Shown: positions 1-64,000 of the stretch, piece by piece | Numbering within the stretch: position 1 is the stretch's first letter | How the letters are laid out: each line of letters opens with the position of its first letter | Assembly: GCF_003790525.1 (NCBI RefSeq) | Contig: NZ_CP033635.1 | Reading direction: 5' to 3' (one strand) | Length of the DNA: 64,000 nt | Source: Escherichia coli | Lineage (GTDB): Bacteria > Pseudomonadota > Gammaproteobacteria > Enterobacterales > Enterobacteriaceae | Notes under the pieces: generated by a model | Database searches by the model: none | Seen by the model: the letters and a program-made list of their open reading frames with translations, nothing else | What the model was told of the DNA's origin: nothing | Made by a program: the position numbers and the translations under genes

Positions 1-1223
1 GCATAAACGGCGGCAACTCAGGTGTACGCGAAGGTAGCTGGGATCTGGGAGTAGAATGGTTCCCGATGCTCGAGAATCCTGTTAAAACGCAGATTTCCGT
101 CTTTACATGGACAGATGCCATCGACCATGGTACGGAAATGACCGCGACCCGTGATGGTGTTCGTGGAAAAGAAAAACTGGATGTCCCCATCAAGTTTTTA
201 TGGTGCTACGCCAGTAACACATTGATCAATCAACATGGCGACATCAATCACACCCATGAGGTGCTTCAGGATGACAGCAAGTGCGAGATGATTGTTGGCA
301 TTGACCACTTCATGACTGCCTCGGCTAAGTATTGCGATATCCTGTTGCCCGACCTGATGCCAACAGAGCAAGAAGACCTTATCTCTCACGAATCTGCCGG
401 GAATATGGGCTATGTGATCCTCGCCCAACCCGCAACCTCAGCAAAATTTGAACGCAAACCCATCTACTGGATTCTGAGTGAAGTTGCCAAACGCTTAGGA
501 CCAGACGTTTATCAAACCTTTACTGAAGGTCGCAGTCAGCATGAATGGATCAAATATCTCCATGCGAAAACGAAGGAACGTAACCCTGAGATGCCCGACT
601 ACGAGGAGATGAAAACGACCGGGATCTTTAAGAAAAAATGCCCGGAAGAACACTACGTCGCTTTCCGCGCATTCCGTGAAGATCCACAGGCAAACCCGTT
701 GAAAACACCTTCGGGGAAAATCGAAATTTATTCTGAACGACTGGCGACGATTGCGGATACCTGGGAATTGAAAAAAGATGAAATTATTCATCCCCTTCCT
801 GCATATACCCCAGGTTTTGATGGCTGGGACGATCCCCTGCGGAAAACCTATCCACTGCAGCTAACGGGCTTCCACTACAAAGCACGTACCCACTCCAGCT
901 ACGGCAATATTGATGTGTTACAGCAGGCCTGCCCACAAGAGGTGTGGATCAACCCCATTGATGCTCAGGCACGCGGTATCCGTCATGGCGATACCGTGCG
1001 GGTATTTAACACTAATGGAGAAATGCTGATTGCCGCAAAAGTGACTCCGCGTATTCTGCCTGGCGTTACCGCCATCGGGCAAGGTGCGTGGCTTAAAGCG
1101 GATATGTTTGGTGACCGGGTCGATCACGGCGGCAGTATCAATATTCTGACCTCTCACCGCCCTTCACCGCTGGCAAAGGGAAACCCGTCGCACAGCAATC
1201 TAGTCCAGATCGAAAAGGTTTAA
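1..1223 (+). CDS. ynfF: DMSO-reductase-family molybdopterin oxidoreductase catalytic subunit, 3' portion (gene starts upstream of window)
   Basis: Long ORF in frame running to stop at 1223; sits directly upstream of ynfG/ynfH/dmsD as in K-12 gene order; translation has DmsA-paralog character. Confidence 0.8.
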   Translation, partial: INGGNSGVREGSWDLGVEWFPMLENPVKTQISVFTWTDAIDHGTEMTATRDGVRGKEKLDVPIKFLWCYASNTLINQHGDINHTHEVLQDDSKCEMIVGIDHFMTASAKYCDILLPDLMPTEQEDLISHESAGNMGYVILAQPATSAKFERKPIYWILSEVAKRLGPDVYQTFTEGRSQHEWIKYLHAKTKERNPEMPDYEEMKTTGIFKKKCPEEHYVAFRAFREDPQANPLKTPSGKIEIYSERLATIADTWELKKDEIIHPLPAYTPGFDGWDDPLRKTYPLQLTGFHYKARTHSSYGNIDVLQQACPQEVWINPIDAQARGIRHGDTVRVFNTNGEMLIAAKVTPRILPGVTAIGQGAWLKADMFGDRVDHGGSINILTSHRPSPLAKGNPSHSNLVQIEKV

Positions 1224-1233
1224 GGAGTAGCCC

Positions 1234-1851
1234 ATGACCACACAATATGGATTTTTTATCGATTCCAGCCGCTGTACTGGCTGTAAAACCTGCGAACTGG
1301 CGTGCAAAGATTTTAAAGATCTTGGCCCGGAAGTCAGTTTCCGCCGTATTTATGAATATGCTGGCGGCGACTGGCAGGAAGATAATGGCGTCTGGCACCA
1401 GAACGTGTTCGCTTATTATCTCTCCATCTCCTGTAACCATTGCGATGACCCCGCATGTACAAAAGTCTGCCCCAGCGGCGCAATGCATAAGCGTGAAGAT
1501 GGCTTTGTGGTGGTTGATGAAGATGTTTGTATCGGCTGCCGCTACTGCCACATGGCTTGTCCGTACGGCGCACCACAGTACAATGCTGAAAAAGGGCACA
1601 TGACGAAGTGCGATGGTTGTTATTCGCGCGTCGCCGAGGGGAAACAACCCATATGTGTCGAATCCTGCCCGCTGCGTGCACTTGAATTCGGTCCAATTGA
1701 AGAGCTGCGCCAGAAGCACGGCACTCTGGCTGCCGTTGCGCCACTGCCGCGCGCGCATTTCACAAAACCCAATATCGTTATCAAACCTAACGCCAACAGC
1801 CGCCCGACCGGCGATACCACTGGTTATCTGGCTAATCCGGAGGAAGTGTAA
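1234..1851 (+). CDS. ynfG: DMSO reductase-type iron-sulfur subunit (DmsB paralog), 4Fe-4S ferredoxin cysteine clusters
   Basis: 205-aa ORF with repeated CxxCxxCxxxCP motifs; position in ynfEFGH-dmsD operon. Confidence 0.9.
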   Translation: MTTQYGFFIDSSRCTGCKTCELACKDFKDLGPEVSFRRIYEYAGGDWQEDNGVWHQNVFAYYLSISCNHCDDPACTKVCPSGAMHKREDGFVVVDEDVCIGCRYCHMACPYGAPQYNAEKGHMTKCDGCYSRVAEGKQPICVESCPLRALEFGPIEELRQKHGTLAAVAPLPRAHFTKPNIVIKPNANSRPTGDTTGYLANPEEV

Positions 1852-1852
1852 A

Positions 1853-2707
1853 ATGGGAAATGGATGGCATGAATGGCCACTGGTTATCTTTACCGTATTG
1901 GGTCAATGCGTAGTAGGCGCGCTGATTGTTAGCGGAATTGGCTGGTTCGCCGCCAAAAATGACGCAGACCGTCAGCGTATTGTCCGTGGCATGTTTTTCC
2001 TCTGGCTGTTGATGGGCATCGGGTTTATTGCCTCTGTCATGCACCTGGGGTCGCCACTGCGGGCGTTTAACTCGCTGAATCGAATCGGAGATTCTGGTCT
2101 GAGTAACGAGATTGCTGCCGGTTCCATATTTTTTGCCGTTGGCGGATTATGGTGGCTGGTGGCAGTCATCGGTAAAATGCCGCAAGCGTTGGGGAAACTC
2201 TGGTTACTTGTCAGCATGGCGCTCGGCGTCATTTTCGTCTGGATGATGACCTGCGTGTATCAAATCGACACAGTGCCAACCTGGCATAACGGTTACACTA
2301 CGCTGGCTTTCTTCCTGACAGTATTGTTGAGCGGTCCAATACTTGCTGCCGCAATTCTGCGGGCAGCCCGCGTTACATTTAATACCACACCATTTGCCAT
2401 CATTAGCGTTCTGGCGCTGATCGCTTGTGCCGGGGTGATTGTGCTGCAAGGTTTGTCTCTGGCGTCTATTCACTCATCCGTACAACAAGCCAGCGCACTG
2501 GTACCAGATTACGCCTCCTTACAGGTCTGGCGTGTGGTATTGTTATGCGCAGGTCTAGGATGCTGGCTTTGTCCGCTCATTCGTCGCCGTGAACCTCACG
2601 TTGCCGGACTTGTTCTGGGGTTAATCCTCATTCTTGGCGGTGAAATGATCGGGCGTGTGCTCTTTTATGGCCTGCACATGACGGTAGGAATGGCTATTGC
2701 AGGTTAA
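1853..2707 (+). CDS. ynfH: DMSO reductase-type membrane anchor subunit (DmsC paralog)
   Basis: ATG at 1853 (MGNGWHEW...), 284 aa, highly hydrophobic; starts 1 nt after the ynfG stop. Confidence 0.88.
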   Translation: MGNGWHEWPLVIFTVLGQCVVGALIVSGIGWFAAKNDADRQRIVRGMFFLWLLMGIGFIASVMHLGSPLRAFNSLNRIGDSGLSNEIAAGSIFFAVGGLWWLVAVIGKMPQALGKLWLLVSMALGVIFVWMMTCVYQIDTVPTWHNGYTTLAFFLTVLLSGPILAAAILRAARVTFNTTPFAIISVLALIACAGVIVLQGLSLASIHSSVQQASALVPDYASLQVWRVVLLCAGLGCWLCPLIRRREPHVAGLVLGLILILGGEMIGRVLFYGLHMTVGMAIAG

Positions 2708-2749
2708 CAAATTGGTGCGGGGCAACCCGCACATTTCAGGATGTTAGGA

Positions 2750-3364
2750 ATGACCCATTTTTCACAGCAAGATAATTTTTCTGTTGCGGCGCGCGTGTTG
2801 GGCGCGCTGTTTTATTACGCTCCAGAGAGTGCGGAAGCCGCCCCCCTGGTTGCGGCACTCACCCGTGACGGCTGGGAAACTCAGTGGCCTCTACCAGAAG
2901 AGTCATTAGCGCCGCTGGTGACTGCTTTTCAGACACAGAGTGAAGAGACTCACGCCCAGGCTTGGCAGCGTTTGTTTGTCGGCCCGTGGGCACTGCCGTC
3001 ACCGCCGTGGGGATCGGTCTGGCTGGATCGCGAATCTGTGCTGTTTGGCGATTCAACATTGGCACTTCGTCAGTGGATGCGCGAGAAAGGCATTCAGTTT
3101 GAAATGCAGCAAAACGAACCGGAAGATCATTTTGGTTCACTGCTGTTGATGGCTGCGTGGTTGGCGGAGAATGGTCGCCAGACAGAATGCGAAGAATTGC
3201 TGGCATGGCACCTTTTTCCGTGGTCAACACGTTTTCTTGACGTTTTTATCGAAAAAGCAGAACACCCTTTCTACTGTGCACTGGGTGAACTGGCTCGCTT
3301 AACGCTGGCGCAATGGCAATCACAACTGTTGATTCCTGTCGCGGTTAAACCACTCTTTCGATAG
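2750..3364 (+). CDS. dmsD: Tat proofreading chaperone DmsD
   Basis: 204-aa ORF from MTHFSQQDNFSV..., matching recalled DmsD N-terminus; operon position. Confidence 0.9.
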   Translation: MTHFSQQDNFSVAARVLGALFYYAPESAEAAPLVAALTRDGWETQWPLPEESLAPLVTAFQTQSEETHAQAWQRLFVGPWALPSPPWGSVWLDRESVLFGDSTLALRQWMREKGIQFEMQQNEPEDHFGSLLLMAAWLAENGRQTECEELLAWHLFPWSTRFLDVFIEKAEHPFYCALGELARLTLAQWQSQLLIPVAVKPLFR

Positions 3365-3558
3365 GATCACCGTAATATTGCCGGATGGTGACGATTACGC
3401 GCGATTCGGCAATAATACGTTACAGTGTCACGTTTTTTTATCTCTTAAAGCACGCACTGCTTTTGCGGCTGGCCTCTTTTGCCGCAAAATAGTCGCCCGT
3501 GTTTCATTGCCCATTTCTGCTCATGCATCATCTACACATCTATCCGGATCTGAGCACT

Positions 3559-4815
3559 ATGTTCCGCCGTCTGCTTATCGCAACAGTCGTCGGTATTCTT
3601 GCGGCCTTTGCCGTTGCCGGGTTTCGTCATGCAATGCTGCTACTGGAGTGGTTGTTCCTCAATAATGACTCCGGCAGTCTGGTCAATGCAGCGACAAATC
3701 TTTCCCCATGGCGACGGTTGCTAACTCCGGCGCTCGGCGGACTGGCGGCGGGTTTGTTGCTGATGGGCTGGCAGAAATTTACCCAGCAACGCCCTCATGC
3801 GCCGACCGATTACATGGAAGCGTTGCAAACCGATGGTCAGTTCGATTACGCAGCAAGCCTGGTTAAATCGCTTGCCTCTCTGCTGGTAGTAACCAGCGGC
3901 AGTGCAATTGGTCGCGAAGGTGCGATGATTCTTTTAGCTGCCCTTGCCGCCTCCTGTTTTGCCCAACGTTTTACGCCACGCCAGGAGTGGAAATTATGGA
4001 TCGCCTGTGGAGCTGCGGCGGGAATGGCTGCGGCCTATCGAGCCCCGCTTGCTGGCAGTTTATTTATAGCCGAAGTGCTGTTTGGCACTATGATGTTGGC
4101 CTCTCTCGGCCCGGTGATTATTTCCGCCGTCGTGGCGTTGCTGGTTAGCAATCTGATTAATCATAGCGACGCGTTACTCTACAGCGTACAACTCTCAGTG
4201 ACGGTTCAGGCTCGTGACTATGCGCTGATTATCAGTACAGGTGTGCTGGCAGGTCTGTGCGGACCACTGTTGTTAACGTTAATGAACGCCTGTCATCGTG
4301 GATTTGTAAGTCTCAAACTTGCGCCGCCCTGGCAACTGGCACTGGGCGGGTTGATCGTGGGTCTGCTTTCCCTGTTCACACCTGCAGTGTGGGGCAACGG
4401 CTATAGCACCGTACAATCCTTTTTAACCGCCCCGCCACTGTTAATGATCATTGCCGGGATCTTCCTCTGTAAACTGTTTGCCGTGCTGGCGAGTAGTGGT
4501 TCTGGCGCGCCCGGTGGTGTCTTTACACCGACGCTATTTATCGGTCTTGCCATTGGCATGTTGTATGGTCGTAGCCTGGGATTATGGTTCCCTGATGGCG
4601 AAGAAATTACGCTTTTACTCGGATTGACCGGGATGGCGACACTATTGGCGGCAACCACGCACGCGCCGATTATGTCGACGTTGATGATATGTGAAATGAC
4701 CGGGGAGTATCAGCTACTCCCCGGTTTATTGATTGCCTGCGTAATTGCGTCGGTAATTTCGCGGACGTTACACCGTGACTCTATCTACCGCCAGCACACT
4801 GCGAAGCATAGCTAA
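3559..4815 (+). CDS. clcB: ClC-type voltage-gated chloride channel/H+-Cl- antiporter
   Basis: 418-aa polytopic membrane protein from [15 protein letters not shown]...; start chosen at the internal ATG consistent with K-12 ClcB. Confidence 0.85.
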
Positions 4816-5463
4816 GCGGATGTATTGCCCCAGTTCACGCTGTTCGGCGCGCGGCAGATAAGGCAGTTCACCAATGAGCGGTGCCGGAAGTTTTTTACCG
4901 AGCACATCAATGATTTCCGCATAATGCGCAAGTCCTGGGTTGATTCGGTTAGCCACCCAGCCAATGAGCGGCAGCCCGTCGTTGGCAATCGCCTGAGCTG
5001 TTAGCAGTGCATGGTTAATGCAACCTTCCTGAATACCGACAACCATCAACACCGGCAGTTGTTCCTGCACCACCCATTCAGAGAGCGGACGCAAATCATT
5101 CATCAGACTGCGCCAGCCGCCAGTCCCTTCTACCACGACATGATCGACTTTATCGGTCAGGTTTGCCAGGCCGTTTGAAATGAGGGTGTAATTGATTGGG
5201 CAACTGTGCGCCACGCTACTTTCTTCTTCGCTTAACGCGATAGGATTAACTGCTTCATAAGGCAGTTCGATGGTTGAAACACTCTGCAACACCAGGGCAT
5301 CTTTATTACGCAGCCCTTCGGGTGTCTCTTTGCTCCCCTTCGCTACGGGTTTATATCCCGCAACCGTTTTTCCCTGGGAGGCTAACGCTTGTAGCAATGC
5401 GCGGGAAACCACCGTTTTCCCTACAGAAGTGTCTGTACCGGTAATAAAGAAACGCTTCAGCAT
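4768..5463 (-). CDS. ynfK: dethiobiotin synthetase paralog (BioD2)
   Basis: 231 aa from [17 protein letters not shown] (P-loop); 3' end overlaps clcB 3' end by 48 bp (convergent). Confidence 0.88.
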
Positions 5464-5587
5464 CACTAACTCCACCGTTATGCTTCACAAATATAAACCA
5501 GGAAAATAATTAACCTTGAAAGTCTAAGTTATGCTTTCCTGGCCCAAATTGAGATAGCGCAAATTTTGGTAGAACAGTTAAAAAATG

Positions 5588-6808
5588 TTAACCCTGCAAC
5601 AGACGAATCAACAAAGAACCGTTATACATCGCGTCTTTTACTAGCGCAGCCCCTGCCATCGTACCCTGGTTAGAAAATTGAGTACTCTCAACGCTAATGT
5701 GCTGACTATACGCAGGAAGGGCCTGCTGACGGATGCTGTCCGAGATGACCGGGAAGAGGATATCTGCCGCTTTACTTAACGGTGAGCCAATCAGTATTTT
5801 TTGTGGGTTAAATAAATTCACCATGATGGCAAGAATGCGCCCGACATGCGCGCCCACCCCGGTAATGATGTCTTTTGCCAGTAGATCGCCGCGCAATGCC
5901 GCCTGACACAATGAGTCCACGGTTAACGGCTGTCCATGTAACATCGAGCTCATGGATTGATTGAGACGCAGCTGTGCCAGCTCAAGAATACTGTCCACAC
6001 TGGCGATGGTTTCGAGGCAGCCGTGATTCCCGCAATAACAGCGTTTCCCATACGGGTCGACCTGCGTGTGACCTATTTCCACGAGGCTACTGCTGCCGGC
6101 GTGTAGCAGATGACCATCGGTAATGACGCCCGCCCCCACGTTGTGATCGATAACCACCTGAATCACATCGCGCGCCCCGCGTGAGGCACCAAACAAGGCC
6201 TCTGCCATCGTCCATGCGCTGATATCATGCTGGATATAAACCGGTACGCCGGTATGCTGCTCCAGCGCCTCGCCGAGCGGCATCTCTTTTACATCCTCGT
6301 AGAACGGCATGCGATGTACAATGCCATTTTCCGTATCAATAATTCCCGGCAAGGTTATGGCAATCGAAGTTAGACGCTCAAGTTTTTTCTGGTGGCGGAT
6401 AAAAAACTGATCGATATGGGAAATGATACGATCCAGCAATGGTGAGTCATCTTTTAACGCCAGTTCCTGCGCCTCCTCCACCACCAGTTTGCTGCTCAGA
6501 TCGCGCAGAGCAAGGAAAATCTCCCCGCGACTAATGCGCAGAGAAAGATAGTGCCAGGCTTCAGTTTCAACCACCAGCCCCACCGCCGGACGGCCACGGT
6601 TCCCCGCTTCTTTGATTTCCAGCTCTTGCACCAGGTGTGCTTCGAGCATCTCACGGACAATTTTAGTGATACTGGCAGGAGCCAGTTGCGCCAGACGGGA
6701 AAGATCGATACGCGAGACTGGACCAAGCTGATCAATCAGGCGATATACCGCGCCCGCGTTGGTCTGCTTTATTTGATCAATGTGCCCAGGCTGGTTTTCA
6801 GCAACCAC
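5588..6808 (-). CDS. mlc: ROK-family global repressor Mlc (DgsA)
   Basis: 406-aa ORF, GTG start, N-terminal HTH plus ROK sugar-kinase-like fold with Cys/His zinc motif (CYCGNHGC). Confidence 0.9.
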   Translation of the reverse strand: MVAENQPGHIDQIKQTNAGAVYRLIDQLGPVSRIDLSRLAQLAPASITKIVREMLEAHLVQELEIKEAGNRGRPAVGLVVETEAWHYLSLRISRGEIFLALRDLSSKLVVEEAQELALKDDSPLLDRIISHIDQFFIRHQKKLERLTSIAITLPGIIDTENGIVHRMPFYEDVKEMPLGEALEQHTGVPVYIQHDISAWTMAEALFGASRGARDVIQVVIDHNVGAGVITDGHLLHAGSSSLVEIGHTQVDPYGKRCYCGNHGCLETIASVDSILELAQLRLNQSMSSMLHGQPLTVDSLCQAALRGDLLAKDIITGVGAHVGRILAIMVNLFNPQKILIGSPLSKAADILFPVISDSIRQQALPAYSQHISVESTQFSNQGTMAGAALVKDAMYNGSLLIRLLQG

Positions 6809-6942
6809 CGCATACTCCCTATATTTTCGCGCTCCGAAATAATCTGTAGGCTATGGTGAAGCACTTCAATACGTGTCGTCAAATTTTTACTTAGGCATGT
6901 GATTAACAGCACATTTTTCGGGCTTTTTCGCTGAAATTTCCC

Positions 6943-7836
6943 TCACCTGAGAGCATTCAGCAGATGAATACGAAAGTTTCGCGCAGCTGGACTTTGTTCA
7001 TGATGTTTCGGCCAGACCAACCACATTTCAGAAACCGCATCCTCTTCAGCAATCGGCACCCAGCGCATTTCGTTGAGCTGAACACGTTTAAATGACGCAG
7101 GCAAAATTGAAACGCCCAGACCAGCGGAAACCAGACCGATGATGGTCATTGCCTCACCCACCTCCTGAGTGATGACGGGCGTCAAATGGTAACGTCGCAT
7201 CAGTCCGAGAATATCGTCATACAGCCCTGTCCCGACGTGCGGATCAAAAAAGACAAAGGGTTCTTTCGCCAGTTCAGCCAGCGTTACACTCGGGTTATTT
7301 GCCAGGGGATGATCGTGCGGGATCATCGCCATAAGCGGTTCATGGACGATGACTGCGTGTTCAAGCGTCTCCGGTAACGCTGTGTTACGCAGCAATCCCA
7401 TATCCAGCGTTCCTTCAATGAGCGGAGCGATTTGCTCGCGAGTGTTCATTTCGCGGGTTTGTAAATGGACATCGGGATAATCACGGCGAAACAGCGATAA
7501 CGTATCAGACACCGCCCGAATAAAAGGAGCGGACGAAGTAAAACCAATACGCAACTCCCCCGCTTCACCCTGATGCAGTCTTTCAGCGCGAGCGGCAGCG
7601 TCATCCACCATAGACAGGATTTGCCGACTATCTGCAAGAAACTGTTTTCCTGCTGCCGTCAGAAATACACTGCGATTGGTTCGTGCCAGCAGTCGGGCAC
7701 CAATTTGTTGCTCCAGCGCCTGAATCTGCTGGCTTAGCGGCGGTTGCGAAATATTCAGGCGGGCAGCGGCGCGCCCGAAATGCAGCTCTTCTGCAACCGC
7801 AACAAAGTAACGCAGATGACGAAGTTCAATATTCAT
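6943..7836 (-). CDS. ynfL: LysR-family transcriptional regulator
   Basis: 297 aa, N-terminal LysR HTH (MNIELRHLRYFVAVAEELHFGRAA...); divergent from ynfM. Confidence 0.85.
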   Translation of the reverse strand: MNIELRHLRYFVAVAEELHFGRAAARLNISQPPLSQQIQALEQQIGARLLARTNRSVFLTAAGKQFLADSRQILSMVDDAAARAERLHQGEAGELRIGFTSSAPFIRAVSDTLSLFRRDYPDVHLQTREMNTREQIAPLIEGTLDMGLLRNTALPETLEHAVIVHEPLMAMIPHDHPLANNPSVTLAELAKEPFVFFDPHVGTGLYDDILGLMRRYHLTPVITQEVGEAMTIIGLVSAGLGVSILPASFKRVQLNEMRWVPIAEEDAVSEMWLVWPKHHEQSPAARNFRIHLLNALR

Positions 7837-7942
7837 ATTTAAAACATCTTATTTGAGATTATTAATATATTAGACAGAACAATTCGATTTTCCTAATCTA
7901 TCCATAAGCCTGATCCACAGGCATATTTAGCAAGGATTTCAA

Positions 7943-9196
7943 GTGAGCCGTACTACAACTGTTGATGGCGCTCCGGCAAGCGACACTGACAAGCAAAGCA
8001 TTTCTCAGCCAAATCAATTTATTAAACGCGGTACGCCGCAATTTATGCGCGTCACCCTGGCGCTGTTCTCTGCCGGACTGGCAACCTTCGCACTTCTCTA
8101 TTGTGTGCAACCTATCCTTCCGGTGCTTTCGCAGGAGTTTGGCTTAACGCCCGCGAACAGTAGTATTTCACTGTCCATTTCCACGGCGATGTTGGCTATC
8201 GGTTTGCTGTTTACTGGCCCGTTATCCGATGCCATTGGTCGCAAACCAGTGATGGTCACGGCGCTACTGTTGGCCTCCATTTGTACGTTACTTTCGACAA
8301 TGATGACCAGCTGGCACGGCATTTTGATTATGCGCGCCTTGATTGGGCTTTCGTTAAGTGGCGTAGCAGCTGTTGGCATGACTTATCTTAGCGAGGAAAT
8401 CCACCCCAGTTTCGTGGCCTTTTCGATGGGGTTGTATATCAGCGGCAACTCAATTGGCGGCATGAGCGGACGCTTAATTAGCGGTGTCTTCACGGACTTT
8501 TTCAACTGGCGAATTGCGCTGGCGGCAATCGGTTGTGTCGCGCTGGCCTCGGCGTTAATGTTCTGGAAAATCCTCCCTGAATCACGCCATTTTCGCCCGA
8601 CTTCGCTGCGACCTAAGACGTTGTTTATCAACTTTCGTCTGCACTGGCGTGACCGGGGATTACCGTTATTGTTCGCAGAAGGCTTTTTGCTGATGGGGTC
8701 GTTCGTCACGCTGTTTAATTACATCGGCTATCGGTTGATGCTCTCCCCCTGGCATGTCAGTCAGGCTGTGGTTGGCTTATTATCGCTGGCCTATTTGACC
8801 GGTACATGGAGCTCACCCAAAGCCGGAACCATGACCACCCGCTATGGGCGCGGTCCGGTGATGTTGTTTTCGACGGGGGTTATGCTGTTTGGTTTACTGA
8901 TGACCTTATTCAGCTCGCTGTGGCTGATCTTTGCCGGAATGTTACTCTTCTCAGCCGGATTCTTCGCAGCCCACTCCGTTGCCAGCAGCTGGATCGGCCC
9001 CCGCGCAAAACGCGCTAAAGGCCAGGCCTCCTCGCTGTATCTGTTCAGTTACTATCTGGGGTCGAGTATTGCCGGGACGCTGGGTGGTGTTTTCTGGCAT
9101 AACTATGGCTGGAACGGCGTCGGCGCATTTATTGCTCTGATGCTGGTCATTGCTCTGCTGGTCGGGACGCGTTTGCATCATCGTCTGCACGCCTGA
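7943..9196 (+). CDS. ynfM: MFS transporter
   Basis: 417 aa, about 12 predicted TM segments; divergent from ynfL. Confidence 0.85.
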   Translation: MSRTTTVDGAPASDTDKQSISQPNQFIKRGTPQFMRVTLALFSAGLATFALLYCVQPILPVLSQEFGLTPANSSISLSISTAMLAIGLLFTGPLSDAIGRKPVMVTALLLASICTLLSTMMTSWHGILIMRALIGLSLSGVAAVGMTYLSEEIHPSFVAFSMGLYISGNSIGGMSGRLISGVFTDFFNWRIALAAIGCVALASALMFWKILPESRHFRPTSLRPKTLFINFRLHWRDRGLPLLFAEGFLLMGSFVTLFNYIGYRLMLSPWHVSQAVVGLLSLAYLTGTWSSPKAGTMTTRYGRGPVMLFSTGVMLFGLLMTLFSSLWLIFAGMLLFSAGFFAAHSVASSWIGPRAKRAKGQASSLYLFSYYLGSSIAGTLGGVFWHNYGWNGVGAFIALMLVIALLVGTRLHHRLHA

Positions 9197-9620
9197 AAAA
9201 ATAAGTCCGGACTGAGGTAAATACCCGTCCGGACTTATTGCCTGCTCAAACCAACGTTAATAGCCATCCTAAAATAGACGAAGCGCCAGCCAATTCCCGC
9301 AGCGCATCTAGCGTCATCAGGATTATAAGTACCCAAATAAACGGATTCATTTTGCTGTGTGTCATTTATTACTGATGCGCAGTTATTCTACCGCTTTGTG
9401 GGTAGTAAAATAGTTAACCCGATCAAGACTACTATTATTGGTAGCTAAATTTCCCTTAAGTCACAATACGTTATTATCAACGCTGTAATTTATTCAGCGT
9501 TTGTACATATCGTTACACGCTGAAACCAACCACTCACGGAAGTCTGCCATTCCCAGGGATATAGTTATTTCAACGGCCCCGCAGTGGGGTTAAATGAAAA
9601 AACAAATTGAGGGTATGACA

Positions 9621-9929
9621 ATGAAAAAAGTATTAGCTCTGGTTGTTGCCGCTGCTATGGGTCTGTCTTCTGCCGCCTTTGCTGCAGAAACTGCGACCAC
9701 ACCTGCTCCGACTGCGACGACCACCAAAGCAGCGCCGGCGAAAACTACACATCATAAAAAACAGCATAAAGCAGCACCTGCCCAGAAAGCGCAGGCGGCT
9801 AAAAAGCATCATAAAAATGCGAAAGCTGAACAGAAAGCTCCTGAACAAAAAGCGCAGGCAGCGAAGAAACACGCCAAGAAACACAGCCATCAGCAACCGG
9901 CAAAACCTGCTGCACAACCCGCAGCGTAA
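9621..9929 (+). CDS. asr: acid shock protein Asr (periplasmic, Lys/Ala/His-rich, signal peptide)
   Basis: 102 aa from [21 protein letters not shown]..., low-complexity [14 protein letters not shown] repeats. Confidence 0.9.
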
Positions 9930-10021
9930 GTTTTCAACAGTAATGCTGGCGCGCCCCCTCGCGCCTGAAAATTACGGTGCTAAGCGGTTAACGTTTAGCA
10001 CCGCCTTTAGCGGAGGGTAGT

Positions 10022-10105
10022 ATGGTGGGCCGTTATCGCTTTGAGTTCATTCTTATCATCCTTATTTTATGCGCACTGATTGCCGCCCGTTTTTATCTTT
10101 CCTGA
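10022..10105 (+). CDS. ydgU: small hydrophobic protein (27 aa)
   Basis: ATG at 10022, 27 codons (MVGRYRFEFILIILILCALIAARFYLS); position between asr and ydgD as in K-12. Too short for the ORF track. Confidence 0.5.
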   Translation: MVGRYRFEFILIILILCALIAARFYLS

Positions 10106-10204
10106 TCGTAGTTATCTGATTTTACTCCCACTTTCATCCCGTCCCGTCTATAGTATTTATGAGGGTTTGCTTTTAATAATCATAATTACCCACCAGAGTG
10201 TGAT

Positions 10205-11026
10205 ATGCGTACAACCATTGCTGTAGTGTTGGGTGCAATTAGTTTGACGTCTGCTTTTGTGTTTGCAGATAAACCAGACGTTGCCAAATCGGCAAACGAT
10301 GAGGTCAGCACCCTGTTTTTTGGTCATGATGATCGTGTGCCAGTAAATGACACGACCCAATCACCGTGGGATGCGGTTGGGCAACTGGAAACGGCCAGCG
10401 GCAATTTATGTACGGCTACGCTGATTGCACCCAATCTGGCATTAACGGCAGGACACTGTTTATTGACGCCGCCAAAGGGTAAAGCCGATAAAGCGGTAGC
10501 GCTGCGTTTCGTGTCAAATAAAGGTCTTTGGCGCTATGAGATCCACGACATAGAAGGCCGCGTTGACCCGACACTAGGAAAGCGGTTAAAAGCAGATGGG
10601 GATGGCTGGATTGTACCTCCCGCAGCTGCGCCGTGGGACTTCGGTTTGATTGTGCTACGTAATCCCCCTTCTGGCATTACACCGTTGCCGTTATTTGAGG
10701 GAGATAAAGCCGCGCTTACCGCCGCATTAAAAGCAGCTGGTCGTAAAGTGACTCAGGCGGGCTACCCTGAAGATCATCTCGATACGTTGTACAGTCATCA
10801 AAACTGTGAAGTGACTGGCTGGGCGCAAACGTCGGTGATGTCGCATCAGTGCGATACCTTGCCGGGAGACAGCGGTTCGCCTCTGATGTTGCATACCGAT
10901 GACGGCTGGCAATTAATTGGGGTACAAAGCTCGGCTCCTGCCGCGAAAGATCGCTGGCGCGCCGATAACCGGGCCATTTCTGTTACCGGTATTCGCGACA
11001 AGCTGGATCAACTGTCGCAAAAATAA
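10205..11026 (+). CDS. ydgD: secreted trypsin-like serine protease family protein
   Basis: 273 aa with signal peptide, TAGHC and GDSGSP serine-protease motifs. Confidence 0.85.
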
Positions 11027-11064
11027 TGTTCAAACGCTGCCCGACAGTGCGGGCAGCGTGTTCA

Positions 11065-11394
11065 TCAGGCAAGTTTCACCATGATCATTCCAGCCAACAG
11101 CAAGACCAGGCCAATCCAGCCTTTACGATTTAACCGTTGACCAAACAAGATCCAACCTGCGGCTAACGTGGCGGCAATACCAAACCCGCCCCACAATGCA
11201 TAAGCGACAGACAAGTCGATCCCTTTAACGGCCTGAGAAAGCGCACTAAAGGCAGCCAGCACCGCCGCCAGGGAGAGCAAGCCAAATATTTTGCGACGAA
11301 AGCCGTCAGAAAATTTCAAAAAGACGTTAGCAACGATTTCCAGCACGATTGCCAATGCCAGCCAGGCGGCGTGAACCCATTCAAACTGCGCCAT
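11065..11394 (-). CDS. mdtI: SMR-family spermidine export protein subunit MdtI
   Basis: 109 aa, 4-TM small multidrug resistance fold; overlaps mdtJ 3' end. Confidence 0.88.
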
Positions 11395-11746
11395 GGTTCA
11401 CCTCCAGTTCAGGTTTACGCGCTTTACGAGTACCTGATTTGATCAACACAATCCCGGCGACCAGGGTGGTTAACCCGGCAATTTTCATCAGCGATAAACT
11501 TTCGTCGAATAACAAAACGCTAAACAAGGTAATAAATAAAATACCGATACCTTCCCACAGCGCATAAGCCACGCCTAAGGCGATCTTTTTAACGGCGAAA
11601 GAGAGAAATATATACGACAGAGAAATCATCACCAGCATTAAAATAAAGCCGCCATTTCCCTCACTGACGCTCGCCCATTTCATAGACAGCGTACCGGTAA
11701 TTTCTGTAGCAATAGCCAGACCTAATAAAATCCAATAAATATACAT
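11381..11746 (-). CDS. mdtJ: SMR-family spermidine export protein subunit MdtJ
   Basis: 121 aa, SMR fold, directly upstream of and overlapping mdtI. Confidence 0.88.
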
Positions 11747-12157
11747 TGTCCTTCTCCTGCAAGAGAATTATTTTAATTTTCGCTTAATTCAGCGAAACCA
11801 AAGTAAAGTGGTCAAGCCCCGCGCATAGCGCAAGCTTAAGCAGGAGAAAGGACTAAAGCGCGTTGCGCCAGTGCTGCTCACCTACGAGCAAGATAGTGGA
11901 TGAGGTACGAAGATGGGTAAATGTAGAAAATAACGTCCTGAACAAATTGTCCATAATATTACAATTATCCGCAGTGTTGCTTCTCGTCATCGCGGATGAT
12001 AATTGTCCTCGGTAGTTGAACACGCCTGATTTGTATCATAGCTTAAGAATTAACTCAAAATATTTTCACTTCTTTACCTGAGCGGTTTGATTTTCGTTAT
12101 GATGACGGAGCGAAAAAGACATTATTATTAGCAAAGGAAGAAAAAACGGGGACAAGC

Positions 12158-12294
12158 ATGGCAAAGCCGATCATCACGCTCAATGGCCTAAAAATCGTCA
12201 TTATGTTGGGAATGCTGGTCATTATTCTCTGCGGTATCCGTTTTGCCGCCGAGATCATCGTGCCGTTTATTCTCGCATTATTTATTGCTGTTAT
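12158..12294 (+). pseudogene. tqsA: 5' fragment of tqsA (AI-2 exporter), first ~46 codons; reading frame then runs into element DNA and stops after 7 foreign codons
   Basis: ATG at 12158 encodes [45 protein letters not shown]; the remainder of the gene resumes in frame at 23729. Confidence 0.85.
12286..12294. repeat. attL core (direct repeat 'tgctgttat')
   Basis: Identical 9-mer at 23720-23728; chromosomal tqsA sequence on the left, element-specific sequence on the right. Confidence 0.7.
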
Positions 12295-12365
12295 ATATAA
12301 CTTATTTCGCTTAACTAATTGATTTAATTAAATAATTTGCACTACAAAAAGTGCCAAAAATCGCA

Positions 12366-12391
12366 AATTAACTACACCATTAACTACACCG
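12366..12391. repeat. 26-bp element-end repeat 'aattaactacaccattaactacaccg' (tandem 'ttaactacacc'), candidate integrase arm-type site, left end
   Basis: Exact 26-bp copy at 23567-23592 next to the int start; both copies in direct orientation just inside the element ends. Confidence 0.6.
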
Positions 12392-13466
12392 TTCGGCGCA
12401 CTGTATGAAACAACGTGGAACAAATAGACACAAGCGGCAGGCTATACCGTTATCATTTTTCAGCTATCCGTCATGAAGCTGGTGGATGATCACGGATAAC
12501 CAGGCATCTACAGCGCCTTAAAAAGCTGAACCCGACAAACATTTCTGCTTATCGGGTCCGATCGCTCTTTCTACTCGTGGCAGATGAGTTTACTAGGAAG
12601 GGGGGAACATTGTATCAGGCTATCCCCTTTCTGTGCTGATTCGGCTGGTGAATGATCTACTTGGGGCACTACACTTTTCGGATAGTGCGGGTATCCGGTT
12701 TTCTGCCTCATCGAATTTTAAGCCTTCTGACGGCCTGTATATCATTTCCTGTGGAGTTGCCGCCCTGATAGCGAATACTGCGGCAGCATGTGATTTACCC
12801 CCCGTTCTGTTGATGTTTGATGTGGCTGGTTGATGTGCTGCCATGTTTTCCGCCAATGGTGGAAAAGCCCACCAGCGCAACGCAGGACGCATAAAACCAT
12901 TGCGATGACTCTGGACGCAAAACCACGTTTAACGATGTTTTGCACTGAACCAGAATACTGTTCGTTTTTGTCTCGATGTCCGTACGTATTACGTCCGCAC
13001 CTAATCCGGCATCATGCCCACCAGCGTAACGCATTTTTTTAATTTCGTGGCTGTGCGTCCACCAGCTACGCCGGAATGGGGTATTCCGTTTCAACGGAAC
13101 AGGTATGACGAACATAATCGCACCTTCTCCCGAAAACGGTGCGACCTGCATCATCGAAATGGTGATTCAGCTACTCGGCGATTTTCACCATTCAGAATCT
13201 GGCGGGTGAGTTATCCAGCTTCCACCAATGGGGGATTCTGGAACAATCAACGGGTTACGCCTTATCAGCAAAAAAGCACATCAACTGTAAAGGAAATCGT
13301 TATGGTTGCTGGTGGGCTGCGTCACCATCATGGTGATGATGCTGTCCAGTCAGCCGGAACGGTTGAACAGGGTGGCTATGGGTCACTCTGTTGTGCGTTA
13401 TTTGCGTGATCCTGGTACGGGGTGACTATCTTTCAGATAGTCGGTTGCCTGGTTACACGAAAAAAT

Positions 13467-13775
13467 TTACTTCCTGCGTTTATCCTGCTTTGTATGCCCG
13501 TGCTGAATGCCCCGCAGTGGATCTTCTTTTTTCAGGTCGATCCCCATGTCCGTTAGTGTTTTTGTGGCGGCGGTTCTTATGGCACAAATCAGGTCTCTTT
13601 CCGGTTCCCGGGTTATGGTTGCCTTCCGGATGCATGCCGTTCGTCGTTCCGTTACATACTGACGCGCTTCATCACTTGCCGCCTGTTTCAGTAACTCACC
13701 CCAGCGATTAGCCGCCCGTCGCCATAAACCTTTCGCTTCCAGTTCTTCCGCTTTGTCATCATGCACCATAAGCAT
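13467..13775 (-). CDS. PerC-family-like putative transcriptional activator (copy 2)
   Basis: N-terminal MVHDDKAEELEAKGLWRRAANRWGEL resembles PerC/Pch activators (recalled) and is a paralog of the 17352-17624 ORF; start chosen at an internal Met. Confidence 0.45.
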   Translation of the reverse strand: MLMVHDDKAEELEAKGLWRRAANRWGELLKQAASDEARQYVTERRTACIRKATITREPERDLICAIRTAATKTLTDMGIDLKKEDPLRGIQHGHTKQDKRRK

Positions 13776-13883
13776 AATCCCATTGATACCTGTTAACTCT
13801 GAATGGTTGGTTTCTGTTCTTTTGATAATTTCCCGCATAGCTTATTGTATGACAGTACTGTCCCACAATAAGGAGTTGCACGC

Positions 13884-14174
13884 ATGAGAATGACTAGGCA
13901 CAAAAAACAGATTCTTGAACTCTACAAACCTGAGTATCGCGATTGGGTGCGGGTGGAGGCCGGAGATCCGCCTTTTGATGTTCGTGGTGTGACAGTGCTG
14001 CTCTATGGTTCCGAATATCGGCGATATCACATAGAGGCAACACGAAGGACGCTAAACGCTATGGTTCGTGATAAGTTGCTGGAGCGTGTGAAAGTCCGTG
14101 AGCCACGTTTTGATGTGCGTATTGGTGGCGATGGTGCGCATTGCACGGTAATCCGCTATGGCCTGGTAAGGTAA
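13884..14174 (+). CDS. hypothetical protein (96 aa), only plus-strand gene in the left half of the element
   Basis: ORF with ATG start; internal duplicated motif PPFDVRGV / PRFDVRIGG; followed by the palindrome 'cagaatgtaaatttacattctg'. No family recognised. Confidence 0.4.
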   Translation: MRMTRHKKQILELYKPEYRDWVRVEAGDPPFDVRGVTVLLYGSEYRRYHIEATRRTLNAMVRDKLLERVKVREPRFDVRIGGDGAHCTVIRYGLVR

Positions 14175-14276
14175 GCCATCGGGTAAATCAGATGATTAAA
14201 TCACCAGAATGTAAATTTACATTCTGCCAGCCACCAGCTACCCTCCTCAAAATTGAGGACCCTTTTTATCAACTGG

Positions 14277-14558
14277 TTACCGCCGCAACCGTTCCGGCTT
14301 CTTCCACTGATAAGTGTTTTTCGCGCTCTCCTGATACATCGCCACGCGTCGACGGTATGCCAGCAACTCTAGTACTCTGATTCGTATGTCGCGCATATCC
14401 ACGCCGTTAAGCTCAATACCATCACGGCGCATTACATCAGCAACAACACGCACATAATTTTCGGCGGTCACGCTGTCCGGCTGCGTGGCCTGTTCGTCAT
14501 GCTGCTGGCTGATTCCGGTAACGCGGCGGATTAATCCCAGTAGTTCGACTTCTGTCAT
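14277..14558 (-). CDS. hypothetical protein (~94 aa) immediately downstream of the cos/terS region
   Basis: ORF-track frame 14277..14756; start moved to the internal Met (MTEVELLGL...) so that it does not overlap the cos-like sequence. Function unknown. Confidence 0.4.
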   Translation of the reverse strand: MTEVELLGLIRRVTGISQQHDEQATQPDSVTAENYVRVVADVMRRDGIELNGVDMRDIRIRVLELLAYRRRVAMYQESAKNTYQWKKPERLRR

Positions 14559-14591
14559 TGTGCCCCCATCGCTCTGATAGTCTGGTGTCGT

Positions 14592-14655
14592 CGGGTCCTT
14601 TCCGGCATGTGGACCCGTTACGGGGCGTCGACCTCGCGCGTTTTCACTATTTATG
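14592..14655 (+). other. lambda-like cos site, copy A (cosN plus flanking sequence)
   Basis: 'cgggtcctttccgg...gttacggggcgtcgacctcgcgcgttttcactatttatgaaaattttt' closely parallels the phage lambda cos junction as I recall it ('...acgggtcctttccggtgatccgacaggttacg|gggcggcgacctcgcgggttttcgctatttatgaaaattttccgg'); the 12-mer gggcgtcgacct at 14623-14634 differs from the lambda cohesive end at one base. Confidence 0.75.
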
Positions 14656-14671
14656 AAAATTTTTCGGGATC

Positions 14672-14770
14672 CATGTCCGGTTTCTCTGCAAGTTAACCAT
14701 ATGAAAAATATAAAAACATGCTTTCCATGAACCGGACATGCGCAAAAAACAGACACTAAAACCGGACATC
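14672..14770. promoter_or_regulatory. cosB-like array: three 'ccggacat' repeats (one inverted, two direct) with an AT-rich spacer, candidate binding sites for the element's Nu1-like protein
   Basis: 'catgtccgg' at 14672-14680, 'accggacatg' at 14731-14740, 'accggacatc' at 14761-14770; located on the cosB side of cos copy A, where lambda has R3-I1-R2-R1. Confidence 0.5.
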
Positions 14771-14837
14771 GAACCAGTTAACCGAAAGTGTGCACAAATC
14801 ACATTCATTGCTGCGAGTGATTAACAAGTTATCGGCT

Positions 14838-15272
14838 TTACTGTTCTGTATCGGCTGATTGCTCCATGCTGGCACGGCGAACGCTTACGGCATGACGCCA
14901 CCCAGCCAGAAAGCCAGCCATTTTATTTCGTGCCTTGCTCACATCTTCCGGTGAATAGCCGTAAATATGCAAACCTTCATCAAATCGATGTTCTGTTTCT
15001 TCACTGGAGTACTCGTCACGCTCAGATGAAAGCAGCCTCGCAAACATAATTTTTTCCAGCGCACTGGTTTCTACGTGATATCCGATGGTCTGAAGATGGC
15101 TTTTACCTGAATACCAAAGCAATGTATGCCCGATGTGATAACCGCCAGACTTTCCGCGATCCGCATTAAGATACGGCATCCCCTGTTTGGTCCATGCGCG
15201 AATAGTGGTTCTGTTAACCTTGAAATGTTCAGCTATTTCCTGCTGACTTACAAAACAAGCTTTATCAATCAT
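14838..15272 (-). CDS. terminase small subunit Nu1-like DNA-binding protein (possible packaging-specificity/redirecting factor)
   Basis: N-terminus QQEIAEHFKVNRTTIRAWTKQGMPYL parallels lambda Nu1 KKQLADIFGASIRTIQNWQEQGMPVL (winged HTH); C-terminal half unlike Nu1; flanked by cos-like sites. Confidence 0.65.
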   Translation of the reverse strand: MIDKACFVSQQEIAEHFKVNRTTIRAWTKQGMPYLNADRGKSGGYHIGHTLLWYSGKSHLQTIGYHVETSALEKIMFARLLSSERDEYSSEETEHRFDEGLHIYGYSPEDVSKARNKMAGFLAGWRHAVSVRRASMEQSADTEQ

Positions 15273-15339
15273 AATGTTACCTTAACTGCATGGTTAAATA
15301 TCAATCAAGTGGTGGTGGTGTCACCTTCACGGAAAAACG

Positions 15340-15403
15340 TCATAAATAGCGAAAACGTGCGAGGTCGACGCCCCGTAACGGGTCCACATGCCGGAAAGGA
15401 CCC
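15340..15403 (-). other. lambda-like cos site, copy B (inverted copy of A, cosN plus flank, without the 'ccggacat' array)
   Basis: Reverse complement matches copy A at 62 of 64 positions; lies ~70 bp upstream of the Nu1-like gene start on the same strand. Confidence 0.7.
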
Positions 15404-15404
15404 G

Positions 15405-15430
15405 CAAAAAAAGCCGGATTTCTCCGGCCT
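15405..15430 (-). terminator. rho-independent terminator after the head-gene cluster (minus strand)
   Basis: Minus-strand hairpin ggccggagaaatccggcc followed by a T-run; related hairpin motif at 17324-17345. Confidence 0.5.
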
Positions 15431-15502
15431 TGTCTCAGATGGTTTTCAGTATGCGATAGATGTCGCCGTCATCGCCCTGGTTTGTGCCATCGTTCCCCCT
15501 GC

Positions 15503-15838
15503 TTATCGGGCCAGCGGCTGAACGGATACGCCGGAACCCGCAAAGGCGGCGCATTTTTTCGCATCGGTGTCGACGCTCTCAGGCCAGTTAACGGCGGCAA
15601 TATTGAATATCCCCGTCTTGTAACACTGTGCTGATTTCTGCTTTGACGTGTCCACAGGGTACGAGGTCAGATAAACAGCCTTGCCAGATTCCTTACCATC
15701 CCACGCCTTAAACTCGCCATTGTCTGCCAGCATCAGCGGGGTAAATTCCTGAATAACGCCAGCATCAGCGGCAAAATGTACCAGCGTCGTGGATACCTGT
15801 TGGCTGCCTGAAAATAACTCAATGTATGGAGCGTCCAT
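15503..15838 (-). CDS. head decoration protein, lambda gpD-like
   Basis: 111 aa; motifs TPLMLADNGEFKAWDG, YKTGIF, NWPE and KKCAAFAG parallel lambda gpD (TPLMLDTSSRKLVAWDG, YKSGTF, LWPE, KKRTAFAG) as recalled. Confidence 0.7.
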   Translation of the reverse strand: MDAPYIELFSGSQQVSTTLVHFAADAGVIQEFTPLMLADNGEFKAWDGKESGKAVYLTSYPVDTSKQKSAQCYKTGIFNIAAVNWPESVDTDAKKCAAFAGSGVSVQPLAR

Positions 15839-15849
15839 AGAATCCCCCG

Positions 15850-16905
15850 TTAAGCAATTTTGACGGTAACAAATTTGCGAATATCTGCCGGTACAGGCTG
15901 CGGTGCGCTGTGCGTCTGCACGTACTCAATCGCCGGATCGCCGTCCTCAATCCAGTTTTTCGGGTAGTACATGTTTTGCGTTGCGCCCGTTCTTACCGCT
16001 TCCTGATCCATAATCGCACCATATGCCACCAGCCCTTTATTGTTGGTGTTACCCAGGACCAGCAAATCAGGCTCAAGGAAATATTTTTCGGTCCCGTCGC
16101 TGTCAGTGTATTTGCCGGAATAGACGATAAGGGCCAGATCACCAAGATAGCCTTTAAAGCTCACCACTTCGCCCAGGTTTTTACAGGCCAGCTCGGCGGC
16201 GGATTCTGATCCACGGGAAAGATCGTACAGTTCACGGAATTTTTTAAAGCTGCGTAATGTGCGCCATACCTCACCGCCCATAATCATGACGTTGGCGGGG
16301 CAACCTGCCTGATCAGCATAAAGCTCGATGTCATAGATTGGGTCGTGCATGTCTTTATCCTGCTGGGACCATTTTTTACCACTGGCCTGCTGTATGATGC
16401 AGTTTTCCGGTATTTTCCAGTCGATTTCATAGCGTTCTATGCCTTCGCCCTCAATGATGTTTTTTCCGGTCGTTACCGCATTCACCGCCAGCCATTCCAC
16501 GCGCGCCTTAATGGCGTTTATCTGGCGGCGCATGTTGCCAGTAATCAGGCGCATACGGCGGTAAGTTGGATCGTTAAGCTGTGCCGGATCTTCTCCATCC
16601 ATGCGCATGATGGTCTTTGTTGGATCGATTTCGTGCTTTGGCTTCATGTAGCCTGGTTTAATCGTGCTGGTTTCGTACCCTTTATCGCGCTGGACCTGAC
16701 TACCCACCATAGGAGAACAGAACGCTGACATCGTAACCTCTTCAATGTCCAGGGTGTCCAGCATGATGTTTTGGGTGTTGAAGGTCGCCACGTTCGGGAA
16801 AAACAGCGTGGTAAACAGCGGACTAAATTTATATTCCGAAATATCCCCGCGATTCAGGTACGCGAAAAGCTGGTTAGTTGTAAGTGCCTTTGCTTTGCCT
16901 GTCAT
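15850..16905 (-). CDS. major capsid protein, lambda gpE family
   Basis: 351 aa; YKFSPLFTTLFFP and PGYMKPKHEIDP parallel lambda gpE FKFDPLFLRLFF and PGYVKPKHEVNP; similar length to gpE. Confidence 0.75.
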   Translation of the reverse strand: MTGKAKALTTNQLFAYLNRGDISEYKFSPLFTTLFFPNVATFNTQNIMLDTLDIEEVTMSAFCSPMVGSQVQRDKGYETSTIKPGYMKPKHEIDPTKTIMRMDGEDPAQLNDPTYRRMRLITGNMRRQINAIKARVEWLAVNAVTTGKNIIEGEGIERYEIDWKIPENCIIQQASGKKWSQQDKDMHDPIYDIELYADQAGCPANVMIMGGEVWRTLRSFKKFRELYDLSRGSESAAELACKNLGEVVSFKGYLGDLALIVYSGKYTDSDGTEKYFLEPDLLVLGNTNNKGLVAYGAIMDQEAVRTGATQNMYYPKNWIEDGDPAIEYVQTHSAPQPVPADIRKFVTVKIA

Positions 16906-17111
16906 TATTCACCTCCGTGAACCTGATTGATACCCAGCGCCGCACGCAAATAGGTGCGCACCTGCCAGCCTGTTGACGGCTCAACCATCGCCAGCGGATC
17001 AAGTCCTGCCGCAATGCCTGCTTTTACATTCTGCTGGTGGCGTTCCTTGAGCGCCTCCACGATGTCGGGGCTTATGTAGACCGTCACCCCGCCTTTTTTC
17101 TCTTCTGCCAT
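16905..17111 (-). CDS. hypothetical protein (68 aa), first gene of the head cluster
   Basis: ORF with ATG start, stop overlaps the capsid gene start; no family recognised. Confidence 0.4.
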   Translation of the reverse strand: MAEEKKGGVTVYISPDIVEALKERHQQNVKAGIAAGLDPLAMVEPSTGWQVRTYLRAALGINQVHGGE

Positions 17112-17323
17112 AGTCAGAAATTCCTCTTTGACTTAAAAAATCATAACTGGATGTTCATCCAGTCCTGATTATAATCATGATTGCATTTTGCGCAACAATA
17201 TTGAGTTACGTTGCAAATTATGAAATGATTATCCCGATCATGTGTGTCAGTTCACCATAAAAAACCTCGTATACAAAAGCCCCATAAGCCCCCTGTGACC
17301 TTATCGGGCTTTTTTTAGGCGTA

Positions 17324-17345
17324 AAAAAGCCGGATTGCTCCGGCT
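17324..17345 (-). terminator. rho-independent terminator downstream of the PerC-like gene (minus strand)
   Basis: Minus-strand hairpin gccggagcaatccggc followed by TTTTTT. Confidence 0.5.
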
Positions 17346-17351
17346 GTGTGC

Positions 17352-17624
17352 TCACTTCTGCGGGTAGTTGCGCCATATTGCTTTGCCAATACCAGCTATC
17401 CCCATTTGTTTTTCAGTGCGATTAACTGACCTTTTCAGAGCGCCTAAATCATCCGGCGGCTCCGGTGGCCTCTGTGCCTTACGGATACATTCCGCGCGAC
17501 GCATTGCCACCTGTTCGCGCTCCTTGTCTGTCTCCACCAGCCTCATAACTTCACCCCATCGCGCCGCCGCCCTCCGGTAAAAGCCTTTTGCCTCGAGTTC
17601 CTCCGCTATGCGGTCATGTACCAT
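17352..17624 (-). CDS. PerC-family-like putative transcriptional activator (copy 1)
   Basis: MVHDRIAEELEAKGFYRRAAARWGEV...; paralog of the 13467-13775 ORF; start placed at the internal Met just after the ssb stop. Confidence 0.45.
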   Translation of the reverse strand: MVHDRIAEELEAKGFYRRAAARWGEVMRLVETDKEREQVAMRRAECIRKAQRPPEPPDDLGALKRSVNRTEKQMGIAGIGKAIWRNYPQK

Positions 17625-17634
17625 CGTCACCCCC

Positions 17635-18045
17635 TCAGAACGGAATATCATCACCGTAAGGGTCATCGCCTCCCGCTGGTGGCTGATTACCCTGTGTGCC
17701 TGTGGTTTTGCGTCTGTTCCCGCCAGGACGTGCCGCACGGGCACTGATTACGCTGTCTGCAATAACCTGCCAGCCCTGCCGCGTTTCCCCGTTCTGTCCG
17801 GTCCACTGGCTGACCTGCATCGTGCCGGATACGCTGGCAACGTCGCCTTTTTGATGTTTAGCCAGAAAGTCGGCCTGTTTGCCAAATGCGATGACCGATA
17901 ACCATAACGTCGCCTGTCCGTCCTGTGCCTGGCCGCATGGTAAAGATACCGCCATACGCGCCAGCGTCATCGGTGTACCCTTACTGGTCTGTTTTACCTG
18001 CGGGTCGTCCACCAGCCGCCCGTAAGCTGCTATCTGTGCTGTCAT
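17635..18045 (-). CDS. ssb: single-stranded DNA-binding protein (SSB)
   Basis: 136 aa with OB-fold-like core, Gly/Pro/Gln-rich linker and the acidic C-terminal tail ...DDIPF typical of SSB. Confidence 0.7.
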   Translation of the reverse strand: MTAQIAAYGRLVDDPQVKQTSKGTPMTLARMAVSLPCGQAQDGQATLWLSVIAFGKQADFLAKHQKGDVASVSGTMQVSQWTGQNGETRQGWQVIADSVISARAARPGGNRRKTTGTQGNQPPAGGDDPYGDDIPF

Positions 18046-18284
18046 GCTGTCTGCTCTCCGGTTTTAACGTTGATGGTTGTTACCTGTTCTGCTTCGGCAA
18101 TATCCCGCTCTGTCAGCGTGGCAAAGTTTGCCGCCGTCGTTGTCATGAATGCGCTTATCAGTTCGGGATGTGCTTTCGCGTATCCTTCCCCTGTGTTGCG
18201 GTCGATGATTTTTATCGCCACCCTCAGCCAGTGCTCTGTAAGGTCAATGGCGCGGTGATCTGTCTTTTTGTGGCTTACCTTCAT
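18042..18284 (-). CDS. hypothetical protein (80 aa)
   Basis: ORF in the replication module, overlaps ssb start by 4 nt (coupled); no family recognised. Confidence 0.45.
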   Translation of the reverse strand: MKVSHKKTDHRAIDLTEHWLRVAIKIIDRNTGEGYAKAHPELISAFMTTTAANFATLTERDIAEAEQVTTINVKTGEQTA

Positions 18285-18287
18285 GAT

Positions 18288-18656
18288 TTACTCCAGAGTA
18301 CCGCTATTGCTGCTGTCGTTAACCGGATACCAGGCAAATACCATCGATTCACCACAGTGAACAAACTTCTTATCCGGCAGATAAAGGCACTCGCACATTC
18401 CCTCATCAGGACTATGCGGACTCATGCCCAGCTCACTGGTCAGCACGGGTAAGATTTCGCGGCAGGTGTTCCCCGCACCGAAATAATCAACCTCACAAAG
18501 CGCCCATGCAGCAATCGGGCTGTACCATTCCGTGCCGTCGTCGTCTTTGAACTTAGCCCACCAGCCAGGAAGGGCAGTTGATATGCTCAGTGTTTCAATT
18601 TCAGTGTTCATAAATTTACCTTCGGTATTTTGTCCTGCTGTTCGATTTTTATTCAT
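18288..18656 (-). CDS. hypothetical protein (122 aa or shorter)
   Basis: ORF directly downstream of the iteron region; Cys-containing; no family recognised. Confidence 0.45.
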   Translation of the reverse strand: MNKNRTAGQNTEGKFMNTEIETLSISTALPGWWAKFKDDDGTEWYSPIAAWALCEVDYFGAGNTCREILPVLTSELGMSPHSPDEGMCECLYLPDKKFVHCGESMVFAWYPVNDSSNSGTLE

Positions 18657-18860
18657 TGCTCACCATCTCTCACTTTTACTACTCACTTTTTAAAGCGTCT
18701 CGCTTCGTCTCACTTGAGATTTTTGTGTTTTGTATGTGCATGTTTCATAAGTGTTTTTTCACTGCTCACTTTTGAGCATGTATACAGGTGAGAAAGTGAG
18801 TAATTGTGTTAATATTTTGTAAAAACCTCACCATTACTCACTTTTACTACTCACTTTTTA
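18657..18860. repeat. iteron array, candidate replication origin ('ctcactttt' repeated ~7 times, one inverted, around an AT-rich core)
   Basis: Copies at 18669, 18682, 18709 (variant), 18765, 18793 (inverted), 18837 and 18850; 'ctcacttttactactcacttttta' occurs twice; lies immediately 3' of the rep ATPase gene. Confidence 0.6.
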
Positions 18861-20264
18861 CAGTGGTCCTACATCATCACCATCAATGTAAATCACGGCG
18901 TCTTTTTCCAGTTTGGCTAACCATCGCCGCATATTTTTCACGTCATACCCAAGCCGTTTCATGTCATCACGTAACAGCGGGATCGTGCACTTGTCGCCGT
19001 TCTGTGTGCGTGAACGGATGCACCCCCATAGCGCGGTATGGTTTTCCGTCTTGTTGCCTGCCTCCTCGATGCGCTCCAGTTCAGCAGGGGCGCGGGGAAC
19101 GTCAATCACCACCATGGACACAATTTCTTCGCCATCTGTATCGGTGAACACCTCCACGCTTTTAAGGTCGTATGCACTCTCTTTTGGCTCCTCTGCGTCC
19201 TTCATCTTCGTACACGCCGCAACCAGTGCTGTAACGTCTGAATTTTCCCTGCTGATTCGGTACTCTGCATCAAGCGCGGCACGGAATGCACTGGAACCAC
19301 GCGCCCCCTTTGTTTCATCCTTGCCGGAATGGTGAACCACCAGCACCGTGGCCCCTGTGGCCTGCTTTATCGCGTCACACCCCTGGATAAATGCGCCCAT
19401 ATCACGGGAATCATTTTCATCATTCCCACCAAAGCAACGGGCCAGCGTGTCGATCACAATCAGCCGCACATTTTCGCCCGTTCTGCTCTTAACAAGTCCG
19501 GCAGTCCTGATAACCTGCTCCACATAGTCAGGCGATGCAGGGAAAACAGGCGCGTTAATGATGCACAAATCTGTAACCACCTTGTCGTGGGTTATCTCCC
19601 ACGCCTTAACGCGGCGTTTTACGCCCATGCTGCCTTCACCAGCGATATAGATAACCGCACCCTTACTTACCCTGCGGCCTCCCCATGCCATACCTGTGGC
19701 AACATGGCACGACCAGGAAATGGCGAGGAACGATTTATAAGAACCGCTGGCCCCGTAGGTGCTGCATAATGACTCAGCCGGAATAAGCCCCTTAATGACG
19801 TAGCTTTGCTGCGCATCGAATCCCTCAGAACCCCATGAGATGGGAAGTGTGATTTTTCGCTTTCCGCCATTCATGACCAGGCTTTCCCCTCTCTCCCATG
19901 TTTCCCGTAGTCGTGGTAGCTGGTCGCTCCAGTCCTCCAGCAGTTCGAAATTTTCAGAAAGTAGCCGCGCCTCCTGGACTCCGGCGATCGCCAGTTTTGT
20001 GGCAATGGTCAGCATCTGCATATCGTCCAGGTTTCCGGCGCGTATGACCTTTACCCTGTATCGTCCTTCATCAACAATCTGTAAGTTGTCCAGTTCGCTT
20101 AACTGATAACGGCCCAGATAAACCGGAGGGATGGGATCGCCTGCTTTTTTGGCCTGTGCAATCATGTAATGTTCTGCAAAGGAGTGAGCATTATCACCCG
20201 CAAAAATAACCGCCTCAGTGTGTTTATCTTTCGGTAACAGTTTTACGTTCGGTGCAAGTTTCAT
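18858..20264 (-). CDS. replication protein with RecA-like P-loop ATPase domain (RepA/DnaB-like, satellite pri-rep type)
   Basis: 468 aa; Walker A YGASGSYKS, Walker B-like RLIVIDTL, HHSGK motif; C-terminal region possibly DNA-binding; iterons directly downstream. Confidence 0.65.
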   Translation of the reverse strand: MKLAPNVKLLPKDKHTEAVIFAGDNAHSFAEHYMIAQAKKAGDPIPPVYLGRYQLSELDNLQIVDEGRYRVKVIRAGNLDDMQMLTIATKLAIAGVQEARLLSENFELLEDWSDQLPRLRETWERGESLVMNGGKRKITLPISWGSEGFDAQQSYVIKGLIPAESLCSTYGASGSYKSFLAISWSCHVATGMAWGGRRVSKGAVIYIAGEGSMGVKRRVKAWEITHDKVVTDLCIINAPVFPASPDYVEQVIRTAGLVKSRTGENVRLIVIDTLARCFGGNDENDSRDMGAFIQGCDAIKQATGATVLVVHHSGKDETKGARGSSAFRAALDAEYRISRENSDVTALVAACTKMKDAEEPKESAYDLKSVEVFTDTDGEEIVSMVVIDVPRAPAELERIEEAGNKTENHTALWGCIRSRTQNGDKCTIPLLRDDMKRLGYDVKNMRRWLAKLEKDAVIYIDGDDVGPL

Positions 20265-20548
20265 TTCTTACCCCCTGCGACCAGCATTTCACGGATTTTG
20301 CGGATATAACTTGCAGCACGTTTCTGATTAACGGCTTTACGATGGCCCACCAGCGTGAAATCACGCCGGAACTGATAAACAGGCATAACGCAGTCATATT
20401 CGTAGCCTTCACGGCGGTAAGTGATGCGACGTTCCTCCACGCCCTTAATCATTACCGTGCCGCCGTAGTTATCACGGAAAATATCGCCGGGACGGATTTC
20501 AGGACGAGCGGGGCCGCTGGCATTAACGCCAGAATTTTTATTTTTCAT
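20261..20548 (-). CDS. hypothetical protein (95 aa), translationally coupled upstream of rep
   Basis: ORF overlapping the rep start by 4 nt; basic; no family recognised. Confidence 0.45.
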   Translation of the reverse strand: MKNKNSGVNASGPARPEIRPGDIFRDNYGGTVMIKGVEERRITYRREGYEYDCVMPVYQFRRDFTLVGHRKAVNQKRAASYIRKIREMLVAGGKK

Positions 20549-20553
20549 GTTTT

Positions 20554-20781
20554 TTATTCTCCGGTGTGCTGTTCTTTATATCTGTCGTGAATTGCCATCA
20601 CTGTATTTAATTCATTAATAACAGCCGTTAATAGCGTACGCACGGCAGAAAACATCATTGAATCAGATTCATCGCCACTTTCCTGCACATCAATTAAATT
20701 AAGTAGTAATGCGTCCATTTCCTTTGCGCGGATTAATGCCTTTTCACAATGAAAAATAACACCAAAGGGTATTTTATTCAT
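20554..20781 (-). CDS. hypothetical protein (~75 aa; ORF-track frame extends to 20823)
   Basis: First gene of the minus-strand replication operon; start uncertain (MNKIPFGV... versus the upstream Met). Confidence 0.4.
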   Translation of the reverse strand: MNKIPFGVIFHCEKALIRAKEMDALLLNLIDVQESGDESDSMMFSAVRTLLTAVINELNTVMAIHDRYKEQHTGE

Positions 20782-21060
20782 GACTCCCCTCCTGACGGAT
20801 ACGGGCGGCGAATACAGCGACACAACCGGACGGGCAACGGTTACGCGCTTCGCGTTCCGTCCAGGCGGTCACGTGGATAATTTGAGATTCTCCGGCACTC
20901 AGTGCCAGAAAACGCCACACAAAGGCGGTTTGTGTGTGCGCTAGTCGTGGGGTATGCTGTGTTCCAGCCATAATCGTTACTCCTGTTAACGGTTTGGTTA
21001 GACGCCCTGCATGTGTTACAGCACTGCGGGGCGTTGTCTTTTTAACGGCTTTCGTGATAG

Positions 21061-21104
21061 GGTGTACACCTATCAAGCAAAAACATAACGCTATAGGTGT
21101 ACAC
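21061..21104. promoter_or_regulatory. perfect 12-bp inverted repeat (gtgtacacctat ... ataggtgtacac), candidate operator abutting a small regulator gene
   Basis: Read directly from sequence; the 3' half ends 1 nt before the ATG at 21105. Confidence 0.5.
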
Positions 21105-21299
21105 ATGTCAACAGTTATTAAGCGAGATAAAAAACCAAAGGGAACAGGAAAAGCCCCCCCATTCCATATGCGAATAGCTCCAGAACTGAAAGAGCAGTTT
21201 GATAATGAGGCCAGCAATGATGGGGTAAGCCTAGCCAACTGGCTTAAAGAGTTGGGGCGCGCCGAACTAAAGCGACGCGGCATTGAACCTAAAGGCTGA
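21105..21299 (+). CDS. small basic protein (64 aa), possible ribbon-helix-helix/YlcI-YnfO-like prophage regulator
   Basis: MSTVIKRDKKPKGTGKAPPFHMRIAPELKEQFDNEASNDGVSLANWLKELGRAELKRRGIEPKG; family assignment from memory only; divergent from the replication operon. Confidence 0.4.
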   Translation: MSTVIKRDKKPKGTGKAPPFHMRIAPELKEQFDNEASNDGVSLANWLKELGRAELKRRGIEPKG

Positions 21300-21302
21300 T
21301 GT

Positions 21303-21426
21303 ATGACTGAAAAGCAGACCGATAACAAACTTTCTCTACCAGAGAATAAACCAGCAGGCTTCTTACCAAGAAAAATCCTTGATGAGATCAAACGCCGCCA
21401 GCGCCGCAAGGCCAAAGAGCAGGAAT
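21303..21426 (+). CDS. possible small protein (41 aa, Lys/Arg-rich C-terminus)
   Basis: ATG 4 nt after the preceding stop; MTEKQTDNKLSLPENKPAGFLPRKILDEIKRRQRRKAKEQE; followed by a strong hairpin terminator. Too short for the ORF track. Confidence 0.25.
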
Positions 21427-21460
21427 AGCCCACCAGCAAGCCAGCACACTGATCACATTG

Positions 21461-21490
21461 GCCACCGTGACAGGTGGCCTTTTCTTTGCC
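21461..21490 (+). terminator. rho-independent terminator (ggccaccgtgacaggtggcc + T-rich tract)
   Basis: Perfect 7-bp stem with 6-nt loop followed by ttttctttg, just after the 41-codon ORF. Confidence 0.55.
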
Positions 21491-21752
21491 CGTTATCCGG
21501 CAATTGTGGCGCTTCGCCACACGGTTGATATAATTCCCCTGCTCAGATTCATTTTTTGCGCGGCAGGTAAATTGTTCAGAAAGGCGGCTCCTTATCGGGG
21601 CCGCTTTTTTTATGTCTGAAAAACCGCGATTTTGTTGTTTTTCAGTTTCACCAGGCCGAACGAAGCCCCGCCCATGTTCGGGCGTATATCCAGTCTTCAT
21701 GGTTAAATCTCTGTATTAGTGGATGGGTGGCGGCTGTGTGCCGCCAGTCTTT

Positions 21753-21941
21753 TTAGTGAACTGCCTCGCAGCTTTCCTTCCATGCCAGAACTTCGGATAA
21801 AGACCAGCCAACGGAACGACCGCCCAGCTTACGCCGTGATGGGAATTGTCCGGCCTTTTCCAGGCGGTAGCGGCATGAGCGGCTAAGGCCTGTTAGCTTT
21901 TCGCATTCTTTTTCACGTATAAAGCGATCAGTGCTTAACAC
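21753..21941 (-). CDS. alpA: AlpA-family (Phage_AlpA) transcriptional regulator
   Basis: 62 aa; ...EKLTGLSRSCRYRLEKAGQFPSRRKLGGRSVGWSLSEVLAW... matches the AlpA HTH signature; adjacent to int. Confidence 0.75.
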   Translation of the reverse strand: MLSTDRFIREKECEKLTGLSRSCRYRLEKAGQFPSRRKLGGRSVGWSLSEVLAWKESCEAVH

Positions 21942-22315
21942 TATTGCCCCCTTTCGTTTCTTAAAGAGTTATTTCGTGTTCTATTGCGTTGGGATGTGTC
22001 TGATTGTGTCAGGGTGATTCAGAGTTGGCAAATGTTGGTGGCGGGTATTTTACAGAAACGGGGTGATTTTAATAAAAATCATTTTAATTCAGTATTATGC
22101 AAAGGCATAAAATCTCGTTTTATGCCTTTTTTCTCACTATTTAAAGCGTTATTCGCTAATGTATAAAAAACCAGTTGAGCATTAAAAATCAGCAACTTAT
22201 AAATCTGTATACTTTTTGACCTCTTGTTCGTGGTTGTTTCACGTTGTTGTGTATTGTTGCACGTTGTATCTGTGCACTTATCCAGTATGCGCATACTGAA
22301 AAAACACGAAAAAAA

Positions 22316-23563
22316 TTATTTTCTTCTGGCTACTGGTAGCGTGGTTACGTTTTCATGTGCTCCCGCCAGTATCTCCAACCGCTCCACCCACATATCCAGC
22401 GCATTGCGTTTCGCATCCAGATAACGGGAATGATTATAAACTCGCTGCATTCCTGGCATCTGGTGGCCTGTAAGCTGCTCCACGACGTGAGGATCCACGC
22501 CTAAATCGTTCAGCATCGTTGTAAAGGTGCGCCGGATGTCATGCAGTGACCATTGAGGGTGTTTTAGCCTCCTGTGCGCTAATCTGCCGTACTGCGATAC
22601 GCTGGCCTCCTGTTTCACTTCCCCCAGTAATAAGCCCGTGTGCCTGTTCTGCTCCACCAGCCGCGTGACGAACGGCAGGATCGCTTCCGGTATGGGCCGG
22701 AATATTGCGACCTTCGTTTTGCTGTGCTCCTTCGGAACGGTCCAGAGCATTTCCGTGAAATCCCACTCCCCGATCTCCGATAACCTCAGTTCTACCGTCC
22801 TGGCTCCGAAGACAATCAGGAGGCGGATTAGTGCGACGTAGTAAGGGGAAAATATTTTTTTGTCCAGTGCCTGCAATAATTCGCCCAGTTCTTTGGTGCT
22901 TAAGACACGTTCGCTTATATCCGGTTTTTTCCCAACGTCCGCCACGTTCAGATCGTCCAGAACGTTGCTGATTGCATAGCGCCGCCTCCGGCAAAACTTA
23001 AGCGCCTGTTTGCACGCCTGTAGCACGAATCCGGCAGTAACAGGCGTTCGCTTTGCCACCCGATCAAAACAGGCCAGCCAGTGCCGTAGCTCGCATTTAT
23101 CCAGCGGCATAGCACCAATGTGCTGTATTACGTGATTATTAAGTCGCCTTTTCAGGGCGATATAATCCACGCGGTTTTCCTTTACGTAAGACTCAAGCCA
23201 GTAGGTGAGCGCATCTCCAACCGTTACAGGCTTTAACGCTTCCTGCATGGTGTAATTCATCTCATGACGTGGATTTTTCCCCTCAGCCAGCCATGCGCGA
23301 CACTGGGCGGCTTTTTCCCTGGCTGATTTCAGGCTCAGATCAGGATAATTTCCCAGCTTAATACGTTCCGGTCGTGTCTCTCTTCCCGTTCCGGCCCTGT
23401 AAGTGAAATACCAGGTTAAAAGGCCGCTGGTTGAATGCCTGACGCTCAGATTTCCACCGTCATTAAGAAAGGCTGTTTTTTGGGCGGGTGTGCCGTTGAT
23501 TTTCCTTAGCTGTGTATCGCTCAGCTTGTTAAGTGCTCTGGTCATAATTTTGAATCCGGTCAT
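22316..23563 (-). CDS. int: tyrosine site-specific integrase (P4-type)
   Basis: ~415 aa; N-terminal arm-binding-like region, C-terminal catalytic motifs (HDIRRTF, GHQ..VYNHSRY); located at the element's right end next to the arm-type repeat. Exact start uncertain (GTG/ATG/ATG cluster). Confidence 0.85.
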   Translation of the reverse strand: MTGFKIMTRALNKLSDTQLRKINGTPAQKTAFLNDGGNLSVRHSTSGLLTWYFTYRAGTGRETRPERIKLGNYPDLSLKSAREKAAQCRAWLAEGKNPRHEMNYTMQEALKPVTVGDALTYWLESYVKENRVDYIALKRRLNNHVIQHIGAMPLDKCELRHWLACFDRVAKRTPVTAGFVLQACKQALKFCRRRRYAISNVLDDLNVADVGKKPDISERVLSTKELGELLQALDKKIFSPYYVALIRLLIVFGARTVELRLSEIGEWDFTEMLWTVPKEHSKTKVAIFRPIPEAILPFVTRLVEQNRHTGLLLGEVKQEASVSQYGRLAHRRLKHPQWSLHDIRRTFTTMLNDLGVDPHVVEQLTGHQMPGMQRVYNHSRYLDAKRNALDMWVERLEILAGAHENVTTLPVARRK

Positions 23564-23566
23564 CAC

Positions 23567-23592
23567 AATTAACTACACCATTAACTACACCG
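23567..23592. repeat. 26-bp element-end repeat (same as 12366-12391), right end, immediately upstream of int
   Basis: Exact 26/26 identity with the left copy. Confidence 0.6.
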
Positions 23593-23719
23593 ATCGTTGC
23601 ACAAAGGGCTACAACGTGAAACAAGCTGGAACAAGAAAAATCACAAATTTGTTTATAATCAAAAACATAATGCACAACCTGAAACATTATGAAACGGCAA
23701 AAAACACTAATTGATAAAG

Positions 23720-23728
23720 TGCTGTTAT
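23720..23728. repeat. attR core (direct repeat 'tgctgttat')
   Basis: Identical to 12286-12294; element sequence on the left, tqsA sequence on the right. Confidence 0.7.
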
Positions 23729-24626
23729 TCTTAACCCGCTGGTGCAACACATGGTCCGCTGGCGAGTGCCGCGTGTACTGGCGGTGTCGATTTTGATGAC
23801 CATCATCGTGATGGCGATGGTGTTGCTGTTAGCTTATCTGGGTTCCGCGCTCAACGAGTTGACGCGGACGTTACCGCAATATCGCAACTCTATTATGACG
23901 CCGCTGCAAGCGATTGAACCGTTGTTGCAACGCGTAGGGATTGATGTCTCAGTTGACCAACTGGCGCATTACATTGATCCGAACGCGGCAATGACGTTGC
24001 TCACCAACTTATTGACGCAGTTATCTAATGCCATGTCATCAATCTTTTTATTGCTGCTGACGGTGCTGTTTATGTTGCTCGAAGTGCCACAATTGCCCGG
24101 AAAATTTCAGCAAATGATGGTGCGTCCGGTTGAAGGGATGGCGGCGATTCAGCGTGCGATTGACAGTGTGTCTCATTATCTGGTGCTGAAAACAGCCATC
24201 AGCATCATCACCGGCCTGGTCGCCTGGGCGATGCTCGCCGCACTCGATGTTCGCTTCGCTTTTGTCTGGGGATTGCTGGCCTTTGCGCTTAATTACATCC
24301 CTAATATTGGTTCAGTTCTCGCGGCAATCCCCCCTATCGCTCAGGTACTGGTGTTTAATGGCTTCTACGAAGCGTTGCTGGTGCTGGCGGGATATCTGCT
24401 AATTAATCTGGTCTTCGGCAATATTCTGGAGCCGCGCATCATGGGACGTGGGCTGGGGCTTTCCACATTGGTGGTATTTTTGTCGTTGATTTTTTGGGGA
24501 TGGTTGTTAGGACCGGTGGGTATGCTGCTTTCCGTGCCGTTAACAATTATTGTCAAAATTGCGCTTGAACAAACAACGGGAGGTCAAAGCATCGCCGTTC
24601 TGTTAAGCGATCTCAACAAAGAGTGA
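23729..24626 (+). pseudogene. tqsA: 3' portion of tqsA (AI-2 exporter, AI-2E/PerM family), separated from its 5' end by the element
   Basis: In-frame continuation ([12 protein letters not shown]...) of the fragment ending at 12294; upstream frame closed by tga/taa in element DNA; only an internal GTG/ATG could restart translation. Confidence 0.8.
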
Positions 24627-24649
24627 CGGCCTCCGCAGAGGCCGTCAGG
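24624..24649. terminator. hairpin between convergent tqsA and pntB (gacggcctc-cgca-gaggccgtc)
   Basis: Perfect 9-bp stem read from sequence; no strong T-run, so the terminator call is tentative. Confidence 0.4.
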
Positions 24650-24650
24650 G

Positions 24651-26042
<1,392 letters not shown>

Positions 26043-26049
26043 TTACCCC

Positions 26050-27645
<1,596 letters not shown>

Positions 27646-28106
27646 TCATGTACGAGCTAAATGTTACTCCGTTAAAATAAATTAGTAACAAACGCCCTAT
27701 AACGTACTGAAAATTATGCCTGTGATCTAGCGCCAAAAATCAGTATTTCGGCGTGAACTCGCAAAATATTAACGATTCAGCCGTGATAGTGGGATAAACA
27801 CCTTAGAACGCTGGATAAAGACTGATAATTGTCTTCGACGGTCGGGTAAAACGAGACATCGCCCCGGTACGAATCACTACTTAACATTAAATTAACTTAT
27901 ACAATTCAGTTGATTCAGTAGTATTGATGCTGATACGGCTGTTTTTTTAAGCATAGACGGTCATTTGAGCAGGATTAAAATTGGCTTAAGGAATGTGATA
28001 TGAAAAATGACGCAGACAGTTACACCGTTTAAATGCAATAATCAGCCACGTTTCTCGTTAATAACAATACCAGTACTTGGTTTGCGCAAGGCGAAGGATT
28101 ATTTTT

Positions 28107-29051
28107 ATGAAGCTTAAGAACACCCTCCTGGCGTCGGCACTGCTTTCTGCTACGGCATTCTCCGTTAACGCAGCAACAGAACTGACACCGGAGCAAGCGG
28201 CAGCGGTTAAACCTTTTGACCGTGTAGTGGTTACCGGTCGTTTTAATGCTATTGGCGAAGCGGTGAAAGCCGTTTCTCGTCGCGCAGATAAAGAAGGTGC
28301 CGCCTCTTTTTATGTTGTCGACACTTCTGATTTTGGTAACAGCGGTAACTGGCGTGTGGTCGCTGACCTCTATAAAGCCGATGCTGAAAAAGCAGAAGAA
28401 ACAAGTAATCGCGTAATTAACGGTGTTGTCGAACTGCCGAAAGATCAGGCTGTTCTGATTGAACCGTTTGACACGGTCACCGTCCAGGGCTTCTATCGTA
28501 GCCAGCCAGAAGTCAATGATGCCATCACCAAAGCAGCAAAAGCGAAAGGTGCCTACTCTTTCTACATCGTTCGTCAAATCGATGCCAACCAGGGCGGCAA
28601 CCAGCGTATTACTGCATTCATCTATAAAAAAGATGCTAAGAAACGTATCGTCCAGAGCCCGGATGTGATCCCGGCAGATTCCGAAGCAGGACGTGCAGCT
28701 CTGGCTGCCGGTGGCGAAGCTGCGAAGAAAGTTGAGATCCCGGGGGTTGCGACTACCGCATCACCAAGTTCTGAAGTCGGTCGCTTCTTTGAAACCCAGT
28801 CATCAAAAGGCGGGCGTTACACCGTCACGCTCCCGGATGGCACTAAAGTCGAAGAACTGAACAAAGCGACCGCAGCGATGATGGTCCCGTTCGACAGCAT
28901 CAAATTCTCTGGCAACTACGGCAACATGACCGAAGTCTCCTATCAGGTTGCGAAACGTGCCGCGAAGAAAGGTGCTAAGTATTACCACATCACCCGCCAG
29001 TGGCAGGAACGTGGTAATAACCTGACCGTCAGCGCAGATCTGTATAAATAA
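28107..29051 (+). CDS. ydgH: periplasmic DUF1471-repeat protein
   Basis: 314 aa with signal peptide and three repeated domains; K-12 gene order. Confidence 0.85.
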   Translation: MKLKNTLLASALLSATAFSVNAATELTPEQAAAVKPFDRVVVTGRFNAIGEAVKAVSRRADKEGAASFYVVDTSDFGNSGNWRVVADLYKADAEKAEETSNRVINGVVELPKDQAVLIEPFDTVTVQGFYRSQPEVNDAITKAAKAKGAYSFYIVRQIDANQGGNQRITAFIYKKDAKKRIVQSPDVIPADSEAGRAALAAGGEAAKKVEIPGVATTASPSSEVGRFFETQSSKGGRYTVTLPDGTKVEELNKATAAMMVPFDSIKFSGNYGNMTEVSYQVAKRAAKKGAKYYHITRQWQERGNNLTVSADLYK

Positions 29052-29100
29052 CTATTCAGTTACTCCTATAAGGCGGCTTGATGCCGCCTTTCGCATTTTT
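29052..29100 (+). terminator. probable ydgH terminator (aaggcggc-ttgat-gccgcctt then T-rich)
   Basis: Hairpin plus 'tcgcattttt' directly after the ydgH stop. Confidence 0.5.
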
Positions 29101-29236
29101 AGTCACAAATTTCCCCGCGACCATTGCATGCAGACACATCTCTTCGTAAAATCCCGCGCTTCAGTGGCAAACTCCATTTTTATGCGTTTTGCCCTAATAT
29201 TTATTCTTCTTATCACGTTTTAATCACTGGATATCG

Positions 29237-30619
29237 ATGGAAAAGAAACTGGGACTGAGCGCACTCACCGCGCTGGTATTAAGCTCAATGCTGGGCGCGG
29301 GTGTTTTCAGTCTGCCGCAAAATATGGCGGCAGTTGCCAGCCCGGCAGCACTGCTCATCGGCTGGGGTATTACTGGCGCTGGCATTTTATTGCTGGCCTT
29401 TGCCATGCTGATCCTCACGCGCATTCGTCCCGAACTTGACGGCGGTATCTTTACCTATGCCCGCGAAGGGTTTGGCGAGCTAATCGGCTTTTGTTCCGCA
29501 TGGGGATACTGGCTGTGCGCAGTCATCGCCAACGTCTCCTATCTGGTGATCGTTTTTTCCGCGTTAAGCTTTTTTACGGACACGCCGGAATTGCGCCTGT
29601 TTGGCGATGGTAATACCTGGCAATCGATAGTCGGTGCATCGGCTTTATTGTGGATTGTTCACTTTTTGATCCTGCGCGGGGTGCAAACCGCTGCCAGCAT
29701 TAACCTGGTGGCAACACTGGCAAAACTGTTGCCGCTGGGTCTGTTTGTTGTGCTGGCGATGATGATGTTCAAACTGGATACCTTCAAGCTCGACTTCACC
29801 GGACTTGCACTTGGCGTACCCGTTTGGGAACAGGTGAAAAACACCATGCTGATCACCCTGTGGGTTTTCATTGGTGTGGAAGGTGCCGTGGTTGTTTCTG
29901 CGCGTGCGCGTAATAAACGTGATGTTGGCAAAGCGACACTGCTGGCGGTTCTCTCCGCTCTGGGCGTTTACTTGCTGGTAACGCTGCTTTCGCTGGGTGT
30001 GGTGGCACGTCCTGAACTGGCTGAAATTCGTAACCCGTCAATGGCCGGTCTGATGGTGGAAATGATGGGACCATGGGGCGAAATCATCATCGCAGCCGGT
30101 TTGATCGTTTCCGTTTGCGGCGCGTACTTAAGCTGGACCATCATGGCGGCAGAAGTTCCGTTCCTGGCCGCCACTCATAAAGCATTCCCGCGCATTTTTG
30201 CGCGCCAGAACGCACAAGCTGCGCCATCCGCCTCACTGTGGTTGACCAACATCTGCGTGCAAATTTGTCTGGTGCTCATCTGGCTGACCGGTTCCGATTA
30301 CAACACATTGCTGACCATCGCCTCAGAAATGATTCTGGTGCCCTATTTCCTGGTCGGCGCGTTCTTGCTAAAAATCGCAACCCGTCCACTGCATAAAGCG
30401 GTAGGTGTCGGTGCCTGCATTTATGGCTTATGGTTATTGTACGCCTCTGGTCCAATGCACTTGCTGTTATCCGTTGTTCTGTATGCACCGGGGCTGCTGG
30501 TTTTCCTGTACGCGCGTAAAACGCATACCCATGATAATGTACTGAATCGTCAGGAAATGGTGCTGATTGGCATGCTGTTAATTGCCTCAGTTCCGGCGAC
30601 CTGGATGCTGGTGGGATAA
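29237..30619 (+). CDS. ydgI: APC-family amino acid antiporter (ArcD-like arginine/ornithine antiporter homolog)
   Basis: 460 aa polytopic membrane protein; K-12 gene order. Confidence 0.85.
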   Translation: MEKKLGLSALTALVLSSMLGAGVFSLPQNMAAVASPAALLIGWGITGAGILLLAFAMLILTRIRPELDGGIFTYAREGFGELIGFCSAWGYWLCAVIANVSYLVIVFSALSFFTDTPELRLFGDGNTWQSIVGASALLWIVHFLILRGVQTAASINLVATLAKLLPLGLFVVLAMMMFKLDTFKLDFTGLALGVPVWEQVKNTMLITLWVFIGVEGAVVVSARARNKRDVGKATLLAVLSALGVYLLVTLLSLGVVARPELAEIRNPSMAGLMVEMMGPWGEIIIAAGLIVSVCGAYLSWTIMAAEVPFLAATHKAFPRIFARQNAQAAPSASLWLTNICVQICLVLIWLTGSDYNTLLTIASEMILVPYFLVGAFLLKIATRPLHKAVGVGACIYGLWLLYASGPMHLLLSVVLYAPGLLVFLYARKTHTHDNVLNRQEMVLIGMLLIASVPATWMLVG

Positions 30620-30655
30620 CGTTCATCCCATCGTTGGATAGCAAAGGAGATAACG

Positions 30656-31378
30656 ATGGGTAAAGCCCAACCCTTGCCAATATTAATTACTGGCGGTGGT
30701 CGTCGCATCGGCCTCGCCCTCGCATGGCATTTCATTAATCAAAAGCAACCGGTGATTATCAGCTATCGGACGCACTATCCCGCCATTGATGGACTTATTA
30801 ACGCAGGTGCGCAGTGTATTCAGGCTGATTTTTCGACCAACGACGGTGTGATGGCGTTTGCCGATGAAGTACTAAAAAGCACCCATGGCCTGCGTGCTAT
30901 TTTGCATAACGCCAGCGCGTGGATGGCAGAAAAACCAGGTACATCACTGACCGACGTACTGGCTTGCATGATGCAGATCCACGTTAATACCCCATACCTA
31001 CTCAACCATGCACTGGAAAGATTACTGCGTGGGCACGGACACGCCGCCAGCGATATCATTCACTTTACCGATTATGTGGTGGAGCGCGGTAGCGACAAAC
31101 ATATTGCCTATGCTGCAAGCAAAGCGGCACTGGATAATATGACCCGCTCGTTTGCCCGCAAGCTGGCACCGGAAGTGAAAGTGAATTCTATTGCGCCATC
31201 GCTAATCCTGTTTAATGAACATGATGATGCCGAATATCGACAACAGGCGCTGAATAAATCACTGATGAAAACCGCGCCTGGCGAGAAAGAAGTGATCGAC
31301 CTGGTCGATTACTTACTTACCAGCTGCTTTGTCACCGGACGCAGTTTCCCTCTTGATGGCGGTCGTCATCTGCGTTAA
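30656..31378 (+). CDS. folM: dihydromonapterin reductase (short-chain dehydrogenase)
   Basis: 240 aa, SDR fold (TGGGRRIG cofactor motif). Confidence 0.88.
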   Translation: MGKAQPLPILITGGGRRIGLALAWHFINQKQPVIISYRTHYPAIDGLINAGAQCIQADFSTNDGVMAFADEVLKSTHGLRAILHNASAWMAEKPGTSLTDVLACMMQIHVNTPYLLNHALERLLRGHGHAASDIIHFTDYVVERGSDKHIAYAASKAALDNMTRSFARKLAPEVKVNSIAPSLILFNEHDDAEYRQQALNKSLMKTAPGEKEVIDLVDYLLTSCFVTGRSFPLDGGRHLR

Positions 31379-31710
31379 TGCAGCTTTATCCAGCATATAA
31401 TCAACACCCATGCGCTTATCCCCCAACACGCAACAGAACCAACAAAAGCGGCGGGCAAGCGCATCATTCCGGTGAAATACCACAGCGACGCCAGGTAAAC
31501 AAAATAGGGAATAATCGACCACATACTAAAAATGATGGTTGCGCGTAAGGCTTCAATGCCGCGTTCGCTGGCAACAATATAATGCGCGATAAGCGCAAAG
31601 GTCGGGAAAAGTGGAATCAGCCCGGCGATATAATAATTTTTCGTTTTTGCTAAAACACCAATCAACAGCACTACCAGCGCACCGAGCGCGGCTTTGATTA
31701 CCAGCCCCAT
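31375..31710 (-). CDS. ydgC: GlpM-family inner membrane protein
   Basis: 111 aa, hydrophobic; convergent with folM with a 4-nt overlap. Confidence 0.8.
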   Translation of the reverse strand: MGLVIKAALGALVVLLIGVLAKTKNYYIAGLIPLFPTFALIAHYIVASERGIEALRATIIFSMWSIIPYFVYLASLWYFTGMMRLPAAFVGSVACWGISAWVLIICWIKLH

Positions 31711-31838
31711 CTTTTTACCTTAACACTTCCATAACAAGTCATCAGTAGAATACCTGATGAAACCTTGTTTAGAAACGATTGATAGTAAGTAAAAACAGTG
31801 CGGTGTATTGTGACGTTTTTATATCTACCGTGAATGTT

Positions 31839-32558
31839 ATGAACACTATCGTATTTGTGGAAGATGATGCGGAAGTCGGTGCACTGATTGCCGCATACCT
31901 GGCAAAACATGATATGCAGGTTACCGTAGAGCCGCGCGGCGACCGGGCCGAAGAAACTATTCTGCGAGAAAATCCGGATTTGGTGTTACTCGACATCATG
32001 CTACCAGGCAAGGACGGCATGACCATTTGTCGTGATTTACGCGCAAAGTGGTCCGGACCGATTGTTCTTCTAACCTCTCTCGATAGCGATATGAACCACA
32101 TCCTGGCACTGGAAATGGGCGCCTGCGACTATATTCTCAAAACGACGCCCCCTGCTGTTTTGCTAGCGCGTTTACGTTTGCATTTGCGTCAGAATGAGCA
32201 AGCCACAGTGACCAAAGGTATTCAGGAAACGTCTCTGACTCCCTACAAAGCCCTGCATTTCGGCACGTTGACCATCGATCCCATCAACCGCGTAGTCACC
32301 CTGGCTAACACTGAAATCTCGCTCTCGACAGCTGATTTCGAATTATTGTGGGAATTAGCTACCCATGCCGGGCAAATCATGGACCGCGATGCATTGCTGA
32401 AAAATTTACGCGGCGTCAGTTATGACGGTCTGGATCGTAGCGTGGACGTGGCTATTTCGCGGTTAAGAAAAAAACTGCTCGATAACGCCGCAGAACCTTA
32501 TCGTATTAAAACCGTGCGTAACAAAGGCTATCTTTTTGCGCCTCATGCGTGGGAATAA
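31839..32558 (+). CDS. rstA: two-component response regulator RstA (OmpR family)
   Basis: 239 aa from MNTIVFVEDDAEVG...; receiver plus winged-helix domains. Confidence 0.9.
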   Translation: MNTIVFVEDDAEVGALIAAYLAKHDMQVTVEPRGDRAEETILRENPDLVLLDIMLPGKDGMTICRDLRAKWSGPIVLLTSLDSDMNHILALEMGACDYILKTTPPAVLLARLRLHLRQNEQATVTKGIQETSLTPYKALHFGTLTIDPINRVVTLANTEISLSTADFELLWELATHAGQIMDRDALLKNLRGVSYDGLDRSVDVAISRLRKKLLDNAAEPYRIKTVRNKGYLFAPHAWE

Positions 32559-32561
32559 GCG

Positions 32562-33863
32562 ATGAAAAAACTGTTTATCCAGTTTTACCTGTTATTGTTT
32601 GTCTGCTTCCTTGTGATGTCTCTGCTGGTCGGGCTGGTGTACAAATTTACCGCCGAACGCGCAGGCAAACAGTCGCTGGATGATTTGATGAACAGTTCGC
32701 TGTATCTGATGCGCAGCGAATTGCGTGAGATCCCCCCACACGACTGGGGTAAGACGCTGAAAGAGATGGATTTAAATCTCTCTTTCGATCTGCGTGTCGA
32801 GCCGCTGAGTAAATACCATCTTGATGATATTTCCATGCACCGGCTGCGTGGCGGCGAAATTGTCGCTCTGGACGATCAGTACACCTTTTTGCAACGTATC
32901 CCGCGCAGCCACTACGTGCTGGCAGTTGGTCCTGTTCCTTATCTTTATTACCTCCATCAGATGCGATTACTGGATATCGCCCTGATCGCTTTTATTGCTA
33001 TTTCCCTCGCCTTTCCGGTGTTTATCTGGATGCGTCCGCACTGGCAGGATATGTTAAAACTGGAAGCAGCGGCGCAACGATTTGGCGATGGGCATCTCAA
33101 TGAACGTATCCACTTTGATGAGGGTTCGAGCTTTGAACGACTTGGTGTTGCATTTAACCAGATGGCGGACAATATCAACGCCTTGATTGCCAGCAAAAAA
33201 CAGCTTATTGACGGTATCGCTCACGAACTGCGAACACCGTTAGTGCGCCTGCGTTATCGACTGGAGATGAGCGATAACCTGAGCGCCGCCGAATCCCAGG
33301 CGTTGAACCGCGATATCAGTCAACTTGAAGCTTTAATTGAAGAGCTTCTGACTTATGCCCGACTCGATCGCCCACAAAATGAGCTTCATCTTAGCGAACC
33401 AGACCTGCCGTTGTGGCTGTCAACGCATCTGGCAGATATTCAGGCAGTAACGCCCGATAAAACGGTACGGATAAAAACGCTCATGCAAGGCCATTATGCG
33501 GCGTTGGATATGCGCTTAATGGAGCGCGTGCTGGATAATTTGCTCAATAACGCCCTGCGCTACTGTCATTCAACGGTTGAAACCAGCCTGCTACTGTCGG
33601 GGAATAGAGCGACATTAATTGTTGAGGATGATGGCCCAGGGATTGCCCCAGAAAACCGCGAACATATCTTTGAACCTTTTGTTCGCCTCGATCCCAGCCG
33701 GGATCGCTCAACCGGCGGCTGCGGGCTGGGGCTGGCAATTGTCCACTCTATAGCACTGGCAATGGGCGGTACGGTTAATTGTGACACCAGCGAACTGGGT
33801 GGTGCCCGCTTCTCGTTTAGCTGGCCGTTATGGCATAACATCCCGCAATTTACCTCTGCCTGA
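32562..33863 (+). CDS. rstB: two-component sensor histidine kinase RstB
   Basis: 433 aa; TM segments, HAMP, H-box (IAHELRTPL) and ATPase domain. Confidence 0.9.
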   Translation: MKKLFIQFYLLLFVCFLVMSLLVGLVYKFTAERAGKQSLDDLMNSSLYLMRSELREIPPHDWGKTLKEMDLNLSFDLRVEPLSKYHLDDISMHRLRGGEIVALDDQYTFLQRIPRSHYVLAVGPVPYLYYLHQMRLLDIALIAFIAISLAFPVFIWMRPHWQDMLKLEAAAQRFGDGHLNERIHFDEGSSFERLGVAFNQMADNINALIASKKQLIDGIAHELRTPLVRLRYRLEMSDNLSAAESQALNRDISQLEALIEELLTYARLDRPQNELHLSEPDLPLWLSTHLADIQAVTPDKTVRIKTLMQGHYAALDMRLMERVLDNLLNNALRYCHSTVETSLLLSGNRATLIVEDDGPGIAPENREHIFEPFVRLDPSRDRSTGGCGLGLAIVHSIALAMGGTVNCDTSELGGARFSFSWPLWHNIPQFTSA

Positions 33864-33905
33864 CACTATGCGCACGGTGGTCAAGTCACCACCATTGTGC
33901 TATAA

Positions 33906-36268
<2,363 letters not shown>

Positions 36269-36380
36269 GGCCTGCTCCTCACCTGATTAATTTTTTCTTT
36301 CTGTTTTGCTTTCGTTAAGCAACTTTTAGCTCACTCATTATTTACTATTTGATAACAAATGTTTGGTCTTTCGTGCCATG

Positions 36381-36404
36381 TAAAAAAACCGCCCCGAAGG
36401 GCGG
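36381..36404 (-). terminator. rho-independent terminator downstream of fumA
   Basis: Minus-strand hairpin ccgccc-ttcg-gggcgg followed by TTTTTTT. Confidence 0.55.
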
Positions 36405-36410
36405 CTCTGT

Positions 36411-38057
36411 TTATTTCACACAGCGGGTGCACTGTGTGAGTTGTATCTGCTGGAAGAAGTCATTTCCTTTATCATCCACAAGGATAAATGCCGGGAAATC
36501 TTCCACTTCAATTTTCCAGATGGCTTCCATTCCCAGTTCCGGATATTCAACACATTCCAGGCTCTTAATACTACCCTGCGCCAATACAGCGGCCGGACCA
36601 CCGATACTGCCAAGGTAGAAACCGCCGTGTTTTTTACAGGCATCCGTCACCTGCTGGCTGCGGTTGCCTTTCGCCAGCATGATCATACTTCCTCCCTGCG
36701 CTTGCAGTTGATCGACATAAGAATCCATCCGTCCGGCGGTCGTTGGGCCAAGAGAACCGGAGGCATAACCTTCCGGCGTTTTGGCCGGACCCGCATAGTA
36801 AATCGGATGATCTTTGATGTACTGCGGCAGCCCTTCACCGTTATCCATCCGCTCTTTCAGTTTGGCGTGAGCAATATCACGACCGACGATAATCGTGCCA
36901 TTCAGCGATAAGCGTGTAGAAACGGGATACTGCGACAACTGTGCGAGGATCTCTTTCATCGGACGGTTAAGGTCAACGCGCACCGCTTCGCCTTCTCCCG
37001 CTTTGCGCAGCTCTTCCGGGATATATTTTCCTGGATTATGTTCCAGTTTTTCGATCCAGATCCCCTGACGGTTGATCTTCGCTTTGATATTACGGTCAGC
37101 AGAACAGGAGACGCCCATACCGACCGGGCAGGATGCGCCGTGACGTGGCAGGCGAATCACGCGGATGTCGTGAGCGAAGTATTTACCACCAAACTGCGCA
37201 CCCAGACCAAGATTTTGCGCTTCGATCAGCAATTCTTTTTCCAGTTCCACATCGCGGAACGCCTGTCCGTGCTCATTCCCTTCCGTTGGCAGTTCATCAT
37301 AGTATTTAGCGGAAGCCAGTTTCACCGTTTTAAGGTTCGTTTCTGCAGAAGTTCCACCAATAACGAACGCAATATGATACGGAGGACAGGCCGCCGTACC
37401 CAGCGTGCGCATCTTCTCAACCAGGTAATTTTTCAGTTTCCCCGGCGTTAGTAACGCTTTGGTTTCCTGATACAGATACGTCTTGTTTGCCGAACCGCCA
37501 CCTTTGGCGATACAGAGGAATTTGTACTCGTCGCCATCAACGGCATAAAGATCGATCTGCGCTGGTAGATTGGTGCCGGTATTCACCTCTTTATACATAT
37601 CCAGCGGCGCGTTTTGCGAGTAGCGCAGATTATCTTCGATATAAGTGTTATAGACACCGCGTGCCAGCGCCGCTTCATCACCGCCACCGGTCCATACACG
37701 CTGCCCTTTTTTACCAACAATAATCGCGGTGCCGGTATCCTGACAGGTCGGCAGAATGCCTTTCGCCGCGATGTCGGAGTTACGCAGGAATTGCAGCGCC
37801 ACATATTTATCATTTTCGCTGGCTTCCGGGTCACGCAGAATGTCGGCCACCTGTTGTTGGTGAGCCGGACGCAGCATAAATGACGCATCATGAAACGCTT
37901 GACGCGCCAACAGAGTTAACGCTTCGGGTGCGACTTTCAAAATCTCCTGCCCTTCAAATTCAGATACGCTAACGTGTTCGCTGGTTAGCAGGTAATACTC
38001 AGTATCATCTTTTTTGAGTGGAAAAGGAGCCTGATAATGAAAGGGTTTGTTTGACAT
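36411..38057 (-). CDS. fumA: fumarate hydratase class I (Fe-S)
   Basis: 548-aa ORF, upstream of fumC in the same orientation. Confidence 0.92.
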
Positions 38058-38255
38058 TGTTCTCTCACTTACTGCCTGGTTTGGTTATGCTCTGGGCGGG
38101 TGTTCCGTTGCCCTGTTAAAAGCGAGTAACAATATCCTACACACTTTTTTAACAAAAACTGAGACTAGTACGACTTTTTGCGGCTCCAGGTTACTTCCCG
38201 TAGGATTCTTGCTTTAATAGCGGGATTAATTTCCACATTAAAACAGGGATTGATC

Positions 38256-39431
38256 ATGCAAAAACTCATTAACTCAGTGCAAAACTATGCCTGGGGCAGC
38301 AAAACGGCGTTGACTGAACTTTATGGTATGGAAAATCCGTCCAGCCAGCCGATGGCCGAGCTGTGGATGGGCGCACATCCGAAAAGCAGTTCACGAGTGC
38401 AGAATGCCGCCGGAGATATCGTTTCACTGCGTGATGTGATTGAGAGTGATAAAGCGACTCTTTTGGGAGATGCCGTTGCCAAACGCTTTGGCGAACTGCC
38501 TTTCCTGTTCAAAGTATTATGCGCAGCACAGCCGCTCTCCATTCAGGTTCATCCAAACAAACGCAATTCTGAAATCGGTTTTGCCAAAGAAAATGCCGCA
38601 GGTATTCCGATGGATGCCGCCGAGCGTAACTATAAAGATCCTAACCACAAGCCGGAGCTGGTTTTTGCGCTGACGCCTTTCCTTGCGATGAACGCGTTTC
38701 GTGAGTTTTCCGAGATTGTCTCCCTGCTCCAGCCGGTCGCAGGTGCACATCCGGCGATTGCTCACTTTTTACAACAGCCTGATGCCGAACGTTTAAGCGA
38801 ACTGTTCGCCAGCCTGTTGAATATGCAGGGTGAAGAAAAATCCCGCGCGCTGGCGATTTTAAAATCGGCCCTCGACAGCCAGCAGGGTGAACCGTGGCAA
38901 ACGATTCGTTTAATTTCTGAATTTTACCCGGATGACAGCGGTCTGTTCTCCCCGCTGTTGCTGAATGTGGTGAAATTGAATCCTGGCGAAGCGATGTTCC
39001 TGTTCGCTGAAACGCCGCACGCTTACCTGCAAGGCGTGGCGCTGGAAGTGATGGCGAACTCCGATAACGTGCTGCGTGCGGGTCTGACGCCTAAATATAT
39101 TGATATTCCGGAACTGGTTGCCAATGTGAAGTTCGAAGCCAAACCGGCTAACCAGTTGTTGACCCAGCCGGTGAAACAAGGTGCAGAACTGGACTTCCCG
39201 ATTCCTGTGGATGATTTTGCCTTCTCGCTGCATGACCTTAGTGATAAAGAAACCACCATTAGCCAGCAGAGTGCCGCCATTTTGTTCTGCGTCGAAGGCG
39301 ATGCAACGCTGTGTAAAGGTTCTCAGCAGTTACAGCTTAAACCGGGTGAATCAGCGTTTATTGCCGCCAACGAATCACCGGTGACTGTCAAAGGCCACGG
39401 TCGTTTAGCGCGTGTTTACAACAAGCTGTAA
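38256..39431 (+). CDS. manA: mannose-6-phosphate isomerase
   Basis: 391 aa from MQKLINSVQNYAWGSKTALTELYG...; start at the internal ATG matching ManA. Confidence 0.92.
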   Translation: MQKLINSVQNYAWGSKTALTELYGMENPSSQPMAELWMGAHPKSSSRVQNAAGDIVSLRDVIESDKATLLGDAVAKRFGELPFLFKVLCAAQPLSIQVHPNKRNSEIGFAKENAAGIPMDAAERNYKDPNHKPELVFALTPFLAMNAFREFSEIVSLLQPVAGAHPAIAHFLQQPDAERLSELFASLLNMQGEEKSRALAILKSALDSQQGEPWQTIRLISEFYPDDSGLFSPLLLNVVKLNPGEAMFLFAETPHAYLQGVALEVMANSDNVLRAGLTPKYIDIPELVANVKFEAKPANQLLTQPVKQGAELDFPIPVDDFAFSLHDLSDKETTISQQSAAILFCVEGDATLCKGSQQLQLKPGESAFIAANESPVTVKGHGRLARVYNKL

Positions 39432-39531
39432 GAGCTTACTGAAAAAATTAACATCTCTTGCTAAGCTTATTAAAGGCTTATAACACCTTCAGGCGGCCAG
39501 TCCGCCTGATTTCATTTTATGGATAATCATT

Positions 39532-41040
39532 ATGAATAAATCGCTGGTAGCGGTAGGCGTCATTGTTGCGCTAGGCGTAGTCTGGACAGGCGGCGCATGG
39601 TATACAGGCAAGAAGATTGAAACCCATCTCGAAGACATGGTCGCGCAGGCGAACGCGCAACTCAAACTGACCGCTCCTGAATCCAACCTGGAAGTGAGTT
39701 ATCAAAACTATCATCGCGGCGTATTCAGCAGTCAGCTGCAACTGTTGGTGAAACCCATTGCCGGGAAAGAAAATCCGTGGATTAAAAGCGGTCAGAGCGT
39801 CATCTTCAACGAATCGGTTGATCATGGTCCCTTCCCCCTTGCCCAGCTAAAAAAACTGAACCTGCTCCCGTCGATGGCATCAATTCAAACCACGCTGGTT
39901 AATAACGAAGTTAGCAAGCCACTGTTTGATATGGCAAAAGGTGAAACGCCTTTTGAGATTAACTCCCGCATTGGTTACAGCGGAGATTCCAGTTCCGATA
40001 TTTCGCTCAAGCCGCTGAATTACGAGCAAAAGGATGAAAAAGTCGCCTTTAGCGGCGGCGAGTTCCAGTTAAATGCGGACAGAGACGGCAAAGCTATCTC
40101 CCTTTCCGGAGAGGCGCAAAGTGGTCGGATAGACGCAGTTAACGAATACAACCAGAAAGTGCAGTTGACCTTTAATAATCTGAAAACCGACGGTTCCAGC
40201 ACGCTGGCAAGTTTTGGTGAGCGCGTAGGAAACCAAAAACTGTCACTGGAAAAAATGACCATTTCAGTGGAAGGCAAAGAACTGGCACTGCTGGAAGGCA
40301 TGGAGATCAGCGGTAAATCGGATCTGGTCAATGACGGTAAAACGATCAATAGCCAACTGGATTACTCGCTAAACAGCCTGAAGGTACAGAATCAGGATCT
40401 GGGCAGTGGCAAGCTGACTTTAAAAGTCGGCCAGATTGATGGTGAAGCCTGGCATCAGTTTAGCCAGCAATATAACGCGCAAACTCAGGCGCTGCTGGCA
40501 CAGCCAGAAATTGCCAACAATCCCGAACTTTATCAGGAGAAAGTGACGGAAGCCTTCTTTAGCGCCCTGCCGCTGATGTTGAAAGGCGATCCGGTGATTA
40601 CTATCGCGCCGCTAAGCTGGAAAAACAGTCAGGGTGAAAGTGCGCTGAATCTGTCGCTGTTCCTGAAAGATCCGGCAACGACTAAAGAAGCGCCGCAAAC
40701 GCTGACGCAGGAAGTAGATCGTTCGGTTAAATCTCTGGATGCGAAACTGACCATTCCGGTGGATATGGCAACTGAGTTGATGACTCAGGTAGCGAAGCTG
40801 GAAGGTTATCAGGAAGATCAAGCGAAAAAACTGGCGAAACAGCAAGTTGAAGGTGCATCAGCAATGGGGCAGATGTTCCGTCTGACCACCTTGCAGGACA
40901 ATACCATCACCACCAGCCTGCAATATGCTAACGGTCAGATAACGTTAAACGGGCAGAAAATGCCACTGGAAGATTTCGTGGGTATGTTTGCGATGCCGAC
41001 ATTAAACGTTCCGGCTGTACCCGCTATTCCGCAGCAGTAA
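39532..41040 (+). CDS. ydgA: DUF945-family periplasmic/membrane-anchored protein
   Basis: 502 aa with N-terminal signal/anchor; K-12 gene order. Confidence 0.85.
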   Translation: MNKSLVAVGVIVALGVVWTGGAWYTGKKIETHLEDMVAQANAQLKLTAPESNLEVSYQNYHRGVFSSQLQLLVKPIAGKENPWIKSGQSVIFNESVDHGPFPLAQLKKLNLLPSMASIQTTLVNNEVSKPLFDMAKGETPFEINSRIGYSGDSSSDISLKPLNYEQKDEKVAFSGGEFQLNADRDGKAISLSGEAQSGRIDAVNEYNQKVQLTFNNLKTDGSSTLASFGERVGNQKLSLEKMTISVEGKELALLEGMEISGKSDLVNDGKTINSQLDYSLNSLKVQNQDLGSGKLTLKVGQIDGEAWHQFSQQYNAQTQALLAQPEIANNPELYQEKVTEAFFSALPLMLKGDPVITIAPLSWKNSQGESALNLSLFLKDPATTKEAPQTLTQEVDRSVKSLDAKLTIPVDMATELMTQVAKLEGYQEDQAKKLAKQQVEGASAMGQMFRLTTLQDNTITTSLQYANGQITLNGQKMPLEDFVGMFAMPTLNVPAVPAIPQQ

Positions 41041-41050
41041 TTCACAGCCA

Positions 41051-41085
41051 AAACGCCGGAGATTTTTCTCTCCGGCGTTTTTTCT
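41051..41085 (+). terminator. rho-independent terminator after ydgA
   Basis: acgccggaga-ttttt-ctctccggcgt followed by tttttc. Confidence 0.6.
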
Positions 41086-42350
41086 TACTTCAGCATAAAG
41101 TCATACTGAATACTCATTTTCACATCCCAGTAATTCAGGCGATCGCCCAGCGTACTGCCATCGCGCTTTTCCCGCCCTTTATCGGCAGCAAGAAAGAAAT
41201 TCATCCCTTGTAACGGCCCTTCGCTGACCCGATAGTTCATACCCCCTAAGATACCCGCGCCTTCAATCCGCACATCTCGTTTACTGGATTCATAGCCGCG
41301 GGTCACAATCGGTGCAAATGTCAGCGTAAATTGCGGAGTTAAACGATAGTTGACGCCCAATTGCCAGGACTGCATTCCTTCACGGTTACGATCAAGACTT
41401 AATGAAAAGGGATAGCCAATGTCGGTGTCCACCACGGCACCATTCATTGCATGGCGCAAATAACCACCACTGCCAAATACGCTTCCCCACGGCGCATTCC
41501 AGGTCAATTGTCCACTAACCAACGCCGTTTCATTGGGCTGGCTGGTATTACGACTTAAACCTTCGAGTTGCGCGTAAAAGCCGAGCAACTCCCCTTTCAA
41601 CGTATAATTCGGGTCGAGCGGTATGCTTTTCTCGAGAATACTTTGTAACTGATTGGAAACATCTTTCTGTACCGATGCCCCCAGAGAATAGCGACTGGTA
41701 TCATCATGCCAACTGGCGGCTAAAAAAGAACGTGCGCGATGTTTATCGTATTTTCCCGTCTGGCTGTTATACACCCCTTCATCACGAATACCGGTTGTTG
41801 AATCGGTCCATAAAAATACTCGTGAACGCCACATTCCCCACAGATCAATATTTGGCGTTAAAGCCCAATAACCTAATGCTCCTTCAGAAACTGTCGGTAA
41901 TGTACGTTGCGAACTGCCAGCCATTAACGGAATACGATAAGGTAAGCTACCATAACTATAATCCGTCCCGAAGCGACCTAATTTAAGCAGACTACTTTCA
42001 CTGGGTTTTATTTTTACTGCCCCCAGGGCAAAGCCAAAACTTTTATCACCATCAAGATACCACCGGGTACTCATATCAGCACGAGCACCTAATTTATAAA
42101 CATAATACGCCCCGCCTTCAACGCCAATAATATTGGAATAGTAACCACTATTGAAATCGAGCAATCCTCCCTGTACCCATGCGTAAATATCTCTTCCCGC
42201 GCCAGCACTGGGCTTATCAGCCCTGCGTAATTCATTTTTCAGTCTGATGCGTAGTCCCGCTTCATCGTCAGCCAGTTGCGCCGCATAAGCAGAGGTAAGG
42301 CCAGAGGCAGCCGTCAGGCAAATAACGGCCATGGCCACTATTTTTCTCAT
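41085..42350 (-). CDS. uidC: outer membrane beta-barrel protein for glucuronide uptake
   Basis: 421 aa, signal peptide, C-terminal aromatic residue pattern typical of OM porins; last gene of uidABC. Confidence 0.85.
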   Translation of the reverse strand: MRKIVAMAVICLTAASGLTSAYAAQLADDEAGLRIRLKNELRRADKPSAGAGRDIYAWVQGGLLDFNSGYYSNIIGVEGGAYYVYKLGARADMSTRWYLDGDKSFGFALGAVKIKPSESSLLKLGRFGTDYSYGSLPYRIPLMAGSSQRTLPTVSEGALGYWALTPNIDLWGMWRSRVFLWTDSTTGIRDEGVYNSQTGKYDKHRARSFLAASWHDDTSRYSLGASVQKDVSNQLQSILEKSIPLDPNYTLKGELLGFYAQLEGLSRNTSQPNETALVSGQLTWNAPWGSVFGSGGYLRHAMNGAVVDTDIGYPFSLSLDRNREGMQSWQLGVNYRLTPQFTLTFAPIVTRGYESSKRDVRIEGAGILGGMNYRVSEGPLQGMNFFLAADKGREKRDGSTLGDRLNYWDVKMSIQYDFMLK

Positions 42351-42388
42351 AGTTGCACCTTTGATGTTCTGATTATTTTTATTGAATA

Positions 42389-45621
<3,233 letters not shown>

Positions 45622-45959
45622 TTAACCAATTCTGTGTTGCACACAGTTATCTGTGAGAAACCCACGGAAGAGAAATGGAAATAAAAAGAACTGACACCGC
45701 GATCAAAAAACCAAAAACTGCAATACCCACAGCGTGATATTGATCGCATTAATCTTTAAAACAGCGTTGACAGAAGCCACAAAATAAGCAATCGAACGTT
45801 CGTTCGAACATATTGGGAACGATAAACCCTCATGATATATTGCTACGATGAATATTTAGGTGGGATTCTCCGATCCCGGGGAGGATGATTTTTGCACAGA
45901 GAAATTACGATATGAAACGCGGGCTCAGTTGTCACCAGCCCGCGGAAAGAGAGAGAGGA

Positions 45960-46547
45960 TCAGGATGCGGTTAATATACCGCCAATCATCGCGCGTAATC
46001 CCTGAGCAAACGACGCTTCACGCGCCAGATCTTCCGCTTCGATATCGGCCAGTACACCGTAGGTCAGATCCAGCAGTAAACGTGAAGTCATTGCCGTGTT
46101 GATATCTGGGCTTATCTCGCCTTTTTGCTGGGCATCACGCATCCGCTGGGCAACAAATTCCGTGATCGTCATATGCTTATTTTTAAGCATGGCGGCGACC
46201 TGTGGGTTACGCATCCCTTCCGCCATAATTTCGACCACCAGCGCCCGTTGCCCAAAGGCTTCATGGGTGAGAGAGACAATAGACTCGACCATATAGTCAA
46301 CGAAATGAATCCCTTCAATCGGTTCCCGGAAACGGGCCAGCGCCCTCTCCTGGTCCTGTAAGATAATCGCCTGAATCAGGGCTTCTTTGGAGATGAAATG
46401 GTGATAGAGCGTCCCGGGACTAATGGCGCAAGATTTACAGATGGCTTTCATCGAGGCACTGTGAAATCCATTTTCTGAAAAAATCTCTCTGGCAGCATTG
46501 AGGATCCGGGTCCGTGTCGGTTGTGCTTCAGTTTGCATGTTATCCAT
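45960..46547 (-). CDS. uidR: TetR-family repressor of the uid operon
   Basis: 195 aa, N-terminal TetR HTH; upstream of uidA in the same orientation. Confidence 0.85.
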   Translation of the reverse strand: MDNMQTEAQPTRTRILNAAREIFSENGFHSASMKAICKSCAISPGTLYHHFISKEALIQAIILQDQERALARFREPIEGIHFVDYMVESIVSLTHEAFGQRALVVEIMAEGMRNPQVAAMLKNKHMTITEFVAQRMRDAQQKGEISPDINTAMTSRLLLDLTYGVLADIEAEDLAREASFAQGLRAMIGGILTAS

Positions 46548-46777
46548 CGTTAACCAATATAGTTAGCATGAATAACTAGTTTACCGCGTTGTCCGGTGAG
46601 CGCCTATCATTGCTGTTGAATAGTGCGAAGGCACACTCAATTCGTAAGCTTTTTATCCAGATATTGGTTAACCAATAGCCGTGATTTGGCTGCCAGTTGT
46701 TTAGCAGAGACGTTGATGAGTTGCACACGCTATCCCGGTAAACAACACATACGGCTGTTTACCGGTTCGTTAGTGTA

Positions 46778-47545
46778 TTAATTGAGCTCCTGTACCCCAC
46801 CACCGGAGACGGTGAGAATTTGTCCGCTTACCCAGCTGGCTGCAGGCGAGCAAAGGAACAGCGCCGCGTTAGCTATATCTTGCGGTTGGCCCAGACGTCT
46901 GATTGGTGTGTGTTGCAACATTTTCTGTTCAATTTCTGGTGTAATAACGGATTTCAGGGCATCGGTTAATATTGCCCCCGGCGCAATGCCATTCACCCGA
47001 ATATTTTTTTCACCAAGGTCAAACGCCATATTTCTGACCAGATGACTGGCCGCAGCTTTAGATGATGCATAGGAGGTCATGTTTATATTTTTATTTTCTG
47101 CCGCCATAGAAGTAATGGTCAAAATAACGCCACCGCCATTTTTTTCCATTTCTGGCGCAACAAGTTGTGACAGATGGAAAAAAGAAAATACATTCAGTTC
47201 ATAAGCGCGGCGAAAATCTGCCATTGGCATATCAAACGGTTTAGGACCACCGCCACCGGCGTTGTTAACCAGGATATCAACTTTACCCAACTTACTGACG
47301 GCAAAGTCTGCCAGTGCAGAGAGTTCCTGTTCGGAAGTAATATCGCAGCGGCAGGCAAATGCCTGACCACCCAGTTGTTGAATTTCATTTACAACATGAT
47401 TAGCTGCATCGGCATTAATATCACTGACCACCACAGATGCGCCAGCTGTCGCGAATGTAATGGCAATTTCTTTACCAATACCTGCACCCGCACCTGTGAT
47501 GATGGCGCATTTTCCGTCGAGTCTCAGGTTGTCAGAATTAAACAC
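46778..47545 (-). CDS. hdhA: 7-alpha-hydroxysteroid dehydrogenase (SDR)
   Basis: 255 aa, SDR motifs TGAGAGIG and YxxxK. Confidence 0.88.
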   Translation of the reverse strand: MFNSDNLRLDGKCAIITGAGAGIGKEIAITFATAGASVVVSDINADAANHVVNEIQQLGGQAFACRCDITSEQELSALADFAVSKLGKVDILVNNAGGGGPKPFDMPMADFRRAYELNVFSFFHLSQLVAPEMEKNGGGVILTITSMAAENKNINMTSYASSKAAASHLVRNMAFDLGEKNIRVNGIAPGAILTDALKSVITPEIEQKMLQHTPIRRLGQPQDIANAALFLCSPAASWVSGQILTVSGGGVQELN

Positions 47546-47656
47546 ATAAACCTCCTGTGAACTTCAGTAAAAATAAAAGGCACCGCCTGTGTGCCACATT
47601 TTTTATCATTAACCTTGAGGAAAGGACTCTACCAGGTATAGCAGATAAAGAGAGGA

Positions 47657-50452
<2,796 letters not shown>

Positions 50453-50461
50453 GGATAAGAT

Positions 50462-51634
50462 ATGTTCGATTTTTCAAAGGTCGTGGATCGTCATGGCACA
50501 TGGTGTACGCAGTGGGATTATGTCGCCGACCGTTTCGGCACTGCTGACCTGTTACCGTTCACGATTTCAGACATGGATTTTGCCACTGCCCCCTGCATTA
50601 TCGAGGCGCTGAATCAGCGTCTGATGCACGGCGTGTTTGGCTACAGCCGCTGGAAAAACGATGAGTTTCTCGCGGCTATTGCCCACTGGTTTTCCACCCA
50701 GCATTACACCGCCATCGATCCCCAGTCGGTGGTGTATGGCCCTTCTGTCATCTATATGGTTTCAGAACTGATTCGTCAGTGGTCTGAAACAGGTGAAGGC
50801 GTGGTGATCCACACACCCGCCTATGACGCATTTTACAAGGCCATTGAAGGTAACCAGCGCACAGTAATACCCGTTGCTTTAGAGAAGCAGGCTGACGGCT
50901 GGTTTTGCGATATGGGCAAGCTGGAAGCCGTGCTGGCGAAACCAGAATGTAAAATTATGCTCCTGTGTAGCCCACAGAATCCTACCGGGAAAGTGTGGAC
51001 GTGCGATGAGCTGGAGATCATGGCTGACCTGTGCGAGCGTCATGGTGTGCGGGTTATTTCCGATGAAATCCATATGGATATGGTTTGGGGCGAGCAGCCG
51101 CATATTCCATGGTGTAATGTGGCGCGCGGAGACTGGGCGTTGCTAACGTCGGGATCAAAAAGTTTCAATATTCCCGCCCTGACCGGTGCTTACGGGATTA
51201 TAGAAAATAGCAGTAGCCGCGATGCCTATTTATCGGCACTGAAAGGACGTGATGGGCTTTCTTCCCCTTCGGTACTGGCGTTAACTGCTCATATCGCCGC
51301 CTATCAGCAAGGCGCGCCGTGGCTGGATGCCTTACGCGTCTATCTGAAAGATAACCTGACGTATATCGCAGATAAAATGAACGCTGCGTTTCCTGAACTC
51401 AACTGGCAGATCCCGCAATCCACTTATCTGGCCTGGCTTGATCTACGTCCATTGAACATTGACGACAACGCGTTGCAAAAAGCGCTTATCGAGCAAGAAA
51501 AGGTCGCGATCATGCCGGGATATACCTACGGTGAAGAAGGTCGTGGTTTTGTCCGACTCAATGCCGGGTGCCCGCGTTCGAAACTGGAAAAAGGTGTTGC
51601 TGGATTAATTAACGCCATCCGCGCTGTTCGTTAA
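50462..51634 (+). CDS. malY: PLP-dependent cystathionine beta-lyase/maltose regulon modulator MalY
   Basis: 390 aa, aminotransferase class I/II fold. Confidence 0.9.
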   Translation: MFDFSKVVDRHGTWCTQWDYVADRFGTADLLPFTISDMDFATAPCIIEALNQRLMHGVFGYSRWKNDEFLAAIAHWFSTQHYTAIDPQSVVYGPSVIYMVSELIRQWSETGEGVVIHTPAYDAFYKAIEGNQRTVIPVALEKQADGWFCDMGKLEAVLAKPECKIMLLCSPQNPTGKVWTCDELEIMADLCERHGVRVISDEIHMDMVWGEQPHIPWCNVARGDWALLTSGSKSFNIPALTGAYGIIENSSSRDAYLSALKGRDGLSSPSVLALTAHIAAYQQGAPWLDALRVYLKDNLTYIADKMNAAFPELNWQIPQSTYLAWLDLRPLNIDDNALQKALIEQEKVAIMPGYTYGEEGRGFVRLNAGCPRSKLEKGVAGLINAIRAVR

Positions 51635-51737
51635 CCCCAATTGCGCAACGTAAAAAATCGTTGCGCAATCGTGGATTTTTACCCTGCTTTGTTTTTATAA
51701 TGGTGCGCACTTTTATATCCAGAAAAAGAGTGCGACC

Positions 51738-52739
51738 ATGATTGATACCACCCTGCCATTAACTGATATCCATCGCCACCTTGATGGCAACATTCGTCCC
51801 CAGACCATTCTTGAACTTGGCCGCCGGTATAATATCTCGCTTCCTGCACAATCCCTGGAAACACTGATTCCCCACGTTCAGGTCATTGCCAACGAACCCG
51901 ATCTTGTGAGCTTTCTGACCAAACTTGACTGGGGCGTTAAAGTTCTCGCCTCTCTTGATGCCTGTCGCCGCGTGGCATTTGAAAACATTGAAGATGCAGC
52001 CCGTAACGGCCTGCACTATGTCGAGCTGCGTTTTTCACCGGGCTACATGGCAATGGCACATCAGCTGCCTGTAGCGGGTGTTGTCGAAGCGGTGATCGAT
52101 GGCGTACGTGAAGGTTGCCGCACCTTTGGTGTGCAGGCGAAGCTTATCGGCATTATGAGCCGGACCTTCGGTGAAGCCGCCTGTCAGCAAGAGCTGGAGG
52201 CCTTTTTAGCCCACCGTGACCAGATTACCGCACTTGATTTAGCCGGTGATGAACTTGGTTTCCCGGGAAGTCTGTTCCTTTCTCACTTCAACCGCGCGCG
52301 TGATGCGGACTGGCATATTACCGTCCATGCAGGCGAAGCTGCCGGGCCGGAAAGCATCTGGCAGGCGATTCGTGAACTGGGGGCGGAACGTATTGGACAT
52401 GGCGTAAAAGCCATTGAAGATCGGGCGCTGATGGATTTTCTCGCCGAGCAGCAAATTGGTATTGAATCCTGTCTGACCTCCAATATTCAGACCAGCACCG
52501 TGGCAGAGCTGGCGGCACATCCGCTGAAAATGTTCCTTGAGCATGGCATTCGTGCCAGCATTAACACTGACGATCCCGGCGTACAGGGAGTGGATATCAT
52601 TCACGAATATACCGTTGCCGCGCCGGCTGCTGGGTTATCCCGCGAGCAAATCCGCCAGGCGCAGATTAATGGTCTGGAAATGGCTTTCCTCAGCGCAGAG
52701 GAAAAACGCGCACTGCGAGAAAAAGTCGCTGCGAAGTAA
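51738..52739 (+). CDS. add: adenosine deaminase
   Basis: 333 aa, begins ...[16 protein letters not shown] (metal-binding HxH). Confidence 0.92.
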
Positions 52740-52774
52740 CAAAAATGGATGGTGCTAATTGCACCATCCTCTTT

Positions 52775-53815
52775 TCACGCAAGGCACAGCGTCGCGCGAT
52801 GTTTGGCGGATTCGATGCCCTGCTCAATCAACTCCATTACCTGGATTGCCTGACTTGCCGGAACCGGATTTTCACCATCGCCATTTAACGCATCACGAAT
52901 AGCCGCATAGTAAGCCGGATAATTCCCTGGTACTGTCAACAGCGTTTCTTCGACACGTTCCTCACCTTCCACGCGGGTAAGTACGCCATCACGCATATCG
53001 TAGCCCCAGTCTTCCTGCGGCAGACGCTCGCCATTTTTCAGACGTTCTTCCTGTGGATCGAGGCCATATTTCACATAACTGCCTCGGGATCCATGCACGA
53101 TATAACGTGCTGACTCAGCAGCTGCCAGCATGGTACCGTGTAAAATGACTCGCCGCTGCGGATAGGACAAGATGGCGTGGAAATAATCGGTCGACTGCGC
53201 TCCGGGCCGTAACTGTGCCAAATCAACCGTCATGCTGACCGGTAAACCAAATAGCGTAATGGCCTGATCAAGAAGATGCGGTGCTAAATCGTACCAGATA
53301 CCGCTGCCAGGACCGCCCTGTTCACGCCAACGATCGCGCACCTGCGGACGGAAGCGGTCAAAATGAGACTCAAAGTAAGCAACTTCACCCAGTACGCCTT
53401 CCACGAGCAAACCTTTTAGCGTCAGGAAATCGCTATCCCAGCGACGGTTATGGAATACAGACAGCACACGCCCCAGGCTTTTTGCCAGCGCTTCCAGCTC
53501 TCGCGCTTGTGACAGTGTCACGGTAAAGGGTTTATCAACGACCACATGTTTACCCGCCTCAAGCGCCGCTTTGGCTAACGGGAAATGGGTATCGTTGGGT
53601 GTAGGAATGACAATCAGGTCTATGTTGGGATCGTTAAACAGATGCTTCGGCTCAGAGACAACCGCAACCGTTGGCCAGTCGGCTTTTACTTTTGTTTCAT
53701 CGCTGCTGGAGATTACCGCCAGTTCCAGCCCGGGCGTGCCCGCAATCAGGGGCGCATGGAAGGTTTTGCTCGCATAACCATACCCAATCAACCCAACACG
53801 GATGTTGTCGCTCAT
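52775..53815 (-). CDS. ydgJ: Gfo/Idh/MocA-family oxidoreductase
   Basis: 346 aa from MSDNIRVGLIGYGYASKTFHAPLI (Rossmann). Confidence 0.85.
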   Translation of the reverse strand: MSDNIRVGLIGYGYASKTFHAPLIAGTPGLELAVISSSDETKVKADWPTVAVVSEPKHLFNDPNIDLIVIPTPNDTHFPLAKAALEAGKHVVVDKPFTVTLSQARELEALAKSLGRVLSVFHNRRWDSDFLTLKGLLVEGVLGEVAYFESHFDRFRPQVRDRWREQGGPGSGIWYDLAPHLLDQAITLFGLPVSMTVDLAQLRPGAQSTDYFHAILSYPQRRVILHGTMLAAAESARYIVHGSRGSYVKYGLDPQEERLKNGERLPQEDWGYDMRDGVLTRVEGEERVEETLLTVPGNYPAYYAAIRDALNGDGENPVPASQAIQVMELIEQGIESAKHRATLCLA

Positions 53816-54057
53816 GTCATTGCCTCTCATTGAAGTATGATGGCTATTTGACACTATCCTTTACCCTCGCTCAACAGTTTAATAACCTGCCAGCAATAAG
53901 GGATGTTGTTTAACTTAAGTCAAAAAAATAGCGAATTTTCCAACGACAAAAGCTAAATATCGCAAAAACCTCAGTAAAAATCTTGCTGGAGCTATTATTG
54001 CTAAGTAACATTTACCCCCTGAAGTTAATGGATCAATCAACAGAGATGTGGGCTGTA

Positions 54058-54183
54058 ATGAATCGTCTTATTGAATTAACAGGTTGGATCGTTCTTGTCG
54101 TTTCAGTCATTCTTCTTGGCGTGGCGAGTCACATTGACAACTATCAGCCACCTGAACAGAGTACTACGGTACAACACAAGTAA
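54058..54183 (+). CDS. blr: small membrane protein Blr (41 aa)
   Basis: MNRLIELTGWIVLVVSVILLGVASHIDNYQPPEQSTTVQHK; location between ydgJ and cnu. Confidence 0.7.
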   Translation: MNRLIELTGWIVLVVSVILLGVASHIDNYQPPEQSTTVQHK

Positions 54184-54455
54184 GCTCTGCGCTTGTAGAG
54201 CGACATGCTGCCCGTCCGGGTGCATGTTTTCACTTGTCGGATATTAAACCAGGAATTTATTATCTTGTTCGATGTTGTTGGTGATTGTCAGGGATAGTAA
54301 AGCGCGTTACTCTTTTCAGAGCAGTTTTTCATCTCTGAATATTTGCCATCAGCGCATTCTTATTATTGTAATAACACACGCGTTCACTTTTGGTGAAATT
54401 TTATCATCACTAATAATACCTACTCCTTTGGTATTAATTATTTTATGGACCTTTT

Positions 54456-54671
54456 ATGACTGTTCAGGACTACTTATTAAAATTTCGCAAAATCAGTTCA
54501 CTCGAAAGTCTGGAAAAACTCTACGACCATCTTAATTACACTCTGACGGATGATCAGGAACTGATCAATATGTATCGTGCTGCCGATCACCGCCGCGCAG
54601 AGCTGGTTTCTGGCGGGCGTTTGTTTGACCTCGGCCAGGTACCGAAGTCCGTCTGGCACTATGTCCAGTAA
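54456..54671 (+). CDS. cnu: Hha/YmoA-family nucleoid-associated regulator Cnu (YdgT)
   Basis: 71 aa, [50 protein letters not shown]... Confidence 0.9.
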
Positions 54672-54756
54672 AGAAAGTAGCGATCGGTTATAAAAGCCTT
54701 ATAATAACGCCCCTAAAATTAGATTTGCCTGTTTGCGTCGCTATTCTGGAGAACCT

Positions 54757-55197
54757 ATGACCACCACAACGCCACAACGTATTGGAGGCTGGTTGCTTGG
54801 CCCATTGGCCTGGCTTTTAGTCGCTCTGTTAAGTACGACGCTGGCGTTGTTGCTGTATACCGCTGCGTTATCTTCTCCGCAAACATTTCAAACGCTCGGC
54901 GGACAAGCACTGACGACACAAATCTTATGGGGCGTTTCTTTTATTACCGCTATCGCCATGTGGTATTACACACTGTGGTTGACCATCGCTTTCTTTAAAC
55001 GTCGGCGTTGTGTTCCTAAACACTATATTATCTGGCTGCTTATTTCCGTATTGCTGGCAGTAAAAGCGTTCGCTTTTTCACCCGTAGAAGATGGCATAGC
55101 CGTTCGCCAGTTGCTGTTTACTTTGTTGGCAACCGCATTGATCGTCCCCTATTTCAAACGCTCGTCGCGGGTGAAAGCGACGTTTGTGAATCCGTAA
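54757..55197 (+). CDS. ydgK: inner membrane protein (DUF2569)
   Basis: 146 aa, 4 TM segments; immediately upstream of rsxA. Confidence 0.8.
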   Translation: MTTTTPQRIGGWLLGPLAWLLVALLSTTLALLLYTAALSSPQTFQTLGGQALTTQILWGVSFITAIAMWYYTLWLTIAFFKRRRCVPKHYIIWLLISVLLAVKAFAFSPVEDGIAVRQLLFTLLATALIVPYFKRSSRVKATFVNP

Positions 55198-55273
55198 TAA
55201 CCTTACAGTTAACCTGTTGTCGCCTGCTCTGGATTAACGGATAATAGGCGGCTTTTTTATTTCAGGCCGAAAA

Positions 55274-55854
55274 ATGACTGACTACCTGTTACTGTTTGTC
55301 GGAACTGTACTGGTCAATAACTTTGTACTGGTCAAGTTTCTCGGTCTCTGTCCGTTTATGGGGGTTTCCAAAAAGCTGGAAACCGCGATGGGCATGGGGC
55401 TGGCAACAACGTTTGTAATGACGCTGGCGTCTATTTGCGCCTGGCTTATCGATACGTGGATTTTGATCCCGCTTAATCTGATTTACCTGCGCACCCTGGC
55501 GTTTATTCTGGTGATTGCTGTGGTTGTGCAGTTCACCGAGATGGTGGTGCGCAAAACCAGCCCGGTGCTTTACCGTCTGCTGGGGATTTTTTTGCCGCTT
55601 ATCACCACCAATTGTGCAGTGCTCGGCGTGGCGTTGCTGAATATCAATCTCGGGCACAATTTCTTGCAGTCGGCGCTGTACGGTTTTTCCGCCGCTGTCG
55701 GTTTCTCGCTGGTGATGGTGCTCTTCGCCGCCATCCGCGAACGCCTCGCTGTGGCTGATGTCCCGGCACCTTTTCGCGGTAATGCCATTGCGTTAATTAC
55801 CGCAGGTCTTATGTCTCTGGCCTTTATGGGCTTTAGTGGTTTGGTGAAGTTGTA

Positions 55855-55855
<1 letters not shown>
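55274..55855 (+). CDS. rsxA: Rsx/Rnf electron transport complex subunit A
   Basis: 193 aa membrane protein; first gene of rsxABCDGE. Confidence 0.9.
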
Positions 55856-58552
<2,697 letters not shown>

Positions 58553-59611
58553 ATGGTATTCAGAATAGCTAGCTCCCCTTATACCCATAACCAGCGCCAG
58601 ACATCGCGCATTATGCTGTTGGTGTTGCTCGCAGCCGTGCCAGGAATCGCAGCGCAACTGTGGTTTTTTGGTTGGGGTACTCTCGTTCAGATCCTGTTGG
58701 CGTCGGTCAGTGCTCTGTTAGCCGAAGCTCTCGTACTCAAACTACGCAAGCAGTCGGTAGCCGCAACGTTGAAAGATAACTCAGCATTGCTGACAGGCTT
58801 ATTGCTGGCGGTAAGTATTCCCCCCCTCGCGCCATGGTGGATGGTCGTGCTGGGTACGGTGTTTGCGGTGATCATCGCTAAACAATTGTATGGCGGTCTG
58901 GGGCAAAACCCGTTTAATCCGGCAATGATTGGTTATGTGGTCTTACTGATCTCCTTCCCGGTGCAGATGACCAGCTGGTTACCGCCACATGAAATTGCGG
59001 TCAACATCCCTGGTTTTATCGACGCCATACAGGTTATTTTCAGCGGACATATCACCAGTGGTGGTGATATGAACACGCTACGCTTAGGTATTGATGGCAT
59101 TAGTCAGGCGACACCGCTGGATACATTTAAAACCTCTGTCCGTGCCGGTCATTCGGTTGAACAGATTATGCAATATCCGATCTACAGCGGTATGCTGGCG
59201 GGCGTTGGTTGGCAATGGGTAAATCTCGCCTGGCTGGCTGGCGGCGTATGGTTGCTGTGGCAGAAAGCGATTCGCTGGCATATTCCCCTCAGCTTCTTAG
59301 TAACGCTGGCGTTATGCGCAACGTTGGGCTGGTTGTTCTCACCAGAAACACTGGCAGCACCGCAAATTCATCTGCTGTCTGGAGCGACCATGCTCGGCGC
59401 ATTCTTTATTTTGACTGACCCGGTTACCGCTTCTACGACCAATCGTGGTCGTCTTATTTTCGGCGCGCTGGCGGGCTTATTAGTCTGGTTGATCCGCAGT
59501 TTCGGCGGCTATCCTGACGGCGTGGCTTTTGCCGTCCTGCTGGCGAACATCACGGTTCCTCTGATCGATTACTACACGCGTCCGCGCGTCTACGGCCATC
59601 GCAAAGGGTAA
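58553..59611 (+). CDS. rsxD: Rsx/Rnf complex subunit D
   Basis: 352 aa polytopic membrane protein. Confidence 0.9.
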
Positions 59612-59614
59612 ACC

Positions 59615-60235
59615 ATGCTGAAAACTATCCGAAAACACGGCATTACACTGGCACTATTTGCAGCGGGTTCAACAGGGTTAACTGCGGCCATCAACCAGAT
59701 GACCAAAACGACGATTGCTGAACAGGCCAGTCTGCAACAAAAGGCGTTATTTGATCAGGTGCTGCCAGCCGAACGCTATAACAATGCGCTGGCACAGAGT
59801 TGCTATCTGGTCACTGCGCCAGAGTTAGGTAAAGGTGAGCATCGGGTTTACATCGCCAAACAGGATGACAAACCGGTAGCCGCCGTTCTGGAAACAACCG
59901 CGCCAGATGGCTATTCCGGTGCGATTCAGCTGCTGGTGGGAGCCGATTTTAACGGCACGGTACTTGGCACGCGCGTGACAGAGCACCACGAAACGCCAGG
60001 GCTTGGCGATAAAATCGAACTGCGCCTTTCTGACTGGATCACCCATTTTGCGGGTAAAAAAATCAGTGGTGCGGATGATGCGCACTGGGCGGTGAAGAAA
60101 GATGGTGGTGATTTCGACCAGTTCACCGGCGCGACGATTACTCCCCGCGCGGTGGTTAATGCGGTAAAACGCGCCGGATTGTACGCTCAGACGTTACCGT
60201 CACAACTTTCTCAACTTCCTGCCTGTGGAGAATAA
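59615..60235 (+). CDS. rsxG: Rsx/Rnf complex subunit G
   Basis: 206 aa, FMN-binding-type subunit. Confidence 0.9.
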
Positions 60236-60238
60236 AGC

Positions 60239-60934
60239 GTGAGCGAAATTAAAGACGTTATTGTTCAGGGGTTGTGGAAAAACAACTCTGCGCTGGTCCA
60301 GCTGCTCGGCCTCTGTCCGCTATTGGCGGTCACGTCCACTGCCACTAACGCTCTGGGTTTAGGACTTGCGACTACGCTGGTACTGACGCTGACCAACTTG
60401 ACCATTTCGACGCTGCGTCACTGGACGCCAGCCGAGATCCGCATTCCCATTTACGTGATGATCATCGCCTCGGTGGTCAGCGCTGTACAGATGCTGATCA
60501 ACGCCTACGCCTTTGGCCTGTATCAATCATTAGGGATTTTTATTCCGCTGATTGTCACTAACTGTATCGTTGTGGGCCGCGCTGAAGCCTTCGCCGCCAA
60601 AAAAGGTCCGGCGCTTTCGGCACTGGACGGCTTTTCAATTGGTATGGGCGCAACCTGCGCCATGTGCGTGCTGGGTTCACTACGCGAAATTATCGGCAAT
60701 GGCACGTTGTTTGACGGTGCAGATGCGCTGTTAGGTAGCTGGGCAAAAGTATTACGCGTGGAAATTTTCCACACCGACTCCCCTTTCCTGCTGGCGATGC
60801 TGCCACCAGGTGCATTTATTGGCCTGGGACTGATGCTGGCAGGGAAATACCTGATTGATGAAAGAATGAAAAAGCGCCGTACTGAAGCAGCTGCCGAACG
60901 TGCATTGCCAAACGGTGAAACAGGGAATGTCTGA
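60239..60934 (+). CDS. rsxE: Rsx/Rnf complex subunit E
   Basis: 231 aa membrane protein, GTG start. Confidence 0.88.
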
Positions 60935-61569
60935 TGAACAAAGCAAAACGCCTGGAGATCCTCACTCGCCTGCGTGAGAACAATCCTCATCCCACCACCG
61001 AGCTTAATTTCAGTTCGCCTTTTGAATTGCTGATTGCCGTACTGCTTTCCGCTCAGGCGACCGATGTCAGTGTTAATAAGGCGACGGCGAAACTCTACCC
61101 GGTGGCTAATACACCTGCAGCGATGCTTGAACTGGGCGTCGAAGGGGTGAAAACCTATATCAAAACCATTGGGCTTTATAACAGCAAAGCAGAAAATATC
61201 ATCAAAACCTGCCGTATCTTACTGGAACAGCATAATGGCGAGGTTCCGGAAGATCGTGCTGCGCTTGAAGCCCTGCCTGGTGTAGGTCGTAAAACAGCCA
61301 ACGTCGTATTAAACACTGCATTCGGCTGGCCGACTATTGCTGTCGACACGCACATTTTCCGCGTTTGTAATCGTACTCAATTTGCGCCGGGGAAAAACGT
61401 CGAACAGGTAGAAGAAAAGCTACTGAAAGTGGTTCCGGCAGAGTTTAAAGTCGACTGCCACCATTGGTTGATCCTCCACGGGCGATATACCTGCATTGCC
61501 CGCAAGCCCCGCTGTGGCTCTTGTATTATTGAAGATCTTTGTGAATACAAAGAGAAAGTTGACATCTGA
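60934..61569 (+). CDS. nth: endonuclease III (DNA glycosylase/AP lyase)
   Basis: 211 aa, HhH-GPD domain and C-terminal 4Fe-4S cluster (CIARKPRCGSCIIEDLC). Confidence 0.92.
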   Translation: MNKAKRLEILTRLRENNPHPTTELNFSSPFELLIAVLLSAQATDVSVNKATAKLYPVANTPAAMLELGVEGVKTYIKTIGLYNSKAENIIKTCRILLEQHNGEVPEDRAALEALPGVGRKTANVVLNTAFGWPTIAVDTHIFRVCNRTQFAPGKNVEQVEEKLLKVVPAEFKVDCHHWLILHGRYTCIARKPRCGSCIIEDLCEYKEKVDI

Positions 61570-62178
61570 AGAAAAGGGGTAACACCGATTACCCCATTCA
61601 TAACCTTTCTTTATCCTCTTTTAAAACATCTTTTTAACGTCAATGATGCCATTGCTTAGCGTTATCATCAGGTAATCCGTTTGTGGATAACCAAAAATGC
61701 AGGTTAATTGTTTTTTTAATAGCGAAATTTTCTATTCATTCGTGATCAAGATCACGATGCTGTGGCAATGTAAAAACATTGCAAGAACTAGGTTAAAATC
61801 ATTTAAATTTACACACGCAACAAATATTGACCTACAAAACATTACACTGGCTATTTTTCAGAAACTGGACTATCTCACTAGGAAAAACGCTAAATAGCAG
61901 AACATATCGCCGTTAAGCCATCATCCCCCTCTCAGGGTAGTGAAAAAATCTGCCGTTACGTTTTTTGAAAAATTTAACGCTGGATAACATTTCCCGGAAT
62001 GGTTGAATTCCCCGCCTCAGTTATATGTAACAGATTATTACAAAGGACTTGTCTGAAAGTGCAAGATAGTGAACATTACCTGCCGTTTCCCCTCCCACTA
62101 TAACAATTGCGCGTATGTTTTTAGGCATAACGCGAGAAAGCACCCCCGTTAATATGGGATGTAAAAAAAGAGGTAAAA

Positions 62179-63681
62179 GTGTCCACTGCAAACCAAAAAC
62201 CAACTGAAAGCGTCAGTTTGAACGCTTTCAAACAACCGAAGGCGTTCTATCTCATCTTCTCGATTGAGTTATGGGAACGTTTTGGTTATTACGGCCTACA
62301 AGGAATTATGGCTGTTTACCTGGTTAAACAACTGGGTATGTCTGAAGCGGATTCAATCACCCTTTTCTCTTCCTTTAGTGCCCTGGTTTATGGTCTGGTC
62401 GCTATCGGCGGCTGGTTAGGTGACAAGGTACTGGGTACTAAACGCGTAATTATGCTTGGCGCTATTGTGCTGGCGATTGGTTATGCTCTGGTTGCCTGGT
62501 CTGGTCACGACGCCGGTATCGTTTATATGGGTATGGCGGCTATTGCGGTCGGTAACGGCCTGTTTAAAGCTAACCCGTCTTCTCTGCTTTCTACATGCTA
62601 TGAGAAAAACGACCCGCGTCTGGACGGTGCATTCACCATGTACTACATGTCCGTCAACATCGGCTCTTTCTTCTCTATGATCGCCACCCCGTGGCTGGCC
62701 GCGAAATACGGCTGGAGTGTTGCGTTTGCGTTGAGCGTTGTAGGCCTGCTGATCACTATCGTTAACTTCGCCTTCTGCCAACGCTGGGTTAAACAGTACG
62801 GTTCAAAACCAGACTTCGAGCCTATCAACTACCGTAACCTGCTGCTGACCATTATTGGTGTTGTGGCACTGATCGCTATCGCCACCTGGCTGCTGCACAA
62901 TCAGGAAGTTGCGCGTATGGCGCTGGGCGTTGTTGCCTTCGGTATTGTGGTTATCTTCGGTAAAGAAGCCTTCGCGATGAAAGGTGCTGCGCGTCGTAAA
63001 ATGATCGTTGCCTTCATCCTGATGCTCGAAGCCATTATCTTCTTCGTGCTGTACAGCCAGATGCCAACGTCACTGAACTTCTTTGCGATTCGTAACGTTG
63101 AGCACTCCATTCTGGGTCTGGCCGTAGAACCTGAGCAGTATCAGGCACTGAACCCGTTCTGGATCATCATCGGTAGTCCGATTCTGGCCGCTATCTATAA
63201 CAAGATGGGCGATACCCTGCCGATGCCAACCAAGTTTGCAATCGGCATGGTGATGTGTTCTGGTGCGTTCCTGATTCTGCCGCTGGGTGCGAAATTCGCG
63301 TCTGACGCTGGTATCGTGTCTGTAAGCTGGCTGGTCGCGAGCTATGGCCTGCAGAGTATCGGGGAACTGATGATCTCTGGTCTGGGTCTGGCAATGGTCG
63401 CACAACTCGTTCCGCAGCGTCTGATGGGCTTCATTATGGGTAGCTGGTTCCTGACCACTGCCGGTGCAAACCTGATTGGTGGTTATGTTGCGGGTATGAT
63501 GGCTGTGCCGGATAACGTTACCGATCCGCTGATGTCACTGGAAGTCTATGGTCGCGTATTCTTGCAGATTGGTGTCGCTACTGCCGTTATTGCAGTACTG
63601 ATGCTGCTGACCGCGCCGAAACTGCACCGCATGACGCAGGATGACGCTGCAGACAAAGCGGCGAAAGCTGCTGTAGCGTAA
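62179..63681 (+). CDS. dtpA: proton-dependent di/tripeptide transporter (POT family)
   Basis: 500 aa, GTG start, [39 protein letters not shown] (POT signature). Confidence 0.92.
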
Positions 63682-63703
63682 AATTCAGGGAAACTCTTTT
63701 ACA

Positions 63704-63738
63704 AGCCGCTAACTTTTCGTTAGCGGCTTTTTTTTGTT
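63704..63738 (+). terminator. rho-independent terminator after dtpA
   Basis: agccgctaa-cttttc-gttagcggct followed by ttttttttg. Confidence 0.65.
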
Positions 63739-63785
63739 CAGCAACGCACTACCATACTTTAAACCACAGACAAAAGGAGTTACCG

Positions 63786-64000
63786 ATGAAATTGTTCTAC
63801 AAACCGGGTGCCTGCTCTCTCGCTTCCCATATCACCCTGCGTGAGAGCGGAAAGGATTTTACGCTCGTCAGTGTGGATTTAATGAAAAAACGTCTCGAAA
63901 ACGGTGACGATTACTTTGCCGTTAACCCTAAGGGACAGGTGCCTGCATTGCAGCTGGACAATGGTACTTTGCTGACGGAAGGCGTAGCAATTATGCAGTA
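63786..64000 (+). CDS. gstA: glutathione S-transferase, 5' portion (continues beyond window)
   Basis: [55 protein letters not shown]...; no stop before the window end. Confidence 0.88.

Follow-up and report, generated by a model that had tools for sequence, protein, structure and literature searches.

The 3' end of an EcCICFT073-type phage satellite in Escherichia coli: a probable junction of the packaging core with a p96/PerC cargo cassette

Introduction

The closest described system is the EcCICFT073 type of PICI, in which the helper small terminase is bound by Rpp and packaging is redirected to the island's own cos (PMC6739421; PMC6092414). Two functional cos sites are described for this type (PMC6092414; PMC6739421), and its Rpp protein, RppA, has 144 residues (PMC6739421). 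For two other genes of the island, c1499 and c1500, no phenotype is reported in the 2018 paper, though the island is packaged in phage-sized capsids. Downstream of rppA, c1505 was cloned in pBAD18 (pJP2220), lambda inhibition was found from c1503 (rppA) only, and the marked island used in transfer assays carries c1504-07::cat (PMC6739421). The 3' end of PICIs is a recognised region for accessory and immune genes (PMC11364771).

The window analysed is a stretch of 64,000 nucleotides (64 kb) from E. coli (GCF_003790525.1, NZ_CP033635.1), where two small genes, p96 on the plus strand and p93 on the minus strand, converge on a short gap containing palindromes. The initial annotation had presented this pair as an independently regulated module. 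Presented in that way the region matters little, as it is the core/cargo boundary of a well-studied phage satellite type. We consider it fairly probable that the core of an EcCICFT073-type cos PICI here meets a cargo cassette, which forms the 3' end of the island.

Results and Discussion

The island and its packaging region

The 64-kb window is chromosomal E. coli DNA and contains an EcCICFT073-type cos PICI located at about 12.3-24 kb and inserted in tqsA. In strain CM2, whose locus is 99.9% identical to the window, the island annotated by PGAP has ~11.7 kb, splits tqsA and contains genes for an integrase, an HTH regulator, an Icd-like protein, a DUF4222 protein, a RepA helicase, an SSB, a PerC-family protein, a major capsid protein, a head decoration protein, three hypothetical proteins and a second PerC. 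The integrase, the regulator, the RepA helicase/SSB replicon, a size in the range of about 10-15 kb and its own attachment site are those of the EcCICFT073 type, which is characterised by an AlpA-type regulator, a primase/helicase replicon and two lambda-like cosQ/cosN sites combined with a non-lambda cosB. The rpp gene (redirecting phage packaging; 14838..15272, minus strand) encodes a protein with the same length as RppA, 144 aa, and matches RppC (PDB 6hlk, E 4e-32). Two cosQ/cosN copies, which look lambda-like from their sequence, stand in opposite orientations on either side of rpp, both pointing towards it (~14592-14669 and ~15327-15404), with a mutual identity of 91%. Since the island shows both the RppC match and two inverted lambda-like cos copies around rpp, it was assigned to the EcCICFT073 type. 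In cos copy A (14593..14634, plus strand), cosQ is GGGTCCT at 14593-14599 and the cohesive-end segment is at 14623-14634, a reading made by comparison with the lambda cos sequence. This copy corresponds to the EcCICFT073 cos downstream of rppA.

The gene order of the window island is that of EcCICFT073: rppA (c1503), cos, c1505 and attR, with two inverted lambda-like cos sites around rpp and p93 or c1505 adjoining cosQ. The segment 14267-15493, which covers rpp, both cos sites and p93, shows 94% DNA identity to the CFT073 island. The difference is downstream, where CFT073 has neither p96 nor a second PerC gene and shows three TAAC-box repeat units, described below, followed by the attachment site.

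The stretch from cos copy A to rpp contains the repeats ATGTCCGG / CCGGACAT, at about 14673, 14732 and 14763, which have the look of candidate R-elements of a cosB recognised by the Rpp-TerS complex. The window segment 15503-16905 contains the homologues of the lambda-type major capsid protein and head decoration protein, which are c1499 and c1500 in EcCICFT073.

The p93 gene

The p93 gene (14277..14558, minus strand) is annotated by PGAP as a hypothetical protein and encodes 93 aa plus the stop codon; the initial annotation had given it 94 aa. It was correctly placed just beyond cos copy A, as cosQ is 34 nt from the start of the ORF. Its product is small, basic (pI 9.6) and helical by prediction. 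The only family matched is phrog_1561 (E 1e-54), which is annotated as of unknown function, and searches with the protein and its profile against Pfam, NCBIfam, PADLOC and PDB sequences gave no meaningful match. Neither did p93 match anything in the phage collection, nor did its profile find a relative in a search of one genome per species. The family appears to be largely confined to Escherichia islands, a distribution that the choice of representative genomes could also explain. The AF2 model shows three helices with low confidence (pLDDT 65.8), and a fold search with it gave no match at E < 4.

DNA matching p93 was found in 1848 of the 5426 complete E. coli genomes, and its proteins form 968 clusters at 90% identity, nearly all of exactly 93 aa. 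Most of the 80 IMG/VR loci examined contain p93 directly after rpp plus cos, or 20-260 nt past a 180-aa PICI terS; in about 15 loci neither rpp nor terS was detected and about six more gave capsid-module hits only. In CFT073, O55:H7 and clone D i14, p93 is the last gene before the attachment site. Across 44 distinct alleles its dN/dS is 0.23, versus 1.6 in two shifted frames; therefore it is the protein that is constrained, not merely the DNA adjoining cosQ. Thus, p93 is conserved and closes the rightward packaging region of the PICI, whose order is capsid, decoration protein, rpp, cos and then p93.

Published primers mapped onto CFT073 show that the p93 homologue in this strain is the old ORF c1505, and that the c1504-07::cat deletion (~18104-19002 in our coordinates of the CFT073 locus) removes both the p93 homologue and the adjacent cos. 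Since the island without c1505 is competent for transfer, and c1505 gave no lambda inhibition, p93 is dispensable in the laboratory: it is needed neither for lambda/phi80 transfer nor for lambda interference. Present in about one third of the complete E. coli genomes, p93 is kept by purifying selection and ends the packaging region by cosQ. We also considered whether p93 might be RgdR, an OI-51 regulator that every E. coli PICI is said to carry, and rejected this, because RgdR is ECs1581/c1493 and has 99 aa; its counterpart in the island is the DUF4222 gene upstream of the helicase.

The p96 gene and its PerC cassette

The p96 gene (13884..14174, plus strand), also a PGAP hypothetical protein, does converge on p93 as had been described, and encodes a small basic protein of 96 aa (pI 10.1). 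It is nearly, not strictly, the only plus-strand gene in the left half of the island, as PGAP annotates an extra plus-strand ORF of 67 aa at about 13206-13409. The FDVR motif reported as duplicated in p96 is indeed present at residues 31-34 and 76-79; the second copy is found only in close relatives, so that it is not a conserved repeat. Divergent from p96 is a PerC-family gene (13467..13838, minus strand; Pfam PerC, E 8e-23), for which PGAP gives a start at 13769.

The distribution of p96 is much narrower than that of p93. The pair is found in about 48 of the 5426 E. coli genomes (48 hold most of 13840-14600) and p96 is present in six of the 80 IMG/VR loci with p93. In all six, the same PerC gene, 95-99% identical, is located divergently behind p96. 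Therefore, the unit inherited in close relatives is PerC with p96, not p96 with p93, and p96 is a rare cargo gene in an accessory cassette of roughly 1 kb with a divergent PerC. On islands of this kind, PerC homologues can influence how virulence genes are expressed, and p96 with PerC may change the expression of host or island genes.

Run exhaustively against 1.84 billion representatives, a HMMER search with p96 gave 50 proteins, three of which, the long repetitive proteins P0138, P0143 and P0152, were rejected as spurious matches to a VERVTVREPDGDDAIGGD repeat. Family members range from 50 to 155 aa, some of them being truncated or frameshifted fragments, with the consensus MRMTxRKKxIL...GxPPFDVSGVAYLL...ESTRRTLEAMVxDGLLERV...VxRYGLPG and a p96 dN/dS of 0.06-0.29. 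The profile and structure searches called for by the initial annotation gave a winged helix for p96, no fold match for p93, and no toxin, antitoxin or defence family for either. The predicted structure of p96 shows a winged helix-turn-helix fold, with 12-21% sequence identity to its structural matches. There is no match to p96 in Pfam or NCBIfam, so it belongs to no curated family (ArsR, MarR, PadR, Fur and others); its relatives show only sub-threshold matches to AbiEi_4 and HVO_A0114. Searches of PDB sequences with the protein and its profile gave nothing meaningful, a match to a SAKe designer protein being rejected as a repeat artefact. Compared with the ArsR, MarR and Fur winged-helix repressors, the p96 model shows neither family membership, nor a ligand or metal site, nor dimerisation helices outside the predicted winged helix. 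On this model, p96 is most likely a winged-helix protein and a small transcription regulator.

Relatives of p96 are found in several contexts. The only match in the phage collection, with 42% identity, is in the early region of a Klebsiella phage; of the others, one has a PerC gene nearby in a second E. coli island, one adjoins a Fic/Phd pair, and one is located 3'-terminally in a PICI of a different type, where the gene again faces a DUF1441-terS operon. One island (L005) contains two p96 paralogues, of 123 aa (4877-5248) and 100 aa (6043-6345). Both are preceded by a variant of the leader palindrome, different for the two genes, and a PerC pseudogene is divergent from the first, like PerC from p96 in the window. 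Thus, p96 represents an unnamed family of small, predicted winged-helix cargo proteins in satellites and phages, with a characteristic palindromic leader.

In a 40-kb contig (L089, Logan ERR11507397), a member of the p96 family ends a PICI-like element with a D5-type primase, a protease-capsid fusion and DUF1441, which directly adjoins genes for a 373-aa GpA_nuclease (large terminase) and a portal protein. The element resembles the helper-embedded satellites reported in PMC10111431. A 60-aa ORF after its DUF1441 gene was considered as a p93 relative and rejected as unrelated.

The leader palindrome of p96

Upstream of p96 there is a 32-nt inverted repeat, CTTATTGTATGACAGTACTGTCCCACAATAAG (13841..13872, plus strand; RNA fold -15.5 kcal/mol), whose 3' arm overlaps the p96 Shine-Dalgarno. 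Leader palindromes were found in five genes of the p96 family: at 13841-13872 in the window, at 4836-4868 and 6003-6035 in L005, at 5001-5033 in L007 and at 3957-3989 in L089. The outer arms are kept in all five, and the inner stems differ and stay complementary (GACAG/CTGTC, GATAG/CTATC, GAGA/TCTC and GATA/TATC). In more distant relatives (L007), similarity begins exactly at the leader palindrome. A scan for sigma-70-like promoters found no site for p96 or p93. The leader palindrome could serve as an operator to which a dimeric winged-helix protein binds, or else form a hairpin in the RNA that masks the ribosome-binding site, and p96 expression is probably controlled via this palindromic leader over its ribosome-binding site. 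It is this conserved leader that hints at sequence-specific DNA binding and promoter control by p96.

The gap palindromes

The gap between p96 and p93 has 102 nt. The initial annotation had placed two perfect palindromes in it, and only the first is perfect. Palindrome 1 (CAGAATGTAAATTTACATTCTG, 14205..14226, 22 nt), in the 3' region of the p96 cassette, exceeds in length every other perfect palindrome of the 64-kb window, with an arm of 11 nt versus a maximum of 10 nt in 30 shuffles. Among the loci examined it was found in exactly the eight with p96, and therefore it is part of the 3' end of the p96 cassette. Searching the 5426 genomes, palindrome 1 or the intergenic region was found in 49, about 20 of which have only the palindrome-1 part in common. 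Its stem is AT-rich and failed the terminator scan on both strands; on the minus strand it is followed by the U-rich stretch GUGAUUUAAUCAUCUGAUUU.

Palindrome 2 (cctcaaaattgagg / TCCTCAAAATTGAGGA, then CCCTTTTTAT; 14244..14269, plus strand) is an imperfect inverted repeat at 14244-14259, which folds with a 6-bp stem (TCCTCA/TGAGGA) and a 4-nt loop. The terminator scan matched it on the plus strand, and on the minus strand the T-run is absent. The fold z-scores of the gap region are -3.9 and -3.0 on the two strands. The window contains 78 inverted repeats of the size of palindrome 2, which alone is not beyond chance and is significant only as a member of a repeat family. Homology to the islands without p96 breaks at 14267, 10 nt past the p93 stop codon, so palindrome 2 is beyond the shared block. 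Similar palindromes follow p93 in these islands too; therefore they are not an insulator evolved for the p96/p93 pair.

The preferred reading attributes these palindromes to transcription. The p93 gene would end the long minus-strand transcription unit of the island, and p96 would be an inward-facing cargo gene with its own control region, its leader acting either through self-repression at an operator or as an RNA hairpin masking the ribosome-binding site. Palindrome 2 with the CCCTTTTTAT T-run most likely ends the p96 transcript. For ending or stabilising the p93 transcript the best candidate is palindrome 1, with the U-rich stretch that follows it on the other strand, and both palindromes together would keep the two converging transcription units apart. 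We infer termination at the gap palindromes, as well as the promoters and 3' ends. Palindrome 2 is like an intrinsic (Rho-independent) terminator, with its 6-bp stem followed by CCCTTTTTAT on the p96 strand and an A-run on the other side; palindrome 1 and most of the related units differ in having no clear T-run, and the units add a conserved 5' box which terminators do not need. The independent regulation proposed for the pair survives in part: p96 looks like a separately transcribed unit, because it has its own leader and ribosome-binding site, a terminator-like hairpin with a T-run, an orientation opposite to the long operon and a place in an accessory cassette, and the pair does not.

The TAAC-box repeat units

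Palindrome 2 is the hairpin of a repeat unit of about 40 nt, which shows the box TAAC-YNR-YTGA-WATT... and, about 20 nt on, a hairpin with a variable stem and kept pairing. Unit 1 (14240..14279, minus strand) begins with the p93 TAA stop codon (TAACCAGTTGAT...). Unit 2 (TAACCCGTTGATTGTTCCAGAATCCCCCATTGGTGGA; 13215..13264, minus strand) is at the far cassette boundary and shows 90% identity to 18799-18848 of the CFT073 locus, which is the third TAAC-box unit of that island and to which it is homologous. Across many IMG/VR loci, 131 box motifs were found in 81.6 kb downstream of p93 (1.61 per kb) versus nine in 311 kb upstream (0.03 per kb), an enrichment of about 50-fold, and all the units downstream of p93 are in the p93 orientation. 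We did not find these repeat units described in the literature on these islands.

The hairpin starts 20-25 nt after TAAC, and its stems are of at least eight kinds, among them CCTCAA/TTGAGG, GCGCAA/TTGCGC, CAGCC/GGCTG, CCCCCA/TGGGGG, CCTGCA/TGCAGG, TTCGCC/GGCGAA and TGCAAA/TTTGCA. An effective stem of at least 5 bp is present in two thirds of the units versus 11% of shuffled tails. In an ungapped alignment of 13 units, chosen partly by eye in a way that favours structure, 85.9% of the cells are paired versus 60.8% in shuffles, none of 500 reaching as high a value; in five of the six pairs both sides vary, and pairing falls to 31-54% when the partner is shifted along. RNAalifold on the mixed unit alignment found no structure, odd and even loops being out of register, and Rfam gave no match over the window segment 12000-15600. 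The T-run after the units is mostly poor, with a mean of 3.1 of 8 T on one strand and 1.5 on the other. The strongly conserved TAAC box is not accounted for by termination.

These properties bear on another reading, in which the units and palindromes are DNA-level recombination junctions. Cargo would enter, leave or be swapped at the TAAC box and hairpin, through either a recombinase that recognises structure or homologous exchange among the repeated units. The gap palindromes would then be scars or sites of the p96/PerC cassette insertion, not transcription signals. Compared with CFT073, the cassette extends from just after the unit 1 box (14267) to where the next unit starts (13264), the units at 14279 and 13257 of the window bracketing it. 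CFT073 itself shows three units in tandem after c1505 with no cargo between them (18653-18850), and in another locus (L070) units at +1244/+1296 and +2501 are found before and after the same p96/PerC cassette, a 193-aa ORF ending in the TAA of the first one. The hairpins of the 13 aligned units are complementary by Watson-Crick pairs only, with no G-U pairs, which fits a DNA-level role as well as an RNA role, and the box is conserved far beyond the needs of a terminator tail. Against this, no dedicated recombinase is evident besides the island integrase, plain homologous recombination between any repeats would give the same pattern, and the units begin at sense-strand stop codons (those of p93 and the 193-aa ORF), which fits gene-end modules. 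We hold the recombination reading to be rather doubtful as an alternative to termination, with which it is not mutually exclusive.

The resemblance of the units to integron attC sites and to REP/BIME elements concerns variable hairpins with kept pairing, a single orientation after stop codons and the bracketing of cargo. The island differs from an integron array: no integron integrase is annotated in it, and its hairpins are not spanned by paired RYYYAAC/GTTRRRY cores, the box being an adjacent TAAC...GTTGAT. With about 40 nt, a location confined to PICI ends and no Rfam match, the units share with attC and REP/BIME a likeness of form only. It is unlikely that the TAAC-box/hairpin units at the 3' end of Escherichia PICIs are a system dedicated to the exchange of cassettes; if they were, cargo such as p96/PerC regulators and defence genes would be inserted and swapped there, making these satellites integron-like collectors. 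Any role in cargo exchange is conjectural, and through it the units with covarying hairpins may explain exchange in the 3' accessory region.

Two observations concern other arrangements downstream of p93. In the group of L004 and L013, a run of GTGACA-type repeats (ccgtgacggagagtgacacacagtgacaaaaaagacgg) replaces the TAAC-box units directly after p93, within the first ~60 nt past its stop codon. A related island, of strain VTB97432v, shows about 2.2 kb (11159-13373 of its locus) without annotated genes between p93 and a DUF1441 terS-like gene.

Operator and module readings

The palindromes might also be protein-binding operators, with p96 binding both the leader and palindrome 1 and so looping its own gene or controlling read-through. 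This would agree with palindrome 1 being a perfect 22-bp dyad found only with p96, with the DNA-binding-type fold predicted for p96, and with a weak AWTGT element, read by eye, common to the leader and palindrome 1. However, half-site spacing is unequal between the leader and palindrome 1, and the p96 paralogue of L005 that is 81% identical keeps its leader almost unchanged, yet shows a GAGTTGCAAATCTGCAACTC palindrome where palindrome 1 stands. The GAGTTGCAAATCTGCAACTC palindrome is also found at island ends without p96, and both facts argue against p96 binding palindrome 1. We regard this operator reading as quite improbable. For the leader, regulation by the p96 protein would remain one of the two routes given above under the preferred reading of separate transcription units.

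That p93 and p96 form a two-gene functional module, toxin-antitoxin or anti-phage, is highly improbable: both proteins are small, basic and conserved and lie in a region where PICIs carry defence cargo, but the genes are convergent and not co-transcribed, they are not co-inherited (1848 genomes with p93 versus about 48 with the pair; six of 80 loci), PADLOC gave zero matches to them and Pfam, NCBIfam and PHROGs no functional match, the c1505 homologue alone gave no lambda inhibition (PMC6739421), and the p96 family is present without p93 in the Klebsiella phage and other islands.

Other features of the island

Near the integrase end, the plus strand contains a gene encoding a HicB-family antitoxin and a 41-aa ORF (~21400-21750 in the window; 18023-18346 in the CM2 locus, where no HicA partner is annotated). 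At the opposite end, by the attachment site, the segment 12310-12434 of the window is 94% identical to 19060-19176 of the CFT073 locus, despite the different integration sites of the islands, which are tqsA for the window island and a position beside phoQ for that of CFT073.

Follow-up and report, generated by a model that had tools for sequence, protein, structure and literature searches.

Does a satellite island of Escherichia coli package its DNA from a cos site that its own protein reads, or has it taken over a site that the terminase of a helper phage would recognize? This question arises at positions 14592-14770 of the 64-kb stretch of DNA analysed here (hereafter, the window). A reading made from the sequence alone had pointed there to a near-copy of the lambda cos site followed by three copies of ccggacat, and had proposed that a cosN cleavable by a lambdoid helper terminase is joined to a private cosB bound by the element's own Nu1-like protein, as a mechanism for diverting helper packaging. 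The observation itself was confirmed by our analysis, and the interpretation was partly supported.

An RppA-type island with two convergent cos sites

The site lies in an island of ~11.2 kb that splits tqsA and is flanked by 26-bp direct repeats; the window outside the island is core chromosome. Using the RefSeq annotation of the near-identical genome PKF11 together with open reading frames, we found genes for an integrase, AlpA, an Icd-like protein, a DUF4222 protein, a RepA-family helicase, SSB and PerC-family regulators, as well as a major-capsid homolog, a head-decoration homolog, rppA and a 93-aa ORF. Searching the window by tblastn with four types of small terminase (TerS) and one TerL detected neither TerS or TerL genes nor a helper prophage. 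The features by which the EcCICFT073 family is recognized were present, namely int, alpA, a replication module and att repeats, along with an rpp gene that has a cos site (cos1) ~100 bp upstream. Judging by this gene content, the element is an RppA-type PICI and a close kin of EcCICFT073. The features that frame the island and the flagged site (hereafter cos2) are:

12366-12391: left att, 26-bp direct repeat, inside the split tqsA
14277-14558, minus strand: 93-aa ORF of unknown function, on the cosQ side of cos2; also in CFT073 (L004 3374-3655) and in locus L008; matches phrog_1561
14838-15272, minus strand: rppA-like gene, 144 aa, Nu1-like winged-HTH protein; 101 bp downstream of cos1 and between the convergent cos sites
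22316-23566, minus strand: integrase gene
23567-23592: right att, 26-bp direct repeat, adjoining the integrase gene

When the circularised lambda cos junction was compared with the window by blastn, lambda cos -30..+45 aligned to 14592-14667 with 84.2% identity over 76 nt, ungapped (E=9e-19), bearing out the parallel to lambda that had been noted for 14592-14668. Both flanks of cosN fall within this alignment, as had been claimed, and the cohesive end is indeed one base away from that of lambda. The parts of cos2 are as follows, with bp counted as in lambda cos:

14593-14603, plus strand: cosQ core GGGTCCTTTCC, the same as the lambda cosQ core; 30 nt before cosN, the lambda spacing
14623-14634, plus strand: cosN, cohesive end GGGCGTCGACCT; 11/12 bases as in lambda, the sole change being G6T
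14635-14671, plus strand: I2-like spacer from cosN to the first repeat; ~30/33 positions the same as lambda bp 13-45
14672-14682, plus strand: R3-position repeat CATGTCCGGTT, bp 50-60 (lambda R3, bp 49-64)
14683-14729, plus strand: AT-rich spacer separating the R3- and R2-position repeats, at the place of the IHF site I1 in lambda
14730-14740, plus strand: R2-position repeat AACCGGACATG, bp 108-118, in the opposite orientation to the R3-position repeat (lambda R2, bp 109-124)
14760-14769, plus strand: R1-position repeat AACCGGACAT, bp 138-147 (lambda R1, bp 151-166)

The three ccggacat copies, one inverted and two direct, were found as described: the 8-mer CCGGACAT stands at 14673-14680 (minus strand), 14732-14739 and 14762-14769, with spacings of 59 and 30 bp. 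The full repeat unit is a 10-mer, AACCGGACAT, at 14673-14682 (minus strand), 14730-14739 and 14760-14769. Its three copies lie within 97 bp and there are none elsewhere in the 64-kb window; when the window was randomised 100 times with a first-order Markov model, a 10-mer in three copies within 100 bp arose 0 times. A single weak terminator-like hairpin overlaps the first cos2 repeat.

By its sequence, then, the site has what is expected of a lambda-like cos: a cosN with its flanks, a cosQ at the lambda distance and R-type repeats from bp 50. It resembles lambda cos in the cosQ core, in spacing, in 11/12 cosN bases and in the I2 region, and its three repeats lie near the R3, R2 and R1 positions, with the R3 repeat inverted relative to R2. 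It differs from lambda in that its repeat, CATGTCCGG, is unrelated to the lambda CGTTTCC, and in that its third repeat is oriented as R2 and not as R3, opposite to lambda R1. Moreover, cos2 lacks an IHF consensus: the best match to WATCARNNNNTTR in the AT-rich spacer had 2 mismatches, and no IHF site was established. Nor does a TerS gene directly follow the cosB, as it does in lambda; the site is followed instead by the oppositely oriented rppA, 3' end first, and cos2 occupies a 279-bp intergenic region with minus-strand genes on both sides. In these two respects, the orientation of the third repeat and IHF, the parallel with lambda cosB falls short. Two known repeat types were considered for the array and rejected. 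Lambda-type R sites have the CGTTTCC sequence given above; the 21-type repeat, ATGTCGG in the 21-like phage 4 of CFT073, is similar yet one C shorter and goes with a different TerS DNA-binding domain.

The flagged site is not the only cos in the island. It forms one arm of a 78-nt inverted repeat (14592-14669 and 15327-15404, 91% complementary), of which the other arm is a second cos, cos1, on the minus strand, which the sequence-only reading had overlooked. The two sites converge, ~750 bp apart, and cos2 lies ~650 bp past the rpp start; from cosQ through cosN (bp -30 to +12) they are identical in the window. The parts of cos1 are:

15393-15403, minus strand: cosQ core GGGTCCTTTCC, in the inverted-repeat arm
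15362-15373, minus strand: cosN GGGCGTCGACCT; ATG of rppA at bp 102, as in the published rpp start
15273-15361, minus strand: island-private cosB holding CCGTGAAGGTGACACCACCACCAC; matches the published cos1

A cos1-type cosB, with ACCACCACC at bp 55-63, is absent at cos2 and occurs only at 15273-15361 on the minus strand. This cos1 cosB is near-invariant across 24 RppA-type island loci and had no match in a phage collection of 50,697 records. In all 24 of the RppA-type loci from IMG/VR (RppA 90-97% identity), cos1 stands exactly 101 bp before the ATG. As for the protein, the window RppA is 96% identical to a 144-aa protein of CFT073, the N-terminus of which agrees with the printed RppA sequence; it matches the RppC crystal structure 6hlk (E=4e-32), and its match to the Pfam Phage_Nu1 model is weak and limited to the N-terminal DNA-binding domain.

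Correspondence with the published cos2 of EcCICFT073

The cos2 sequence printed for EcCICFT073 (Fillol-Salom 2019, PMC6739421, Fig. S1A) corresponds to window positions 14588-14810, including GGATCCATGTCCGGTTT … AACCGGACATGCGCAAAAAACAGACACTAAAACCGGACAT and the three repeats, and the printed cos1 corresponds to 15404-15270 on the minus strand. CFT073 shares the locus order cos1, rppA, inverted cos2 and 93-aa ORF, the end of EcCICFT073 being 94-97% identical in DNA to the 3' part of the window island, and its cos sites lie at L004 2559 (plus strand) and 3309 (minus strand). The flagged site is thus the ortholog of the published EcCICFT073 cos2, and as such an already known feature. Both copies are inverted and downstream of rppA, their cosB regions are 99.4% identical with the three repeats kept, and the same neighbours surround them (the MCP homolog, the head decoration homolog, rppA and the 93-aa ORF). 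They differ in cosN, which is GGGCGGCGACCT in CFT073 and GGGCGTCGACCT in the window, and in the relation of the paired sites: cos1 and cos2 of CFT073 differ from each other at several positions from bp -30 to +12, whereas the window pair is identical there. The CFT073 island sits by phoQ, as opposed to tqsA, and the window island is without a 137-aa ORF. In the literature searched, the coverage of which was incomplete, cos2 is mentioned only by the 2018 and the 2019 Fillol-Salom papers.

Published data on functional transfer concern the CFT073 ortholog only. A plasmid with either cos1 or cos2 of that island was transferred by lambda and by phi80 (PMC6092414). In the island itself, deletion of cos1 lowered transfer, deletion of cos2 raised it and deletion of both abolished it, cos2 being dispensable with lambda and phi80 helpers (PMC6092414). 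The part of the earlier proposal that assigned the satellite a cosN usable by a lambdoid helper terminase therefore held up, given that the 99%-identical CFT073 cos2 worked in these plasmid and deletion experiments. In the published experiments, RppA binds the helper TerS and blocks use of the phage cos, and interference with the helper maps to Rpp alone (PMC6739421). When cosB regions were swapped, RppA boosted transfer only of plasmids with the cos1 cosB (PMC6739421). The putative Rpp site has been placed at bp 48-65 of cos1, in an analysis where cos2 is undiscussed (Murialdo & Feiss 2022, PMC9026076), and the island cosB regions have been described as completely divergent from phage cosB in the published papers.

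These data separate the diversion of helper packaging, which the island family does carry out through Rpp and a private cosB, from the place where it had been sought: it operates via cos1 and not via the flagged site (PMC6739421). The same cos1/RppA system is present in the window island, 750 bp from the flagged site; the cosB of cos1 (…GTGAAGGTGACACCACCACCAC…) and the ccggacat array are dissimilar. A private cosB at cos2, bound by RppA alone or together with the helper TerS, would have several points in its favour, as a Nu1-like winged-HTH protein is encoded beside the site, the Rpp mechanism is real in this island family and the repeats lie at R-site positions. Nevertheless, the cosB swap puts the RppA target in cos1, and transfer needs cos1 and not cos2 (PMC6739421, PMC6092414). 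With only the cos1 cosB giving RppA-dependent transfer (PMC6739421), RppA is probably not the reader of the cos2 repeats. Together with the distribution of the array in phages and sister islands, described below, these findings have already largely refuted this explanation, to which we assign a very slim chance.

Phage origin of the cos2 cosB

The cos2 array, which had been taken for an element-specific one, proved to be widespread outside the island. With 14660-14840 as the query, the matches spanned 14660-14769: five Escherichia phages (PhiR12_1 and its relatives) have this segment with 98% identity, and among 5426 complete E. coli genomes, 1184 contain DNA that is 84-98% identical to it. 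CFT073 is one of these genomes, and an EDL933 prophage provides another example. In PhiR12_1 and in the EDL933 prophage, the matching segment is flanked by cosN on one side and by the gene of a 169-aa TerS on the other. We provisionally refer to the lambda-like prophage lineage with this 169-aa TerS and a cos2-type cosB as "type A".

Among IMG/VR loci, a cos was found upstream of the type A TerS gene in 79 of 80. All of these 79 phage loci have ATGTCCGG at bp 51; CCGGACAT stands at bp 110 in 74 of them and at bp 139 or 140 in 78, and 73 hold all three exact 8-mers. The positions seen in cos2 (bp 51, 110 and 140) are the same as in 68/79. The DNA between the repeats, by contrast, is variable, with 38 distinct sequences among the type A phage loci. 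From bp -30 to +70, cos2 is identical (100/100) to one type A phage contig, L099, whose cosN has the G6T change as well; phage-like contigs with this cosN variant carry lambda-type, type A or N15-type cosB. Homology between island and phage begins at cosQ and ends within ~10 bp past the R1-position repeat, so that the shared span from cosQ to R1 is exactly the functional unit.

This distribution weighs against both of the readings in which the repeats serve the island's own genes or proteins. A private, RppA-bound cosB is difficult to reconcile with an array that also precedes TerS in 79 phage loci and occurs in ~1180 E. coli genomes. A role of the repeats as operator or promoter for the 93-aa ORF or rppA, near cosN by coincidence, would be in keeping with their intergenic location and with the mix of inverted and direct repeats, a type that regulators bind. 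Yet no sigma-70-like promoter was found in 14560-14840, and in phages the array has another flanking gene (Nu1) and a fixed distance from cosN; we consider such a role to have next to no chance. We conclude that, by sequence, cos2 is a complete phage cos copy, composed of cosQ, cosN, an I2-like spacer and a tripartite AACCGGACAT(G) cosB, and not a private site. In the literature searched, the coverage of which was incomplete, we did not find the phage origin of the cos2 cosB or the alternation between two specificities that is described below.

The TerS encoded next to the array in type A phages resembles that of lambda only in part. It is 46% identical to lambda Nu1 over residues 73-164 only, in the C-terminal half, and matches Pfam Phage_Nu1 at model positions 62-163 only, while its N-terminal DNA-binding domain has no detectable sequence similarity to that of lambda Nu1. 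Coverage of the Nu1 model is complementary in RppA and type A TerS, the former matching it with the N-terminal domain only and the latter with the C-terminal part only, which likewise speaks against RppA as the probable reader. Among deposited E. coli phage genomes, a near-identical type A DNA-binding domain is found only in the PhiR12 phages. At bp 52-62 of its left end, an Aeromonas phage carries CATTTCCGGTT; the DNA-binding domain of its TerS is 51% identical to the type A one, which supports a link between this domain family and the R sequence.

Type A prophages and cos2 islands can also occur in the same genome. In CFT073, a type A prophage sits at potB, ~30 kb from EcCICFT073; its TerS has the same accession as that of EDL933 (WP_000235436). 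Across complete E. coli genomes, carriage of a type A cos is roughly 13-22%, and 43 of the 60 genomes listed with cos2 have at least one extra cosB match (a raw count that ignores phylogeny), this second match having been confirmed in eight.

The sister islands revealed that the cos2 cosB comes in two kinds. Each of the 21 RppA-type islands whose sequence extends far enough (the window island and 20 IMG/VR loci) has an inverted cos2, as follows:

Type A array as cos2 cosB: 11 IMG/VR loci and the window
GGTTGTTGT / ACAACAACC repeats (N15/Monarch type) as cos2 cosB: 9 IMG/VR loci

In phage N15, GGTTGTTGT forms R3 (bp 48-59), and three copies of it lie upstream of N15-like TerS in phage contigs, a three-copy arrangement known as "Monarch" (Feiss et al. 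2015, PMC4669245). In the N15-type cos2 the homology between island and phage likewise stops just past R1. An RppB-like island also has dual cos sites, with an N15-type cos2. Sisters with near-identical RppA thus have different cos2 cosB regions, while their cos1 cosB is nearly constant, a further argument against RppA as the protein for which the cos2 repeats are made.

Could cos2 be simply a footprint of repeated recombination between islands and lambdoid prophages in the same host across cosQ-cosN, tolerated or mildly harmful and with no role in transfer? The rise in lambda and phi80 transfer upon cos2 deletion (PMC6092414) would fit such a by-product, as would the 100-bp identity to a phage contig, which points to recent exchange, and the gene-conversion-like mosaic of cosQ spacers and cosN position 6 among cos1, cos2 and phages. 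However, the inverted cos2 is kept in 21/21 RppA-type islands and in the RppB-like island, and in both cosB types the copy runs exactly from cosQ to R1 and keeps every R repeat. A convergent site that can be cut should, in addition, be costly, and its persistence suggests an offsetting benefit. We therefore regard a non-adaptive origin as unlikely, though it is the alternative to which we give the most weight.

Which terminase would read cos2

Since the cos2 repeats belong to a phage cosB that lies ahead of a gene for a 169-aa TerS, their likeliest reader is a helper TerS and not RppA. In the explanation that we favour, and hold to be probable, cos2 was copied from a helper cos and is read by the TerS of type A helpers, with RppA serving cos1. 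That type A TerS binds the repeats is what we infer from their position, conservation and co-occurrence with this protein. According to this model, the type A TerS of the helper would bind the three cos2 repeats and position TerL to nick the cos2 cosN; packaging of the island concatemer would then start at cos2 and run through rppA, RppA not being needed. At the convergent cos1, RppA acts by redirecting TerS of the lambda, phi80 and 21 types to the private cosB. The Rpp-independent packaging from cos2 could bring the islands a gain in transfer. Were RppA to bind type A TerS as well, the use of cos2 would be prevented.

The arrangement of the two sites offers a reason for the deletion data. Should both convergent sites be cut in one unit, packaging would be aborted, which fits the higher transfer of the cos2 deletion with lambda helpers. 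This higher transfer, seen with lambda and phi80, also makes any benefit of cos2 a putative one; the retention of the site suggests that it may be kept since it pays off with other helpers.

A further possibility is that cos2 acts as a decoy, titrating the helper's TerS or terminase or causing abortive cutting, and so reduces helper yield. A full helper-type set of R sites on a replicating multicopy island could well serve this purpose, and the island family strongly interferes with its helpers. Against this, the published interference was traced to Rpp alone (PMC6739421), and a terminase that cuts a complete cos would normally package from it. We consider a decoy function to be quite improbable, if somewhat less so than a private cosB.

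Taking the favoured reading, that of a copied helper cos, one step further, the two kinds of cosB found in sister islands raise the prospect that cos2 is a swappable helper-mimic cassette, an Rpp-independent route to helpers whose TerS DNA-binding domain lies beyond the reach of Rpp. The islands would then use cos1 for lambda-, phi80- and 21-type terminases, and would draw cos2, from cosQ through R1, from type A or N15/Monarch prophages. As a corollary, type A would represent a fourth lambda-like packaging specificity. We put this forward tentatively, its chances being slightly short of even. The type A cosB and TerS DNA-binding domain are unlike those of the lambda, 21 and N15 specificities documented in Feiss et al. 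2015 (PMC4669245), and the arrangement resembles that of phage 21 and N15/Monarch in that cosQ and cosN are common, cosB sets the specificity and the N-terminal domain of TerS is matched to it.

Satellites that carry a copy of a helper cos and are packaged by the unmodified helper terminase have a parallel in the staphylococcal cos SaPIs, SaPIbov5 and SaPIbov4, the latter with two putative cos sites reported. Those islands differ from the present one in their Gram-positive host, in their unrelated, HNH-dependent cos/terminase system and in being without Rpp-type redirection.

While the cos2 of EcCICFT073-type islands and the redirection by Rpp have been published already, what is added here is that the cos2 cosB is a faithful copy from a common prophage lineage and that related islands hold an N15/Monarch copy in its place. 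If these copies are functional, virulence-associated satellites would possess two packaging strategies and a helper range beyond that covered by the lambda and phi80 experiments, which would also explain the conservation of a site that lowers transfer by lambda.

Repeats beyond the helicase gene

Apart from the array at cos2, the flagged member of the island's two convergent cos sites, the window holds a single triple cluster of a 10-mer, and this cluster, together with a longer direct repeat, adjoins the minus-strand gene for the RepA-family helicase (18858-20264), directly beyond its 3' end:

18659-18863: cluster of TACTCACTTT, with the 10-mer starting at 18680, 18793, 18835 and 18848
18659-18695 and 18827-18863: the two copies of a 37-nt direct repeat

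These repeats are probably the iterons of the island's replication origin.

Gene content and neighboring signals

The island encodes homologs of two lambda-like head proteins, with no portal, protease or terminase encoded alongside them, and also carries a duplicated hairpin:

15503-15838 and 15850-16905, minus strand: homologs of the head decoration protein (phrog_49, 2e-26) and the major capsid protein (phrog_29, 1.7e-108)
15407-15433 and 17323-17349: AAAAAAGCCGGATTTCTCCGGCC, a GC-rich hairpin that includes a run of A/T, in two copies that are 89% identical

One hairpin copy sits just outside the cosQ of cos1 (the cos site upstream of rppA), and both look like bidirectional terminators. In CFT073 and some of its relatives, a 137-aa ORF is found between the head-decoration gene and cos1 (2084-2497 in L004, the CFT073 locus with EcCICFT073; 9060-9473 in comparison locus L008); it is missing from the corresponding interval of the window island, 15404-15503. 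Relative to the otherwise near-identical island of strain PKF11, the window island has 84 additional bases somewhere within about 20264-21753, from the helicase gene to alpA, judging by coordinate offsets between the RefSeq features of PKF11 and the window ORFs.

Variation among cos sites

At position 6 of the cohesive end (window 14623-14634 and 15362-15373; comparison loci L007-L016, L024, L027 and L040), G, T and A all occur among islands and phages of four different cosB types. Both cos1 and cos2 have T in the window and in L036; L024 and L027 have G in cos1 and A in cos2. Variants of the cosQ spacer are likewise shuffled, distributed differently over the two sites from island to island. 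These patterns suggest that the inverted arms have undergone gene conversion with each other or have exchanged sequence with phages. In an RppB-like island, which also has two convergent cos sites (L037, 2370-2500 and 2950-3180), cos2 carries a cosB of the N15 type, and the cosN regions are unlike each other and unlike lambda (…GCGGGGCGGGAGCGGCGC… versus …GGGGGTAGCCATACGCGC…).

Type A cos in a prophage and a possible relative in Aeromonas

The cosB of cos2 is of the kind that we provisionally call type A, found in lambdoid phages with its 169-aa TerS. Two phage loci bear on this type:

L125, 13533-14237 (NC_004431, 1348533-1349237): lambdoid prophage of CFT073 at potB, with type A cos and TerS WP_000235436
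L126, 1-80: N15-like Aeromonas phage phiARM81ld, cohesive end GGGCGTTAGACC

The potB prophage lies about 30 kb from EcCICFT073, and the texts on EcCICFT073 consulted here do not consider it as a helper. The Aeromonas phage has only one CATTTCCGGTT element (bp 52-62), and the DNA-binding domain of its TerS is akin to that of the E. coli type A TerS. Because phiARM81ld combines this element with a related DNA-binding domain, the comparison suggests that the type A specificity class reaches outside Enterobacteriaceae.

Follow-up and report, generated by a model that had tools for sequence, protein, structure and literature searches.

The presence of two cos sites around the rppA gene of the EcCICFT073 island of Escherichia coli has been published (Fillol-Salom 2018, ISME J, PMC6092414; Fillol-Salom 2019, Mol Cell, PMC6739421). 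RppA (redirecting phage packaging protein A) binds the small terminase TerS of the helper phage; the resulting complex recognises cos1 through its cosB, but neither the cosB of cos2 nor that of the phage (PMC6739421). With this heterocomplex the island is packaged in place of the phage, as demonstrated for the module of strain CFT073, which is 98% identical to the one analysed here (PMC6739421). In Fig S1A of the latter study, cos1 runs into the first rppA codons while cos2 includes an array of CCGGACAT motifs. Both cos1 and cos2 let a plasmid be transferred by lambda and phi80. Deletion of cos1 lowers island transfer, this site being essential and RppA-dependent, whereas deletion of cos2 raises lambda-mediated transfer and slightly raises phi80-mediated transfer, so that cos2 is dispensable with both helpers (PMC6092414, PMC6739421). 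The purpose of having two cos sites was left open by the authors of these studies (PMC6092414, PMC6739421), and our search of the accessible literature for later work on cos2, on two cos sites, on inversion or on PhiR12 phages returned nothing relevant.

Here we have analysed a 64,000-nt stretch of E. coli DNA (hereafter, the window) in which an inverted repeat had been noticed and read as two cos-like sites, copies A and B, flanking a Nu1-like gene. Judged by their sequence, copies A and B are the published cos2 and cos1 of the EcCICFT073 family of phage-inducible chromosomal islands (PICIs), and the feature is therefore already known. What we add is incremental, namely a probable phage identity for cos2, repeat arms that appear to be composites joined at cosN, natural flips of the enclosed cassette and an apparent restriction of cos2 to E. 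coli islands.

The island and its paired cos sites

A locus of E. coli strain PKF11 shares 99.9% identity with this region of the window. Its genes, all lying on one strand, encode an integrase, AlpA, an Icd-like protein, a DUF4222 protein, a RepA-family helicase, SSB, PerC, a major capsid protein and a head decoration protein. This gene set identifies the element as a Gram-negative PICI. Its context is that of an EcCICFT073-type PICI, with int, alpA, a replication gene, unidirectional genes, a size of ~11.4 kb and an attachment site of its own. The features to which we refer below are the following (the island and the genes for integrase and helicase follow the annotation of the PKF11 locus).

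12316..23716, ends approximate, minus strand: whole PICI, ~11.4 kb, inserted in tqsA
14277..14558, minus strand: conserved PICI gene of 93 aa (phrog_1561, function unknown), backbone flank on the cos2 side
14592..14669, plus strand: cos2 core (copy A), left repeat arm, with cosQ at 14593-14599, cosN at 14623-14634 and an I2-like stretch up to 14669; reads left to right
14670..14800, plus strand: cos2 cosB, a predicted phage-type R-site array, placed by motif positions and identity to PhiR12 phages
14838..15272, minus strand: rppA, 144 aa, the gene previously called Nu1-like
15192..15326, minus strand: cos1 cosB, PICI-specific and recognised by RppA-TerS, delimited with the help of the phi80 chimera primers and of Fig S1A (PMC6739421)
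15327..15404, minus strand: cos1 core (copy B), right repeat arm, with cosQ at 15397-15403, cosN at 15362-15373 and an I2-like stretch up to 15327
15503-15838, minus strand: PICI head decoration gene, backbone flank on the cos1 side
15850-16905, minus strand: lambda-E-type major capsid gene, backbone flank on the cos1 side
18858-20264, minus strand: RepA-family helicase gene
22316-23566, minus strand: island integrase gene

At the island ends, the split tqsA and a short repeat, ACTAATTGAT (~10 nt), were read by eye. Just inside both ends there is also an exact 26-nt direct repeat, AATTAACTACACCATTAACTACACCG (12366-12391 and 23567-23592), which may correspond to integrase arm sites. The island encodes two PerC-family regulator paralogues on the minus strand (13467-13838 and 17352-17744). 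One of them lies in an accessory region, bounded by the 93-aa gene and the tqsA junction, that may be the remnant of a second element.

Repeat search and base-by-base comparison defined the inverted pair as two arms of 78 nt (14592-14669 and 15327-15404) that are identical at 71 of 78 positions (91%) and lie 657 nt apart. The first 64 nt of the arms contain exactly two mismatches, as in the original prediction of a 64-nt repeat; its coordinates for copy B were off by one base, and the real repeat extends to 78 nt. In the 64-kb window the 12-mer GGGCGTCGACCT, one base different from lambda cosN (GGGCGGCGACCT), is present exactly two times, on the plus strand (14623-14634) and on the minus strand (15362-15373), against a chance expectation of 0.15. 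Each arm also carries the lambda cosQ heptamer GGGTCCT (14593-14599 and, as reverse complement, 15397-15403) together with a TTTATGA stretch resembling I2, and the cosN-like 12-mers that had been noticed in both copies are indeed part of real lambda-type cos cores. The two cores face each other, copy B reading right to left towards rppA. This convergent layout had been described as not standard for lambdoid phages, and rightly so. The element is a PICI satellite and not a phage. The positions of the motifs likewise agree with a 'ccggacat' array beside copy A alone. Copy B does lie upstream of the Nu1-like gene on the same strand, at 54 nt when counted from the 78-nt arm to the ATG at 15272. 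As a separate observation, the base change in GGGCGTCGACCT (G6T) creates a SalI site, and this variant is also present in phage contigs with different TerS types (L019, L022 and L024). Next to copy B, a hairpin followed by a T-run (GCCGGAGAAATCCGGCTTTTTTT, 15405-15435, minus strand), located 3′ of the decoration gene, ends exactly at the cosQ of cos1; it was seen by eye and is kept in all loci compared, and a terminator scan gave no call there.

The enclosed gene is rppA and not a terminase small subunit gene. It shows 98.4% nucleotide identity to the rppA of CFT073 (1387659-1388093), its 144-aa product matches the RppC structure 6hlk (E = 4e-32), and the N-terminal sequence is that of the RppA printed in Fig S1 of PMC6739421. 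The TerS family phrog_57 matches only residues 7-54, and the terminase C-terminal part is missing. The match to RppC, the identity to CFT073 rppA and a TerS likeness limited to the N-terminal ~50 residues together make this gene an Rpp. The cosB of cos1 spans the 54-nt leader and the first ~27 codons of rppA and is near-identical to that of CFT073; copy B followed by 15192-15326 aligns both with published cos1 and with CFT073, and copy A matches the published cos2 sequence of EcCICFT073 (Fig S1A, PMC6739421). A promoter scan upstream of rppA gave matches at about chance level only, consisting of two weak hexamer pairs on the minus strand (15324-15297 and 15297-15268). The gene probably keeps its own promoter inside the cassette.

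Positions 14540-15440 of the window are colinear with CFT073 (96% identity), where the corresponding inverted repeat measures 77 nt with 82% identity. Both islands share the same rppA, the two cos sites in convergent layout and the flanking PICI genes. They differ in their location (tqsA in the window, next to phoQ in CFT073), in the replication gene (a RepA-family helicase instead of a primase), in the likeness of the arms (91% versus 82%) and in cosN, which carries G6T in both arms of the window. In addition, the window island has no 137-aa gene between cos1 and the decoration gene. This gene (phrog_1999), found in CFT073 (locus L004, 9598-10011) and in most related islands, is absent between 15404 and 15503; its product weakly resembles the C-terminal part of a head maturation protease and may be scaffold-like.

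cos2 compared with phage cos sites and with other islands

The cos of lambda is ordered as cosQ-cosN-I2-R3-I1-R2-R1 and is followed by Nu1. In cos2, elements of lambda type are predicted in the same order, with the cosQ heptamer, 11 of the 12 cosN bases, an I2-like stretch and three R-like sites, one of them inverted. These R-like sites are ATGTCCGG at 14673-14680 (inverted) and CCGGACAT at 14732-14739 and 14762-14769, the first two being separated by an A/T-rich spacer. The differences are that the R motif is CCGGACAT instead of the CGTTTCC type of lambda, that no terS follows cos2 on the same strand, where the 3′ end of rppA abuts the array, and that a second cos faces cos2 740 nt away. Copy A together with the array aligns with published cos2, and the array is invariant between the window and CFT073.

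A close match to cos2 was found in the lambdoid phages PhiR12_1 to PhiR12_5, whose cos, located just upstream of their Nu1, is 94.4% identical to 14591-14769. From cosN inward, the 142 nt comprising I2 and cosB share 96% identity with PhiR12 and 85% with the cos of the potB prophage of CFT073. The homology to PhiR12 ends directly after the last R site, and the cosQ-cosN spacer falls outside it. The potB prophage is of PhiR12 type and lies ~10 kb from the CFT073 island; its TerS (WP_000235436.1) is 100% identical in amino acids to that of PhiR12_1. In all these phages (PV340549-PV340554 and the potB prophage) the three R motifs and their spacing are the same as in cos2. The phages differ from the island in their cosQ-cosN spacer and in what comes after the array, which is Nu1 and TerL in the phage and rppA on the other strand in the island. 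A PhiR12-type array with Nu1 was detected, at ≥80% query coverage, in 1140 of 5426 complete E. coli genomes (~21%). Taken together, these data indicate that cos2, with its cosQ, cosN, I2 and three-site R array, is probably a full phage-type cos of a different lambdoid terminase family, the one represented by PhiR12 and the CFT073 potB prophage. The published comparison of cos1 and cos2 covered lambda, phi80 and the helper phi4 (PMC6092414, PMC6739421), which is probably why this match was missed; the cos and TerS of phi4 are phage-21-like and differ from cos2.

We also considered the possibility that the DNA-binding domain of RppA is related to PhiR12 TerS, which would make the CCGGACAT array an Rpp site. 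This candidate was rejected: BLASTP gave 9/31 identities (E = 0.046), a weak helix-turn-helix resemblance between otherwise unrelated proteins, and the supplement of PMC6739421 places the array in cos2 and not in the Rpp-recognised cos1. As a side observation, a 4.6-kb metagenomic viral contig (L026, IMGVR_UViG_3300008491_000088) contains at 2772-4614 a PICI decoration gene, a cos core, a CCGGACAT array, Nu1 and TerL in succession. Its decoration protein has 96% amino acid identity to that of the window and its Nu1 100% to that of PhiR12. Either the contig was assembled chimerically across the cos shared by both elements, or PICI and phage are truly joined at the cohesive ends.

Other islands carry different cassettes between the same kind of flanks, and the 93-aa gene flanks the cassette in every E. 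coli locus compared. The island next to phoQ in O157:H7 shares these flanks and the inverted cos cores (76 nt, 91%), which enclose a full-length TerS of 180 aa and a lambda-style R3-I1-R2-R1 array with a GATCC-type motif. No close phage match to this cassette was found in the phage collection searched. In two O157-lineage genomes (NZ_AP026082.1, 1543041-1546401, H246; NZ_CP038398.1, 3075088-3078447, H247) the island terS is split by an IS3-family element (IS1203-like). In the island on viral contig L020, which has an RppB-like gene, the inner portion of cos2 shares 88% identity with the cos of phage L024 (GGTTGTTGT motif). Both rpp and terS are missing from islands L007 and L008; of their two inner regions, one shows 97% identity to the L024-type cos and the other 96% to the PhiR12-type cos, that is, two phage-type cos sites facing each other. 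Candidate likenesses between the O157-type array and phage L019, and between the L011 array and phi4, remained at background level in the alignment and were discarded, and we claim only a shared motif type. Overall, the site at the cos2 position resembles a phage cosB in every E. coli island compared, and in the collections searched two of the four array types have close phage matches, the O157 and L011 types being the two that do not.

In distant Rpp islands (Klebsiella, Phytobacter and Salmonella) we searched for another inverted cos and found none; these islands carry a single cos1-like core upstream of rpp on the same strand. The second cos is therefore an optional, non-essential addition, and cos2 appears to be confined to E. 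coli islands. The original prediction would be refuted by relatives that carry one copy with equal fitness, and this holds in part, as the more distant Rpp islands carry a single cos. Two loci from this survey show rpp homologues in another setting, followed by the packaging and tail genes FI, Z, U and tail tube in Salmonella enterica subsp. salamae (L017, 3001-6441) and by a tape measure gene in Phytobacter palmae (L015, 3001-5786), which suggests satellites embedded in prophage late regions, a situation already described (bioRxiv 10.1101/2022.07.18.500453).

Probable exchange and inversion of the cassette at cosN

We aligned both arms of ten loci. On the side of the 93-aa gene, the spacer between cosQ and cosN was CCTTCCTGGAATTATGGCCCG in 9 of the 10 loci, and on the side of the decoration gene it was CCTTTCCGGCAT(A/G)TGGACCCG in 7 of the 10, in both cases whatever the orientation of the cassette. 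In contrast, the I2 variant and cosB always moved with the cassette contents in these ten loci. Since the outer spacer stays with the flank and the inner I2 and cosB stay with the cassette, the exchange joint is the invariant GTTACGGGGCG(G/T)CGACCTCGC, that is, cosN. The cosN variant was equal in both arms of every island, seven loci having G/G and the remaining three (the window, L008 and L020) T/T. These results led us to infer that the arms are composites, with a half made of cosQ and spacer that belongs to the backbone, a half made of I2 and cosB that belongs to an exchangeable cassette, and cosN as the joint.

To find inverted cassettes of the rppA type in nature, a synthetic query was made in which 14670-15326 was reverse-complemented; 15 genomes covered this query fully on one strand. 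The rppA-type cassette was thus inverted in 15 genomes and was direct in 67, and the TerS-type cassette was direct in 493 and inverted in 5, the inverted TerS form being confirmed in two islands at different attachment sites. The clearest pair consists of L006 (strain WP4-S17-ESBL-08), where rppA lies on the strand opposite to the flanking genes, and L009 (strain HM670), where identical protein accessions occur at the same chromosomal site and all genes are co-directional. Between both strains, an 813-nt segment including the two arms is 100% identical but reversed, and the flanking proteins and RppA are identical. A stretch of 47 nt is identical between the arms of this near-isogenic pair, which prevents a finer placement of the crossover. 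A PhiR12-type array on the side of the decoration gene, which corresponds to the flipped state, was also present in L007, L008 and L021. The flipped states of the rppA type, of the TerS type and of these three loci imply at least three independent flip events. Over 1919 nt there is 100% identity among the 15 inverted genomes, all in one orientation, and the flip therefore appears to be stably inherited rather than a fast switch. The cassette thus seems to have been flipped and swapped at cosN several times in nature.

Three candidate routes could produce a flip. RecA could recombine the arms over about 25-47 identical bases; cuts made by terminase at cos could stimulate recombination; or terminase could cut at both cosN sites and the released fragment re-anneal in reverse, which would be feasible because both fragment ends would carry the same 12-nt overhang. 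The sequences fit homologous recombination and terminase cut-and-rejoin alike. We regard as unlikely, though worth stating, the version in which the helper terminase itself acts as a recombinase, releasing the ~740-bp cassette to be re-annealed either way or replaced by the left end of a co-resident phage. If true, cosN would be a recombinase-free joint for flipping and swapping packaging-specificity cassettes, and terminase flipping would explain both the composite arms of backbone and cassette joined exactly at cosN and the cosN variant shared by the two arms of each island.

Possible roles of the second cos site

Our preferred reading, which we hold to be somewhat better than evenly probable, is that the EcCICFT073-family PICI module keeps two packaging specificities in convergent orientation and is not a programmed switch. 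cos1 with RppA would redirect the helper terminase to the island, and cos2 would probably let PhiR12-type helpers package the island directly, without Rpp; direct packaging through cos2 would therefore widen the helper range. By analogy with lambda cos biology, the convergent orientation may be a stable way to hold two cos sites. In lambda, termination needs cosQ to be met in the right orientation. Because termination depends on this orientation, an inverted second cos would not cause a deletion from cos to cos. A flip of the cassette should leave packaging of the circular or concatemeric island unaffected. The proposed role of cos2 resembles that of cos-carrying SaPIs (SaPIbov5, and SaPIbov4 with two putative cos sites), satellites that carry the cos of their helper and are packaged by the unmodified helper terminase, although sequences and hosts are unrelated and Rpp is absent from them (as cited in PMC6092414). 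Alternative packaging initiation, one of the explanations first offered for the pair, has the support of published experiments (PMC6092414, PMC6739421).

Several observations go against a dual specificity. In a clearly less probable alternative, cos2 would play no adaptive part in transfer and would be either a tolerated leftover of a captured phage cos-terS region or a decoy that titrates helper terminase to interfere with the phage; the inversion would then persist only because it does little harm. With lambda and phi80, the helpers assayed, cos2 is useless or harmful, and the higher transfer seen upon its deletion (slight with phi80) speaks for such a leftover or decoy, as does the lack of a second cos in distant Rpp islands, which manage with one. 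The potB prophage may be defective, the published native helper phi4 has a different cosB, and the O157-type and L011-type arrays lack a close phage match in the collections searched. A multicopy island with a perfect phage cos would moreover compete for terminase. It is harder to reconcile with a leftover or decoy that more than 500 E. coli genomes, across at least four array types, retain a second convergent cos whose three-site array is intact, that the arrays stay 88-97% identical to cos sites of live phages, and that L007 and L008 have lost rpp and terS yet keep two phage-type cos sites. Decoy and packaging roles of cos2 are mutually compatible.

The dual-specificity reading has also to be weighed against the idea of an invertible segment, which stands on an evolutionary scale, both orientations occurring in natural genomes, but is not supported as a programmed device. 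A switch that toggles rppA expression or packaging direction at high frequency, in the manner of Hin/Gin/Cin, shufflons or fimS, is very improbable, even though the segment is bounded by inverted repeats, occurs in both orientations for two cassette types as in those systems, and would leave a flipped rppA facing away from the capsid operon. Unlike in those systems, the repeats are terminase sites and not recombinase sites, and their role as cos cores already accounts for them. Between the repeats and on either side of them lie rppA, the 93-aa gene and the capsid genes, with no dedicated site-specific invertase near the cassette, and the sole recombinase is the island tyrosine integrase ~7 kb away. 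In the genomes compared, orientation is uniform within lineages, the 15 inverted genomes being all alike and the TerS type standing at 493 versus 5, and a flip yields the mirror image of the same structure, which should leave packaging of the circular or concatemeric island unchanged. As for a recent strain-specific duplication or an assembly artefact, its one argument is the high identity of the arms in the window (91%), and we consider that it can practically be dismissed: the architecture is the same in CFT073 (arms 82%), in O157:H7 (91%) and in hundreds of independent complete assemblies, and the arms differ in lineage-specific ways. The explanation of the pair as a duplication remnant is rejected too, given that the outer half of each arm stays with the backbone of the island, that the inner half moves with the cassette, and that both sites function in plasmid transfer assays.

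On the dual-specificity reading, cos2 matches a common prophage terminase family outside the published helpers, with one such prophage in CFT073 itself. Since cos2 would be the cos of this family, the purpose of the two cos sites becomes directly testable. The natural exchanges at cosN, flips as well as swaps, hint at a way in which satellites gain and reshuffle helper specificities, a process that bears on the spread of these islands, which can carry virulence genes, between E. coli lineages.

Follow-up and report, generated by a model that had tools for sequence, protein, structure and literature searches.

Several satellites reach the same outcome in their helper phages, i.e., the satellite is packaged preferentially and packaging of the helper is reduced. 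This is achieved by TerS and Ppi in SaPIs, by Psu and Sid in P4, and by the Rpp proteins in PICIs. SaPIs replace the TerS of the helper with their own, and Ppi inhibits the phage TerS; P4 resizes capsids, while Rpp forms a hybrid with the helper TerS that changes its DNA specificity. The closest described system is RppA of EcCICFT073 (c1503; 144 residues; Fillol-Salom 2019, PMC6739421). Packaging is the stage at which RppA stops lambda and phi80, mutations that let phages escape lie in TerS (E65K and others), and Rpp-TerS binding was seen by two-hybrid and pull-down assays (PMC6739421). Transfer of the island needs RppA and the Rpp-TerS interaction; expression of RppA lowers the transfer of phage-cos plasmids and raises that of cos1 plasmids, and the specificity for cos1 resides in its cosB (PMC6739421). 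The R21A/T22A variant loses stimulation and keeps interference, which makes the two functions separable, and L51D and F121R abolish TerS binding or dimerisation (PMC6739421). In RppC, the N-terminal winged HTH (residues 1-64) resembles lambda TerS (rmsd, 1.6 A; 25% identity), and helices a4 to a6 form a homodimer; when it is bound to TerS 1-98, its DNA-binding domain stands where the second TerS domain would be, and helix a3 of TerS lies against Rpp a6 (PMC6739421). TerS is thought to be the adaptor to TerL, and Rpp carries no TerL-binding tail (Murialdo and Feiss 2022, PMC9026076).

Here, we describe an ORF in a 64-kb window (i.e., the whole stretch of Escherichia coli DNA that was analysed; 64,000 nucleotides). 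Its product is very probably a "redirecting phage packaging" protein of the RppA type from a cos-type PICI inserted in tqsA.

The rpp gene compared with RppA and lambda Nu1

The gene and the domains of its product are as follows.

14838..15272, minus strand: rpp gene (RppA orthologue), ATG-initiated ORF of 144 aa
Product residues 1-64: winged-HTH DNA-binding domain
Product residues 65-144: helices for dimerisation and TerS contact

The product is identical to the CFT073 protein WP_000565609.1 (RppA, c1503) at 138 of 144 residues (96%), gap-free and at the same length, and the gene is present in E. coli CFT073 with 98.4% nucleotide identity. The start of the supplementary RppA sequence, MIDKACFVSQQEIAEHFKVNRTTIRAWTKQGMPYLNADRGKSGGYHIGHT, is identical in the window ORF, and the published mutagenic primer for c1503 F121R fits 14872-14951 save for its 2 engineered bases (PMC6739421). 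Together with the position of c1503, these matches identify the ORF, on sequence grounds, as an orthologue or allele of rppA, i.e., a member of the Rpp family and an already known protein. In a phmmer search of the PDB, the best match was RppC (6HLK chain A; also 6HN7; E = 4.3e-32; residues 2-125), and it takes in the HTH domain as well as the greater part of the C-terminal half. RppC of EcCIEC2733.1 (PDB 6HLK; with lambda TerS 1-98, PDB 6HN7) has the same architecture of a winged HTH and helical dimerisation region, but it is only ~44% identical (PMC6739421), has 153 aa and a different, basic C-terminal tail, and binds lambda TerS with higher affinity. Homology to the characterised RppA, RppB, and RppC extends over the full length of the product, and an RppB-like cluster is 83% identical to it.

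Seventeen family members from Escherichia, Klebsiella, Phytobacter, and Salmonella were aligned. Residues 8-49 are almost invariant among them, and the Rpp-type winged HTH retains its Rpp-specific DNA-contact residues (R21, T22, T23, R25, W27, K29, R39, and K41, invariant in all 17 members, the window product included). F121 is likewise invariant in this alignment. The four residues R21, T22, L51, and F121 are all present in the window product, as they are in RppA, where R21 and T22 serve recognition of cos1, L51 serves TerS heterodimerisation, and F121 serves homodimerisation (PMC6739421); each is either invariant or conserved among the aligned family members. An AlphaFold2 model built with the 17-sequence alignment was of low confidence (mean pLDDT, 50.7), with an order of helices consistent with RppC. 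Among 5,426 complete E. coli genomes, 109 carry an rppA-type gene.

The gene differs from CFT073 rppA by seven nucleotides, of which six are nonsynonymous. Five of the six substitutions fall in codons 54-64 (15081-15113, minus strand; Y54S, H59R, Q61E, T62A, and G64R), where there is no synonymous change. No other part of the Rpp family alignment varies as much as this stretch, which lies on or beside the TerS-contacting helix; the helper range or affinity of this allele may therefore differ from that of RppA. The residue 54-64 patch could be an arms-race hot spot at this helix or a recombination patch.

The original prediction described a Nu1-like protein whose N-terminal ~30 residues align with the winged HTH of lambda Nu1. 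The likeness is real, but it is longer than was claimed. In a single BLASTP comparison, 15 of 49 positions (31%) were identical to lambda Nu1 (E = 7e-7), with residues 8-55 pairing with Nu1 residues 3-51, and PHROG 57 (terminase small subunit) matched residues 7-54 (E = 1.1e-8). The Nu1-like stretch is thus about 50 residues long and corresponds to the entire winged HTH. PDB chains of the lambda TerS N-terminal domain matched more weakly (phmmer; E = 0.014 to 0.025). The Pfam profile Phage_Nu1 (PF07471), which had been proposed as a check, matched at model positions 3-52 of 164 with 16.0 bits (i-E, 0.0093), i.e., below the family threshold and not above several generic HTH families; the stronger evidence from RppA and RppC takes its place. 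A tblastn search of the 64-kb window with lambda Nu1 missed the gene at E <= 10, and the likeness shows up only with pairwise BLASTP and profile methods.

Past residue 57, BLASTP gave no alignment to lambda Nu1, in agreement with the predicted divergence of the C-terminal half. Its description as Ser/Glu-rich is fair for residues 65-144 (Ser, 12.5%; Glu, 13.8%; chiefly within SSERDEYSSEETEHRFDE), although the enrichment is only mild. In Rpp proteins, this half is not disordered but folds into helices a4 to a6, through which the homodimer and further contacts with TerS a3 are made (PMC6739421). The predicted lack of a large terminase was also borne out: tblastn queries with lambda gpA and a second lambdoid TerL reached a best E value of 0.6 across the 64-kb window, and no terminase appears in the RefSeq annotation of a 99% identical island.

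Lambda gpNu1 and the window product therefore share the winged-HTH fold (31% identity over ~49 residues), and both genes lie immediately downstream of a cosQ-cosN-cosB array, but the DNA-contact residues and the cosB sequences differ. There is no full-length match to the profile of the Nu1-type small terminase (PF07471) at threshold, and the locus has neither the Nu1-type C-terminal oligomerisation/gpA-binding region nor an adjacent terL. Since the Pfam match is sub-threshold over one third of the profile, the oligomerisation/gpA-binding half is missing, and terL is not adjacent, the product, judged by its sequence, does not strictly belong to the Nu1/TerS family. Its short length (144 versus 181 aa, i.e., 37 residues fewer than lambda Nu1), without a TerL-binding C-terminal domain, is a feature of Rpp proteins and accords with PMC9026076.

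The Nu1-like DNA-binding domain and the position of rpp relative to cos, which is that of terS, could also be read as signs of a shortened small terminase that is self-sufficient, i.e., one that itself binds the helper TerL and does not need the helper TerS. We consider this reading hardly tenable, given that the protein is 37 residues shorter than Nu1 with no likeness to its oligomerisation or gpA-binding regions, that EcCICFT073 is not packaged by a terS-lacking helper (Fillol-Salom 2018, PMC6092414), and that no TerL-binding motif is conserved among Rpps (PMC9026076). An ordinary HTH transcription factor or excisionase-like (MerR/BldC/AlpA-like) regulator of island genes, with no role in packaging, is similarly improbable in the extreme. 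Weak sub-threshold matches to HTH_28, HTH_17, MerR_1, and BldC and the overlap of sigma-70-like hexamers with the proposed binding site upstream of rpp would fit such a regulator, but all of the HTH-family matches are below thresholds and cover only ~20 to 30 residues, while the proteins matched over the full length are Rpps, whose function in packaging has been demonstrated. Moreover, AlpA-type and PerC-type regulators are already encoded in the island itself, and TerS binding and cos1-specific stimulation of packaging were demonstrated for RppA, which is 96% identical. Annotation as part of a defence system or as a transcription factor was rejected; NCBIfam and PADLOC gave only BldC and MADS1 HTH fragments.

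The island, its cos1 site, and the proposed mode of action

The RppA-type gene lies in an island of ~11.4 kb (roughly 12297-23727) that splits tqsA. Fragments of tqsA flank the element in an annotated, near-identical locus, and the junction sequence was inspected in the window. The main genes of the island are listed below.

22316..23566, minus strand: tyrosine integrase of the island (PHROG 1, 2e-73)
18858..20264: RepA-type helicase
17352-17744: PerC-like regulator, paralogous to the left-end PerC-like gene
15850..16905, minus strand: major capsid protein homologue, orthologue of EcCICFT073 c1499 (PHROG 29, 2e-108; CFT073 synteny)
15503..15838, minus strand: head decoration protein homologue, orthologue of EcCICFT073 c1500 (PHROG 49, 2e-26; CFT073 synteny)
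14277..14558, minus strand: small conserved gene downstream of cos2 (PHROG 1561, E = 7.5e-54, residues 67-159 of a long ORF)

The small gene would encode ~93 aa from an internal Met, and it is a 282-bp CDS in both annotated relatives, including the copy after EcCICFT073 cos2. Other island genes encode an AlpA-type HTH regulator, an Icd-like product, a DUF4222 protein, SSB, and two PerC-like regulators (the one listed and its left-end paralogue). This gene make-up is that of a Gram-negative cos-type PICI (PMC6092414). The island shows the features by which PICIs are recognised (i.e., a size of ~10 to 15 kb, a terminal integrase, an AlpA-type regulator, its own replicase, a helper-type cos, and no lysis, tail, or terminase genes). 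It is found at 97 to 99% identity in three complete genomes, of which two (PKF4 and PKF11) are from the same host species, and the helper phage of the strain lies outside the window. An Rfam scan found no RNA families in the island.

The local order is the same as in EcCICFT073 (i.e., capsid homologue, decoration homologue, cos1, rpp, cos2, and small gene), so that the two islands share the cos1/cos2 flanks, the upstream capsid and decoration homologues, and the downstream small gene. They differ in that EcCICFT073 has a 414-bp gene between the decoration gene and cos1, carries a primase in place of the RepA-type helicase, and adjoins roxA/phoQ, whereas the window island lies in tqsA and carries at its left end an additional segment, in which a second PerC-like gene is found. 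These differences in site, replicase, the 414-bp gene, and the left end are of the mosaic kind expected for PICIs. In addition, the window island has the six RppA substitutions and a G-to-T change in the cosN of both cos sites.

A 78-nt inverted repeat (91% complementary) brackets rpp, with arms at 14592-14669 and 15327-15404. In an alignment with lambda, each arm holds a cosQ (GGGTCCTTTCC) and a cosN, and the arms are the published cos1 (upstream of rpp) and cos2 (downstream, inverted) of Fig. S1A of PMC6739421. The gene therefore stands directly downstream of a cos with lambda-like cosQ and cosN and a non-phage cosB, within a terminase-free PICI. The elements of cos1 are as follows.

15404->15327, minus strand: cos1, inverted-repeat arm aligned with lambda and EcCICFT073
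15393..15403, minus strand: cosQ-like element of cos1, GGGTCCTTTCC, the same as the lambda cosQ core
15362..15373, minus strand: cosN of cos1, 12-nt cohesive end GGGCGTCGACCT, aligned with lambda cosN and EcCICFT073 cos1
15192..15335, minus strand: cosB of cos1, island-specific and, by orthology, the Rpp-dependent site (extent from published primers)
15326->15309, minus strand: R3-PICI, putative Rpp site, bp 48-65 counted from the cohesive end (proposed by Murialdo and Feiss, PMC9026076)

The cosB of cos1 extends into the first 27 codons of rpp and had no match in 50,697 phage records. The cos1 sequence is identical to that of EcCICFT073 at 252 of 259 positions, with no differences in bp 48-65, and the segment of the phi80-chimera primer (i.e., the start of cosB that was moved into phage 80) fits 15311-15336 exactly. 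Counted from the first base of the cos1 cohesive end, the ATG of rpp is at bp 102, which is the published distance for PICI cos-rpp units (PMC9026076). Both copies of cosN (14623-14634, plus strand; 15362-15373, minus strand) read GGGCGTCGACCT and so differ from lambda and EcCICFT073 by G to T at position 6. The two arms are 91% alike in the window island versus 82% in CFT073, which suggests gene conversion between cos1 and cos2; the shared cosN change together with the alike arms suggests either such conversion or adaptation to a particular helper.

Two further features were observed upstream of rpp. Sigma-70-like hexamers (GTGACA-16-GATATT; 15297-15324, minus strand; a consensus match only) overlap the proposed Rpp site in the cosB of cos1, and given this overlap Rpp might autoregulate its own promoter. 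Directly after the decoration gene come a terminator-like hairpin (GCCGGAGAAATCCGGC and a T-run) and cos1 (15404-15503).

With high probability, the product works as RppA does. The steps of the mechanism are established in the literature for RppA and RppC, and we infer them for the window protein from orthology. On induction of a lambdoid helper, an Rpp homodimer would form via the C-terminal helices and capture monomers of the helper TerS (Nu1), the N-terminal winged HTH of Rpp taking the place of the second TerS DNA-binding domain. The hybrid Rpp-TerS unit would fail to recognise the phage cosB, and phage packaging would be blocked. The same unit would recognise the island cosB beside cos1, immediately upstream of rpp. 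Since Rpp has no TerL-binding tail, the captured TerS would bring the helper TerL to the island cosN/cosQ, and island concatemers would be cut and packaged into helper capsids.

The original prediction had proposed a protein that recognises the cosB of its own element and either recruits or blocks the terminase of a helper. This is the established function of RppA and, by analogy with a protein that is 96% identical, probably that of the window product, with the refinements that the helper partner is TerS/Nu1 and not TerL, that Rpp imitates one of the TerS DNA-binding domains when it forms a heterodimer (PMC6739421), and that it has both effects, i.e., the phage is blocked and the terminase is drawn to the island.

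The protein might instead have been left with interference only, sequestering the helper TerS and blocking the phage in an island that is no longer efficiently mobilised via cos1. Such a loss could be read from the G-to-T change at position 6 of cosN in both cos sites and from the substitutions clustered at residues 54-64, and the separation of interference from island packaging by R21A/T22A in RppA would allow it. We regard it as improbable, because the same cosN variant in both cos sites suggests maintenance and not decay, neither the DNA-contact residues nor the Rpp site in the cosB of cos1 is altered, and the island has kept its integrase, replication genes, and both cos sites and occurs at 97 to 99% identity in three complete genomes. 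None of the three rival readings (i.e., interference only, an HTH regulator, and a shortened terminase) is competitive with an RppA-type function.

The cos2 site and a second class of lambdoid phages

The second arm of the inverted repeat is followed by a cosB of a different kind.

14592..14669, plus strand: cos2 core, inverted partner of cos1 (matches Fig. S1A of PMC6739421)
14593-14603, plus strand: cosQ of cos2
14623-14634, plus strand: cosN of cos2
14670..14769, plus strand: phage-type cosB of cos2, three R-like octamers around an A/T-rich segment
14673-14680, plus strand: R-like octamer ATGTCCGG in the cosB of cos2
14732-14739 and 14762-14769, plus strand: R-like octamers CCGGACAT in the cosB of cos2

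The cos2 sequence is identical to that of EcCICFT073 at 271 of 281 positions. The region 14591-14769 is also 94.4% identical to a sequence of phage PhiR12_1 and its relatives whose end lies ~50 bp upstream of their Nu1 gene, and the cos2 region is 99% identical to a sequence in an APEC O18 prophage that lies 50 bp upstream of its TerS/TerL genes. The similarity to phages stops immediately past the third octamer. The TerS of this class (i.e., PhiR12_1, the APEC O18 prophage, and many O157 prophages) has 169 aa and an N-terminal domain (VATQTEVARHLSLTDRQLRRLQKLPGAP...) unlike that of lambda. Among the 5,426 complete E. coli genomes, 1,184 contain a cos2-type cosB, compared with the 109 that carry an rppA-type gene, and the CFT073 genome has a second copy of this cosB elsewhere.

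In the earlier work, cos2 was compared only with lambda, phi80, and phi4, and the island cosB sequences were described as completely divergent from those of these three phages (PMC6092414, PMC6739421). Deletion of cos2 raises transfer of the island by lambda (PMC6092414), and cos2 is not discussed in the 2022 review (PMC9026076). The literature searched gave no paper linking cos2 with the cos of the 169-aa-TerS phages and nothing relevant on the PhiR12 phages. We also considered whether cos2 is the cos of the CFT073 helper phi4; this was rejected, as the cosB of phi4 has different R elements and phi4 has a lambda-like TerS (2018 supplement).

The near-exact copy of the cosB of another lambdoid class suggests a second, Rpp-independent packaging route. 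We tentatively propose, at somewhat less than even confidence, that cos2 may be the complete cos of a second lambdoid class and not a degenerate duplicate, so that the island would have two routes in opposite orientations, i.e., an Rpp-dependent one at cos1 (for lambda-, phi80-, and 21-type TerS) and a direct, Rpp-independent one at cos2. Use of cos2 by a second helper would explain why it is retained although its deletion improves transfer by lambda. This hypothesis is the sole part of the present analysis that might be new, and, if true, it would extend what is known of the helper range and the packaging logic of PICIs.

Annotation of rpp and further features of the island

The window product and all of the 17 retrieved relatives are labelled "hypothetical protein" or generic HTH in RefSeq and other sources, and no Rpp model was found in Pfam, NCBIfam, or PADLOC, although crystal structures and functional data exist. 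The main value of the identification is therefore correct annotation: the presence of rpp points to a PICI that can be mobilised, that interferes with lambdoid phages, and through which accessory genes spread among pathogenic E. coli. The design of the hijacker (i.e., a Nu1-like head, a non-Nu1 tail, and no terminase) could be read from the sequence alone, and this pattern could guide the search for analogous hijackers elsewhere.

Two features were noted toward the ends of the island. A 26-nt exact direct repeat, AATTAACTACACCATTAACTACACCG (i.e., two copies of ATTAACTACACC), occurs at 12366-12391 and 23567-23592, just inside the island ends, and one copy abuts the start of the integrase gene; these repeats are probably arm-type binding sites of the integrase. 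The left-end segment (12400-14270) is missing from EcCICFT073 and is probably accessory cargo. It includes 13467-13838 (minus strand) and 13884-14174 (plus strand), and it holds the second PerC-like regulator, a 96-aa ORF that contains an imperfect direct repeat of 40 nt, and ORFs that had no match in PHROG.

Follow-up and report, generated by a model that had tools for sequence, protein, structure and literature searches.

Near-identical GC-rich hairpins, predicted Rho-independent terminators, border the capsid cassette of an EcCICFT073-type phage-inducible chromosomal island

Two near-identical GC-rich hairpins, each followed by a run of T residues on the minus strand, lie on either side of a short block of phage head genes in an E. 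coli chromosome, which raises the question of what they do there and why they are so alike. In the window (the whole 64-kb stretch of DNA that was analysed), a first-pass annotation had read them as repeated terminators bracketing a head operon and separating it transcriptionally from terS/cos on one side and from replication genes on the other.

The element and its gene map

By gene content and DNA similarity, the element can be assigned to the phage-inducible chromosomal islands (PICIs) of the EcCICFT073 type, that is, to a phage satellite, here inserted in tqsA. The two halves of the interrupted tqsA are about 11.4 kb apart, giving an island of ~11 kb whose DNA shares 93% identity with the EcCICFT073 locus in CFT073 and about 99% with strain PKF11. 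AlpA (PF05930, E 5e-18), PerC, SSB, capsid and decoration domains are encoded in the island, and the integrase and co-directional genes are taken from the annotation of the near-identical PKF11 locus. The general organization is that of a PICI, with an integrase and AlpA at one end of a unidirectional array, a replication module of its own (a RepA-family helicase and SSB), a length in the size class of about 10-15 kb, a chromosomal att site, and an Rpp protein together with lambda-like cos site(s) in an element without its own terminase. All genes in the block are transcribed on the minus strand, and Gram-negative PICIs have been reported to be unidirectionally transcribed (PMC6092414); helper-phage induction and transfer have been demonstrated experimentally for EcCICFT073 itself only (PMC6092414). 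A catalogued phage was ruled out, since 50,697 phage records searched by megablast with the region as query gave zero matches. A capsid-protein search for related loci in genome contigs gave 14 pattern matches, none of which was confirmed.

In the direction of transcription, the replication gene lies upstream of the SSB gene, which precedes a gene for a PerC-family regulator (17352-17624, minus strand; Pfam PF06069, E 1.5e-39, and PKF11 annotation), the last of the upstream replication/accessory block. The capsid cassette then starts with a 68-aa ORF (16905-17111, minus strand; phrog_3255, function unknown), followed by homologues of the major capsid protein of the lambda gpE family (15850-16905, minus strand; Pfam PF03864, E 2e-49; phrog_29) and of the head decoration protein of the lambda gpD family (15503-15838, minus strand; Pfam PF02924, E 4e-17; phrog_49). 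Their counterparts in EcCICFT073 are c1499 (PMC6092414) and c1500, respectively, and the cassette has no known phenotype in that island (PMC6092414). What had been called a head operon is better described as the cassette of a PICI satellite, with no portal, protease or terminase gene found in the island; neither terS nor terL is annotated in the near-identical PKF11 locus. Alignment with four related loci revealed a deletion scar (15446-15492, minus strand) where the cassette has lost a fourth gene (137 aa, phrog_1999), which relatives still have, between 8-bp direct repeats CGATGGCA, leaving a remnant ORF of 14 codons, out of frame, at 15490-15446.

Beyond the cassette lies a cos site co-oriented with transcription (15327-15404, minus strand), with cosQ GGGTCCTTTCCGG at 15403-15391 and a cosN-like core at 15367-15340. 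The next gene (14838-15272, minus strand), previously labelled terS, is instead a homologue of rpp (redirecting phage packaging; PDB 6HLK RppC, E 4.3e-32, with weak Nu1/HTH matches), and Rpp is a protein that redirects the TerS of the helper (PMC6739421). Promoter-like hexamers are found between cos and the rpp ATG (15324-15297 and 15297-15268). A second, inverted cos site (14592-14669, plus strand), which forms with the first a pair of 78-nt arms of 91% complementarity, lies on the other side of rpp, which is thus flanked by two mutually inverted cos sites, and has no adjoining hairpin. Both cos sites of EcCICFT073, cos1 and cos2, either of which may be the inverted copy, are functional when cloned (PMC6092414).

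Two hairpins predicted to terminate transcription

The minus-strand motif GCCGGAG(A/C)AATCCGGC followed by a T-run occurs twice in the window, at 15406-15428 and 17323-17345, within 1-2 nt of where it had been placed and on the strand that had been named. Hairpin 1 reads GCCGGA-GAAA-TCCGGC from 15428 to 15413, followed by T7 at 15412-15406 (15406-15429 with the G that precedes the stem), and abuts cosQ. Hairpin 2 reads GCCGGA-GCAA-TCCGGC from 17344 to 17329, followed by T6 at 17328-17323, and has an additional A-U closing pair (17345/17328). The second loop position is the sole difference between the two hairpins, and the repeat unit that they share stretches to 27 nt with 89% identity. No further match was found in the window at up to two mismatches. 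In shuffled sequences, 0.14 matches are expected per window, and two matches were reached in one of 100 shuffles.

The hairpin core has a folding energy of -10.4 kcal/mol (-12.0 kcal/mol with the closing pair), and in a 56-nt context the z-scores are -2.7 (hairpin 1) and -1.7 (hairpin 2) on the gene strand, and -0.6 and -0.8 on the opposite strand. Intrinsic terminators are defined by a stem that is GC-rich and has 5 bp or more, a loop of 3-8 nt, a U-rich tract (at least five of eight) directly 3' of the stem, and a position on the coding strand downstream of a gene end. Here, the stems are of 6-7 bp with five G-C pairs, the loops of 4 nt and the tracts T7 and T6, and both hairpins, like their relatives, follow gene ends on the coding strand. 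In a consensus terminator scan, hairpin 2 ranked fourth of 28 candidates, a list from which hairpin 1 was absent, probably because the stem was extended greedily, so that 'caag' from upstream was paired to the T-run and the remaining tail was too short. Across the whole island, an Rfam scan gave no match at the hairpins, and only a sub-threshold symR-like match at 20966-21038.

With respect to the genes, hairpin 2 lies 7 nt beyond the PerC stop (17352), a position that is conserved in related PICIs. It is indeed upstream of the cassette, as had been noted, although at a distance of 212 nt from the first cassette ORF (ATG at 17111) and with a further conserved structure in between that had been overlooked. 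This structure, hairpin 2b (17275-17316), directly follows hairpin 2 and consists of A7, a 14-bp stem AAAAGCCCGATAAG/CTTATGGGGCTTTT and a loop that varies; it resembles a bidirectional terminator, with a T7 run on the plus strand that is stronger than the T4 run on the minus strand. It folds at -38.3 kcal/mol over a 111-nt region (z -2.7), and the copy in the window has a single C->G stem mismatch. Its arms are identical in 90 of 96 relatives, which display 10 loop variants. A pattern scan of genome contigs for hairpin 2b gave five matches, all in unrelated Bacteroidota/Peptococcaceae and thus chance palindromes, which yielded no cross-species covariation set. The leader of the cassette (17112-17274, minus strand), conserved in 12 of 12 related loci, includes a perfect TATAAT at 17173-17168 inside the palindrome TGATTATAATCA, a second palindrome ACTGGATGAACATCCAGT at 17163-17146, and a Shine-Dalgarno sequence ahead of the ATG at 17111. 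It would be a putative promoter/operator, with a perfect -10 and a poor -35.

Hairpin 1 is downstream of the decoration gene, as had been claimed, but not directly so, since it lies 75 nt beyond the stop (15503), past the deletion scar, 17 nt after the stop of the remnant ORF and 6 nt after that of the ancestral 137-aa gene. In the ancestral arrangement, it stands downstream of the fourth cassette gene that is deleted here.

Hairpins 1 and 2 are therefore best read, with good though not complete confidence, as canonical Rho-independent terminators of an EcCICFT073-type PICI. A transcript running through the replication, SSB and PerC genes would be stopped at hairpin 2 (17345-17323), with hairpin 2b (17316-17275) as a possible back-up, and together these two structures would insulate the leader and putative promoter of the cassette (68-aa ORF, gpE-like and gpD-like genes). 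At hairpin 1 (15429-15406), transcription of the cassette would end precisely at the left boundary of cos, so that RNA polymerase would be released before cosQ/cosN and would not continue into rpp, a gene with its own promoter-like sequences. In each case, the nascent RNA would form a GC-rich stem of 6-7 bp with a GNRA tetraloop, and the U6-7 tract would then destabilize the RNA-DNA hybrid.

A hairpin shared across related islands

Why the two copies are so alike becomes clearer when related islands are considered. Throughout about 300 copies of the hairpin in these islands, the 12 stem bases show a single change, to a G·U wobble that preserves the pair, and the stem is unchanged in all 99 copies at sites that were located without specifying the hairpin. 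Variation in the main sample is confined to the second loop position (A, C or T), as a GNRA tetraloop permits, the loop being GAAA, GCAA or GTAA in all but 13 of the roughly 300 copies (GAAAA or GAAG). The stem is retained in the rare variants, which comprise a loop of 5 nt, a GAAG loop, the one G-C to G·U change and two copies that add a G-C pair. No double compensatory stem change was found among the related copies, and with a near-invariant stem and almost no covariation, the conservation could reflect recent spread or gene conversion instead of structural selection.

In 12 related loci from E. coli and some 150 contigs of IMG/VR, every copy is on the gene strand, has a T5-10 tail and follows a stop codon at a distance of 4-23 nt (about 170 instances), and the hairpin was never found on the opposite strand within the PICIs examined. 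The upstream gene is PerC in 76 cases, the 137-aa gene in 55, a 74-aa gene in 28 and an 81-aa gene in 10. About 44% of copies adjoin cosQ, and the majority, away from cos, follow the PerC, 74-aa or 81-aa genes. Upstream and downstream contexts recombine freely (at least six of each), which fits a portable junction cassette. The 16-nt hairpin with its T-run is probably a reusable cassette, spread family-wide by duplication or recombination and present at nearly all junctions between modules in the late/accessory half of the islands, which would account for the near-identity of the copies. A literature search found no published description of these PICI terminators.

The claim that near-identical terminators bracket the capsid genes thus holds for the sequence features, strand bias, conservation and positions that are observed (stop codons, T5-10 tails, GNRA loops, constancy of the stem), and from these we infer termination itself, its efficiency and the positions of the promoters. 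The separation that had been proposed from the cos/packaging gene and from the replication-side genes is borne out by position, the gene next to hairpin 2 being PerC.

The cos sites provide a natural control. The hairpin stands directly before cosQ in 62 of 62 cos sites that are co-oriented with transcription and is absent from 47 of 47 inverted copies, which indicates that it tracks the direction of transcription. The idea that it is part of cos was rejected on the same inverted copies and on the finding that homology to lambdoid phages at cos starts only inside the T-run of hairpin 1. Of 5426 complete E. coli genomes, at least 539 contain the unit of hairpin plus cosQ. In a broader scenario, which we put forward tentatively and with more doubt than conviction, the hairpin with its T-run would be the standard joint between modules throughout a family of E. 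coli phage satellites that at least 10% of the complete genomes of this species carry, doubling as an insulator between transcription and packaging at cos and as a short-homology recombination site. As an insulator, the copy at a co-oriented cos would replace the AT-rich palindrome of the helper and clear RNA polymerase from where Rpp-TerS assembles, while recombination between identical copies would drive gain, loss and shuffling of the capsid cassette, PerC, small ORFs and extra cos sites. Late transcription in lambda normally crosses cos under Q antitermination, and insulation of cos is therefore not an established requirement.

The alternative that fares best, although it seems improbable, is that the terminators are conditional, blocking basal transcription and being read through after induction, by a helper Q-modified polymerase or by means of the island AlpA, to give one late transcript including the cassette, cos and rpp. 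The genes are co-directional, the 'activation' of downstream reporters by AlpA (PMC6092414) is compatible with antitermination as well, and AlpA of P. aeruginosa is a proven antiterminator (PMC7969949, PMC9371919). Moreover, for PICIs embedded in a helper, transcription by late read-through from the helper has been proposed (PMC10111431), and in the leader the -10 is immediately followed by a hairpin and T-run (17163-17132), an arrangement loosely reminiscent of a late promoter and its early terminator. However, this T-run is 5 nt distant from its stem, which makes for a poor terminator, and rpp has its own promoter-like hexamers. When all PDB chains were searched by phmmer with the island AlpA, at E up to 1, only 8C3T was retrieved and not AlpA of P. 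aeruginosa. Finally, a distant search with the leader (17105-17325) against the 50,697 phage records found no match, including to phage late-promoter regions, and thus lends no support to a borrowed phage late promoter or qut site.

It is harder still to defend the notion of an element acting at the level of DNA, either a palindromic site for an island or helper protein (an accessory packaging site next to cosQ, for instance, or an operator) or a scar of recombination that plays no part in transcription, which we consider very unlikely. The 6+6 palindrome is perfect and sits beside cosQ in about 44% of copies, at a position where lambdoid phages keep a conserved palindrome, and the hairpin forms an island of identity between non-homologous flanks, as a recombination joint would. 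Against this, strand asymmetry is strict, with the T-run always on the gene strand and no hairpin at any of the 47 inverted cos sites, and most copies are away from cos, after PerC or the 74-aa/81-aa genes. Furthermore, loop variation obeys the GNRA rule, an increase in loop length from 4 to 5 nt is tolerated, and the G-C to G·U variant retains RNA pairing yet breaks the DNA palindrome. As for a chance resemblance of unrelated short GC-rich hairpins, the motif is short (16 nt) and the 16-mer with T-run also occurs in about 15 unrelated AT-rich viral contigs, so that independent origin is possible there, but this reading is effectively refuted by the comparative data, with 0.14 matches expected in the window, both positions conserved in every related island examined and the hairpin-cosQ unit found at the genomic frequency given above.

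Consequences and comparison with known systems

The reading of hairpins 1 and 2 as terminators leaves our understanding of termination itself unchanged; they would be ordinary biology. What changes is the annotation: the region becomes a PICI satellite that carries an orphan cassette for capsid and decoration proteins, together with an Rpp gene and two cos sites in inverted orientation. The late half would comprise at least three transcription units (replication/PerC, capsid cassette, and rpp onward), the published view being that of a single AlpA-activated unidirectional array, and such separate units may help explain independent regulation of the capsid cassette and rpp. A compact, strong-looking and naturally reused terminator might also be a useful part for PICI-based delivery vehicles.

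The closest known system, EcCICFT073 (PMC6092414, PMC6739421), is about 92-94% identical in DNA over the cassette, cos and rpp block, shares int, alpA, a replication gene, SSB, PerC, capsid, decoration, an Rpp homologue and two cos sites, and has both hairpins at the same positions. It differs in its site (between roxA and phoQ, as opposed to tqsA), in having a primase where the island has a RepA-type helicase, and in the gene at the c1501 position, the 137-aa gene that the island has lost between 8-bp repeats. The lambda pR'-tR'/Q and P. aeruginosa AlpA modules likewise have terminators inside a co-directional late-gene array and, as in the island, an 'AlpA' regulator required for downstream expression, but unlike in these modules no qut-like or AlpA-binding element was identified in the island. 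In lambdoid phages, the left flank of cos likewise has a short inverted repeat and then a T-rich run immediately 5' of cosQ. However, this palindrome is AT-rich, ATGATAAT-N-ATTATCAT, with about -5 kcal/mol, as against the strong GC/GNRA hairpin of the PICIs, and the GC hairpin is missing from each of 103 phage cos sites. The design is otherwise that of canonical E. coli Rho-independent terminators with a GNRA loop, which have the same GC-rich stem of 6-7 bp, 4-nt loop and U6-7 tract, and the same unidirectional arrangement on the coding strand a few nucleotides past the stop codon, with no mechanistic difference. What sets the PICI hairpin apart from these is that a near-constant stem is reused two to three times per element, family-wide, and that cos has one copy joined directly to its left edge.

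An EcCICFT073-type island in tqsA

The window is a stretch of E. coli chromosome ~99% identical to strain PKF11 across the aligned stretch (100% in the 3 kb first queried), and both hairpins lie within an ~11.4 kb element whose insertion site is tqsA. This element encodes an integrase, AlpA (PF05930), a RepA-type helicase, SSB, two PerC-family proteins, a capsid protein of the lambda gpE family (PF03864), a decoration protein of the gpD family (PF02924) and a 144-aa protein with a match to the solved structure of RppC (6HLK, E 4e-32). Portal, protease and terminase are absent from it, which is therefore not a phage head operon, and megablast of the region against 50,697 phage records gave no match. 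The block around the hairpins shares 92-94% identity with EcCICFT073, the model phage-inducible chromosomal island (PICI) of Gram-negative bacteria, and in every testable respect the element is a PICI of this type. The 'head operon' and 'terS' of the first-pass annotation thus become a PICI capsid cassette and rpp, respectively. In EcCICFT073, the capsid and decoration homologues are c1499 and c1500; interference with lambda persisted when these were deleted, and no phenotype is known for c1499 (PMC6092414). Rpp steers the TerS of the helper to the cos site of the island (PMC6739421).

At its accessory end the island has the second PerC-family gene (13467-13769, minus strand), an ORF on the plus strand (13884-14174) and, between convergent genes, a small bidirectional hairpin (TCCTCAAAATTGAGGA, 14244-14259). 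Elsewhere, a segment between the Icd-like gene and ylcI/ynfO (~21036-21384) has been replaced or has undergone an indel, with 348 nt in the window vs 262 nt in PKF11, and there is a sub-threshold symR-like Rfam match at 20966-21038 (plus strand).

Sequence and conservation of the hairpin

Hairpin 1 (GCCGGA-GAAA-TCCGGC, 15428 to 15413, followed by T7 at 15412-15406) and hairpin 2 (GCCGGA-GCAA-TCCGGC, 17344 to 17329, with an extra A-U closing pair and followed by T6 at 17328-17323), both on the minus strand, are the only matches to the motif in the 64 kb window with up to two mismatches; shuffles gave an expectation of 0.14, and two matches were reached in one of 100. The repeat they share extends to 27 nt with 89% identity. 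Each has a folding energy of -12.0 kcal/mol, and with 56 nt of context, folding is more stable than in shuffles on the gene strand (z of -2.7 for hairpin 1 and -1.7 for hairpin 2) but not on the opposite strand (-0.6 and -0.8). A consensus terminator scan placed hairpin 2 fourth among 28 candidates and did not pick up hairpin 1, presumably because greedy stem extension consumed part of its T-run.

The comparison covered 12 related E. coli loci and ~150 IMG/VR contigs, mostly 8-14 kb and PICI-like, which were recovered either with the hairpin pattern or with a pattern in which the hairpin was not specified. Every PICI carries two or three copies, one invariably between the last cassette gene and cosQ, the other one or two preceding the cassette behind a PerC, SSB, 74-aa or 81-aa gene. 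Without exception, the copies lie on the gene strand 4-23 nt past a stop codon and run into T5-10. None of the 12 stem bases is substituted at any of the 99 sites that the hairpin-independent pattern recovered. Copies retrieved with the hairpin pattern itself have GAAA, GCAA or GTAA as their loop, a variation confined to the free N of a GNRA tetraloop. Rarer variants keep the stem: nine have loops of 5 nt, four have a GAAG loop, accompanied in one case by a change of G-C to G·U, and two gain a G-C pair. At least six different upstream contexts and at least six downstream ones mix freely, the hairpin being an island of identity amid otherwise non-homologous flanks. Among 5426 complete E. coli genomes, at least 539 contain the 63-nt unit of hairpin plus cosQ. 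Chance resemblance of the two hairpins is excluded by the shuffle expectation, the conservation over 99 sites and this number of genomes. The exact 16-mer with a T-run is also found after unrelated genes in AT-rich non-PICI viral contigs (L041, L044, L046, L062, L064-L067, L076 and L126), as though this GNRA terminator hairpin had been adopted there independently, by convergence.

Surroundings of the two copies

Two bases past the T-run of hairpin 1 starts cosQ (GGGTCCTTTCCGG, 15403-15391); the hairpin is fused to cos. This lambda-like cos site, oriented with transcription (15327-15404, minus strand), and a second, inverted one (14592-14669, plus strand) make up an inverted repeat with 78-nt arms (91% complementary) that flanks rpp, to which promoter-like hexamers at 15324-15297 and 15297-15268 belong. 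EcCICFT073 likewise has two lambda-like cos sites, cos1 and cos2, which both work when cloned (PMC6092414). In the window, the terminator hairpin adjoins only the copy oriented with transcription, and across the comparison it lies directly upstream of all 62 such sites and of none of 47 inverted copies, and therefore tracks the direction of transcription. Three loci, L003 (~6087-5990, minus strand), L006 and L012 (no PerC there), have an additional cos-like site between hairpin 2 and the capsid cassette. Its core differs (ACGGGTCCTCCTGG...ACGGGGCGGGAGGCGCGGAAAAAAGCGC), and it may serve as cos for a different type of helper.

Lambdoid phages match the PICI cos sequence only from the T-run on. 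Just 5' of cosQ, where PICIs have the GC hairpin, they have an AT-rich palindrome (ATGATAAT-N-ATTATCAT, then TTTGC or TTTAC), seen in lambda (48440-48475), 2H10, PhiR5_1 and 103 phage-contig cos sites, none of which has the GC hairpin (loci L013, which is lambda, L014, L015 and L176-L262). Some variants of the palindrome keep pairing, and we know of no function described for it. PICIs have swapped the phage palindrome for a GC hairpin.

Upstream of hairpin 1 (15446-15492, minus strand) is the deletion scar of a fourth cassette gene, lost from the window between 8-bp direct repeats (CGATGGCA), of which a 14-codon out-of-frame ORF remains (15490-15446). In relatives, including the close ones aligned to the window (L009-L011), this gene encodes a 137-aa protein (phrog_1999) that weakly matches the C-terminal part of head-maturation proteases and is labelled 'head-tail connector' in some annotations.

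Hairpin 2 starts 7 nt past the PerC stop and is followed by a second, conserved hairpin, 2b (17316-17275), consisting of A7, a 14-bp stem with a variable loop of 10-13 nt and T4 on the minus strand, or T7 on the plus strand. The arms do not vary among 90 of 96 relatives, the loop occurs in 10 variants and the window copy has one C to G stem mismatch. Because of the T7 on the plus strand, the pair resembles a back-to-back insulator; hairpin 2b seems stronger as a plus-strand terminator and could be the end of an unannotated plus-strand RNA begun in the cassette leader. Scans of the genome contig collection with its pattern and with the capsid protein were unproductive. The leader itself (17112-17274, minus strand) is a conserved stretch of ~160 nt with a perfect TATAAT (17173-17168) within a palindrome (TGATTATAATCA), which makes this -10 hexamer readable on both strands, then a second, 18-nt palindrome (ACTGGATGAACATCCAGT, 17163-17146) followed by ATGATTTTTT, and a Shine-Dalgarno sequence before the ATG at 17111. 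It may combine promoter and operator, and a distant search of phage records found no phage homologue.

Probable terminators at module junctions

Hairpins 1 and 2 are probably standard Rho-independent terminators; at the sequence level (stem, loop, T-run and position behind a gene) they display the features of intrinsic terminators. Hairpin 2, backed by 2b, would end the transcript from the replication, SSB and PerC genes, the two together shielding the cassette leader, and hairpin 1 would end the cassette transcript at the cos edge, ahead of rpp. What the analysis shows is the sequence, strand bias, conservation and position of the hairpins; that termination takes place, how efficient it is and where the promoters lie, we infer. 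The first-pass annotation, which had near-identical terminators bracketing a head operon and parting it from terS/cos and the replication genes, was right about the motif, its placement and coordinates at both sites, and its terminator logic agrees with sequence, strand and conservation; its phage, terS and operon labels do not hold. The near-identity of the copies would stem from one portable terminator cassette reused at module junctions and spread by duplication or recombination. A bolder and rather doubtful extension, of moderate interest if true, is that the hairpin is a transcription-packaging insulator doubling as a recombination joint.

The terminators might instead be conditional, read through via an antiterminator, either Q of the helper or AlpA, which is an antiterminator in P. 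aeruginosa (PMC7969949, PMC9371919). Such read-through would be in keeping with the single direction of the array and with the 'activation' reported for AlpA (PMC6092414). However, AlpA of the island has no detectable similarity to Pseudomonas AlpA and the leader lacks a phage homologue, which makes the idea unlikely. That the repeat is a protein-binding site at the DNA level, or nothing but a recombination scar, is highly improbable in view of the strand asymmetry, the GNRA loops, the G·U variant and the lack of a hairpin at every inverted cos copy.

A literature search found no paper mentioning these terminators, and no Rfam family covers the hairpins. Taken as the intrinsic terminators that they most resemble, they are mildly unusual in two ways: a single hairpin with an almost unchanged stem is reused family-wide, and it is fused to every co-oriented cos, in the place of the phage palindrome.

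Follow-up and report, generated by a model that had tools for sequence, protein, structure and literature searches.

Several satellites related to the locus described here have been characterized. For EcCICFT073, the prototype to which our island is most usefully compared, helper-induced excision, replication and high-frequency transfer have been shown experimentally (PMC6092414). The gene pair that concerns us is already known from that island: it was described and knocked out in 2018, and a crystal structure of the capsid protein is in the PDB. Of 29 reference PICIs, 21 carry a capsid gene (PMC10111431). The cf-PICIs, such as EcCIEDL933, encode the whole head and packaging set (portal, protease, connectors, HNH, TerS and TerL), and borrow only tails (bioRxiv 10.1101/2022.09.08.507074). 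Helper-embedded PICIs of the 11capE type carry a capsid-decoration pair and sit inside helper late genes, including E, B and others (Mageeney et al. 2023). Two other satellites have a homologue of a capsid protein. PmCI172 has such a homologue and makes small heads (PMC6092414; PMC6893505), and Ccm of SaPIbov5, a capsid-protein homologue, redirects capsid size and shape (PMC8569155).

We analysed a window of 64 kb, by which we mean the whole stretch of DNA under study. Positions 15503–17111 of this window are almost certainly the conserved capsid module, consisting of a small ORF, a gpE-type shell gene and a gpD-type decoration gene, of a classical Gram-negative PICI that is close to EcCICFT073 and is inserted in tqsA. 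A sequence-only reading of the same DNA had regarded the module as an orphan and as an unusual way of exploiting a helper phage. Instead, this arrangement is a conserved property of classical Gram-negative PICIs.

All three genes of the module are on the minus strand. The major capsid protein gene (15850–16905) encodes a 351-aa protein of the lambda gpE family (HK97 fold). The protein matches Pfam PF03864 (Phage_cap_E; 2.3e-49) over model positions 14–328 of 329, which is near full length, and PHROG 29, “major head protein” (1.7e-108). In a PDB search, residues 1–351 match 3BQW with 95% identity (E 4.8e-229). This entry is the crystal structure of c1499 of EcCICFT073, titled in the PDB as a CFT073 “putative capsid protein of prophage”. 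The lambda gpE structure 7VI9 is matched at 4.4e-81, and the structures 7VI9 and 3BQW establish that the HK97-type gpE fold is common to lambda and the PICI capsid family. The 111-aa product of the next gene (15503–15838) is a head decoration protein of the lambda gpD/phage 21 SHP family, with matches to Pfam PF02924 (HDPD; 5e-17), PHROG 49, “head decoration” (2e-26), the phage 21 SHP structures 1TD0 and 1TD3 (7.5e-13), and the lambda gpD structures 1C5E and 7VII (~1e-9; 8e-10 for 1C5E). Thus, Pfam, PHROG and PDB profile matches confirm the gpE-like and gpD-like identities that had been proposed from shared motifs.

The island pair belongs to the same Pfam families as D and E of lambda, shp and gene 7 of phage 21, and the corresponding proteins of Gifsy-1. 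The island also has a lambda-like cos. However, identity to lambda is only 43% for the gpE-like protein and 35% for the gpD-like protein, the gene order is E then D rather than D then E, and the island, unlike lambda, is without B, C/Nu3, W, FI, FII, A and Nu1.

The third gene of the module is a conserved ORF of 68 aa (16905–17111) whose stop codon overlaps the start of the capsid gene (ATGA); the capsid gene is translationally coupled to this partner. The ORF matches PHROG 3255 (8.7e-36), which is in the category “unknown function”, and is 57–63% identical to its counterparts in more distant PICIs. An AlphaFold2 model from a four-sequence alignment has three helices, with a pLDDT of 71. The pattern VTVYISPDIVEALKER...GWQVRTYLRAAL hinted at a ribbon-helix-helix regulator, but this was not supported: the sole Pfam hit was a non-significant match to BrnA_antitoxin (E 0.36), a PDB profile search gave nothing meaningful, and a Foldseek search of the model against the PDB gave zero hits at E < 1.

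Similarity to EcCICFT073 extends along the island. Identity is 95.2% for the capsid protein (c1499), 96.4% for the decoration protein (c1500), 95.8% for Rpp and 92.6% for the small ORF. Both islands have the order small ORF, capsid gene, decoration gene, cos, rpp, both have int, alpA, DUF4222, a replication gene, ssb and perC in a unidirectional arrangement, and both have two lambda-like cos copies (PMC6739421). They differ in integration site, which is tqsA here and next to phoQ for EcCICFT073, and in the replication gene, which encodes a RepA/AAA_25 helicase here and a D5-type primase in EcCICFT073. In EcCICFT073 alone, a further gene, encoding 137 aa, separates the decoration gene from rpp. 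Synonymous divergence between the two islands is mosaic, at 0.29 for the capsid gene and 0.011 for rpp.

The island is ~11.2 kb long, rather than the 11.4 kb first estimated, as delimited by 26-nt exact direct repeats. A direct-repeat search placed the distal att repeat at 12366–12391; the int-proximal repeat (AATTAACTACACCATTAACTACACCG), an exact match to it, is at 23567–23592, inside the disrupted tqsA. The 26-nt repeats are nested in a 69-nt repeat of 77% identity. E. coli CM2 holds a 99.3%-identical copy of the island, with 24 RefSeq CDS. The core genes are all on the minus strand, and the layout is int, alpA, repA with a candidate ori, ssb, perC, capsid module, cos, rpp, cos. The tyrosine integrase gene is at 22316–23566 (PHROG 1, 2.3e-73, with which the CM2 RefSeq annotation concurs), and a gene for an AlpA-type HTH regulator/excisionase is at 21753–21941 (PHROG 2790, and PHROG 66, “excisionase and transcriptional regulator”, 1.3e-17). 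The DUF4222 gene (20261–20548) is directly upstream of repA (18858–20264), which encodes a RepA-family replicative helicase (PHROG 2850, 3.8e-188; PHROG 906, “DNA polymerase/primase”; “helicase RepA family protein” in the RefSeq annotation of the CM2 copy). Immediately 3ʹ of repA, the region 18659–18863 contains two 37-nt direct repeats (18659–18695 and 18827–18863) that are 92% identical. These repeats are a candidate replication origin, and they lie where the ori of PICIs has been placed in published work, downstream of pri (PMC6092414). A single-stranded DNA-binding protein (17635–18045; PHROG 44, 4e-41) and a PerC-family regulator (17352–17624; RefSeq, PHROG 994 and PHROG 10396, “transcriptional activator”) are encoded between the candidate ori and the capsid module.

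On the other side of the module are the packaging functions. The lambda-type cos copy A (15327–15404, minus strand) aligns to the first ~60 nt of the lambda left end and includes a cosN-like sequence, GGGCGTCGACCT, at 15362–15373, with one mismatch to lambda cosN. It is oriented into rpp, as lambda cos is into Nu1. Copy B (14592–14669, plus strand; cosN-like sequence at 14623–14634) is inverted relative to copy A and likewise aligns to the lambda left end, and the two copies are the arms of a 78-nt inverted repeat (91%). Between them, rpp (redirecting phage packaging; 14838–15272, minus strand) encodes a 144-aa protein with a TerS-like HTH, which matches PHROG 57, terminase small subunit (1.1e-8), in the N-terminal HTH only. 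Its percentage identity to EcCICFT073, given above, refers to a 144-aa protein of that island that we took to be RppA/c1503 because the published description gives RppA as 144 residues (PMC6739421).

The earlier proposal that the element is a phage satellite is borne out. The features of a classical Gram-negative PICI found here are a terminal integrase, att repeats and a chromosomal site; alpA after int, a replication gene with a candidate ori, genes in one direction and a length in the 10–15 kb range; and rpp with a lambda-type cos, without lytic, tail, portal or terminase structural genes. As the sequence-only reading had stated, no portal, protease, scaffold, large terminase, W, FI or FII gene is present among the 24 RefSeq CDS of the CM2 copy or in PHROG scans of 18 island ORFs. 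The same two sources revealed no lytic or tail genes. Nor are the missing head genes elsewhere in the window: the 64-kb stretch is collinear (>99%) with the CM2 core chromosome, with ynfF...mdtJI on one side of the island and tqsA-pntAB...gstA on the other, and hence contains no prophage. Since the shell and decoration proteins are the only head proteins encoded, the helper must supply the portal, scaffold/protease and terminase.

These features also set the island apart from two other PICI types. Like the cf-PICIs, it has an int-alpA-rep backbone and its own HK97-fold capsid protein, but it encodes only shell and decoration proteins; the portal, protease, connectors, TerS, TerL and HNH of cf-PICIs were not found in the RefSeq annotation or PHROG scans. 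Like the 11capE-type islands, it has a capsid-decoration pair and the order int-alpA-pri-ssb. In contrast to their position within helper genes, it is in chromosomal tqsA with core chromosome on both sides, and the 11capE-type capsid protein is ~54% identical to that of the window.

The capsid module is bracketed by hairpin terminators, one on each side. The terminator that closes the module, which had been noted at 15405–15430, is real: a hairpin (GGCCGGAGAAAUCCGGCU) at 15407–15430 on the minus strand, with a folding energy of −19.1 kcal/mol (z = −3.2), is followed by U7. A consensus terminator scan did not list this hairpin, but reading and folding did confirm it. A near-copy (−13.9 kcal/mol, z = −3.2) is upstream of the module at 17328–17345, after perC. 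A perfect TATAAT at 17168–17173 (minus strand), upstream of the module, is a candidate −10 box by consensus match only; the sole −35 candidate is a weak TTGCGC with 16-nt spacing.

The capsid gene is under purifying selection. Relative to CFT073, dN/dS is 0.084 for the capsid gene (dS 0.29), 0.15 for the 68-aa ORF and 0.24 for the decoration gene. A close variant of the module, at a coverage of at least 80%, is found in 610 of 5,426 complete E. coli genomes, and the cluster (94% identity) that includes the capsid protein has 1,951 member sequences, with a full-length representative of 351 aa. We compared eight satellite capsid proteins, all encoded in an int-alpA-pri setting, from E. coli, Salmonella, Serratia and Edwardsiella. 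They are 50–95% identical to one another and 39–46% identical to the proteins of lambda, phage 21, Gifsy-1 and their embedding helpers. In a neighbour-joining tree they form one clade, separate from lambda gpE, with conserved motifs of its own and small indels relative to phage gpE. None of 50,697 phage records has a protein more than 47% identical to the window capsid protein. In the satellite loci compared, the decoration gene accompanies the capsid gene every time, always in the order E then D, and the pair and its order are kept across genera at 50–70% identity.

What is the function of a capsid module in an island that must use the portal and scaffold of its helper? In EcCICFT073, deletion of c1499 or c1500 neither restored lambda plaques nor altered island transfer (PMC6092414). 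Transfer by the native CFT073 prophage was likewise not reduced by either deletion, and an island marked with c1499::cat was still transferred by phi80 at ~1e6/ml (PMC6092414). Hence, any contribution of these genes is dispensable under the conditions tested. While the finding itself involves no new biology, there is a puzzle: a satellite-specific gene pair that is dispensable for transfer and interference in the laboratory is retained under strong purifying selection in hundreds of E. coli genomes, as well as in relatives from Salmonella, Serratia and Edwardsiella. The reason for retention would tell whether classical PICIs fall between “steal everything” satellites and capsid-forming PICIs, and could bear on the engineering of PICI-based delivery particles.

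The explanation that we favor, with somewhat less than even confidence, is that the module supplies real shell and cement subunits that are used on the helper portal and scaffold, and that are redundant in the laboratory. More tentatively still, we propose the following mechanism, in which expression timing, incorporation into particles and benefit to the island are the parts that we infer. A lambda-type helper would induce the island, and the module would be transcribed as its own unit between the two terminators. The PICI shell protein would then be assembled on the helper portal, scaffold and protease into lambda-type procapsids, and the island's decoration protein would cement it after expansion, presumably as trimers at the three-fold sites. 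PICI DNA would thereby gain shells in addition to, or in place of, those of the helper. This DNA would be cut at the lambda-type cos of the island by helper terminase retargeted by Rpp, and would be packaged as a multimer of 4 x 11.2 kb = 44.8 kb, ~92% of the lambda genome. In laboratory work with lambda or phi80, the gpE and gpD of the helper would suffice, such that the module would be redundant and knockouts would have no phenotype.

Dependence on a lambda-type helper is supported by the resemblance of cos to the lambda left end, by the presence of rpp, and by the location of related islands inside prophages whose head modules are of the lambda type. Lambda gpD attaches to the shell only once this has expanded, and makes DNA-filled heads more stable. 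Retention of a matching decoration protein therefore suggests that the shell protein forms real, filled capsids. On the other hand, the PICI shell protein is only 39–46% identical to those of helpers, and may not be compatible with the helper scaffold and portal. The selective benefit could also lie outside capsid building, given strong purifying selection and no laboratory phenotype.

It is possible, although unlikely, that when the natural helper is a phage other than lambda, all three genes of the module contribute to satellite-specific shells, built on the portal and scaffold of that helper, and thus to a private capsid pool. Such shells might differ in size, be favored by the Rpp-TerS-TerL packaging complex, or evade capsid-sensing defences, and they would account for strong purifying selection without a laboratory phenotype.

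Somewhat more doubtful is size redirection in the manner of Ccm, whereby, with a natural non-lambda helper, the PICI shell protein would force the formation of small capsids (T=4 or T=3) from which the helper genome is excluded, either by taking particular lattice positions or by forming the entire shell. SaPIbov5 provides a precedent (PMC8569155): like our island, it is a cos-type satellite with a diverged homologue of the helper's major capsid protein. The capsid homologue and small heads of PmCI172 (PMC6092414; PMC6893505) also favor this idea, as do the distinct motifs and small indels of the PICI capsid clade relative to phage gpE. Ccm is unrelated in sequence to the island capsid protein and is not accompanied by a decoration protein. 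Going by the known pairs P4/P2 and SaPI1/80alpha, the capacity of a T=4 head is about a third of the genome packaged by its T=7 counterpart, which corresponds to ~16 kb for lambda. An 11.2-kb monomer would be only ~68% of this, and a dimer ~135%, whereas a tetramer would be 92% of T=7. This arithmetic argues against the T=4 fit that had been raised for the island, and for the concatemer packaging raised along with it. Moreover, Ccm redirects size and shape and interferes with its helper, and neither effect was seen for the EcCICFT073 homologue with lambda. Indeed, lambda-packaged EcCICFT073 DNA was all phage-sized, from which the authors ruled out size redirection, and interference persisted when the capsid gene was deleted (PMC6092414). 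The smaller capsids suggested by the sequence-only reading are thus contradicted for lambda.

Equally doubtful is the idea, proposed by Mageeney et al. (PMC10111431), that the capsid gene is a back-up for a helper-embedded lifestyle: it would replace the helper gene interrupted by the island, most often E, and would be a mere passenger in the tqsA island. Consistent with this, two relatives (L005 and L006) are inside gene E of lambda-like prophages, a junction between a prophage gene E fragment and a satellite integrase is found in 172 of 5,426 genomes, and another relative (L015) is inside a portal gene. However, L015, and a related PICI in a tail-gene cluster (L014), carry the capsid gene and not a copy of the gene that they interrupt. 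The window island and EcCICFT073 are both chromosomal, and the capsid dN/dS is 0.08 nonetheless. Furthermore, the capsid clade is an old one with members in several genera, which is not the pattern of repeated recent captures.

Poisoning of capsid assembly in the helper or in competing lambdoid phages, by the shell or the decoration protein, is improbable. A diverged subunit could in principle be dominant negative in a mixed lattice, and the helpers tested are only lambda, phi80 and HK97. For lambda, however, the published deletion and expression results for EcCICFT073 contradict this suggestion of the earlier reading. When genes downstream of ori were expressed singly from pBAD18, only c1503 (rpp) inhibited lambda (PMC6739421), and deletion of c1503 fully restored lambda plaquing with the capsid and decoration genes still in place (PMC6739421). 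As described above, deletion of c1499 or c1500 gave no relief (PMC6092414). A poison would also need no co-conserved cognate decoration protein.

A non-structural role, such as a decoy or trigger for capsid-sensing immunity, or packaging specificity through gpFI-like docking, is similarly improbable. Purifying selection without a transfer or interference phenotype allows for a conditional role, and the conserved, translationally coupled 68-aa partner is compatible with one, but retention of the full shell-protein sequence and of a cognate decoration protein favors a structural role. Finally, a functionless, decaying remnant of a captured phage late region would fit the knockouts without phenotype and the proposal that PICIs capture and then lose late genes (PMC10111431), but is strongly disfavored by intact, full-length ORFs with dN/dS of 0.08–0.24, by conservation of the pair and its order across genera at 50–70% identity, and by the module's own flanking terminators.

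Among phage records, we observed small vB_EcoM-569R10 entries with a 43%-identical decoration gene. These are not larger capsid-bearing satellites; they are myovirus fragments with a full lambda-type head module in the order D then E. Insertion of a satellite in the capsid gene of its own helper is already published (PMC10111431). For L005 and L006, an automatic 12-mer direct-repeat search gave no att core. Read from the junctions, attL and attR have the common sequence AACCCAAGCA at the PGYVKPKHE codons, and this 10-bp block agrees with the published one.

The 351-aa ORF (15850-16905) and the 111-aa ORF (15503-15838), both on the minus strand, encode a lambda gpE-family capsid protein and a decoration protein. 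They are preceded by a 68-aa ORF (16905-17111, minus strand), and all three are co-directional, with the stop codon of the 68-aa ORF overlapping the start codon of the 351-aa ORF. Pfam Phage_cap_E matches the 351-aa protein nearly end to end (E = 2.3e-49). PHROG 29, "major head protein" (1.7e-108), and the lambda gpE structure 7VI9 (4.4e-81) match it too; PDB 3BQW, a "putative capsid protein of prophage", covers all 351 residues (E = 4.8e-229). The 111-aa protein is matched by Pfam HDPD (5e-17), PHROG 49, "head decoration" (2e-26), phage 21 SHP (1TD0; 7.5e-13) and, also in the PDB, lambda gpD. These matches bear out the gpE-like and gpD-like assignments of the sequence-only reading: the two are genuine shell and cement proteins. 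A single 3.2-kb Logan contig (P0032) encodes a 463-aa protein with Phage_cap_E followed by HDPD, a capsid-decoration fusion in E-then-D order that could be a frameshift or assembly artefact.

The module lies in a classical Gram-negative phage-inducible chromosomal island (PICI) of ~11.2 kb, bounded by 26-nt direct repeats (12366-12391 and 23567-23592) and splitting tqsA. The pieces of this AI-2 transporter gene, a short 5ʹ fragment (12158-12301) and a long 3ʹ fragment (23742-24626), are both annotated as pseudogene pieces in E. coli CM2, which carries a 99.3% identical copy of the island. Along the minus strand, the order is integrase, AlpA-type regulator, small ORFs including an Icd-like gene, a DUF4222 gene, a RepA-family helicase with 37-nt repeats just downstream (a candidate origin), SSB, a PerC-family regulator, the capsid module, a lambda-type cos, a 144-aa TerS-like HTH protein, a second, inverted cos copy, and a handful of small accessory ORFs, one of them another PerC-like gene. 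A 308-aa ORF that mechanical ORF calling places at 20774-21700 is unlikely to be a real gene; it overlaps several small annotated genes of the CM2 copy, among them the Icd-like gene and, on the other strand, a HicB-like gene. Each cos copy aligns to the left end of lambda over the first ~60 nt. They form a 78-nt, 91% inverted repeat (14592-14669 and 15327-15404) that flanks rpp (redirecting phage packaging), with the cosN sites facing each other. For the prototype E. coli PICI, EcCICFT073, two sites, cos1 and cos2, are reported, cos1 alone being required, and the available part of the published account contains no discussion of their relative orientation (PMC6739421).

Neither the RefSeq annotation of the CM2 copy nor PHROG scans revealed portal, protease/scaffold, large terminase, W, FI or FII genes in the island, as the sequence-only reading had stated. 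That reading allowed for the missing head genes lying next to the island. Comparison of the whole window with CM2 found none adjoining it; the island apart, the window is collinear at >99% with the CM2 core chromosome from ynfF to gstA. For everything besides the shell and cement proteins, the island relies on a lambda-type helper.

The arrangement, considered unusual when the element was correctly seen as a satellite, is already known from PICIs. EcCICFT073 has the same order of small ORF, capsid gene, decoration gene and rpp, and the respective proteins are 92.6%, 95.2%, 96.4% and (144-aa Rpp) 95.8% identical to those of the window. PDB 3BQW is the CFT073 capsid protein; its differences from the window protein are those of the genome-derived CFT073 sequence. 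Synonymous divergence is mosaic, at 0.29 for the capsid gene, 0.07 for the decoration gene and 0.011 for rpp (14838-16905 against L012:5669-8094, the EcCICFT073 locus), which suggests that recent recombination brought in an almost identical rpp/cos segment. Fillol-Salom et al. 2018 described c1499 as a putative capsid protein and c1500 as a head decoration protein (PMC6092414), and Mageeney et al. 2023 found a capsid gene in 21 of 29 reference PICIs, unnecessary for helper-assisted transfer (PMC10111431). Interest now centers on the function of these widespread and strongly conserved genes.

What might that function be? Most economically, the PICI shell and decoration proteins would be incorporated into helper-scaffolded procapsids. 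In lambda, gpD attaches to the shell only in its expanded state and stabilizes DNA-filled heads. Our main argument is that there would be no point in a cognate decoration protein that co-evolves with the PICI shell protein unless the latter provides the three-fold sites of genuine, filled capsids. We tentatively favor, at a little short of an even chance, a supplementary or alternative shell supply that is redundant in the laboratory.

The altered or small capsids envisaged earlier are at odds with tests using lambda: lambda-packaged DNA of the 95%-identical prototype is phage-sized (PMC6092414), and a review by Dokland that drew the Ccm comparison also noted full-size packaging (PMC6893505). 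By arithmetic, four islands of 11.2 kb make 44.8 kb, which is 92% of the lambda genome and within lambda's packaging range, a tetramer size that would agree with the phage-sized DNA reported. Judging from P4/P2 and SaPI1/80alpha, the capacity of a T=4 head is roughly a third of the corresponding T=7 genome. By analogy, a lambda-type T=4 head would hold ~16 kb, and one monomer would fill only ~68% of it. Small-capsid redirection with helpers other than those tried is unlikely. We consider it similarly doubtful that the pair is a back-up copy tied to a helper-embedded lifestyle.

Poisoning of helper capsids, also suggested from sequence, is contradicted for lambda and phi80, and we regard it as improbable. 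Deletion of c1499 or c1500 in the 95%-identical prototype did not restore lambda plaquing and left transfer by the resident prophage unaffected (PMC6092414). In Fillol-Salom et al. 2019, the genes downstream of the origin were each expressed from pBAD18 and only c1503 (rppA) blocked lambda; deletion of c1503 fully restored plaquing (PMC6739421). A non-structural role has an equally slim chance. A decaying remnant is the least credible reading, contradicted by selection: between the window and CFT073, dN/dS is 0.084 for the capsid gene (dS 0.29), 0.15 for the 68-aa ORF and 0.24 for the decoration gene. More distant pairs still give low values, but with saturated synonymous sites. The module is functional and maintained by selection.

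Of 5,426 complete E. coli genomes, 610 carry the module at a coverage of at least 80%, and ~390 more have more distant matches. Homologous proteins, at 52-94% identity, are found across E. coli, Salmonella, Edwardsiella, Serratia and other Enterobacterales. All contexts inspected are int-alpA-pri islands in which the decoration gene comes after the capsid gene, whereas lambda, phage 21, Gifsy-1 and a lambda-headed myovirus have D-then-E order. Among themselves, PICI capsid proteins share 50-95% identity, against only 39-46% with phage proteins; two embedded ones are 45.6% and 43.7% identical to the proteins of their own helper prophages. They form one clade in a neighbor-joining tree, with clade-specific conserved motifs, and none of 50,697 phage records searched exceeds 47% identity. 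Together, these observations show that PICI capsid genes are an old satellite lineage rather than recent captures.

Some relatives lie within phage genes or gene clusters. A PICI with a capsid protein 54% identical to that of the window interrupts gene E of a lambda-like prophage at two loci (L005:1511-13073 and L006:1532-13690), inserted at the PGYVKPKHE codons, with AACCCAAGCA common to attL and attR. The junction of the gene E fragment with the integrase gene occurs in 172 of the 5,426 genomes, and this PICI is already published as the helper-embedded 11capE (PMC10111431). Same-clade, capsid-bearing PICIs also lie inside the portal gene of an Edwardsiella lambda-like prophage (L015:1-14626), whose own D and E genes are intact beside the satellite's pair, and, in Salmonella, within a P2-type cluster of tail genes (L014:1-18963).

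The terminator predicted at 15405-15430 folds into a strong hairpin (-19.1 kcal/mol, z = -3.2) with U7 behind it, and a near-identical hairpin (17328-17345) closes the perC gene preceding the module. Given these hairpins, the three ORFs appear to form a transcription unit of their own; a perfect TATAAT at 17168-17173 is a consensus match only. The 68-aa ORF (PHROG 3255) is 57-93% identical across the islands carrying it. It is translationally coupled to the capsid gene and may be a third module member. Although its product has a sequence pattern resembling ribbon-helix-helix proteins, family, PDB and fold searches gave no significant match for it. The gene tables of the 11capE-type islands (L004-L006) and of two further related loci (L013 and L014), which cover called genes, list no ORF at this position, a ~265-nt gap upstream of the capsid gene. 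Of the two PerC-family regulator genes, one (17352-17624) is immediately upstream of the capsid module and the other (13467-13838) is in the accessory region; in pathogenic E. coli, the LEE locus is under the control of proteins of the PerC/Pch type.
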